The notes beneath the pieces are model-generated. The model did not search any database and was not told the DNA's origin. It saw nothing but the letters and a program-made list of their open reading frames with translations. This document shows positions 1-64,000 of a stretch of DNA of 64,000 nt, one piece after another. The position numbers were made by a program, and so were the translations under genes. Each line of letters opens with the position of its first letter. Positions within the stretch are counted from its first letter, which is position 1. The DNA comes from Phaeosaccion multiseriatum. Taxonomy: Eukaryota; Protista; Ochrophyta, other classes. The stretch is from positions 3,534,001 to 3,598,000 of the forward strand of contig OZ218957.1 of NCBI GenBank assembly GCA_965112735.1, written 5' to 3'.

Positions 1-301
1 CCCGGCCTACTATCTCTCTGAGCTTCTTCTGGGCCCGACCCTGCCTGACCTGGCTCAGCGGCTCTAGCTGCACCAGGGGGGGGGAAAGGAGCCAAATAGA
101 CAAACAATATAATGTCTCATGTTAAGTGCGGCCCTCCCTTAGCCTATTAGCTATCCCAATGGGGAAAAGTTAGTCCTAGATGGTCCCCAGCCGCCGCAGA
201 TCCTTGCCTTAGCTATGATCCGATGGTGAACAAGCAGGTCTGATATATTTTTTTAGGGGACGTAAGTTGTAGACTTGACAGGTCCGCAGTAGTCAGGCTG
301 G

Positions 302-631
302 TCAGTCCCCGCAAGTAGGAGAAGGTTGCTGGTCCACAGAGGTTGGATCCCTTCTCGTGCACGGGCACCGGCACAACGACAATTTCAAAAGTCGTGTCAG
401 TGTGCTCACCGCTGCCAGCAGGTCGATGCTTCTAGAGCCGTGATGAGGCTCTCCCTTTTCGTCTCGCACAGAGTAAAACCTTAGCCGCTTTAAGGGGAGG
501 TTCTCCCCGGGCGACTCGGGCACGATAAATGCGCCAACAGACCAGTGCCAGGCCCTCATTGCGATGACAAAGACAAAGAGCTTCACTGGCCATAGGAGGG
601 TGCGCGTCTTGAACGTTCCTTTGTCCATCAT
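302..631 (-). pseudogene. Ulp1/C48 SUMO-protease-like remnant
   Basis: KLFVFVIAMRAWHWSVGAFIVPE...RLRFYS...VDQQPSPTCG follows the C48 order (beta strand-HW, FYDS, QQxNxxDCG). The Asp is not evident and a stop follows CGD, so it is probably decayed. Confidence 0.5.
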
Positions 632-1679
632 GCGGGGCTCCCCTTCTTTGTCTCCATATTCCTTGAAATGTAGAGTCTCGAAAAGGTACGAAGGTGCGGA
701 GGCCGGCAGAGGTTGTCTATGAGATGCCCTGTGTACCTATCCCCCTTTTGCAATGTGTTGCTCCGGGACCACGGCTCCGTGTGACAGTGATGTGTCCCCT
801 GAGCCTCAAGGAGCCGAAAAGAAGCAACGACGCAAGGGCCAAGAAGATGAGGGGCTGTGTGTGAGGGGGATGGGCGGGGTAACACTGCACATTCAAGAAA
901 GCTGCGGTACTCTCACCTGATTCTGCCATGTCCTCGGTCTCAGGCATGTCAGACGCCTTGCTGGGCTTTGCAGTGACCGCAAAGGCGGCACTGCAGATAC
1001 AAGGAAAAGAGCGGCCGCAGGTGCTTGCTTCAGTGTCTTCAAACCTCCGCTGGCGGCTTCCTTGATACGCGAATCGTCTCTCCTTACGAAAGCCCCGGCG
1101 TCATCTACTGCTTGGTCGTTGATGCTGTCCAAGAGAAGCCCGAGTCATCCCCAAATTCCGTCCGCACGAGGTCTCTTCCTTCTTCTTGAAAAGGGATGCC
1201 TTCTCTTGTGTTGTGTCATACCGACGGTTCGACCTTCTTCCTCCTCCTCCTGCTGCTGCTGCTGCTTTTCTTCGTCTCGCTCGTCTTCGTCGTCGCCATC
1301 GCTCTGACACTCTCTTCCCACTGCTGCTGGCTTCCCTGACCGGCTGAAAAAAATCTGTGCATCTTGGGACCCTGATGAGCACTGGATATGAGCTGGTCAT
1401 CTCCACCGTCGCCGGGCGTCACGCTCGAAGCCCCTTTATTCATGACAAGCTCACAGCATTTGGCCTGAGGACCCTCATGTGCAAAGCCCATCACATTTTC
1501 CTCCAATGATGACAGCTCCCGCTCAAACACTCCCTCAGCCATGCGCGCAGGTGATGAAGTCTTCGAGGCCCACAGAGTGTCCCAGTAGAGAGACTTGCAG
1601 GTCGTAGAGGTCTCGTTCCTTCTCTGTTGATAACAAGAATTGCTTGCAAGGAAGCGGGTGCAAAGTCTTGAAGCCAAAT

Positions 1680-2950
1680 ATGGCAGGCTCTCTTCTCCAA
1701 CACCAACACGACGTGGTGATCATTCCCCCCGACGTCGTCATCATGGCATGGCAAGTCTTCCCCAGGTATGCCTGTACCAGCCATGACTTGCGTGAAAAGA
1801 TGAAAGATCCCATCTATCCTCTCACAGTCCGACGACGGCCGATGGCACTCGATGGCTATTTTCGTTTCATCCCACGTACTGCCAATGCCGAGGCTCTGGC
1901 TGCAGAACCACGCGAAGAATGGAGGATTCAATCGAATCCGAGGTGAACATGGATCTTGTCCCACTTTTGATGCAGCTTATGCTCCAGACGGGGGCTTTGA
2001 AGAGGAATTCATGTGGCATATCAAGCGATGAGGAGGGCCCACACCCTTCGTGCGATTGAGAGCCATACCGGAGACTACCAGCAGCTAAGACTATTCACCG
2101 AGACCATGCAGAACTTATTTGGGCGGCATGCCGTGGAGATGATGCACGGCAGCGAGCAAAGAGAACGGGGCATGGACGGCAGGACGGGAAAGATCAGCAC
2201 CACAACGCTTGCTCGATGCAAGACACGTGCGCTCGTCTACATTTTAACTGCACCAGGTGTGTCAAACTGTAAATGGATGGGAGTGAGGGGGGTGGATGGT
2301 TGAAGTGTTATGCGTTTATCTGGGTGCTCATTGGCTAAACGAGGGAGGCAGGCTGTGGGAGGGGGGAGGGGCTGCATGCTCCTTCACGCACTCCTGCCCT
2401 CTCCCTCTCCCCTTCTCTCGTTTACTGTCCGCACGAACGTTCAGAGGAAAGGGTGGTCAGAAGAGAAGCGTGTCTAAGGAGGAGAAAGCAGTGCGGGACG
2501 CGCAGCTGGAGGGACTGAGAGATGTGGCACAAACTCTGCGGCCTGTCAGGCAGAAGAGAGTCACCGACAATGGGCGTTTCCAGCAAGGCGCAAGACCCCT
2601 CTTCCTCGCTGAGCAGAGCGCGCAGGAGAGCATGGCTGATGATCAAGCTGGGGAAGGGTGGGGGTACGACAGCCAAGAGGAGAAGGCCCCGCTCTATTCC
2701 TGCCCCTGCAAACAAGAAGGAGACGCCGAGCATGCGTTTGCTACTGAGAGCCTACAACGTCTACGTGGTGAAGGCTGCGAGGGGTGCCGATAAGCCGGCC
2801 GTCCTTTCTCGCCCAGCTCATGGAGCATGCTGTCGAGGAGAAGCGGTATGGAAAGGGGGCCGGCAAGCGAGGCAGCAAGCTCATGCCAACTGGATCACTC
2901 AACTGTATCACCAACTGGTACAGGTGGAAGAGGTACGCAAGAAGCCGTGA
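1680..2950 (+). mobile_element. Degenerate Mutator (MULE)-like transposase remnant
   Basis: VAYQAMRRAHTLRAIESHTGDYQQLRLF resembles the MuDR YxxAWRAK...SYxxL segment. Across two frameshifts at about 2750-2785 it reads FATES/YNVYVVKAAR/VPISRPSFLAQLMEH, like the MULE ESxN...AR.PI motif containing the last DDE residue. There are multiple stops and frameshifts. Confidence 0.4.
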
Positions 2951-3449
2951 CCGTGGAGCCCGTTTGGAGAGGTGATGGGCCCGGCGTAGTCAGCTCCCCA
3001 CCTTCCATCTCCTACACTTGCGTCAACGCGGGAGAGTCACGCGCATCTCCTGCGCAAGAAATGTAAGTGGGGCAGGAGAGAGAGAGGGCATGTATTTTCC
3101 CGTCCATCCCCCTCTCTTCTCTCCTCCTCCACACCTCTCTTGACCAGGCTTCTCTCTCCCCCCATAAGCCAGGTGGGCTGACGCAGCTTTCGTGCAAGTA
3201 CCTCGACGTGCGTGTGTGTGTGGACCGACCCTGACCTCCACCGCATCTCGACCTTGTCAAGTGCAGCAGGGGACGTGAGCAGCAGCAGCAGCAGGAGGCC
3301 TTGGGAGAGAGCGGAGGTGCGGTCGGAGTCGCCACACTGTTGGAGGGGGGAGCATGAATCAGCGGTGGAGAGGACCAAGAGTGGCAGGTCAAGGGAGGGG
3401 GGTGGGAGGGCGAGATTCTCTCTGTTCTACTCTGCCCTGCCCTGCTCAG

Positions 3450-5651
3450 GCGGGTCCATCGAGCCGTTCTGGAAGCTGTATGCCTTGCACAACAGCGAAG
3501 ACGTCAAGGGCATCCTCGAGGGGCTCCGCATCGGCACTCTGTCAGAGGAGGATATGGTGAGGGAGGGAGTGGAGAGCGAATGATGAGTAGTGAGAGGGAG
3601 AGAGAGGACAAGGCAAGACGAGAGTGGCCTTCTGTGAATGGTGCATGTATGTACCCGTGCATCCCTCTCCCTGCATGGCCGGGGCATGTCTGCGGAGTGT
3701 GGTGTATCAGCGTGTGCATGAGCTGCCATCTGCCGTGGCGTTGGCGTGTGCATGGGCATGGGGCATGCCGTGGCGTGACGGCGCTTTTGAGGGACGTGAG
3801 GGAAAGCAGGAGAGGAGGCGGAAGGAAAAAAGGCAGCTGAGCCGTCTGTCTCTGCTTCTCCCATTTCTCCGGCGACCCTTTGCGTCACCCCGCCTTCACC
3901 ATCAACTCCGCCAAGCCCTTCAACGCCGAGCCCCCCTCCGAGCTGCTCATCGACGCGGGATTCATCACAGCGAACGATCTGTTCTACGTCTGCCCACCAT
4001 TGATCCGAATACATATGAGGTGGGGAGGAGAGGGGAAGCAAGGAAGGGGGAGGGGGGGGAATTCCTGCCTGGCCTTGCCTCTTCGCCACTCTCCGTCCTT
4101 CCCTCCATCTCCCTCCCTGCCTCCCTGCCTTCAGCTGGAGGTGGGGGGTAGAGGGTTCCTCTAAGCAGCCCCTCAAGCTCTCTTTGGCCGACCTCAAGGC
4201 GAATTACCAACACGTCAAGGTGGTGAGCAGCGTTCAGTGCGCTGGCAACAGACGCAATCAAATGACACCTGTCAAGGCCGTCGCTCAGCCAAGGGCCTCA
4301 ATTGCAGCTTCACTGGCATCAGCACCACCGAGTCTCTGTAGAAGCTGTATCACCAACGTATGCACTGACTCCACTCTCGCTCCCTTCGCCCCTACCCTCC
4401 GCTCCCCCCCCCCCCCATCACAGGAGTGCGCAGGCGTGGACGTTGATGCAGATAGTGACGACGAAGCGCCGGGCAGAATACCTTACCACCTGCTACGGGG
4501 CAGGCAGGGAGACGTGATTCTCGCCTTTGAGATGAACGGAGAGGACGCACGTGCCCAGAGATGACGGTGAGGGGCGTGGGGGGTGGAGTGACTGGGGTCA
4601 GGACAACGACTCTCTGATAGCGCCGACGCCCCCCAACAACATGTGCATTGGGCCGTATGCCCTGTGCTCCTCTTATCGCCCCTCGATTATTGTTGGTATC
4701 GCTCTATGGCAAGGCTTCCCCGTGCGCCTCGTCGTCGCGCCCGGCGTGACGGCCGGGGGCACGCAACGTCAAGTGGCTGGCTGGGCAGGGTGACTGCCAG
4801 CACTGAGGAGAGCGACAACCACGAAGGCTTCAGTCCCAACGGTGAGTGAGTGCCTTCAATTAGACACGCTCCGAAGGTGAAGTGTACATATGCATTCGCT
4901 TGGCCTTGCGCTCTCTCTTTCTTCTCACTTGGCTTGCCCTGACCCTTAGCCTGCCTGCCTTGCCATGTGTCCCCCCCTGTACCTCTTGTTGAACCCGTGC
5001 GCCATACGTGGACTGGGACAACGTGGACTTGGACTCCGCCCCTGCTATTGCTTCAGGAGATGCCCGTCACGTCCGCCATCTGCTCGCTCGCCCACACAGG
5101 TCGGTCAATCAGTCAGTCAGTCAAGGCAGACGTTGCCCCCCGCTGCGGTCTGTCCTCTGTTGGAGGTGAGGGGGGGCGGTGCATCGTGTCCCTTGTACTC
5201 CACTGGGAAGGGTTTAAAGGGAGAATTGTACAGCTCTGTCTACACACACACACAGAGAGAGATATACACACACACATCGAGAGAGGCACACACGGAGAGA
5301 GAGGGAGAGAGCTCCTGCCCGCCTATGCATGTTGCCTCGCTCCCTCCTTCCCTCTCTTACGTCTTGCTTTCGCTGCCTACCCCTTCCTCCCCTCCCCTCC
5401 CCACCGCAGGGCTCAGCGACGGCATCCCCGTGAAGGGCTATGCGTGGAGCGGAGGGGGGGCGTGGTATCGTGAGGGTGGACGTGTCCTCGGATGGGGGGG
5501 GGGGGTGGACACATGGTTCACAGCAAAGCTCAAGCACATGGGTGAGTGGGGAGGTGATGGGAGGGGATGGCAGTTGATGGGCAGAGGAGGTAGACGGACT
5601 CTGCTCTACCATCACGTCACTCTTATGACCCCCCCCCCCGCCCCCCCCCCG

Positions 5652-5687
<36 letters not shown>

Positions 5688-5730
5688 CACTGTCCACAGG
5701 TGAGCGCCACCGAGTCTCCGTCAAGTGGGC
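3450..5730 (+). pseudogene. SUOX: Sulfite oxidase (cytochrome b5 + Moco + dimerisation domains), frameshifted and partly deleted
   Basis: Exon fragments GGSIEPFWKLYALH...RIGTL; KPFNAEPP..L....IT.NDLFYV; VQCAGNRR; DVILAFEMNGE; GFPVRLVVAPG; LQEMPVTSAIC; VKGYAWSGGG. There are frameshifts (about 4160, 4765, 5460), the RNHLPVP motif is absent, and much of the C-terminal domain is missing. Confidence 0.85.
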
Positions 5731-6033
5731 GAATAAAAACTACTTGACTATTAAAGAGCAAGGGCACTGTCCTCACCCAGAGACCCAGGAAGCTTTCCAA
5801 TTGGTCCATACGGGTTGTTCTGGAGGAAGGAGCGGGCCAGTCGGCCCCACAGGTCCTCACCCACCCGTTTGACTCATGTCATACTGCCTACACTAACCAT
5901 CACATTCATACGCCCTTCCCAGCTCGTTGCTACCCCTCCCCGTCCCCTCCACTCCCCGCCCACTTTCACGCCTTCTCGTGGCCTCCCGTCCGCTCTCATC
6001 CCAGCTCGTTGCCCCGCGCCAGTGCTGGTTTGC

Positions 6034-9000
6034 TTACGCGTCGGCCGCCGCTGCTCCTGCGGCTCCTGCGGCGGCTGCTCCTGCGGGCGCGGCATAGGGC
6101 GCGACGTAGGGCGCAAAGTCCGTGCCAAACGTTGTGCTCACACGCCGTCCGCTGTGGGGCACCTTCTTGATGTCCTCCAAGCTGACGTCGCGCTTCTTTC
6201 GGTCCAGCTGGCCGAACTTGACCCCACCCTGCTTCCAGGCCTCGTTGACGGCGTAGTTGAGCACCATCCAGTCGCGCTTCCCTCCCCAGCTAAGGCTGTA
6301 GCACAGCCCCTTCGTCTTGTTGGTGAGCTTGTCACGCTTGAAGCCTGCGTACAAGCCGCCGGTGAACTCAAGCTCCAGGCCTGTGAGGGTCCAAATGGTG
6401 AGGGGCAGAAGCTTCTGCACGAATGTGAGGCCGCCCACGTCGGTAGAGTAAAGGGAGACGTCGTAGCCGACGCACCCCTTCTCCTCCTCCTTCTCCTCCT
6501 GCTCCTCCTCCCCCTTCTTCTCCTCCTTCTCCTCCTCCTCCTCCTCCTCCTCCTCCTCCACCACCACCACGTCCTCCACCACCTTCTCCCACTCCCACTC
6601 CCCCTCCCCCTCCTCCTCCTCCTCCTCCTCCCACTCCCCCTCCACCACCACCTCCTCCCCCTCCCCCACCACCTCCCCCTCCTCCTCCTCCTCCTCCTCC
6701 TCCTCCTCCTCCTCCTTCGTCTCCTCCGCCCCTCCGTCAGGGTGCACCTTCGGGAGCCCCTGCCCCACGCCACCATCCCCATACACTTGGCCGGCGAAAT
6801 TGACGAGGAAGGCAATGGCGAAGGCCTTGCTCTGGAGCACGTCGCCCTTCGGGTGCCCCGCCATAGCGACGAGAGCGAGGAAACGCTTCCGGTAGTCGAA
6901 GGCGCACCTTGAGTGGCTGCGGTCGTTCCCAAAGAGACAGCACAGGCGCAGGTAGATCTGACCAGAAGCGAAGCAAGCCAAACCAGCAGGAACAAGGATG
7001 GCAAAGGAGTCAGGCAACAAGAGGGGGCGGAGGGAAAAGCAGCACTGGGTAGCTACCTGGGGATCGAGGAAGTGGACACCGGCCATTCGGATTCTGCTGC
7101 GATCCTTCCGAAGGCCACCTTTCTTGATGTAGATGGTGCCCGAGGTGCACTTCAAGAACCCGAGCTCCCTGAACAGGCGCAGTTCCGAGGGGCCCTTCAT
7201 AAGGAAGAGGTTGCACGCTTGCATCCGGTTGCACCCGTCGGTGCAGCTCAAGCCCATCAAAGCAGAGAGCGTGAATCTGCCTGCCGGAGAGCTCATGAAG
7301 CTCCCCCAGGAAAAAGCCTCCTCCGTCTCCACTTTGCTTGGGGGGGCTCTTTTCCACAAGTCCATGAGCAAGAGCATCTCGTTGTTGGTAATATTGGCTC
7401 GCCGCATCCACTTTTGGAAGAAGCGTAACGTCACCTGTGGAGTATGTGTGTCGCGGGAGGGTGACAGTCAGGGGCAGCCTCACGTCAGCGCGTCCATTTC
7501 CGTGTTTCTGACGTGTGCGACACGCATCGCCCCCTCTCTATTTTCGTACTCACAATGTTATGCCGCTTGCGCAATTTGTCCAACTCCCGGCCGCCCGACT
7601 CACTGGGTCCTTGGCCCTCGAAGACGGGGATACCCAGGTCTGCCATGGCCTGCGCCACGATGAGTAGAGCAGCCTGGGGGACGCCCTTCTTCTCCCTAAG
7701 GTACCTGAGGAAGCCTCGCCCAGTGGTCCGGTCACGTTCCTCCTCGGAGATGCGCTGCGGCTGCTGCTGCGGTTGCTCCTCCTCCTGCTGCTGCTGCTGC
7801 GGCCCCTCCTGTGGCTGCTGCGGCCCCTCCTGCGGCTGCTGCAGCTGCTGCAGCTGCTCCTGCTGCGGCGGCCCCTCCTGCTGCTCCTGCTGCTCCTGCT
7901 GCTCCTCCTCGTCGACGGCCCCACCCGAACCCCTGGACCTGGTCTGAATGGCGTTCAGCAGCGGTCGGGGGTACGAGATATAGGCTTGGTCCAGGTTGTA
8001 GTGCACGGCACCCTTCCCCCGCAATCCCTTCACCCTGCAGAAATCGCCAAAGGCTCGCCTGCCCCTCACCACGGTGGAGGACTGAAGGCCCTGCTCCTCC
8101 AAGAATTCATTCGAGGGGAGGAAAAATCTGGCCTCATCGCTTTCGCGGGAAGAGGAGCGGTCGGCGCCTTGGGTCATTGGTCGTAGCAGAGCGGCCGACC
8201 TAGTGGCGTCCTTCCTGGAGTCGTTGCTGTCGATCCCCTCTTGCTGGAGGGTGTCGAGGCCTAAGCCAAGAAGAATGTACGCAGAGTCCACCTCCTCCTG
8301 GGCCACACCACTGTCCGTCGCTAAGGTCTTGTCCAAGAGCAGGGCGTTGTGGGCAATCTGCACGGGAGTCATGCTCGGGTTGTACAGGTCGCCGTCGTAG
8401 AAGGGAAGGACGGCCCCATCAAAGTTGCCTTGATTGCTCCGCGCCGCATTCATGCAAATGCGAATGTCGGGGGTCCGTAGGTCCCCATGCCGAGGGTCCT
8501 GCTGCCTCCGCTCCTCCGGGAGTTGTCCCTCGAGCTCCTCCGGCGCCTTGGGCGAGTTCTTGAAGAACTGAATCGCCGCGTTGAGGTCCAGTCTGCCGTC
8601 GGTGCAGTGGGGGAAATGTGGCGCGCCGTCCCCAAGGTCATGTCCGTTACGGTGGCGGAGCCACATGGCCCAGAGGCCTTGCCACCGTGCCCACTCATCG
8701 TGCGCGGCAATCACGAGCACTTCCCCGCAGTAAGGGCACACCACCTGTTTTTTTGTATGCATTGGGTGGCGGAGGGAGTTGGAGCATGCTTGTTTGTTTC
8801 TGGGCCAAGGCGGTACGTAAAAGCAATGTTCAGCAGTCGACCAACCAACCAACCAACCTACCTTCTCGTGGGGTACTTTGCGGATGCTGTGCCGATGGTC
8901 CGCCACAAGTGTCTCCTCCGTCATGCGCCTGGGGTGAGGCATGCTGTCCTTGCCTCCCTCCGTCATCCTCGGTCCCTCGATCAACTTGTTGGCACTCTCC

Positions 9001-12000
9001 CCGCGAGCCTGTGGTAGGAGCGACGTGTGTGTCTTCACCTCAGAGCCAAGACAGCAGACAGTCAAGACAGCACAGCAGCGCAGCAGACAGCCAAAGCACA
9101 CCCACCTCCACCATGAACTTCCCGGCTTTTCTCTGTGACTTGAAAATGCCGTGGTCGCCATTGCGACCCCTCACCAAGACCGCTAGCCGCTCCAGGGCCA
9201 ACCGGTCTTCTTCATTCGGCAGGGCCTCCTTCATCTCCTCCGAGCTCTTGCCCAGCGAAACAGAGCCCTGGGGGGGGGGGGATGGGGGTTGTTGGTGATG
9301 ATGGAACGCGTGGATGAAATATCAAACACAAGCCTTGGCTCACCTCTTCCTGCTGCTGTGGTGTAGAGCGCGCTTTCTTTCGAAGGGGGGGCTCCTGCCT
9401 CAGACAGACGACCAGCACGACGGGGGGGGAGGGGGATGTGCCGTTGGTCTCATTGGCAGTAGGTGCAAAAGGCCTGTGCCGGGCTTGACTCACCTCCTCC
9501 CACCTCCTCCTGCTCTCTCGCGGATGCATTGGGGGGTTGGGGGGGGGCAGCAGCCTGCACGTGCCTCACCTCCTGCTCCTCCTCCCGCGGAGGCCGGGCA
9601 TCCCTCTGTATGTACGGCACACGACATGAGGTAGTACATTCAGCAAATTGGAAAGAGAGGGAAAACGAGAGGGGGGAAATCCGAAGGGCGAAAAAAAAAA
9701 TTATACCGTCAGATTGGGTATCGCTCACCAGGACACCCCAATAATGTCCACGTAATCTCAGCCAATATGAGGGTGGGACGGGGGGACGAGATAGGGAGAA
9801 GGAGAGAGAGGGGGAGGGAGGGGAGAGGGAGGGGACAGAGAGGGAGGGAGAGTCGAGAAGTGGAGCGAGGGAAGGAGCGAGGGAGAGAGACACACAGAGC
9901 GAGACAGAGAGACACACAGAGCGAGAGCGAGCGACAGCCAGAAGCAACAAGAAGGAGCGAAGCGAGGGCTCACCTCGAGGTTGCTCGCTTGGCGAAGGAC
10001 TTGGTCGAGTTCTTGGGCGACTGCGCGCACGTCCCCCCCGAGACGCAGGGTGGAGATGATGGCCGGGGCGCCGTGGAATCGACGGCCGTGATGCAGGAGG
10101 ATACATTGGCCCAGGGGGGTGGGGTGGGCGCGGGCCCGGTTGAAGAAGCGATGTTCCACAGGTGCGGAGGGCTGGTCCCCGGGCTCGCTCGCGTGTTGCG
10201 AGATGAAAACGAGGGGCTTGCCTAGGCACCACTCGATGGCAGCGAGGGACAAGTCGCTCGGGCCAAGAACACACCAATCCCGCCGCAGGTCATCCACCGT
10301 GGCCTTCTTGAGGAGCAATTCATCGGGCTGTCCTTCTCCTTGGGCGGGGTCGAGGAGAGTCTGCAACGTCTTGAGGAGGATCGGGTCTGCTTGCTTCTCC
10401 ACCATTGTCGCAAGGTCCTTGAGCCATGCTCGAACTTCCGCACCAGTGTCCGCTCCTCCACAGATCTCTCGAGCCCAGGCGAAGCCGTCTTCAGGTCCGG
10501 ACGTACGGTTCAGACTCATGGGCGGGTCCTGGAAGAGAGAGAGCCTCTTGGAGCACCTCAGGGCCCAGGCACGCAGCTGGCATCCGTGGCTGGCTGGGAG
10601 GTTCGCAGCGTACGGGTCACCGAGGGGAGCAAGAGGAGTACTAGAAGAAGCATCCGACTCCGGGTCGTCGTAGCTGGCTCGGTCCATGGCCAAGTGCACC
10701 TGGGCTTCGCTGAGTTCGTTCGGCCCAAAGAAGCGAAGCGCGGCAGCGCATGGCGGTGAGGCGTGGTCGGTGTGGTGGTGGTGGAGCAGAAGGAGGCAAT
10801 CTGCGAGGGGCACTTGCGGGCCAGCTCGGGCAGGTGTAAAGAAGCTGTGCCACACCAGTTGGGGGCAGGGCCCGCTCGAGGTGATGAGCACCGCTGGGAT
10901 TTGGAGTTTCCACTCCAGGCATGCCACCAGAGACTCGCACCCCCTCTGGAATGGACAGTCCGGCGAACGGATTGCTGCCGCAGCCCCCTTGAGCAGGTCA
11001 GCATCGGTGGTCTCGTGCTCAAGGCCTCGACATTGGCGGTCAAAGTGGCGCAGCGTGGTCACCAATCGATTGACCCGGGGCTGCTCCGGCCGCAGGCCGT
11101 CCACCTCGTCCGCCAGCTCGATGCGGAAACCACGGGCTTCTACCTCCGTCAGTTTCGCATCAAAGCCCCTCACGCTGCGCAGAGCCGCATACACCATCGC
11201 GTCCGGCCCGGGCGGCCCCTCGTACAGGTCCATCCCGTTAGCGACCAGTATCTGGGAGATACGATGCTGCCACTTAGCAAGCCCGGTGACTCGAGGTGCT
11301 GCTGCCGTGCTGCTTCCCGCGCTTCCCGTGCCCCGCGGCTGCTGCTGGTCGTTGTCGGCGTTCTGTTGGGCGGAGCGAGGGGCCGAGAGTGAGAGCAAGT
11401 TCTCGTCAGCAAGCAAGCAAGCAGGGATCTAAACCATTATTAGCGCCTCCACAGCAAACAAAGAATACGCTTTCTCACCTTGTGCTCCTCTTCACCCCCG
11501 TCACTGCTGCCGTGCCTCGATCTTTCTGGTGACTCAGCAGCCATAATTGCCGCTCCCCCCGGGCCCCCGCCGGGCGAGCCCCCTGCTCCTCCGCGCTGAT
11601 GGTGGTCGTTCTCGGCGTCCTTTGGAAGAAGGCGGAGGTTGGGCGGAGGGAGGGCGGAGGGAGGGCAAATTCTCGTCAGCAACAAGGCCCTCGACTCGCT
11701 CGGCCGCTCACAGCCACGCGGGCCACACACCGCGCCGGGCCGGACCCGCCCAACGCCGACCAACAAGAAGCAAAGCACAAGCAAGCAAACAAAACCAAAA
11801 ATACACGGTCCTCCTGGCTGTGGCTGGCTGGGAGAGGACGCGCATTCCGCCCCACGGTCTTACTTTCTTACCCTGTGCTCTTCTCTCCCGTCGCTGCTGC
11901 CCCCGTCGCTGTTGTTGCCGTGCTCCGCATCGACCTCGTCGTCGCTGCTCGTGTCCATGACTATGATGGGAATGGTGGAACTTTCTGGGGGGGCGGGTTC

Positions 12001-12072
12001 TGTCCTGATCCACTGGACTTCATCGTCGTCGCTGCTTTGCTCCCCTCCTCCATGGCCGCGTGCCGCCGCCAT
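6034..12072 (-). CDS. Multi-exon ~1550 aa protein: 2x OTU-like, C2H2-like finger, unknown shared domain, two-motif LAGLIDADG endonuclease (gene A)
   Basis: Predicted phase-0 GT-AG exons 12072-11872, 11619-11479, 11362-9974, ~9605-9570, ~9395-9345, ~9267-9106, ~9008-8862, 8744-7554, 7434-7057 and 6957-6034 join into one open frame. Motifs LSALMGLSCTDGC and FLVNFAGQVYGDGGVG, then VSLYSTD...FVQKLL...CYSLSW...LDRKK. Confidence 0.75.
6200..7290 (-). other. Two-motif (monomeric, DOD-type) LAGLIDADG endonuclease domain
   Basis: Motif 1 at ~7231-7269 (LMGLSCTDGC) and motif 2 at ~6763-6810 (FAGQVYGDGG) both retain Asp. The beta/alpha pattern after each motif fits the fold. There is a 99-nt in-frame intron at 6958-7056. 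Confidence 0.75.
6481..6718 (-). repeat. (GAG)n-rich microsatellite encoding a poly-Glu insertion
   Basis: (CTC/TCC)n on the + strand, in frame within the last exon of gene A. Confidence 0.9.
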
Positions 12073-15000
12073 GGTTTGTGTGGCCTCCCGCGTCGTTTAG
12101 ATTTGCTCGCTCCAACTCTATTTAGCGCCTCCATATTCGCAAAAACTCAAACTCAAACTCTCTTCTCCCCAATTAGGCTTTGGGCAACATCACACGTAGG
12201 CCACCAGGAAAATAAGACCCGGCACCCCGTCTCCCAAGAAAAAAAAACGAGATGGACTTGATCCAGGTAATAAGCAGCCCCAGTGCTAACAAGTTTGTGC
12301 CCAGTATCCTTTAAATTGTCCAGGCTGACACAGTTCATTGAAGACGAACTAGGAGCGAGCGGCTTTACCCTCATCGAGGTGAGTACATGAATGAATTTGT
12401 GGTCGGCGGGGATTGGCGGGACCGTCATTACACCAGAAGACCGTAGACCGTCACTCAGCCAGCAAGCGCCTTGGTTGTTGATCTCAAGGAAAAGGGTGTG
12501 AGCAAGGGGTGGAGCCTTCGCAATCGTTACAGAGGCAACCGTGACCTCTTGCTCTTCCCGTTGCTTATTGCGGTAGTCCTGCTGACCCCTATCAAGCAAC
12601 ACCCCGAAGGAGATACTGGCTGGAGGAACAAATGGGCCGCGTGTAAAGAGCAGGGACGATGAGCGGGTGCCCTTCTCTCTTAATGCCTCTCTGCTGCTGA
12701 TGGTGAACGACGGAGGGCAAGAACAAGGGTAGCTCAAGGGCTTGGTTGGTGCCAGCAGGCAATGGGACGGACGTCAAAGGCTCACCAAAAGACGGGGGAG
12801 GCAGGACACAGCCGGGCCAGGTCACATAAAATAAAGCAAGGTGCGTTTTTGCCGCCTTGCCCGTCTCGATCCCTCCAACGTCCCTCTCAGCATCAGGAAG
12901 CAATGGGCTATGAACAGGCAAGGCTTGGGAGTGGGTATCATCCTCTCGGGAGAGGCAGCTTGATGTAGTAATGGGAGATGCGCGAGAGAACGATGCGGTA
13001 GTCTACGTAACCGAGCAATTATTAGTAAGAGGGGGGGGGCAGACGCTACTTTCCTGATAATAAAGCAGGACTCACAAAAAAGGTGCCGGTGCGTATCGCT
13101 AATTGTCGAATGGATCGGGATAGGGCACGAGCCGGATGAGAAGATGTTGCTCTCTTTGCACAAGAGCCGGCCTCGCTTCCTTCGCTCGGGCAATACTATC
13201 CTCGAGGGGGGCAGTTGACCTCCTCCTGAGTGTGCCGGATCGGAAAAACAAGGGGTAAAGACAGTGAGTATCGAGAATGATTGACTACAGAAGGGACGCT
13301 CACCCCCTCCTCCCCTAAGCTCGAGAGCCTTGATGCTTGAAGAAGTGGAGCGGTTTCTCTGCCTCTTCCACGAACTTGAACATACGCGTCCAGCTCTCTG
13401 CAACAATTCGAGTAACTGTCGGCAGAAACGACCGTCGGGAAAAGATCGAGACGCCATATCTATGCTCTCCCTTTGCAGAGTATGACCATTACAGAAACTT
13501 TGACCCCCTGTCGAAGACGCTCGGTACACGCGCGGCATCAAAAAGACGGGACACTGAAACCGATGGTAAAGGACGGGCCAACAAACGGCAATCTGCACAG
13601 CAAGAACGAAATGGACTCAAGATTCGCAGCAGTTTCGCGAATTGCGGCCTGTTTTCAGAGGTTTGGAGGAGTTGGCGTTTGTTGGGGGGGACGGAGACCC
13701 ATCGCACGCACCACTCACGCACACACGCGCAAACCCACAGAACGCTTACCGGTGGAACGAGGATGCGAACCTTGTAAAACGACGTACGCACGACCGACAT
13801 GCGCTGTCGCCTACAGATAGGATAGAACTAGACACACGGACAAGGTAACAGCAACCCCAAAGCCAGCCTAGCAGCCAGCCTTGCCTCTATTAACTTATTG
13901 CATGCTAGTCCTAAACGACCACCTTCGCACATAGGATAGTGAGAGCCATGCCACCCGTTCTCACCGCATCTGTCTGGGCCTGGGCCATTGACTTATGGCC
14001 CATCTCATCTGAGGCCTTCCAACAACCTCGGTAGGAGGACCACTCGCACGCGGAACACCTGGGCCAGGGGGGCGTGGAGGGATAAATACATTCGGTGAGC
14101 CTGAGCTCTCTCCCTCCTCATTGCACGCCAAGCTCTGCTGTTCGTCACTCGTGAGTCACTTCTTACACCCCATGCCCCTTGCTTGTCCCAATCCTCGTCC
14201 GTCCACCCTCCCTGTTCGACTCTCCCTCACCTCTTGCTCATGGACGGGCAAAGTCAATGTCGGCGTGGGTTGGGGTCCCTTCCCCGCGCACTCGCCTACT
14301 TCTGCCCTCTGCTGCTCGTCTTTGCCCGCCGGCCCTTCTCGCTCCGCTCTCACTCCGCGCCCTCTTTTCCCTTTCTCATTCCGTACCCCCCTCGGCCGTC
14401 ACCCTCCCTCCTCACCTCATGCTTAGGGGAGGGCAAGGGCGAGGGAGTGCAGGGACAGGCGGGGGTCAGTTTTGGACACTCCCCTCCTCTCCTGCATAAA
14501 AACATATATGGCAGGCAGGCGACGCGTCTCCACGCGCCTCCACGCCATCCCTCCCTCTCCCCAATAATTTCACCCCAAGCTCTCCCCCCCTTCCTCTTGC
14601 CCATGGCTGGACGGAGGAGGTCTAGACACTCACTCTGCCGTCGAGCTGCTCCGGTCCGCCATGTCGCCAACCCCCCCCGTCGGTCTCCACCGCAGTGTCC
14701 GGGTCACTGTGACTCAGGAGTTGATGCTCGCCTTGCCGGTCCAGCCTGATTCGACGTGAAGGGGAGGGGGGGGGTGTTCAGAGGAGTGAAAGGACCCGAC
14801 GAGTGTTGTTTAGACGCCCAGCATTGCCCCAGCCAGGCAGTGTCCAAGTCAAGCCTCCGCCTGCTCCGCTTTACAAATGGGACCAGCCAGTTTGGATCTG
14901 CCACCGACCATGCTCAAGAAGAAGATATACCCAGTCAGGCAGTCCCACATCTCAGTCCAGCCAGTGTCGTACCTATAAAGTCTTGTTCCGTAACCTGGCT

Positions 15001-15121
15001 CTGGCTCTTGCACGTCCCAGCCACTCCTGTGGGAAAAAATAAGGGACAGTATTTAGGGGTCGAACGTTTCGGTAGCGCCAACCCCCCGGTGCGAAGGTGT
15101 AGGGCTCAAGGAACCCACCTT

Positions 15122-15215
15122 TTGTTACGATATAAGGCATCCCAATATGCCTTCAGTATTATCCGAACGTTTGGATAATACTGAAGGCATATTGGGATGC
15201 CATATATCGTAACAA
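15122..15215. repeat. 94-bp near-perfect palindrome (47+47 bp, 2 mismatches)
   Basis: ttgttacgatataaggcatcccaatatgccttcagtattatccgaac | gtttggataatactgaaggcatattgggatgccatatatcgtaacaa. Confidence 0.95.
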
Positions 15216-15939
15216 CTCCTCCCTGGCTGCTGGCCTCCTTTCTTCGTTCAGCCGCAGTAGGTAGTCTTCCCGTACCAAAGATTTGCTCCTCGCTGCCGTC
15301 GTCTCTCAGCACCCTCGAGAAGCCACAGCGCCACCCCCCTGACGCCCGCTACGGAGCCAGAGCCCGGCGGCTCTCCCCGTGCGTCCCGCCACAAAGACCT
15401 GACGCATGCGATTCCGGCGGGCTCCGCAGCGAAGCCTAGTGTAGCCTCTGCGGCGACCGAGGGATTCACCCGAGAGCAAGCCTGCTGCCGGCCGCTCTAA
15501 CACAACCATGCTCCAGCTCTCCGCCTGAGTGGCACATTCCAACAAAAAATTTGAATTGTTTCCGGAATCACAGACCCGAAACGTCCAAATCACCAACACC
15601 CGTAGAAAAGCCGAAAATGCCCTCCCTCCCCTCACTCATGTTTTCCACACCAAGCTCCTCGAACATGAACTCGTAGAAGCTACGCTTCTGCATACGCCGT
15701 GCCAAGACTACTTCTCTGCGATTCCAACCGTCCGCCGCAGACTTCCGCCTTACTAGCCCGACATTACAACCAACACAAAACCCCTCAACCCTGCTGTCCA
15801 GAAAAGCGAACGAGACCCATATCTCACGCTCTACTGCACCAAACCACGGACCACCAAGCACGATAGCAAGATAATGTGCTATTCTCACTACTACCGCAAG
15901 TAAGTCGCGCAAGCACACCCTCTCCCATTCCCCACGTTC

Positions 15940-16718
15940 ATGCCGCTCACGAGCCCAAACGCCGAAAAATCCATCACCTGCTCCTCTGCATCACAGGTAG
16001 GTAGGCCCCAAATCCCACTCCATAGCTTTTGGGAACGACCAAAAGCCGTGCCTTCCTTGTGGTATAGAGGAGGTGGATGGGGGGACATGACTTTAAGCTC
16101 CCCCCTCCGGACCTACCTGCCTCGCTGAAGAAGATCAGGTTTGGCAGAGAGTTCACTCAGCGCGTGGTCCTCCTTCCTCGTGGTGTAGAGGAGGTGGAGA
16201 TGACTTTTATTCTCCCTCTGGACCTGCCTGCCTTACTGAAGAAAATCGTTTTAGGCGAGAACTTCACTCAGCGCGTGGTCCTCCTTCCTTGTGTGGATGG
16301 GGGGAGATGACTTTAATCTCCCTCTGGACCTACCTGCCTCGCTGAAGAAGGTCAGGTTTGGCAGAGAGTTCACTACTCAGCGTGTGATGGGGTTGTAACT
16401 TTCACCTCTCTCTGGAGCTACCTGCCTCGCTGAAGAAGAGCCATTTCGCCTGTGACTACAAGTTCAATACCTCCTTCTGGACCCGGCTGTGACGAGAAGT
16501 TCATTCCTTGCGGAGTGGAGGAGGCGCAGATGGGAAGGCACAGCTGTATCCTCCCTCTGGATCTGCCTACTTGTCTGCGGACGCTGGTGCTGGGGCGCCC
16601 TTTGGAGGGCCTGCCTACGGGCCTGGAGGAGCTTACGGTTCGGAGGGACTACCCGCTGCCTGCAGATGTACCAGAGGGGCTGGAGGTGGGGGGGGGGGGC
16701 ACTCGAGGCCGAGAATGA
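15940..16718 (+). pseudogene. FNIP/IP22-type leucine-rich repeat gene remnant
   Basis: Repeats DLPASLKKIRFGREFTQRV, DLPALLKKIVLGENFTQRV, DLPTCLRTLVLG and GLPTGLEELTV. About 4 DNA-level repeats of ~110 bp, interrupted by frameshifts and stops. Confidence 0.7.
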
Positions 16719-17599
16719 AAAGTCAGGGGCGAGGCTGGACAGGAGGACAAGTCGACTCACAGGAGAGCAGGGGGGGGGGACGGAGCTGTGCCTTGAAAGT
16801 GAAGCGCCAAGGCGGATCAGGGTCAGAGTCAGAGGGTCAGGGCCGCCCTCATTCCCTGCTGGTTCATGTGTAGCAACGCTGACAGTGTGCTTGGGAACAG
16901 CAGCAGCGGCAGGAAGAGCAAGGGGGAGCGGCAGGAGAGGCGATGCGGAAGAGGAGGGGGGTGGGAGGACGTTTGGGACGCTCCAGGACGGTCTCGGACG
17001 CCCTCATGGCTACCGAAGAGGAAAGCCTTACCGTCCCTCACCATGGATTTGAGGCGCAGAAGAAAGGGCAAGGACGGTGGACAGGAGGAGGGGAAGACAT
17101 GTCTTTCTCAATAGAATGTGCTGTTTGGATGTAGCTGGCTCCGGTGTCCGAGCCACCAGCAGCCGCAGGAGGAGGGAGGAGGTGGTCACAGCGGCCGATC
17201 AAGACCACAACTTTCAAAGCCCGGGGAGCCAGGAGGTGCGTTGGGCAAGTCGGTGGGGCGAGGACCACAGGTGGGTCCATTGGCAGGGAGGGACGAGGAG
17301 CAGAGAGGAAGTTATACACACCTTCGGCCTTGCTCTTTGCCTTTTTGTTGGTCTTTCGTGTCATGTCACCCCCTTCGCCCCTCCCCTCCGCCTACATGGG
17401 CCTAGGTCAGTTGCGCGTGCAGGAGCGAGGGCAAGGTGGAGGGGGCGCCTTGCCTGTACGAAAGGGGCGTGCTCCACTAGACTTTCTTGCACGAGCTGCA
17501 CGATGTGTGGCATGACTTGTCTGCTTGTGGCCAAGGAGCACCTCGCTGCCAAGGAGGAGCTGGGGATAGGGGACGAGGAGTCAAGGAGGAGGGGAGGGG

Positions 17600-17730
17600 A
17601 CGGAGGGCAAGTGCCTGTCGGTCACCAAGGAGAACAGGGCCAACTATGTGCGGCGCCATGTCAAGTACACGCTGGAGGACGCTATCCAGCTGCAGTTCGC
17701 CGCATTCAACAAGGGCTTCCACAAGGTTGT
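17600..17730 (+). pseudogene. HECT E3 ligase domain fragment
   Basis: From 17621 it reads VTKENRANYVRRHVKYTLEDAIQLQFAAFNKGFHKV, the typical HECT VTxEN.xEYV...QFxAFxxGF segment. It is isolated, with no catalytic C-lobe seen. Confidence 0.75.
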
Positions 17731-18737
17731 TCGCTAGGGGCAGGAGCTCTTTTGCCTCTCAGATCCTCGCAGTCTCCTCCGTCTCTTCAGCTCCCTCTCT
17801 CAGGCTCTCTCTCTCTCTCTTTTTTTTTCAACTCCTGCAACTGATGGATGCGATTGCGTACCTCCCTACCCCCCCCCCCACTTTCTGTATGCTCATCAGG
17901 CGCAGAGGAAAGTCCGGCGTTACTCTTGGCAGCAGAATGAGATATAAGTAAGCGTCAATGAGGAGGGGAGCGGCGCATCAGTCGCAGGGGCCAGGGAAGC
18001 TAAGGAGCTTTTGGATGCGTTCACCACAATAAAATGTCATCGTTCCGTTCAATCATGGTGCCTCCCTGTCTGGGCAGTGCGTTGCTCGTCTGTGCAGCCA
18101 AGCACCCAGCAGGGGGCGACGGTCCCGATATAGCCGAATAGCTAGCTCAATAATAATTGGAAGAATGTCTCAAGCCCAAAGGGGTTGCTAGGCAGGCCGA
18201 GCAAAAGCCTCTACCGCCCGTCCGTCCTCTCCCTCCTCCAAAAAGTGTGCCGTGTGCGCGCCTCTTGCCTGCCGCGCGCCTGGGTAGCTGTACAAAAAGT
18301 CCCCCCGTGAGCTTGATATGTAGACGCTGTGGGAGTCAGTCGTCCCACTAGCGACACGCCCCAGTCTCTGCGTCGTGACACGTCACCACAAGGAGTAGCG
18401 CCTGCGACGAGGCACGGGGTGGGGGCAGGGTGAAGCGAGCAGCAAGTCTCTCAGCATCACCCACCACACAGCCAGCTCGAGAGAGCCAGCTCGAGAGGCC
18501 AGCAGGCCACAGCACCACAGACTTGCTTACCCCGAGGCGAGCGACGCGTCCGGCGGAGTGGACGACCCCGGGGGGCGCGGCTGCTTCTCAGACTGTGCAC
18601 CAATCAGCCCCTGCTGCGGGGCCAGGCCGGGCTGATTCTCCTTCTGCGCCGTCGAAGAGTAGCGAGCTCCCTGTGCATCGAGGAGGAGAGAGGGAGGGCC
18701 TGAGGCAATCAATCGTCAGAGAGACATTTGCATAGTA

Positions 18738-19664
18738 CTATTTGCGCGGGTGTCGCGCGGCGCGTTTCTGCTGCGGACAAGTCCAGGCCGCACACACTGC
18801 CGCCCCCCGCCCCGAGTAAGATGTGCCCTCCCAAAGCCCGTCCCCGCTCCTGCCTGCCTGCCTTACCTCGTCGGCCGCACCAGCGCCGTGGTCCTCTTCT
18901 AGCGACAAGCGCGAGAGCAGCGATGTCTGCGGCAGAGCGAGGCGAGAAAGGAAAAGCAACACACAGCAGCCAGTGGTGGGGCAAGAGTCAGCAGAGAAAG
19001 AGAGTAGAGACATGTAGCTACCACCACGCACCAGCCCAGGCATTCTGTGAAGCTCGGTGTGTCCCCCGCCCCTGTCTCTGTCTCTGTCTCCCTCCCTCGC
19101 CCGCTGCCGCTGCTGCTCGACGACGTGAGGCTCGGCGTGGTGGGCCGTGGACGCCGCCGGCAGACAAGGCCCCGGCACGCGAGAAAAGCCCGGAGGACAC
19201 TGAGTCTGTCGAGCGGGGTCCAGACGACGGGGGGGAGGAGAAGAGCTTCCGCGCAGAGCGGAGGGGCCCAGCTGCTCGGGCAGGGCGGTGGCCAGAGAAG
19301 CCAGGAGCTCCGAATCGACGTGCGGTGCGTTGTTGCTGGTCCAACTTGCACCCCTTCGATTCTCGTCGGGGGAGTCCCACAGCATCGAGAGCGCCGCAGA
19401 AACACCGAGGTCGAAGGGCGGCACCGCGCTCGGGTCCACGGAGGGGGGGCTGCGCCATGCCCCCGACTCGTCGTGTGTGTGTGTGTGCTCCTCCCCCTTC
19501 ACGCCCCTGGACCAAGCCGTCAAGTTGGAAGAGGCAAGGCCGGGAGAGCAGGCACCGGCAGGACCAGCAGCGTGAGCGGCAGGCATCACATGCTGATGCT
19601 GGTGTCTGTGAGACTCGCCCAAGGGCTGCCTCCCTGACTGCTGGTGCTGCTGGTGCTGCTGGTG

Positions 19665-19715
<51 letters not shown>

Positions 19716-20572
19716 GTGGTGGTAGTGGTGGGGGTAAGGCTGCAGCGGGTGATGAGGTTGGGGGAACCGCTGGGACTGGTGCTGGGGGGGGCGAAGCGGA
19801 GCATTGCTCGAAGGCTGGAACGGTTGCTGGTGCACGTGACGAAAGAGCTGCTGGTGCTGCTGCTGCTGGTGGTGGTGCTGCTGATGGTGGAGATGCTGCT
19901 GGTGCTGGTGCTGCATCTGTTGATGGTGCTGCTGCAGCTGTTGGTGATGGGGAATCTGATGCCGATGGTGATGCTGAGCATACGACAGCGGCATGTTGGT
20001 CGGCAAAGGGTGCAGCGCTGACTGCAGCAATGGGTCACGCTGCTGCTGATGCACGGAGGACGGCACCGCACCGCGGCCGTGCGCATCACAAAGCCCCGGC
20101 CCAGCCCCATGCCATGCCTGCGGGGGGCACTGAGTCAGCGGCCCCGCGCGGAAGGAAGCAAGTCCCATATTCTCCTGACTGGGAGCCTGAGGAGAGGGCT
20201 GCGCGGGGCGAATCGTATCGGTGTGGCGGCGGCAGCAGAGCGGCAGAGCGGCGTGAGGAAGCAGGCAGAGTGAGTGTCAAAGCCCTCGAGTGGCCGCTTT
20301 GCTTACTTGGGGGGAGGGCGGGAGGTGCTCTTCCATCTGTCGGTGGTGCTGGCGAAGCAGGTCCTGATGCCACTCTAGCTCCGCTTGCTCCACGTCGTGC
20401 TCCTCGTGTTCCTGGTGCCTCGTCTCAGATGGCGGGGCGGCTTTCCTCTGCTGCGGCGGCGGGGCCACCCTCCTGCGTCGCCCGACGTAGTGCCATTCTT
20501 CTTCCTGCTGCCTCCCGGCCTCGCTGCCACCCTCACCCTCAATGCTGTTTTGCTCAGATCGACCCCCATCCG

Positions 20573-20606
<34 letters not shown>

Positions 20607-23600
20607 ATGGTAGACGTGGAGCGTTTCCAGCGAAGGGCGATGGACAGAGCGCGACTCATCCAGCACCCCTTCCCCTCCCCCTGCGGCTGTCGCCGATGAG
20701 GCCACTCCCTGGGGGGAAGGCTCGGCGCTGGCCGGGCGTTGCTCGCCGGGGTCCGAGCCGGAGCCGAGCACAGACACCCGCGAGCGAGAAGAGGAGGACG
20801 CAGGAGGGGGGCTTGGAGGAAAGCTCCCCTCGGAGGCGTACGTGGAAGGAGCGCTGGCGTTGTGGGCGCTCTGTCCTGCCGCGGCCATGATGGAGGCCTG
20901 CAGCACGGCGGCGGAGGGCTCTGCGTGGCGGAAGAGCAGCTTGGCCCAGTCGTGCTGGCGGAGGTTCAGGCCGCACTCTCTCATCGTCGCCTGCGTGCGA
21001 GGAGGGCAGATTGTTGGCCCAGCAGGGGAGGAAGCAAAGGAAGGGCTTGAGGGCGGCATACAGCAGGGGAGGCATGTATGTATGTGCAAGTCACTCACAC
21101 ACCTTGAGGTAGTTGTTGAGGCAGTCCCCGAGCTCCGTGGCGCTCTGAATGGAGCGGTCCAAGCGGAGGCAGTGCACGTACGGGAGGGGCGGGGGGGGCG
21201 GGCAGAAGGCCGGCATACCGCTTGCCACCCTCCCTCGGCCTGAGGCGCCCGTGGCGTCCGCAGCGAAGGGTCTGGTTTGAAGCAAAAGACAGACGACGCG
21301 TGATTACGGCCGTGAATCGCTAGTCATAGAGCAGAGCACGACGAGAGAGGAGGGGGGAGGGTTCCGCCCTCGCGCAGGCACGCACCTTTCCTCCTTGACG
21401 GCGCGGACGCCCTTGGAGAACTTGATCATGTTGAGGGCCCCGCGCAGCTTGCTCTTGCTGAAAGGGTTCTTGACCGCCTCCCGCCTGCCCCGCGGCGCGC
21501 CCCCCATCGCCGGCCCCGCCGCCGCCACCCTGCAAGCCGAGCGGTACCTCTGCTCCATCTCGAGGAACAGTATCTCCAGCAGCCGCTTCTCCTCCACCCC
21601 GGGCAGCAAGCGCTCCTTGTCCTGCGAGAGCTGATCGAACACCAGGCGTAGCACCATCTCGTGAAGCGCCACGGGCTGCAAAAAGTCTGCCCCCTTCTTC
21701 CTAATGGCCGCAAGGAAGCCCAGCAGACCGATCACTCGAGCGGGCGGCGCGCGAGGGCCACTGACAGCAGCAGTGGTCAGGGCTGTTGTGGCCTGTTGAC
21801 TCGCGGGCTCTACGCCGCCGCCCTCCTTGCCACCGTCCTCGGGCTTGCTGTCTGGAGGAGTGCTGTTTCGACTGCTGCCGCCATCGCAGCTCGGCGCGGT
21901 GGTGCTCGCCGTGGCGGTGGGGCTTGATGCACGATGATCGTGGGCTGTGCGTGCCGCCGCCACTGCCGCCGCCGACAGTCCAAAGGCGTCCACTAGGGAG
22001 AGCCACAGCCCGTCCCGCTCGCGGCTGTCCATCAGTGCGCGCTCACTCTGCAGCTTGGCTCCTCCCATCACGCTCCCAGGCGCCCACGAGCAGGGCTCGG
22101 TCTCAGAGACAGAGGAGGAAGCGCGGAGGCTCCTCTCTCCGCCGCCGCCACCGCTGTTGCTGGCGTGCAGCATGGGGCACACGTCTCCGAGCTGGCACGG
22201 CGCGTAGCCCGAGGACCCCTGAGTCGTGCAGAAGGCATGCGACAAGTCACGATTGGGATGGAGCGTGGTCTCTAGCCTCTTTCATGGGCAAGCAGAGGAG
22301 ATGAGCTCACCTTGGGGGCCAGCAGCGCCTGCTGGTCGATGAAGCAAATCGTTTTCTTGTAGTTGCTGGGGTGGTAGTGCATCTCCTCGAAGGAGTGCGC
22401 CAGCGGGCACGCCTCGCCCTTGGGGCAGTTGTTGCTGTAGCCCTCACCCTGGGGGGAGAGGGATGAATGGACAGGGTGAGCGAGCATCTCCTCGCGCATG
22501 TCAGGCATTCTCTCCCACACACCTGGTTGGCGAAGACAACGTCGGGGCAGCGGATGGGCGCGTAGTCGATTAGGGCGGGGTTCCTCCTGAGCCAGCCCCC
22601 GTTGAGCTCGTCGTGCGCGAACCAGCACGTCTGCGGTAGGTGGGGGCTGTTGCGGCGGCACACACACGTCCTGGCAGGGGAGGATGGCAATAGAAACAGT
22701 GGGACAGTGCGTAGTTATTGGAGTGTGAGTCCCGCGATTTGGTCGGCAAGGCAAGCAGTGAGCAAAGTCGCAGATGCGGCGCGCGTGCTCTCCTCTCACC
22801 TAAAGATGCCGAGTTGCTCGTCGCTCAGACGGCCGTTCACCGCCACTCCAAGAGACGCGCTTGCTTCTCCTTGAGCCTCCATCGAGGACGTCGAAGGGCC
22901 CGGGGCGGGCAGTGACGGCGCACCTGCAACCACCCTGGCCAAGCTACTGCTGCCGCCGCTACCAGTGTCGACGGTGAGGATGGCAGCCGACGAAGGGCGG
23001 GCCGGCGACGACGTTGCGAGGTGCTGCTCAGCCTCCCCTCCCCCCGCCACGCTACCGGTCGGGCTGTGGGCGCGAGGGATGTAGCGGGGAGGCAGCTGCA
23101 GATCAGGGTAGCGCGCGTGTGCGTCGCTGCCCAGGAACTCCACCCATTCGTCGCGGGAGAGCTGAATGTTGGCGTCTGCGGCGATACGCATCACATAGCG
23201 ACTGAGGAAGGGGGGCGGCGAGGGAGGAGGTCGTTGGGGGGAGTAAGTGGTCTGCAGAGAACAGCCATGAATACATACAAACCCAAACTCTTAGCCCTAT
23301 ACATACCTGTGCATGGCGATCATCTTGTCGACGGAGGTGATCTTGGGCATGAGTGTGAACACGGCCCCGACCCCGCCCATGGCACCCAAGGTCTCGTCCG
23401 GCGCCACCTCCGCGTGCTGCGTGTGGCCCTCGTCTCCCTTCGCGCTGACCCTCGCAACGTCGTGGTGGCACTCACCCTCCTCGTCTCGTTCGTCGTCCTC
23501 CTCGTCTTGCTCCTTCAGGACTTGCTGGCCTACTGAGAACGCCTCTGCCCTTCGCAAGGCGTCGCCGCGCAAGGCCAGCTCCGGGGAGCCCTGCTCTGCC

Positions 23601-25354
23601 GACACATACCCAGCGCTGCTTCCGCTCCCCGCCCGGCTGCTGGAGGCGTTGCTGCCGCTGCTGCCGTAGCCCGCCGCGGCCGCCATCCGCTCCTCGCACT
23701 GCCCCTCCGGGCGCTCCCTTCTCAACCTGATCATGTCTGACCACGACCCGTCCTTGCGCGGCACCTCCGGACTGCTGCCCTTACCCATCGCGATGAGGTC
23801 CTGGCGAGAGCAGGGGGATGGGTACGGCGCGGGGGTCTTTGGCTTCCTCACGGGCGTGACGGTCGCAGGAGGAGCGGCGAGACCCGTCTTTACGGAGAGG
23901 ATGGGAGCCCCGTGCGCCCTTGCTGCTGCTCCTCCTGCTGCTGCCGGGGTGGTGGTGCCGGTGGCGGGGGTCTCCGCGGTGGAGGGCGTCAGAGCCGCGG
24001 AGAAGGCCAGCGCCCGAGGCGTCGAGGGAGTGTCGACCTCCTCCTCCTCTTTCTCCTTGTTCTCTTCTTCGGCGTGGGGCTCCGAGTCGATAAAGAGGCG
24101 CGCCAGAGGGTAGGAGGCGGAGGCCCGCGGGGCAGCAGCGCCCTCAGTAGGAGGAGCGCCGTGGCTGGCAACTGCAGCGGCGTAGCTGGCGCCAAGATGA
24201 GGTCCTTCGCCGCTGTCGCCCGAAGGAGAGGGAGGGGCGTCCCAGTGCTGCTGGTTGGATGCGCCGCATCCGAGGGCGGGGGGGGGGCGGGCGGAGGGGC
24301 TTGGCGGGTCCCGATGCCTCAGCACCAAACACGAGCGGACGATGGCTTGGAAGATCTGCGTGCAGGGGCCGGAGACGAGGAGGACCACGCGGGGGAGAAA
24401 GAGAGAGTTGGATAACGCCTCAGAATATTGTCTACAAGCACGACCAACGCGCCTCTCCTTGCTCCTTGCCCTTGCTCTCGCCTCCCTGACCTTCCTGGCT
24501 CACCTTGTTGACCTTGTTCTTGCTCATGCGCCCGTTGCACAGGCTGGGCTCCAGCACCTCCAGCAAGCGCAGCTGCAGGCTCTTGCGGTACATTGGGGGG
24601 CCTTCTCCTCGAGCAAGTCGAGAACGCCCCTCCTCCTCGCAACCGAGGCCCAGCGCAGAGGTGAGGCCGTGCTGCTGCTGCTGCTGCCGTCTGTACTCGT
24701 GCTCTAGCTCCTTGATGATGCCCCACGCGGCGCGCACGACTTCGTTGGAGTATGGCTCCAGGGTGAGTGATTGCCTCTGCGGGGAGAGAACAGCAGGGGA
24801 GGGGGAAAGGGAGGGTCAGGTCCGGCAGGGGAAGGAAGGGCAGGAGGAGATCAGTAAACAGGTTGGGAGAAGGCGGGCGCTGGCAAGAGATCGGCGAGCT
24901 TCAGCAGTGAACTTACTCGCATCGCAGCAAGGACCGCGCAGAAGCGCGCCCCCTTGCTGACGCTGCTGCCTCTTCGGCTTCTGGGAGAGCTCTTGAGGTA
25001 GACATCGCCTCTGTCTCTCTGGCGGTGGCTGCTGCTGCTTGTTCCCGCGCCAGCGAAGAGAGAATGGACATGATTGAGGGAGGCGTGTGGCGGAGGCAAC
25101 AAAGCAATAGCGGAAAGGGTGAGGAGGAGGGAAAGGCAAGTGGGGACATGACAAGGTTACGGTAACGTGTCCATGCTCCCTGTCTCTGTGTTGCTGCTGA
25201 TGCTGAAAAGAGTGAACTTCAGGCCGACGAGCGGGAACATTTGACTCAAGCTCCGCTTGATGGTCCGAAGGCCTCGAACAATGGGCAGTGCGACACACAA
25301 CATCGCTCCTTCACGCACCCACCTTCCTGGTGAGATCCTTTGTAGCTGCGGCAT
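18738..25354 (-). CDS. Multi-exon Unkempt-like CCCH zinc-finger protein with Q/H-rich C-terminus (ends approximate)
   Basis: Exons encode TCWFAHDE...LRRNP..IDYAPIRCP, NCPKGEACPLAHSFEEMHYHPSNYKKTIC and CQLGDVCPMLH. GT-AG introns throughout. Confidence 0.75.
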
Positions 25355-26696
25355 CTTGTGCAGCGCTTTGCGGAGCTGCCTCAATCACCCAGCCACCCTC
25401 TCTCCTTCTCTCTCTCCTCGTCGATCTTGCTTGTTGGCACTCCGCTCAAGCTCGAAGAGAGCGAAGCAGTGCCCGTCGCCCCTCGTGCACGCAGCTCGAC
25501 TGCTTCGCTTCTCTTACTACATTCCCATACGCAGTGCTTGATGCGGCTGCGGCCCTCTCTGCCTTGCTCCCCCCAATCTCTCGGCTCGTCGTCGGCCCGC
25601 TCCGATCTGCGACAGGCAAGAGGCAAGAGGGAATAAAGACCCCTCTACACGAACCGTATGCCTGTGACCTTGTCTCTACTACGCCTTCTCTGCTGCTGCG
25701 GGATGCCTGCGATCTTCTTGTCTCTCCAATCTGCCTAGATCTGAGGGATACGCTCCGCTTCGCGCGAAAAAAAAAAAGTCAAAACTGAAACTCACACTGA
25801 GCGAAAGGGGACTGGCAGGGCAGTGCCTCTATGCCAGGAGGGCGGGAGGTGTGGAGTGAGTCGCGGGGCCTTTCGCATGGTACGGATGTGTGCGATTGTC
25901 GAGAAGGGAATTGAAAATGGCGCACTGCTGCTGCCCTGTCTCATTTTCTTTCATCTTTCCATCTCTCCCTCTCTCTCTCTCAAACACACATACGCCACTC
26001 AGACTGATGCTCACACACACTCTCTCTCTGCTCTCTCTGCCTATATATACACTGCCCGAGCTACACTGGCCCGCTCTCACTGTCGGACGCACTGCTCTCG
26101 GCGCGTCGAGGTCCAAAGCATTGCCCTGGCCCCTCCCCTCCTCCTTTGCGGTGCCAAAACTCCGTCCACAGCTCTGTCCCGCTTTCCTCGCTCGCATGAC
26201 AAGAGAGGCAAAGCGTCGACAAGCGCACCAACACTGACATCGACACCGACGTCTCTGCTCCGCTCCCGCTGTCCACTTCGCCCTCGCCTCATCCCTTCCT
26301 CTCTCCCCTCCCCTCTCCTGACGTGTCAAGGCCGTTGCCGTACGCCGATCAAGGCCAATTTCGTCCCTCCTTCGCCTCCCACCTCCGCGCGGCGCAGTCC
26401 CTGCCATCCGCTGCCATCCGCCGCCATCTACCGCCGTCTGTGTCCCCCTTTCGGTCGCAGAGCAAAGCTGCTGTGGGGGCAGAGCTCTGGCGGCAAGGAG
26501 AATCAAAGTACATGCCCGGCCTCACTCTCCCCGGTGGCCTCCACCCAGAGGCATGCCGTGGTCAACACTCCAACAGGACGGGCTCCATCCGCCTCACCTC
26601 ATCGGCGTTGCCTTCGCCCGGCTAGACCCTTCCCTCCTTCCCTCCCTCCCCTCCGCCCTTCCTAATGTGGTTCCTTCTCTGCTCTGCCCACACGCC

Positions 26697-27807
26697 TCAT
26701 GGCTCGGACCGTGGGCCGAAGATAATGTACTTTCTCCAGCCCTTCTTGGCAGCAGCTGGTGGATCACCACCTGCTCCTCCGCCTGCCGGCTGCAGCTTTG
26801 AGGCTTCGTAGTCGGCCTGTGAGTGAGCGGGGGCGACAAGAGGACAAAGGACAAGTGCAAGGGAGGTTCTGGTCAGTAAGAGGCGGGGAGGAGGAGAGAC
26901 TCACAGGAGCCATGGGAGGAGAAGCGGGAGCGTGTGATTGAGGATCGAGGGGTTTGCGGGGAGAACAAGGCGCTCTCTGCCTTCCTGTCTGCCGCTTTGC
27001 CTTCGTCCCAACTTGGGTACCCTCATTGGGCGTCCTCACCAGCATCTTCTTGTTCTCCTCCCGCTTCTCGTGCACCACTCTTGAGAACTCCTCCGGGGTC
27101 AGCACGGGCGTGGCTGGGTACTCCACCAGCTTGTACTGCCGAGAGCAGAGCGAGGGGGGGCAAGCGCCATGCATGAAGCGTGATAGGGGGGGGGGGGGTA
27201 AGGGTAAGGACAAAGCAAGGGGGGGCGCGAAAGTGTTTCAGCACGGCAGGCCACAAACCACAAATCACAAGCCACAGGCCACAAGCCACTAGCCTGTTTT
27301 CTATACGGTGCAGTAGTGGCATGCATGACTCTCCTCAGTCAGTCACAGCTCTTGATAAAAACTAAAACCTCTCATCTCAATCACCTTACACTATTATCAG
27401 TCAATAACGAGCTCTCATCTCAACTCACGAGCTCTCCTCTCAGTCACTTCACTCAGGAGCTCTCCTCTCGTGAGCTCTGATCTCAGTCACTTCACTCACG
27501 TAATTGAGCAACTTGTCCATGACACGCTGGTCGTTGGCGAGGAGGGTCATGGCGATGGGAACTGCGGGGCATGAGAGGGTCAGGCAGACAGAAGAGTAGA
27601 CAGCAGTTTGGGGCATTACTAAAGACGCCATGAGAGGACCAGAAGGGGGGAGTGAAAGAGCAAAAAGAGCTAGGTGGGGGGTCAAAGGAGGGGAGCAACG
27701 AGGCCTCGGCACTCACCGAAGACGTAGAGCGTGAACTTGAAGTGCTCCACTCTGAACTTGATCTTGGGGGTGATGTGGTTTCTGTACTTGAAGAACGTTG
27801 CCATCAT
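26697..27807 (-). CDS. PET100-like cytochrome c oxidase assembly factor (4 exons)
   Basis: Spliced product MMATFFKYRNHITPKIKFRVEHFKFTLYVF-VPIAMTLLANDQRVMDKLLNY-YKLVEYP...; ExFKFxxYVFxPI is the Pet100-like motif. Confidence 0.65.
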
Positions 27808-28330
27808 GGTTGACGCTGCCAGGAGACAAAAAAGAGTTTTGTCTCTCTCTCTCTCTTTCTCTCTCTCTATCTCTCTTTCTCTGGGTAGCTGCTTCTAGTT
27901 GCGGTGCAGCGCAGCAGCAGCAGGTCACTGTCGGTGGATAACGAGGAGGAGGCGAAGGAGAATTGCTTCTCTCTCCAATTTTCTTCTTTCTTCTACTCCC
28001 AAGTCAAGATCGATCCTCGTCCCGGCCCTGTCGTAAGCAATCCGTCTCCTGTCCGGATATCCGCCCTGTGTCTCCATTTCTTGCTGCCCTCTTTTCAAGA
28101 GAACTAGAGGCTCCTGTCCACGTCTGAGCTTCCCCGTCTTATCTATACCGATAGAGTAGACCCTCACAACAGCTTTGGGCCGTTTGGCTGGAGTACGGTG
28201 TTGTTTTGCATCTCATCTCCGGCTAAGGAGCTCATTCTCATCGCCACAGGGACTGAGGCCGCGGCCACCAGCCGCAGCAGAAGAAGGAGCGGTAGCCGCA
28301 GTCGTACCAAGAAGGGTGTCATCAGGCAGG

Positions 28331-29594
28331 ATGTTTAAGAGGTGTGTGGAGCCGCCATTTCGAGGCAGGGGTCGGGCGAAGCGAGAAGCAGCATTCCGAG
28401 GACGAGGACGATGAGGAGGCAAAAAGGCGTATGCGAAACATGGTCTGCCGTTGGGCGTGTCCGCACCTCATCGTACCACCCTGGCCCCGTGACTAACTGT
28501 CTACCTGCAAGGGTGGAAAGGCTCCTCGAGAACATTTACCTCACCTCACTCTCCCACGTGACGCTCTCTCCGTGCGACCCTCTCTCCCACCATGATCCTC
28601 ACCCCGCGCCCAAGCCGCCCAAGCCTCACACCCTCTGCACCCCTCTCCCCCGACCCTGCTCGCACCCACCAACCACCTGCTTCCTTCCCGCTCCGCTCGC
28701 TCTCTCAAAGGTTTGGCGAGGCGGATGTGTCGTCCAACTCGTTAATAAAGTCCTCGGTGGCCCGTGGCGTCCGCACCAAGCTGCTGGAGCAGTACCCCGC
28801 CGTGGAGCCCTATCTGGAGGATATCCTGCCCAAGAAGGCGAACATCACCATGGCCAAGTGCGCGGGGCGTGTCAACGTCATCTGCAAAGACGCCACCCCC
28901 ATGTTCTTCCAGGACAGAGACGGGCCCATCTACCCCACCCTAAGGCTACTGCATCAATGTACGTCGCGTGGTGCATCAGGTGTAAAGAGCGGGGCTGCTA
29001 CTCGTTGGCCCCTGTAGCTCCTAGCTCCTTCTCTCTCTGTGTGTACCTTGAAGCTAGAGTGCCCATCCGATGCCTTCGTAGCACATCCTTGTGGCTCTCT
29101 CGATCGATGCTCAGCTCACGCCTCTCCCTCCTTGTGCCTCCCCAGACCCCACGATGATGCCCGTGATGCAGGTGGACAAGGGCGCCATCGACTTCGTCAT
29201 GAATGGAGCCAACATCATGTGCAGGGGCTTCACCTCCCCGGGGGGCCGCATGGACACAGAACTCGGTGTGGGGCAGCCTGTCGCCATCTTCGCTGAAGGT
29301 AAGTGTCTCGTGTCGTGTCACTGTGTTTGCTGCTTGCTGCGGCAGGCAGGCGAGCAGGCAGCCAGGGGTGTGGGAGCTCCACGCCTGATCCACTTTCATT
29401 CGGCACATGCCACCAGCAACATTTCCTGACAAGAGTGTCCACCCCTTCCCCCGACCTCAGGCAAGCGACACGCCCTCGCCATCGGCCTTACAAAGATGTC
29501 CACTGCGGACATCGCCAGCAAGAACACGGGCATCGGGGTGGACAGCCTACACGTGCTTGACGACGGGCTCTGGAACACAAGAGAAATTGCTTAG
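28331..29594 (+). CDS. MCTS1: MCT-1/Tma20 PUA-domain translation factor (4 exons)
   Basis: MFKR-F...KSSVARGVR...PTLRLLHQ-YP.MMPVMQVDKGAIDFVMNGANIMCRG-GKRHALAIGLTKMS...GIGV...HVLDDGLW. Confidence 0.95.
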
Positions 29595-31285
29595 GGCAAA
29601 GGGAGGAGGAGGAGGGGAGCACACCTTTGTGGAACGACCACCAGCCGAATCGCCTCATGGGGGGGGGCTGAGGGAGGGAGGCATCTCCAGGGACATCGCC
29701 AGAGGGAGGGAGAGGAGGGGATGAAATCTCAAGTCGGGAATGGAGAGGGGAGGCACGTCAGGGGCACCACCAAGGGAGAGGGGAGAGGAGGCCTACAACA
29801 CAAAGCTCCAGGAGGTCCATTGGGGGCGGGGAGGAAGGGGGGGCCTCTGGAGGTCTCTGGAGGCCTCTTGGATCACCCGGGCAGGGCGGGTTATGAAGCG
29901 TAGCACGGAGGGAGGCAGACGCAACCCCCTAGCAAGGCGCACCAGCCACGAGGGGGGGGGGGTACCCAGGGGGGCCGCGAGTCGAAACACTGGGTGCGAT
30001 ATTGCTGCTGCGGCGCGGTGCATGGAGTGGTAGAGTTTGCGCTCGCTGACCCGACAAGAGCGGAGTGCGCCGCCCGTGGACAGCCGCGTCTGTTTAGAAA
30101 CGCAGGGGAGAGAGGGAGAAAGACATATGAGAGGGGCCGTGCTTCGAGCTCCCCTCTGCGAGGCCTTCAGCCTTGCTTGACGCGAGTGTAGTAGGGCAGC
30201 GAGCGCTCCCCGCCCCTGCCCTAAAAAGAACATGAGGCGACGAAACCGCCGAAACCGCCGCCGCCAAGAATAGAGACGTCCCCCCCGAGAGAGAGAGAGA
30301 GAGCTGAGCCCCCACGATTTCAGTATGCGTTTCAGTGTGTATTTTGTCCTCGCCTCGCCTCCGCCCCTTTCGGCAAGTTCGAAGCGCCTCAGCTCTGCCT
30401 GACGACGTTCCTCTGCTACCCCACGCTCCCCCTACGGGCCGCCGGTCTACAGATGCACACACGTGCCCTCTGGGCTCGAGGCGCTCCAGCACAGCACAGG
30501 ACGACAATACCTATGCCTATACTTCACGCCGCCACTACAGTAGCCGAGGTTCCCCCCTGCTGCCCTCTCACAGACAGCTGAGGCGGAGTGAGCGTGGGTC
30601 GCGGGTGGCGAGTGGTATCAAATCACTTGTCAGTTGTTTGGCGGGAATGTCAGTCGCCTGTCGCCTCTCGTCTCTCCTCCTGGGCATACCTCGGACATGT
30701 CTCTCCCCTTCTTTGAGGGCCTCCGAAGGAGATTGCCCCAACCGTGGGGACACTTCGAAGGAGGGCCAACTGAAGCCTTCATTGATTTCAGCCAGCCCCC
30801 TCAGCCTTCACTGACGTAGTCCAGTCCAGGCCTTCTCAGTCTTCAGGGCCCAGTGGACAACCTCGAGGGTCAAGCGCGCGCTCGAGCAGGCAGCAGACGG
30901 ACCCACCCCGGGGAGAGGGGCTTCGGAGGCTGCTCCACTCATTTGATCACCCACTCAATAATTCCTTCGTCGAGCCATAGCCTTATTCCCATTCCCACGG
31001 CAAGTTGACGATTTGAGGTGGTCGGAAGCACACGATGAGTATGAAAGAGTTGAAAGGGGTTTCTGCGGTCAAGCTCGCCCGCTCATCAATCCACATGTCA
31101 TCAAAGCCACTCTGCCCAGCAGTATGGGGGGCTTCCCTGTCGGTGAGGGTCTGAGGGAAGAATACAGCACAGCCAGGAGAGCAAGATCACGCCCTACTTT
31201 CAAGGGGAGAGCACCATGCTTGCATGCTCCTGCCGAGCTCTGACATCGTTCACTCCCTCTCTTCATCCCTCTGAGATGGCCCATT

Positions 31286-32399
31286 TTACTTTACCCCGTG
31301 CGTCCGCGCTGACTTGAGCATGAAGCGATAGAAGTGGTCGTACTCCATCGAGGCCAGCAGCACTGGGGGGTGGAAGGGAGGCAGGCAAGGAAGCCAAGCA
31401 GGCAAAGCGGGCAGAGAGAGAGCGCGTGAGGCGACCGACCGACCGATCGACCGACCCACGAGCTGAGCGGGCGAGACGCGGCTCGTTGGGCCTCCTCCTC
31501 CTCCTCTGCGCTTCTTTGCAGCTCATTGGTGCAAGTCAAGAGAGTACAGAGCCGAGAGAGAGAGCCCCGGCTCACGGAGCTAGAGCAGAGCCGAGCTCCA
31601 CCCCACCCGCCAATAAGGGGCCACCTGCATCAAATCCCGCACCTTCGACGAACCAATGGTGCTGATGCTCCTCGAATAACGCACACCAGTCATCCTCCAT
31701 GGCCTTCTGACACTCCTGAGCACAGGGAGGGGAGGGCGGGTGTTACTGCAACATGGAGCTGGAGGACAACCATCCACAGAAAAGCTTAGGTGTACTACCG
31801 CCTTTGCTCTTCTTCTGATTCTTCTTGTGTGATCTCCATGGTTCAGCACCAGCGAGGCGCAGCAACGAGGAGAAGGGGCGGCTAACTCACTGCAAACAAG
31901 TCTTGCACAGTGCAGCCGCTGTCCTCTGCAAAGGCCGTGAGCAGCTCCTCGAACAGCTCCAGGAACTGGCGGTGCAGGGCGGAGTACTCCAACTTGTGCG
32001 AGTGCTCGCCCGTCTTCTCCTCGTCCACCACGGCGTCCTGGAAGGCCCCGGCGTGAGACCTGAGCGAGCGGGCAATCCAGGGGAAGATTATGGAGAGTGT
32101 TGGACGAGGGGAGAGGGGAGAGGGAAAGTGAAGCAACCTTTCTCCATTAGGTAGATGAAAAGTCTTGATGTGAATGACTGGAGCTCCTGCCAATAGCCAC
32201 CCTCTGCAGCGAGAGAGGGAGTACCTCCTGATCCCACGCACCTGGCGAAGTCGTCAAGGCTCCCTTGAAAATCCTTTCCCTCGTAGTATTTGACGGCTCT
32301 GTCGAGGAGCTTCAGCCCGTCAGAGTCCGCTCCTAAGCTCTCCATCTCCTTCTCTTCCCCCCCGTCTCTCCCATCCCAGCAGTCGCGCTCAGCAGGCAT
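31286..32399 (-). CDS. BART (ARL2-binding/CFAP36-like) domain protein
   Basis: Exons DFQGSLDDFAR-SHAGAF...EHSHKLEYSALHRQFLELFEELL..F-ECQKAMEDDWCALFEEHQHHWFVE-LLASMEYDHFYRFM. Confidence 0.85.
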
Positions 32400-32675
32400 C
32401 ACGTAGGGGAAGAGCAAACAGAAATTGAGAAACGGTTTCAAAAAAATTGTAAGGCAGTGATCGTCCTAGGATTTTCCCCCTCTTCTTTCCGTTGTTGCCA
32501 CGCCGTCCAAGGAGGTAGCTCTGCACTCTGTAACGAATAAGGGGAAGTGGAGTGAAGTGGAGAAGCAGAGAAATGACGGAAGGTGGAGGAGAGGGCAATT
32601 AAAAAGAGGAGAGGGGAGATGAAGTGAAAGGGAAGAAAAGAGGAGGAGTGGGCAATTAAAAGAGCGAGAGAAAGA

Positions 32676-33590
32676 ATGGAGGGCGGAAGCATGCAGCAGG
32701 CATGTCAATTGATAAACGGCCGCATCAAGAACTATGTGCGGCGGTATCTCTGGACGGCTGTTTCGGCGGGGGGGGTGCTCAACATCCCCCCTCAGGAGTA
32801 CGGCGCCTTCGGCCAGCTGCAGCAGGAGCAGCAGCAGACGATCAATTGGCAGGCCCGCAGCAAGGCGGAGGAGGCAGAGCGCCAGCTGGTGAAGGTGCTA
32901 CAGCTTGAGCTTCGGGACCTGCTGAGACGGGTATGTGACGCGGAGGCAGTCGCCCGGGCATGCCAATTGGAACTGGACATGGTGACCGAGGGGCAGCGGC
33001 GGCGGCAGCACTGGCAGCAAGGCGGCTCGCACTCGCTCCCCACTCCGCCTCCCGACGTGCGGCAGTTGCTGGACGAGAAAGGTGCTCTGATGGCTCAAGT
33101 GGCGGGCCTGGAGGCGAAGCTCGAGAAGCAGCAGCAGCAGCAGCTGGTGATGCAGCAGCAGCAGCGGTGGCGGCAGCAACAGGAGGAGGAGGAGGAGGAG
33201 GAGGAGGAGGAGGAGGAGGAGGAGGAGGAGGAGGAAAAGCAGCAGCAGCAGCAACAGCGACGGTCGCGGCGGTGGTGGCGGGAGGGGCGGGACCACACGG
33301 GGTGCCTCTCCTGCCCGGGTGAGCACAGCCTCCCCGTCCCCAGCTCTACCCTGTACAGTGCCATCCCCAGCTCTACCCTGTACAGTGGGCCTCCCTCTGC
33401 CGCGTCCCCCGACCACACCCCTCCCCCTCCCCGCCCTGCCCGCTCTGCCCATGTGACTCCTCCCTGCGACTCGGGCCCGTGCCTCATGCAAGGAGGGCCT
33501 GCACAGGTCACACCTTCGCCCGCTCGGCACCGCAGCACGGCCTCGGGCCATGACTGTGACACCATGCACGCGATAGGGGGGGGTCGGGAG

Positions 33591-33623
<33 letters not shown>

Positions 33624-34426
33624 GCAGTAGTAGTGACGGGAGAAGGAGGAGCAGCAGCAGCGAGAGTAGCACTGCCGGGCCACCGGCGGAGCCGAGGCTC
33701 GCGCCGCGACTCCTCGAATGGGTACGTCCCCCAACACCGTGCACGTCAGGAGAAGGCGGGGCTCTCCAGCCGCACTCCCTCATATGCCGCTAGTAGGCCA
33801 TCCCATGCCTCCTCATATGCCTCTAGCATGCCGTCCCATGCCTCCAGCGTGGCGCTGCCTCCGAGCGTCTCCAGTGATGATGCACGTGTCCGAGGCATCA
33901 TCGAGCCCTCTGCCTGGGCAGACGGGGCAGACGGGGCAGACGGCAGCTTTGACAGCAGAGGCAGGAGCAGGGGCAGCAGGAGCCGGAGCAGTCAGAGCAG
34001 CAGCAGCAGCAGCAACAGCAACAACAGGAGTAGCAGCAGTAGCGACACCAGCAGCAGCAGCACTCGCACTAGCGGTAGTGCGTCCCTCTGTGGCTGTGGG
34101 TCGGCCTCCCTGACCTCTCTGCAGCCCACTTCCCGCCTCGGACGCCGCCCCATCGGCAGCTCAGTGGCCCGCTCGCGCTCTTCTGCTGGCCTTGGCGGGA
34201 GTCCTCCTGCTTCCCTCCGGAGCTCTCTTGCTGGCTCTCTTGTTGGCTCTCCTGCTGGTTCTCTTGCAGTGGACGGCTCTCTTGCCGTGGAGAGTTCACC
34301 TCCTTCTCTGCCTGCGGCCACCCTGGGTAGTGCCAGTGCCCCCCTGGGCAGTGTCAGCAGTGAGACCACCGCTCGCTTGCCCTTCCAAGACGTGGGCATA
34401 GGCAGGCGAGACGACTCTATCCACAC

Positions 34427-34459
<33 letters not shown>

Positions 34460-35894
34460 GCATTGGGAGCAGCTGGTGAGACAGCAGCAACAATGGGAGG
34501 AGGAGGGGCGGCGGCACCGCCAAAGCCATTCGGGCGAGTCTCAGCAGGAGCAGCAGTTGGTGATAGAGCAGCAGCAGTTGGTGATACAGCAGCTATTGGT
34601 GATGGCGCAGCAGAACGGGGAGGCAGCGGAGGGGAATGACCGCCCGGGGTGGGCCGTGGATGACCTGCAGCAGGAGGTGCGGCGCCTCACACACAGTCAC
34701 AGTCGCGGCTTTGACTCGCATGGGCATGGGGCATTGCTTGGGACAGGGGCAGGGGCATTGCTTGGGGCAGGGGAGCCCTCTCTCGGGTCTGTGCTCGCCA
34801 TGTGTGCCCCACCGGCCTTCCCAAGGGGTGCCTCCCCAGGGGGTGACCGGGGCAGTTCCTGGAACGGGGCCCTAGAGGAGGAGGAGGAGGGGGGGGGGGG
34901 AGGGGGGGAAGAGGGGGAGGAGGACGAGCGTCAGCGGGAGGAGCAGGAGAAAGAGCAGCATCAGCAGCGGGAAGAAGAGGAGCAGGAGGGGAGGCGGCGG
35001 CGCCGTCGCCATTGGGAGTCGCGTGAATCACCACCTGCTGCACCTGCTGGCCATCCAACTCGAACCAATCCCAGTGAAGATGGCGGCATGACCACCGCCT
35101 GTGCGCTCTCTCCATCGCTCCATGACGAGGAGAGGCAGGGGGGGCGGGGAGAGAGGGGCAGGAGCAGCCGGCACGAAGGGATGGAGAAAGAGGAAGAGGA
35201 AGAGGAAGAGGAGGTGGGGCTGCAGCGGGAGGAGCGACGGGGCGGGAACGATGGAGGCGAGGAGGATCCCCCTGAAGAGCGCCCACCCGGTGACGTGAGG
35301 ATTTCGGCGCAGCAGCTACGGCTCCAGGAGCTGAGCCAAGACGGAGGCGGATACAGCACTGATCACTGTCTTACTCGTGGGCGTGCTGACGAGGGCAGAG
35401 GAAGCGTGATGCCTCGCTCCTCGGCTTACTCGTCTTGCTCGTCCGCTTGCTCGTCCGTGTCTCTGCAGCTGCTGGAGGAGCTCGAGGGGTTGGACTTCGG
35501 CAGCGACAGCGGCGGCGGAGACAGCGAAGAGAGTTTCGACAGAGGAGGAGCAGGTGGAGAAGGGAGGGCAGGGATAGCGCAATGGGCCACCACCAGCTGG
35601 CACCGCCATTGCAGGGGGAGGGGGGAGGAGCAGAAGGGGGGGGGGGGGGGTGGGGATGGCATTGGGGATAGTGATGGGTATGGTGGTGGGGATGTTGGTG
35701 GTCCGCCCCTCCGAGAAGCTATGCCTCTGAGGCGGAGGCGTCGTAGCAGCTTGTTCGGCGCCGTGCAGGCCTCTGATCTCGAGCGGCGGCAGGAGGAGGT
35801 GAGAGAGGTGATGGCTGCTCGCGACGAGGAGGGACACCAGCAGGCTCTCCAGCAGCAGCAACAGCAGCAACAGCAGCAGCAACAGCAGGCATAG
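32676..35894 (+). CDS. Hypothetical low-complexity coiled-coil protein (may contain introns)
   Basis: 1072-codon ORF with Q/E/S runs and a coiled-coil-like N-terminal part; no recognisable domain. Confidence 0.5.
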
Positions 35895-35937
35895 CAGGGG
35901 AAAAAGTCGGCCCCTGACATGCTTCTGAGGCGACCCT

Positions 35938-36082
35938 GCTTCCTGCTTCTGGCCGGCGCCAGCCGGCCAGGCAGGTTCCAGGTTCTGGGGGAAACCCATG
36001 TAATAAGGCAATGATGAGGGCCAAGGCTGGTTCCTGCTTCTGGCCGGCGCCAGCCGGCCTGCTTCCTGCTTCTGGCCAGCGC
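35938..36082. repeat. Short repeat cluster cttcctgcttctggccggcgccagccggcc (x3, last copy partial)
   Basis: Directly visible copies at ~35939, ~36031 and ~36062. Confidence 0.8.
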
Positions 36083-36271
36083 TTTTGGGCTGGCCTGTCT
36101 CAGAAGAATTTTTGCATTCATTAGAAAGCATGTCAGGGGCCGAAAAAAGGGGCAGAGCGGCGAGCGTAAGTCATTTCCAGTTTCATTTTCAATTTCGTGT
36201 CTCCAGCGCAGGGTGTTATGACGACCAACGAAAACATAAAGTACAAATATCTCTCTCATCAAACCAACAAA

Positions 36272-37815
36272 ATGAAGACTGCTGCCACCGGAGCCGCGCT
36301 CTGCGCGCTGTGCTGTTCTGCTGCCCAGGGCTTCGTGGTGCCTGCTGTGCCCGTGCCTGCTGCGTCGACAGGTGAGCGAAGGAACACATGTGCAAAAGCA
36401 CGAAGAGTCGGTGGGGGGCTGCTGGTAGGTGGGCCACCCTTGCGCTCCTGGCGTACCAGCATTGGAGGGAGAGGGGCAGGGAGAGGGGCAGTGATCTTTG
36501 CAGCGTGATCGGCCAATGGTCTGGGGGAAGGAGCATGAAGGAGCAGGGAGGGGACGAGAAGCAACAGGACTTGAGAATGCCTCTTTGAGCAACAACGGGA
36601 ACAGACTGCGACCTTATGTGTCGAGTAGAGCATAACCCTCCACGACTTCCTCCTCTGTGCTGCTGCTGCTGCTGATGTGTTGCCGGTGCTACTGCTGGCG
36701 TCGCTGCTGCTTCTGTTTCCACAGGCCGATCCACCGTTGCGATGTCTGCTTCTGGGCCGTCAGGCCGGGCAGCCTTCATCAAGCAAAGTGAGTGTGGAGG
36801 TGCTGCTCATTTTGTGAAGAGAGCATGCACAGTGTGGCTGGGTTGCTGATGTTACCAGTAGAAGGGGCGCGGTGTAGACTCTTTCCCCCGAGGACGGACA
36901 CTCACTCATGGCAGCGGTCGACGGACTCACTGATCCGGCGCCATGTGAATGCGCTTTTCTTCGTGCTCTCTCTCACACACACCCTTCCCCAAACATCCGC
37001 TCTTTTCTCTCTGTGTGTCCTCCCCTCCCCTCAGGCGTGGCCAGCGTGGCGTCAGTGGCCGGGCTTGTGACCTTCACACAGGCAGCCAGTGCCGCCAAGT
37101 ACTTCGGCGACAAGAACGACTACCCCGAGGTGATGAAGCCCTCCAACGCCATCAAGGACGAGGAGGGACTCAAGCAGGCGCAGGGCCGCATCGACGAGAT
37201 CAAGAAGCTCCTCGACACCGCACAGGAGATCAAGGCCGACCTGGTGAGTAACGTAGGAAGGGCGTATGTGCGTGCGTGTGTTCGTGAGGTATTCTTGTGG
37301 GATGGAGGTTATTATACTGTATGTGCGCGTGTGTGCATGTTCTGCTCCAGTGGGTGGTGTTGCTCTTGTTGGAGGTGCTGTGTGTACGTGCGTGCGTATT
37401 CTGCTCTAGTGAGTGGTGTTGCTCCTTGTTGGAGGTGTTCCGGCATCGATGTGCTCCCCTCGCTCCCCCGCGGCGCTTCTCCTTCAGCCCATGGCCCTCA
37501 CCCTCTTTCCTTGCTTATTCCTGTCTCTATCAGGCCGCCAACGACCAAGTGCTTCTATCGGCCAAGCTTAGGAAGAGCTTCGACTTTAGCAAGATCCGGG
37601 AGAGCATGAACCAGGCCACCTTGGGGGTCTTCGACGAGGACACACAAAGAGGCACAGACCGCCTCATTCGCGTCATTCTGCAGGATGTGATTGAGCTCGA
37701 GGACGGGGTGAAGCTCAAGAAGGGTGCGGTGAGGAACAAGAGGCGCATTGAGCTGGTCAACAAGAAGCTCGACAAGGTCATCAAGGGCCTGGAGGAGCTC
37801 ATCAGCTTCTACTAG
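36272..37815 (+). CDS. psbQ: Photosystem II extrinsic protein PsbQ' (red-lineage type), 4 exons
   Basis: Signal peptide ending AQG-FVVP (ASA-FAP-like), thylakoid signal ending AASA-AKY, and mature FDEDTQRGTDRLIRVILQDVIELE. Confidence 0.85.
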
Positions 37816-38660
37816 AGGAGCCTTGGCCTTCGACTGGCTTTGGAATAGACCAGAGTGCTTGGAGGGGGGGTGGCGGAGGCTCGGGGAGACGAGCTTCGAT
37901 TGTTGTCCAGGGCTCTGCTTGTGGCTGTGGTTGCTGTTCTCTTTGCTGCGGCCGAGCCGAGCTTGCTGCTCGGCTAGGCTGGGCTGTCCCCTTGGGCTAC
38001 AGGGACGGGACAAGCAGCCTTGCCTCTGTAGCAGCAGGACGGGTTTAGCAGGAGGAGGAAGAAGAGGAGGAGAAGGGGGAGGAAGAGGACTCTTGTGGCC
38101 CCGAGTGGGTGGGAGCAATTGCGGCAGGGAGGGGTCAAGGGTGCTCCTCGGGAAGTGAGAGGCTTTCACGACGAGCAGCAGCAGGGTGAGAGGGCGAGAC
38201 ACTGAAACTGCCATCCCATCGAGTGCCATCCCTAGCGCGGGGGGGGGGCGGCTGTGGCCCGCGGCGGAGAAGGATGGACATGCGGTTGGCGCTCTGGCCC
38301 TTATGCCTGCCTGCCTTCCTGCTCTCTTGGCTGCTGCGAGGCGAGTCTGGAAGGGGGGCCGTGGCGAGGAGGAGAAGGAATTTTCCCTTATATGTATGTC
38401 AACTACTTACACGGACATGAATAGAGAAAGGCCGTTCTCGGGAGGGAAGGGACGTGCCATCGTAGACTTTTACAATACGATAAACCGAATGAATTGATTC
38501 AATAGAGAGCCAGAAGCACGCGTCTCAAACTGCACACACACCCCCCCTGCCTCACTCCCTTCTTCCCTCACTCACGCACATTTTCACTCCCTCACTCACC
38601 CACCGGCCCAGGCACTCACACACACACGCACACGCGTACATACACGCACGCACACACACA

Positions 38661-38708
<48 letters not shown>

Positions 38709-39146
38709 TCCTCGCTCATGCAACCACCCACCCACTCAGCCGACACTCTCGACCCCTGACGTGCTACGTGCTCTACCTGCTACCGCCGCACCAGCCGCCT
38801 TTGACCTGCTGCCGGCCGGCGTCAGCTAATTAGCGTCAGCCCGCTGCTACCTCGTAATAGGTCGGTGGCAGCACTTCAGGGGTCGATCCGACAGTTGCCT
38901 GCTTACGCACCCACTCGCACGCGACCACCCAGCTACTCAGCTACGCCCTCACGTCACGCACGCATGCACGCACGCACGCTCAAACACGCATCCACTACCT
39001 CACTCACGCACACATATCTCTCTTTTCCATTCGCTCAAGGGGGACTAATAATCGGACCCCTTGTTGCTCACACTCGCACCAAGGGTTCATTGTTAGTACC
39101 CCTTGCGGGGGGGGGGGGCGGGGGGGGGGATTGAGAGATTGAACCG

Positions 39147-40398
39147 ATGTTTAGGTACAATCAACGGCAAGAACGGTTACAAAAAAAGAATGATCTACTG
39201 ACCGTGTTCCGAAAAAAGGCCGAAAAAAGTATCGGCTTGTTTGGCGGAGAGAGGATCAACAGCATGCGGAGTGCCTTACCAGAGCGGGCGGAGACACCAA
39301 CAAGACAGCAGACGACAGTCGAGAGGAGAGCGGGCAGCAGAGACGCTCTTCTTCGCGGCCAGCCAGCCTGCGCCGCTGCAAGGAGCGCGCCCTCACAGGA
39401 GAAAGCAAGCAACAAGGAAGTAGAGGACAAGCAAAGAGCTCAAAGATACTCCACGCGAAAACCCAGCACAAACCGCCAGCTCAGGGTGAGAGGCCCCCCA
39501 GCAACGGACGAGCACCTGCCTTGTTGCTCGTCCCTGGCGACGAGTACCTGCCTTGTTGCTCGTCCCTCGGCTCCCCCCCCCAAAGATGCTCCGCCGCCTC
39601 AAAACGATGGATCATCGCCGGAGGAGCAGGACCCCAGCAAGTCCAACAAAGAGCCGAAAGAGACTAAAGCCCACGACGACAGAGCCAGAGCAGCAGCAGA
39701 CGAGCAGGGAAGGAACTCCACTGCCCTCTCCTCTCTTCGACGCCGGCGACCTCGCTCGGCCCCGCCAGCATCACTACCCAGCAGGGCCTACACAGCACGA
39801 CCAGCAGCAGGCAGAGGGTGATACAGCGGGTCAGACGCTTCCTGAGGCTCAGCGCGGCAGTTCAGAGCCTCGACCGAGACTACAGAGGATGCTCTTCCGC
39901 CAGCTGAGCATAGACACTGCCCTGTCCGCAGCAGGAGACGGAGGAGGGTCAGCAGCAGCAGCAGCAGCGGCAGGAGGAGGAGGAGGAGGAGGAGGAGGAG
40001 GAGGAGGAGGAGGAGGAGGAGGAGGAGGAGGAGGAGGAGGAGGAGGAGGAGGAGGAGGAGGAGGAGGAGGAGGAGGAGGAGGAGGAGGAGGAGGAGGAGG
40101 AGGAGGAGGAGGAGGAGGAGGAGGAGGAGGAGGAGGAGGAAGAGGAGTAGAAGAAGTGGCGCCCTTCGCCTTTGTGATGGACACGAACGACGCTCTGATT
40201 GCAGTGGACAACATGTGCGAAGAGGAGGAGGAGCGAGAGGAGGGCCCTAAGGGCCCTGGGGCGGTGTGCAGGCACCTGCACCGAGCGGGGCAGAGCAGGG
40301 GCTCCTTCTTCACCGAGGATGAGGACTTCGACAATGAATGTCTGGGCCAGGACGGTGGGGGTGGAGAGGCACAGCCATGGTGGATGAGCGACCTGTAG
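39147..40398 (+). CDS. Hypothetical low-complexity protein, structure uncertain
   Basis: Overlapping ORFs 39147-39821 and 39553-40398 with a long poly-Gly run; no domain recognised. Confidence 0.3.
39973..40140 (+). repeat. (GGA)n microsatellite, ~56 units
   Basis: Direct inspection. Confidence 0.95.
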
Positions 40399-40788
40399 GC
40401 TAAGGAGGATGGGGGAGATGGCGCTTGCTTACGGGGCGGGGGGGCTGCTGCACAGCGGTGTGCTGCTCTGACCACGGGCTCATGGCTGGAGGATGTGCGC
40501 CCATAGCGCTCAACCAGGGAGAGATAGGGAGGCAAAGGCACATACGTACTGTCTTTAGTTTTAGAATAAAAAACAAGTTTGCACACACATGGATGGATGT
40601 GTGGAGTGTGAGGCAGGGAGGGAGTGATGAATGAGGGGAGGGGGGGGGGCTACTGGAGGCTACTACTATTGGAGGTCCCTGAGTCGATGCTTATAAAAGT
40701 GACTCAAGGGCGGGGCAGAGGAGCCTTGGCGCATTTTGTCGTCGGCCATGGACAAGGTTACAGTGTGCAAGAAGGGGGAAAAGTAGTC

Positions 40789-40917
40789 ATCAGGCCGGCT
40801 GGCGCCGGTCATAATCAGTAATCAGGCCCGGTGGCGCCGGCCATAATCAGTAATCCGGCCCGGCTGGCGCCATAATCAGTAATCAGGCGGCTGGCGCCGG
40901 CCGTAATCAGTAATCAG
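40789..40917. repeat. ~32-bp tandem repeat (atcaggccggctggcgccggccataatcagta) x4
   Basis: Direct inspection. Confidence 0.85.
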
Positions 40918-41285
40918 ATAACCTTGTCCAGGGAAACGGAGCTGCTGTATACCGTATACTTGCGGGTGCTCAGCTCTTACTCACTGCGCTCTTTAATTTC
41001 AGAATAGTAATTAGAATTAAAGACGAATTAATTTTAAGTACACAATGTAATATTCTTTTGACATCAGAAACGTGTTTCTGACCTCTGTCCTGAACGCCAC
41101 ACACGCGTCAGGGGTCCTGGACACCCATACCCTCCATCACCTCTACCGCCGTCCCCCCCCCCCCCCTAATGGGACACATCGGGCAGATGGGACAGCTGGG
41201 GCAGGCAATACACTTTGTGTATGGCCCTCGCCCTCTCTCCTTCCTATGTCAAGGAGACAAAAGCCCTCGCCCTCGTCCTTCCTCT

Positions 41286-46269
<4,984 letters not shown>

Positions 46270-47142
46270 GGCGTTGGGCTAGTGTTAAGCTCTATCGTTG
46301 CAGGGCGGCTCGCCCACTCAAGCAGCGCAATGCGTCTGAGGTGCAGGATGGGGAGGCGAGGCGGGGAGGGGGTGTGGGTGGGGTCATCAAAAATCGAGTC
46401 CAATGTTATCATATACAGGGAGCAGATGAAGAGGAGTTTCGCTTCAGGAGGAGACCTCCACTACTTCACGTGGAGAGACTGACGACATCGCCGCTGCCAC
46501 ACGGAGGAGACAAGCGCCAGAGGCATCGCGCCAATGAAGACACGCAGTGGACAGGGAGGGAAAGGAGACAAGAAGAGAAGATGGTGACGAAGAAGAGAGG
46601 AAGAGGGACAACCGCCCCACCTAGGATCCCTCTGCTGGCTGCTATTGGTGTAGCTGCGGCTCTCTACAGCGCTCCATGGATTTCGCCACTTTCTTCCGTC
46701 CCTGGGATGGGTTATGCCGTGAGGTCGTGGCTTTGGGGCCATGAGTGCTCGGAAATAAGAAATTGCCCCCGGGGTGGAGCTCCCTCTTTCCTTTCCCTCA
46801 TTTTTATGCTCGTATTGTCCCCTCAGACCCAAAGCAGACTCCCAGCAGAGACTACAGCCCCAAGGAACTTTACGGTTACCTTCGTCAGAGCTAAATCCCT
46901 CTGCGAAGAACGATCGCTTCCACCCTTTATTGTTGGTGTCTGAATCCGAAGGCAAATCTTTAAAATTGAGGGAAGCAGGAAAGATAATACCGTACCGGAC
47001 AACGGGCTTGCACAGACGATTCAACAGTGAAGTGAGGCTCCCTCTTGTCCAGACCACCAGCGGTGCACTCTCCTCTACTCAACAGTATTGGCGTAGAGGG
47101 GGTCTTGACACAAAGGGTCAAACCGTGACACTTGAGGGGGCT

Positions 47143-49727
47143 ATGAGCGAGGGCTTCCTTCCTGATGCCTTCAGCGAGATCTCCGTGAGCTCTCAGCAGC
47201 AGCAGCAGCAGCAGCAGGAGCAGTGGCAGTGGTCAGGGCAGGAGGTGGGGAAGAGCGAGTGGGGGCAGCAGGAGGGGAAGAGCGAGTGGGGGCAGCAGGA
47301 GGCGTGCGGGGAGCGGGGGAGCTCACATGGATCATCAGCGGCAGGAGCAGCAGCGGCACCAGCAGCAGAAGCCCTACCACCACTACCACCGCCGGTGCCA
47401 GTCGCCGCCCACGCCCCAGAGCAGCCCCCGCCCTTCCCGGAGGCGGTGACCAGCCCGTGCCATGTAGAGCAGGCCCTCAACGGCTGGGAGGTGCTCGTGG
47501 CGGAGGAGAGCGGCCGAATGTGGCAGCTCATCCGCTCGCTGCGAGAGACCATCTACGGCGAAGTCATGCTGGGCATCGAGTTCATCCGGGACGGGGACGG
47601 ACAGGTGCAGTACGCCGACAAGCACAGCGCCATCAAGGTAAGTTAGGTCTGCGATGGATAGAGCAGGGCAGGGCAGAGCAGGGGGGGGAGGGGGTGTACA
47701 TGTATGTGTATGTGGATGGATGGGTGCAGAGGGTCTTTGAGGGGTGTATGACGCACATAAGTTGCGTTGGAGTCAAGTGACATGAAGCTGGGCAGTGTGT
47801 GAGGAGGGGAGAGGAGCGTCTGCTGTTTCAGATTATTCTCCGGTCCCCCTTTGTGAAGAAACAGGCGAGTGATAAGGCTACAAGAGCGGTATCGATCTCC
47901 CCTTGCAGATCCAGTATACACTATTCTTGTCTACAGCCTAAGGCTATTCGCGCCCCCGGAGGGAGAGAAGGGAGGGAGGAGGTAGTGGTGGGAGAGAGGC
48001 TCGGTACAGCGGCCAGGGAGGTAGGAGGGGGTAGGGTGTGGGAGGTGTGGTGGCTGGTCCATCAAGTATTGGAAAAGCAGGGCAGGGGGCGAGTAGTGGG
48101 GGCTGAGGGACAGAAGATGAACCATGTCCCCCTTTCCTCGGCTTGGGTTCGTCTCTTTCTCACTGTCAGCAGAAGCATAGGACACTTACGCTTGCTCCTT
48201 GGGGCCGACATTGCGGATCGATAATCATTTTTGGCGTGGATCTCTGTGTTGGTTCAGCTCACGCACACCGAACTGAGTCCATCCGTCCATCCCTTCACCC
48301 CTTCTCTCTCTGCTGCAGATTTCGTACGAGAGCCGCATGTCTGCGGCTAAGGCGCGGGGCTCACCAGAGGACCCCTTCAAGGAGATCGGAGTCATGCAGT
48401 TCCTCGAGGGGCCAGGGGGAGGGGGCTCGCAACACGCCAACGTGCTGGGCCTCACGGCGGCGCTGAGGGACAGCACGACGGAGGGGGCGGAGGCGCTGTA
48501 CGTGGTCATGCCGTACTGCGACGGGGGAGAGCTGTTCGACCTCGTGGACCAGGTGGGTGGGACTAGTATGTCAATGGGTGGGTGGGACTAGTATGTCAAT
48601 GCTGTGGTGCTCTGCTTGCTCTGCTTGGGGGGGGGGGGGGGGGGAGGTGGTGCCATGGTGCTTGCTTGCCTTGCTGCTTGCTGGCCTTGCCTTGCCTTGC
48701 CCCCAAGGGGAGGGTCCCCCCAAGTCCCAATGTCCAGGCAGCACTCCACCACCCCCCTCTCTGCTGACAACTCTCCTTACACAGGAATAGCAAGTCCCAC
48801 ACACCCCGTGCGTAAGCGTACTAACCCACTCTAACCTACGGGGCCCTGCAGGTGGGCAAGTACTCGGAGGATGATGCGCGCGCTCTCTTCGGGCAGGTGC
48901 TGCGCGGCACGGCCTATCTGCAGAGGAGCGGCGTGTGCCACAGAGACATGAGCCTCGAGAACCTTCTGGTGGACGACGGGAGGGTCATCATCGTCATCGA
49001 CTTTGGGATGGCTCTGAGATGCGCCAGGGGGAAGGGGGAGGCACCTGTACTCATTGAGCACCAAGGTGGGTGGAGTGGGTGGGTGGGTAGGAGGACAGAC
49101 AGGCCAACAGGGGCGAATGCGAGTGACATAATGTGTGAACTGACGCTATATTCGAGACAGCCACCCCCTCTCACGCACCTGCGCGCCCCCCTCCTCTTCC
49201 TTCCTCCTCAGGGACATGCGGGAAGCGCAACTACATTGCCCCGGAGATTTGGATGGACGCCCCCTTCAACGGCTTCGCGGTGGACGTGTGGGCATGCGGC
49301 ATTATCCTGTTCATGCTGCTCACGGGCTTCCCTCCCTTCGATATGCCGCACCCCAGAGACGAGCGCTTCCGCATCATCGCCGAGCAGAGGCGGTTGGCGG
49401 AGCTGCTGGGGCAGTGGGGCGTGCAGCTGTCGGCCTCGGTGAGAGAGGAGGGGAGGGAAGGGAGGGGAGAGAGGGGAGTATGAGAGGCATTCCTGCAGGC
49501 AGGCAAGCAGGCAGTGGCCGCGTCGCCCTGCTGCACTAGCGCACTAACCATCACTACCCCTCCCCTCCCATCCACTGCCATCCCCTCCCATCCCATCCAC
49601 TGCATCCTCTCAGGTGATAGATCTGCTGCAGAAGATGCTGGTAGCGGACCCCTCTCAGCGCTGTGCTATGAGCTCGCTTCTCAGCCACCCCTGGGTCAGA
49701 CAGGGCATGACCAAGGTCTTTGGCTAG
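47143..49727 (+). CDS. CAMK-group Ser/Thr protein kinase (5 exons)
   Basis: AIK; EDPFKEI; YCDGGELF; HRDMSLENLL; IDFGM; CGKRNYIAPE; DVWACGIILF; DP.QR; HPW. Confidence 0.95.
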
Positions 49728-49754
49728 GGCAGCACTTGGCGATACAGCAGAGGC

Positions 49755-49787
<33 letters not shown>

Positions 49788-50126
49788 TGGTGATACAATA
49801 GCAGCAGTTGATACGGCATCAGTATTGGTCCACGCCGAAGAGATGACTGAGATGACTCGAGGTACTACGTGCCGTCAGCTCCTCACAGAGCCTCGGAGCC
49901 TGACCCGCGTGCCCCCTGCCATGGACTGGAGCCATGGCGTATGGTGTGGTCCCTGCAGTTTCAGTTTTCTGGCTAGCGGCTTCAAGCTTGGCCGCCCGCC
50001 CCCCCGGAACGCCGGATTCGTCCCCTTGCCCCCGGTGGGTTGAGTGGCGGTAGTGCAGTCAAGCGCTGTGGAGGGAATCAACAGAGGGAGTGGAAAGCGA
50101 AGAAGAGTGCAACCTATCTACACACC

Positions 50127-50170
<44 letters not shown>

Positions 50171-50653
50171 GCCCGTCAAGCAGAGAGTCACTCTATCGCG
50201 CTCTTGGAACCTCCTCGGGTCGTGGAGCAGCCTCGCGAGAGAACGGAGTGCCGTTGACTGTCATTCACTGCCATCGACTGCCACCGGCTGCCATCGGAGT
50301 GCCATAGAGACTGCCGTCGAGAGGAGCCCGAGCTGGTGAGCGTGTGAAGTGATCTTCAGCACCATGGAAGGGCTGCAGGCAGCTGAGAGCAATGTTGAGA
50401 TAAAAGATGTGTATCGGTGGACCTGTGGACAGAGGTCAGGCCTTCGATGTACATGTCTTTCAGATCATTGCCCTCAGCTGCGTAGCCCTTCCATGCTGCT
50501 GAAAGCTGGTCCCACCTTCGTGCGCCTTGTCAGTGACTTGACGAGGGCAACGAGAGTGTGTGAGAGTGTGAGGGCGACGGACTCAGAGCTTTGGAAGCTC
50601 CTGGGAACTCGTCAGAGCTGTGGAAACTCCAATCCAACGTACGCGATGGCAAC

Positions 50654-50742
50654 TTAGCAGGGCTGCAGCTAAAGGCTTGACGTGAAGGCTCTCTGTAGCT
50701 TAGCAGGGCTGCAGCTAAAGGCTTGACGTGAAGGCTCTCTGT
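50654..50742. repeat. 46-bp direct tandem duplication
   Basis: ttagcagggctgcagctaaaggcttgacgtgaaggctctctgt occurs twice. Confidence 0.9.
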
Positions 50743-52039
50743 TGAGTCTTGGTCGATGCTTCGAGGCCGGGGACAGAGCTTGTCGATCATTGCAAGGCTT
50801 CCATCGATCAACGGATAGGCCTCCTCTGTAGAGCCTGTAGGGGTCCGAAGGCGCTCCTCACCAGGCACAAGGGCTTCAAGGGGGGGGGGGGGGGGGGGGT
50901 TTTTGCCGGGGGAGGTTTTGGAAGCGAAGGTGGTCAAGGTGGTGTACAGTGTACAGTACGAATCTGCGAGGCTGGGGGGGCGGGTTTGGACGTGCGTGCG
51001 CCTCTCTGGCTCTGTGTGAGGGGGAGGGAGGCCGACCGTGCTTTCCCGTGCACAAGGATCAGCAGCAGCAGTTGGTGAACAGGAACAGCGGCATTGCATG
51101 GGAGAAGGGCACATGCAGCGTTGCGTGTGCATGTGAGTGGTTGGGTGTGGCCTTTAGTCCCCCCGTGTACACACCCGTGTACCGCCCCAGCTACACCACC
51201 GCCATGCGAAGCTAAGCGCCATGCGAGGGTCTCCGAGGTGACATTCTCTCCGATTGATTGCTCAGCTCCCGGGGGAGTGGAGTCTGTAGCTGCGAGCTGC
51301 TGGGGGGGGGGGGGGGGGGGCTATTTGCGAGCGAGACTCAAGCACGCGGCACGCAGCGCCAACTGCTGCCCACATAGGACAAGACGCACACGGGCAGAGG
51401 AAGACAGGAGGGGAGGGGAGGGGAGGGGAGGGGAGTGGGGACGAGCGTGCAAGACCTTGGCCTTGCGCCCTTGCCATTCAGTGCCATCCTCCATACTATC
51501 AGTGCCATTGCGGCGCTGAGCGTAGACCGTAGGCTACCTTCGAGCCTCCCGACGGCGTTGTGAAGAGGGCAGAGCTGACCCACCGGGGGAGGGAAATGGC
51601 GGCCCTCCCCTCAATGAGACAGCGAGACAGTGGGACGGTGGTCCCCAGTGGTATGTATGTATGCATGCTGCTCCTCATGCACATCCCGGCTCGCCCACCG
51701 ACCGTAGGCAGAGCAGCGCCGCTTCAGGTAGTGCTACATTTTTTCCATTTTTGAATGCGAAGCTAAAAGAGCAATGTTCATAACGAATCCAGAATGGCCC
51801 AAATGGATCAAGAGTCACTGACGTCAACACGTACGTCAACAGTCCTCCCCGCCAAAGCCAATTCAGCCCGAGAGAGACCGAAAGCCGCGTCCCGTTGTCA
51901 TGTGCCCCCCCCCCCCCCCCCAGACCGGCAGGAAAGCCATCTGATGGCAATTGATGCCCCCTAAAGGCTGAAGGCAGGCCCTGAAGGCAGGCCCTGCTCA
52001 CCCCATGGAGTGCCATCCCATGGAGTGCCATCCCCGGTC

Positions 52040-59941
<7,902 letters not shown>

Positions 59942-60084
59942 GGAAGCCCAAATCCCAAATCCAGGCTGCTATCGCCCCCCCTTGGGAGTCCACCCTTGAA
60001 ACCCCCCCTTTAAATCCTCCCTTTCCGCTCTAGATTCGAAACGCCTTAAGGTGGGGAGCTCTCAGGGAACTATTCGGATTCACC

Positions 60085-63000
60085 ATGACCCCTGAGGAGC
60101 TTCCGATAGTCCGTTGTTACAACTTAGCAAGTAGTGACGAAGTTCGGGAAGGGACTTGGAAGAAAATAGCCTCCTTTTTATTTAGTGTTTTCTTCGAGTA
60201 CCCCTGGAAGGTGGTGACGGGGTGGAGGAAAAGGAGGAGGAAAGAGGTTACGCGCGAAGAGCAGCATTTGGAGCCCCCAAAGAAGAAAGCAAGAGCTGGC
60301 GACCACAGCAGCAGCAGCAGCAGCGGCAGCTGTAGCAGTCGCAGCGGGGGCGGGGGGAGCGGCGAAGGGCCCGATGAAAATGTGGAGGAGGAGGGGGTGG
60401 AGTCGGCACGGCATGAGGATGTGGGCCACACCGAAGCGGGACAGCAGCGAAGCAGCAGCGGCAGCGGCAGTAGCAGCGGGGGGAGCGGCGAAGGGCCCGA
60501 TGAAAATGTGGAGGAGGAGGGGGTGGAGTTGCATGGGGATGTGGGCCCTGAGGAGCAACACGCCGAAGCGGGACAGCAGCGAAGCAGCAGCGGCAGCGGC
60601 AGCAGCAGCGGGGGCGGCGGGGGGACCGGCGAAGGGCCCGATGACAATGTGGAGCAGGAGGGGGTGGAGTTGGCACGGCATGAGGATGTGGGCCCTGGGG
60701 CGTCGAAGAAGAAGAAGAGGAGGAAGACGGGAAGCGGAAGAGGGGGGGGGAAGAAACGCAAGAGGAGGGGGGGGGGGGGCAGCGGCAGCAGCAGCGGCAG
60801 CAGCAGCGGCAGCTGTAGTCGCAGCGGAGGCGGGGGCAGCGGCGAAGGGCAGGACGAACAGCCTGAAGATGAAGACTCTCTGTATCTCCAGGTACGTGCG
60901 AATGAATGTAAGGACTACGAGTACATTTCCCCCCCTTTTTTGGGCTTGTTCTCCCTCCTCTTTCTTGCAGTTGCTGACTCGCTCCTATCCTCCTACCCCT
61001 CCTTGTTGTACCGTTCTGTCTCAGCTATGTCGCCAACCCAAGGAGCTGTTGGCAAAACTGGAGAGCATGCTTAAAGATGTCGAAGCAGGGCTTAAAGATG
61101 ATGTCGAAGCAGGAAACCGTAGGCCTACCCATCTGCCTCTGGGGCTGGCGAACATCATCAGACTTGCCATAGGGTGGGGTCGGATTAGGGAAAGGGGCTG
61201 GTGCACCGTACGGGTGCAAAGCATTGACCTCATGGACGATGTTGGTCGCTTTCATGCCTACGCGGAGGTGGCCATGCCCTTGTACGAGTGGTGGAAAAAC
61301 AATCCCGACTCCGCTGTCGACGACACAGACGACACGTTCTCCTGCTGTGAGGAGGAGTTGGACATCCCCGATGGGGTGCGGGAGGAGCTCGAGCGGGGCA
61401 GCCGAGGTGAGCAGTCTCATGCATTCCTGTACGGGGGGGATGCAGGGGACAAGGCGAGAGCCGCGCAGCTCAAGGATGCCGAAGGCAATGTCGTTCGAGA
61501 GCATGTTCCGGGGCCGCCCCCGAGTGGACCGGACCCCGACAAACAAGCTGCTCAACAGCGGCTGCGTGGCCAGTTAGAGGCGTTAGGGGAGAAGCAGCTC
61601 GAGGATTGGCGGAACATTTCTCCGGAATCCAGGGCGGAAGCGCGAGCGCTCCTTCGACAACATGCGGCCGTCACAGGGGCTATGAATGAGGGAGACCTTG
61701 GGATTGGCCTAGACACGCTGGTGGGCAGAGCTATGAAGGCGATGCAGGAATCGGGGAGGTACGAGCTGTTCTTCGCCCAGCATCGCGCTGGCTCAGGGGA
61801 AGTTATGGGGAGGGTGTTCAACGACCAAGGACTAGAGTGCATGGCCAGGAACAAGGGGTTGCTGCCAGCCGGGCCAGACGAACTCGGTCAGCTACTGAAG
61901 CCTGGGCCCTTCAACGTTGGGCTGTCGGACGGGCCAACAACTACGTCGTCTACATCACGCGCGGGGAGTGGTTTGCTCTACCGCCTCATCTGGACCGTCG
62001 ACCCCCAGAAGCTTCTTGACGCGCTCGAGACGGAGGAGCTCAAGAGGGAGGTCGAGTTGCACCTTAGTGCATGGGCAAAGCAAAGGTGAGGTAGAAATAG
62101 AATACGGGAGTAGGGGGCGTTATCATTTACCTCCCGTTACATGCTGGTCGTTTATTTCCATTCGCGCAAACCTCACCCCGCCGCTCTCCACTTCCTTCTC
62201 TTTTCGACCCCAGGGTGAATGAGTTGAGGTCAGCAGCAGCAGGGGCAGTGGAACAAGGGGAAGCAGAAATGCGCTTAGTGTACACTGGAATCTCAGGGGA
62301 CACCGACCACCGCAGATACCGCAAGGAAATGGAGGCGGACTGGTCCTCTGTGAGTACAAAGGATGGCACTCAGCCGCCCATGCTTCAGGTAGCAAGGCAG
62401 GCCGCTGGAGACGCACCCCACACGTACAACCACGTGACCGTCGAGGACATGCCCACCACCCTCGCAGCGGAGCAGCTCTGTGTGGCAGGCACAGAGTCAG
62501 CACGGCGTATTTTCACCCTCAACCTCGCCCCAGGAGGGCAAACGGGATGGTGGGGGGAGGATAAATGGATTCAGGTGCTCTGCTGCTTGGTCCGTAGGGG
62601 AACGCCCATATCGCAGTTGCCCTTGCCTTTTCAACACTGGTGTGAGACTGTGGGGGTCGCAGATATTCGTGTGCTGCACAGAATAGTCTCTTCGTCCGGC
62701 GGTAAAAACGGCGGTGAGTACATGTTTGTTTCGTGAGTGAGTGAGTGGGGGCAAAGCAAGTAGTGGTAGTGGGGGGAAACCGGGGCCGTGGCGTGGCGGC
62801 GAATCCAAGTTCAAAGTAGTTAGGTACGAGCAAGGTACCACGTCACATTTGTTATATTTGCTCACTGCCCCCCCTCGCTTCCCGTATGCCCTCGGTGTCT
62901 ACTTTTTATACTTCAGCCACCAAGTGCAGCGAGTGTGGTGGCAATGAGAATGAGCCACCCCTCAACGGGTGTAAGAAGGTACATGGTGTCTCCAGAGGTA

Positions 63001-64000
63001 AGGCTGTTTCGTGAGTGAGTGAGTGGGGGCAAAGCAAGTAGTGGTAGTGGGGGGAAACCGGGGCCGTGGCGTGGCGGCGAATCCAAGTTCAAAGTAGTTA
63101 GGTACGAGCAAGTTGTAGCGGTATATAAGGAGTCATTGGCTCGCTATAGACCATTCAGCGCGTGGGTAGTGGGGGGAAACCGGGGCCGTGGCGTGGCGGC
63201 GAATCCAAGTTCAAAGTAGTTAGGTACGAGCAAGGTACCACGTCACATTTGGTATATTTGCTCACTGCCCCCCCTCGCTTCCCGTATGCCCTCGGTGTCT
63301 ACTTTTTATACTTCAGCCACCAAGTGCAGCGAGTGTGGTGGCAATGAGAATGAGCCACCCCTCAACGGGTGTAAGAAGGTACATGGTGTCTCCAGAGGTA
63401 AGGCTGTTTCGTGAGTGAGTGAGTGGGGGCAAAGCAAGTAGTGGTAGTGGGGGGAAACCGGGGCCGTGGCGTGGCGGCGAATCCAAGTTCAAAGTAGTTA
63501 GGTACGAGCAAGTGCAATTGCTTTCCGCATGCCATCCGGAAACTACTTTTAGTTGTGAGGATTGGGGGGGCCAGAGTCTTACCCCCCCCCCCCCCATTGA
63601 ACATGCCCAACTCTTTGCTTGTCGTGCTCTGGCAGGCGCAAAGGTGTACGCACCGGGCGAGACCACGGCAGGCGGGATCGTGTCGAAGGGGACGAGGCAA
63701 GGCAAATCCAACGGCGGTAAAAACGGCGGTGAGTACATGTTTGTTTCGTGAGTGAGTGAGTGGGGGCAAAGCAAGTAGTGGTAGTGGGGGGAAACCGGGG
63801 CCGTGGCGTGGCGGCGAATCCAAGTTCAAAGTAGTTTGTTACGAGCAAGTGCAATTGCTTTCCGCATGCCCTCCGGAAACTACTTTTAGTTGTGAGGATT
63901 GGGGGGGCCAGAGTCTTACCCCCCCCCCCCCCATTGAACATGCCCAACTCTTTGCTTGTCGTGCTCTTACAGGCGCAAAGGTGTACGCACCGGGCGAGAC
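60085..64000 (+). CDS. Multi-exon protein: acidic/Ser repeats, unknown shared domain, GIY-YIG endonuclease, modular C-terminal exon array (gene B; runs off the window)
   Basis: Exons 60085-60891, 61025-62085, 62214-62713, 62917-62997, 63317-63397, 63636-63728 and 63973->64000 are all GT-AG and in frame. GLLYRLIW...LVYTGISGDTDHRRYRKE...AAEQLC...TLNLAPGG matches GIY...YIG...R...E...YNxxPGG. Confidence 0.7.
62697..64000 (+). repeat. Complex tandem array of exon+intron units (periods ~400 and 337 bp)
   Basis: The block gtgagtgagtgagtgggggcaaagcaagtagtggtagtggggggaaaccggggccgtggcgtggcggcgaatccaagttcaaagtag recurs at ~62733, 63012, 63411 and 63748 (partial at ~63165). Confidence 0.95.

What the first reader, a model, noticed from the sequence alone, without database searches (positions are those of the whole stretch)
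62714..64000. C-terminal module array built by tandem duplication of symmetric phase-1 exons after the GIY-YIG domain
The tandem repeats hide clean phase-1/phase-1 exons. The 81-nt exons 62917-62997 and 63317-63397 encode (A)TKCSECGGNENEPPLNGCKKVHGVSR, a CxxC-x11-CxxxH zinc-finger-like unit. The 93-nt exon 63636-63728 and its copy from 63973 encode GAKVYAPGETTAGGIVSKGTRQGKSNGGKNG. The introns share a common 5' block, which would allow unequal crossover or exon skipping. Established knowledge: GIY-YIG homing endonucleases carry modular C-terminal DNA-binding units (zinc fingers, NUMODs). Inference: an exon-shuffling mechanism that could vary target specificity or length.
Basis: partly seen in the sequence, partly recalled or inferred. 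Interest (0 to 1): 0.78.

Follow-up and report, generated by a model that had tools for sequence, protein, structure and literature searches.

The report
Young tandem exon-intron duplications, orphan gene
The 3' part of a lineage-specific algal gene with no detectable relatives holds very recent tandem copies of two small exon-plus-intron cassettes. This is an ordinary way for genes to grow, and nothing supports the proposed nuclease, zinc-finger or specificity-switching story.

Summary
The sequence observation holds. Two identical 81-nt segments and a 93-nt segment, with a second copy cut by the window end, each sit between a pyrimidine-rich CAG acceptor and a consensus GT donor. All are open in phase 1, in frame with the phase-1 donor of the upstream exon at 62713/62714. 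Every intervening intron starts with the same 108-115-nt block. The array is two nested tandem duplications: period 400 with 1 difference in 348 nt, and period 337 with 5 in 259 nt.

The upstream exons match no GIY-YIG profile or any other family in Pfam, PHROGs or PDB sequences, and have no relatives in 1.84 billion representatives, metagenome contigs or viral contigs. The folds are unusable (pLDDT 35-39). The Cys/His unit matches no zinc-finger profile. The copies are too young to show selection.

The 93-nt exon looks like a by-product of duplication: its last 17 nt, donor and intron start copy the end of exon 3.

Unchecked notes from this scan list many similar exon-plus-intron duplications elsewhere in this genome. 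Best reading: recent, probably near-neutral gene growth by unequal crossover or slippage. Interest is low.

The parts
60085..60891 (+). Putative exon 1. It starts at an ATG in a CACC-ATG-A context and ends in phase 0 before GTACGT. It holds Ser/Gly/acidic coding repeats and a Lys/Arg-rich stretch.
   Evidence: ORF; sequence; TRF periods 126/141. The codon score favours this frame (+22 against negative values in the other five frames).
61025..62085 (+). Putative exon 2, 353 full codons, ending in phase 2 before GTGAGG. Orphan sequence.
   Evidence: Open frame. The codon score favours this frame (+28). No family or relative found. AF2 pLDDT is 39.
62214..62713 (+). Putative exon 3, ending in phase 1 before GTGAGT at 62714. 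If the donor is not used, the frame stops at TGA 62734-62736.
   Evidence: No family or relative found. AF2 pLDDT is 35.
62714..62834 (+). Constant intron-start block C, copy 1 (donor GTGAGT, then the shared block). It contains (GTGA)3, which gives three further GTGAGT motifs and a TGA in all three frames.
62835..62916 (+). Block X1, copy 1: intron 3' part with a pyrimidine tract and CAG acceptor.
62917..62997 (+). 81-nt Cys/His candidate exon, copy 1 (phase 1/1).
   Evidence: No Pfam or PDB match.
62998..63112 (+). Block C, copy 2, with its own donor GTAAGG. The shared block starts 8 nt into the intron.
63113..63164 (+). Unique 52-nt segment U, lying between a full C block and a partial one.
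   Evidence: Single copy in the window. No notable fold.
63165..63234 (+). Partial C block: the 3' 70 nt only.
63235..63316 (+). Block X1, copy 2. It has one substitution against copy 1 (63252 G against 62852 T).
63317..63397 (+). 81-nt Cys/His candidate exon, copy 2, identical to copy 1.
63398..63512 (+). Block C, copy 3 (donor GTAAGG).
63513..63635 (+). Block X2, copy 1: intron 3' part with a C14 run and CAG acceptor.
63636..63728 (+). 93-nt Gly/Lys-rich candidate exon, copy 1 (phase 1/1). Its last 17 nt equal the last 17 nt of exon 3.
   Evidence: (positions 77-93 match 62697-62713).
63729..63849 (+). Block C, copy 4 (donor GTGAGT, as after exon 3). It has two substitutions.
63850..63972 (+). 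Block X2, copy 2. It has three substitutions, two of them at positions -5 and -4 of the acceptor.
63973..64000 (+). Start of the second copy of the 93-nt candidate exon, cut by the window end.

Best explanation
A lineage-restricted (orphan) multi-exon gene of a GC-rich alga has undergone very recent, nested tandem duplications in its 3' part. The gene runs 60085-62713 and beyond. The duplications probably arose by unequal crossover or replication slippage between copies of a roughly 110-nt intron-start block.

Each duplicated unit carries a small exon with its acceptor and donor. The exons are 81 and 93 nt and every junction is phase 1, so any number of units keeps the reading frame and the duplications are tolerated. 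The predicted result is a protein tail that gains repeated 27-residue Cys/His-containing units and 31-residue Gly/Lys-rich units.

The 93-nt exon is probably a chimera produced by a 337-bp duplication that spanned an intron: 76 nt from the start of the original downstream exon plus the last 17 nt of exon 3.

Shown: the repeat anatomy, the near-identity of copies, the splice-site consensus, the frame compatibility and the lack of any relatives.

Inferred: that the units are actually spliced in, the duplication mechanism, and that the event is near-neutral gene growth rather than an adaptive module system.
For: Repeat anatomy:
- Period 400 (99%) and period 337 (98%).
- The constant core occurs 5 times against 0 expected.
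- All six differences between copies are intronic substitutions, 1 in 348 and 5 in 259. The copies are therefore real but very young.

Exon and splice signals:
- Exon 3's last 17 nt, its donor and the C block recur at the end of the 93-nt exon.
The first strong donors after them give in-frame, open units.
- The 81-nt unit has its own GTAAGG donor, which is not a copy of exon 3's donor.
- The upstream exons are phase-consistent and favoured by the codon score.

What is absent:
- No terminal inverted repeats and no copies elsewhere in the window, so this is not an obvious transposon.
- No Rfam family and no stable fold for the constant block.

Context: unchecked notes of this scan list many exon-plus-intron tandem duplications in this genome.
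Against:
- Open 27-31-codon stretches are common in this window (0.54-0.58), so frame openness is weak evidence (joint chance about 0.035).
- The codon score has no power on the micro-exons.
- Without splicing, exon 3 stops seven codons after the donor, so the gene could simply end there.
- The array runs off the window, so its end and the downstream exon were not seen.
Confidence: 0.55

Rival explanations
1. The array is a young intronic or 3'-flank minisatellite and the 'exons' are pseudo-exons. The gene either ends at TGA 62734-62736 or splices from 62713 across the whole array to a distal exon. None of the 81- or 93-nt units reaches the mature mRNA.
For: - Read-through from exon 3, and from every unit, stops within 6-7 codons at the (GTGA)3 motif.
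- Open short frames are common here.
- The codon score of the 81-nt unit is neutral (-0.2).
- An earlier follow-up reports a satellite-filled intron elsewhere in this genome (unchecked).
Against: - Both unit types have a consensus acceptor and donor exactly at the ends of multiple-of-3 open segments, in the phase set by exon 3's donor.
- The 81-nt unit carries its own independent donor.
Confidence: 0.3
2. The units are modular DNA-binding cassettes (zinc-finger-like and basic) at the C-terminus of a GIY-YIG endonuclease. Exon shuffling or skipping among them varies target specificity or reach.
For: - The C-x2-C-x11-C-x3-H spacing could bind a metal ion.
- The 31-residue unit is Gly/Lys/Arg-rich.
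- Exon 1 has a Lys/Arg-rich stretch that looks like a nuclear signal.
- All junctions are phase 1, so any combination stays in frame.
Against: - No GIY-YIG or related profile hit at E<=1, no PDB relative, and no relatives at all.
- The motif-like strings are 57 residues apart (counted by hand on the translations).
- No zinc-finger profile or PDB match for the unit.
- The copies are identical, so there are no variants to choose among.
- No complementary docking or selector sequences.
Confidence: 0.04
3. This is an assembly artefact. A single exon-intron unit of each kind was spuriously duplicated, or a longer array was collapsed, by the assembler.
For: Near-identical tandem units of 337-400 bp at 98-99.7% identity are hard to assemble. 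The stretch also holds homopolymer runs such as C14.
Against: - The copies differ by six substitutions, not homopolymer indels.
- The array contains a unique 52-nt insert and a partial block.
- The two unit types are interleaved in an ordered way.
Confidence: 0.06

Closest known systems
Tandem exon duplication in eukaryotic genes (reviewed in PMC3342872; human cases in PMC8373072; exon creation in PMC2592719)
   Same: Exon and flanking intron are copied head to tail. Exon lengths are multiples of 3 with symmetric phases, so the frame is kept. Splice sites are copied with the exon.
   Different: The well-studied cases are old, diverged copies, often used as mutually exclusive alternatives. Here the copies are 98-100% identical, belong to two unrelated exon types, would add to each other rather than replace each other, and their expression is unknown.
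Phase 1-1 module shuffling in metazoan multidomain proteins (Patthy's exon-shuffling rule; from my own knowledge, not checked in a paper here)
   Same: Symmetric phase-1 exons can be inserted or repeated without breaking the frame.
   Different: Those modules are folded domains of 40 or more residues with recognisable families. These units are 27 and 31 residues with no family match.
Modular GIY-YIG homing endonucleases such as I-TevI, with a catalytic domain, a linker with a zinc finger, and a DNA-binding domain (from my own knowledge)
   Same: Only the idea of small C-terminal units following an N-terminal body.
   Different: No GIY-YIG profile match, abnormal motif spacing, no NUMOD or zinc-finger profile, and a spliced nuclear gene rather than an intron-borne or free-standing phage or organelle ORF.
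Dscam-type mutually exclusive exon clusters with docking and selector RNA pairing (from my own knowledge; related mechanisms in PMC7797038)
   Same: A constant intronic element recurs beside each cassette exon.
   Different: No complementary partner for the constant block, the block itself is not structured, and the cassettes are identical copies or unrelated types, not variants of one exon.
Introner-like elements that seed near-identical introns in some algae (from my own knowledge)
   Same: Several introns share a long near-identical block.
   Different: Copies occur only inside this local tandem array. There are none elsewhere in the 64-kb window and no terminal inverted repeats. The sharing is explained by local duplication.

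Membership tests
GIY-YIG nuclease superfamily | Significant match to a GIY-YIG-type sequence profile (Pfam GIY-YIG clan, phage homing-endonuclease families) | tested here: not met
   Pfam at E<=1 gives only chance-level hits to unrelated families for exons 2 and 3. PHROGs at E<=1 gives none with a nuclease annotation. PDB sequences at E<=10 give no nuclease.
GIY-YIG nuclease superfamily | GIY and YIG strands forming a hairpin, about 10-11 residues apart | tested here: not met
   The LLY string at the end of exon 2 and the VYTG string in exon 3 are separated by 57 residues and an intron (counted by hand on the translations).
GIY-YIG nuclease superfamily | Alpha/beta fold with conserved Arg, Glu and Asn placed at the active site | tested here: inconclusive
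Single-sequence AF2 models have pLDDT 34.6 and 39.4 and are unusable. With no relatives, no alignment could be built.
Zinc-finger / NUMOD-type DNA-binding modules | Match to a zinc-finger or NUMOD profile or to a solved structure | tested here: not met
   No Pfam family at E<=10 for either unit. No PDB sequence at E<=10 for the Cys/His unit.
Zinc-finger / NUMOD-type DNA-binding modules | Four metal ligands in a plausible spacing | tested here: met
   C-x2-C-x11-C-x3-H is present in both copies. This is a pattern only; metal binding was not tested.
Zinc-finger / NUMOD-type DNA-binding modules | Ligands conserved among diverged copies or relatives | not testable with these tools
   The two copies are identical and no relatives exist in any collection searched.
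Tandem exon duplication array | Head-to-tail copies of exon plus flanking intron | tested here: met
Tandem exon duplication array | Frame-preserving exons (multiple of 3, same phase at both ends) with retained GT-AG sites | tested here: met
   Units of 81 and 93 nt, phase 1/1, with CAG acceptors and GTAAGG or GTGAGT donors.
Tandem exon duplication array | Exons present in mature transcripts | not testable with these tools
Mutually exclusive exon cluster | Alternative exons that are diverged homologues of equal length, with competing RNA pairings | tested here: not met
   The copies are identical, and the two types are unrelated and of different length. Only one weak 13-nt inverted repeat was found in the region.
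Transposon-derived (introner or MITE) introns | Terminal inverted repeats or target duplications, and dispersed copies | tested here: not met
   No terminal inverted repeats. No copies outside 62714-64000 in the window. The rest of the genome could not be searched.

The most novel reading that the evidence does not exclude
The array is a copy-number-unstable cassette system. The identical intron-start blocks, each with three extra consensus donors, would drive both frequent unequal crossover between individuals and stochastic inclusion or skipping of the 27- and 31-residue units. The cell population would then make a protein tail of variable length and Cys/His content.
Probability: 0.08. Interest if true: 0.5.

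Novelty: new member of a known kind. Interest (0 to 1): 0.2.

Why it matters
If the units are spliced in, this is a snapshot of gene growth caught almost at the moment of duplication (0.3-2% divergence). It includes a likely example of a new exon made by a duplication that spans an intron. That is useful as one data point on how orphan genes in this alga lengthen, and it matches what the scan has noted elsewhere in the genome. It does not reveal a new mechanism, a nuclease or a specificity-switching device.

Tried and rejected
- Word searches: exon 2, exon 3 and exon 2 inside the 571-aa open frame, which widens the length range, were all blank.
- Exhaustive HMMER search with exon 3: five hits, all repetitive bacterial proteins with many weak stretches. 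I judged them spurious after reading them.
- Contig scans: two metagenome scans and one viral scan were blank.
- Family and structure-sequence searches: Pfam, PHROGs and PDB sequences were blank or at chance level. The protein Atlas gave NAD_binding_4 at 0.92 with recognition below the cut-off, treated as chance, and nothing for exon 2.
- Folds: AF2 models of exons 2 and 3 were too poor for a fold search.
- RNA-gene idea for the constant block: Rfam was blank and the fold is no better than shuffles.
- Transposon idea: no inverted repeats and no dispersed copies.
- Codon-usage likelihood: trained on the window's long open frames, it separates the frames of exons 1-3 but has no power on 27-31 codons.
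- Splice-site training set: a Pfam scan of the ten longest open frames gave no hits, so the simple site rule is generic rather than genome-specific.
- X1 against X2: a 31-nt similarity scored 25 against shuffles of 15.8 +/- 2.4 (maximum 27), which is marginal.
- The exons were handled one by one by reference.
Full report
**Observation**

The window is GC-rich (54-67%) eukaryotic DNA with GT-AG introns.

- Segments 62917-62997 and 63317-63397 are identical 81-nt stretches. With one base carried over from the previous exon they encode A-TKCSECGGNENEPPLNGCKKVHGVSR, a C-x2-C-x11-C-x3-H pattern.
- Segment 63636-63728 (93 nt) encodes the 31-residue Gly/Lys-rich unit. A second copy starts at 63973 and is cut by the window end.
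- TRF reports a 400-nt period at 99%.
- The repeat finder reports a 259-nt pair 337 nt apart at 98%, and five copies of a 70-nt core. A 42-mer of that core occurs five times against zero expected.

**Anatomy**

The upstream gene model is phase-consistent.

| Part | Coordinates | Boundary |
|---|---|---|
| Exon 1 | 60085-60891 | phase 0, then GTACGT |
| Exon 2 | 61025-62085 | phase 2, then GTGAGG |
| Exon 3 | 62214-62713 | phase 1, then GTGAGT |

A codon score trained on the window's long open frames favours exactly these frames (+22, +28 and +8.5, against negative values in all other frames).

After exon 3 the order of parts is as follows:

1. C, X1, 81-nt exon
2. C, U, partial C, X1, 81-nt exon
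3. C, X2, 93-nt exon
4. C, X2, 93-nt exon (cut by the window end)

- C is a 108-115-nt block at the start of every intron. It contains (GTGA)3, which supplies three more GTGAGT motifs and a TGA in each frame.
- X1 and X2 are the two intron 3' parts that carry the acceptors.
- U is a unique 52-nt insert.

The last 17 nt of the 93-nt exon, its donor and the C block that follows are a copy of the last 17 nt of exon 3, its donor and its C block. This is what a 337-bp tandem duplication running from inside exon 3, across the intron, to base 76 of the next exon would produce. The result is a new exon of 76 + 17 = 93 nt. The 81-nt exon instead has its own donor (GTAAGG), and the shared block starts 8 nt into that intron.

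**Is it more than chance?**

The first strong donor after each gives 81 or 93 nt, both multiples of three and open in phase 1.

Open short frames are common in this window, however. 58% of 27-codon stretches and 54% of 31-codon stretches are open. The joint chance of the two units being in-frame multiples of three is therefore about 0.035. This is suggestive, not decisive. The codon score has no power on such short pieces.

**Age and selection**

The 400-nt units differ at 1 of 348 positions and the 337-nt units at 5 of 259. All six differences are intronic substitutions. With about 126 exonic bases compared, only about 1.5 exonic differences would be expected. The absence of exonic changes therefore says nothing about selection.

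The substitutions, the unique insert and the partial block argue mildly against a plain assembly stutter.

**What the gene is**

Nothing identifies it.

- Pfam gives only chance-level hits for exons 1-3, and PHROGs likewise.
- PDB sequences give no relative.
- Three word searches are blank, including one that used the 571-aa open frame to widen the length range.
- The exhaustive search of 1.84 billion representatives with exon 3 returned five hits. All are repetitive bacterial proteins matched in many weak stretches, which I read as spurious.
- Two metagenome scans and one viral scan found no relative.
- The protein Atlas gave a below-threshold lead (NAD_binding_4) for exon 3 and nothing for exon 2.
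- Single-sequence AF2 models have pLDDT 34.6 and 39.4, so no fold search was run.

The GIY-like string (LLY, end of exon 2) and the YIG-like string (VYTG, exon 3) are 57 residues apart rather than about 10-11. The nuclease label therefore rests on motifs only. Earlier follow-ups of this scan reached the same verdict for other 'GIY-YIG-like' calls in this genome (unchecked notes, not evidence).

The 27- and 31-residue units match no Pfam family even at E<=10. The Cys/His unit matches no PDB chain.

Every exon was searched and folded separately by reference.

**Other readings tested**

- RNA gene: the constant block is not a known RNA (Rfam blank) and folds no better than shuffles (z = +1.6).
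- Transposon: there are no terminal inverted repeats and no copies of any array part elsewhere in the window. A transposon or introner origin is not indicated, though the rest of the genome could not be searched.
- Docking/selector mechanism: the constant block has no complementary partner that could support one.

**What could not be done**

Splicing, transcript ends and assembly correctness therefore remain untested. The array runs off the window, so its length and the downstream exon are unseen.

**Verdict**

The GIY-YIG context, the zinc-finger or DNA-binding nature of the units, and the specificity-varying mechanism are not supported.

| Reading | Probability |
|---|---|
| Young, nested exon-plus-intron tandem duplications in the 3' part of an orphan gene, tolerated because every junction is phase 1 | 0.55 |
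| Array is intronic or downstream and never reaches the mRNA | 0.30 |
| Assembly artefact | 0.06 |

Unchecked notes of this scan list many similar exon-plus-intron duplications elsewhere in this genome. The scan has therefore seen this kind of thing before on other DNA of the same organism. Tandem exon duplication is a well-known route of gene growth (PMC3342872, PMC8373072, PMC2592719). Novelty: a new member of a known kind. Interest is low.

Noticed in passing
window 60305-60694 and 60705-60775: Exon 1 itself contains about 2.9 coding tandem repeats of 126/141 nt at 76-80% identity, giving Ser/Gly-rich then acidic units. A Lys/Arg-rich stretch follows that looks like a nuclear localisation signal. 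The same gene therefore also grew by older internal duplication at its 5' end.
   Followed up: partly
window 62733-62746, 63011-63024, 63411-63424, 63748-63761: Each constant block carries (GTGA)3 followed by a G5 run, 13-21 nt after the exon donor. This gives three extra consensus GTGAGT donors and a TGA in all three frames. It could act as a decoy or backup donor cluster and stops any intron-retained message. Function untested.
   Followed up: partly
window 62971 and 63371: An internal GTAAGA inside the 81-nt unit would give an alternative 54-nt in-frame exon that lacks the KKVHGVSR end, and so lacks the His of the Cys/His pattern.
   Followed up: no
whole window (ten longest open frames, e.g. 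32676-35891 +, 18728-20887 +, 7488-9161 -): None of the ten longest open frames (363-1072 aa) has any Pfam match at E<=0.001. The window appears dense in coding-like sequence without known families.
   Followed up: partly
window 63419-63751: The frame of the 93-nt unit stays open for 72 codons upstream, through X2 and most of the constant block, giving a 110-aa open frame. This is probably a composition effect of the G-rich intron. It means an upstream alternative acceptor would also stay open.
   Followed up: no
window 62877-62907 vs 63520-63550: X1 and X2 share a 31-nt stretch at about 77% identity just before or inside their acceptor regions. The alignment score is 25, against shuffles of 15.8 +/- 2.4 (maximum 27). 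This is a marginal hint that the two cassette types descend from one older unit.
   Followed up: partly
window 63580-63593 and many other sites: Long C or G homopolymer runs (13-17 nt) recur all over the window, shown by the many short BLAST hits of X2 positions 66-85. This is a genome-wide feature and could trouble assembly and read mapping.
   Followed up: no
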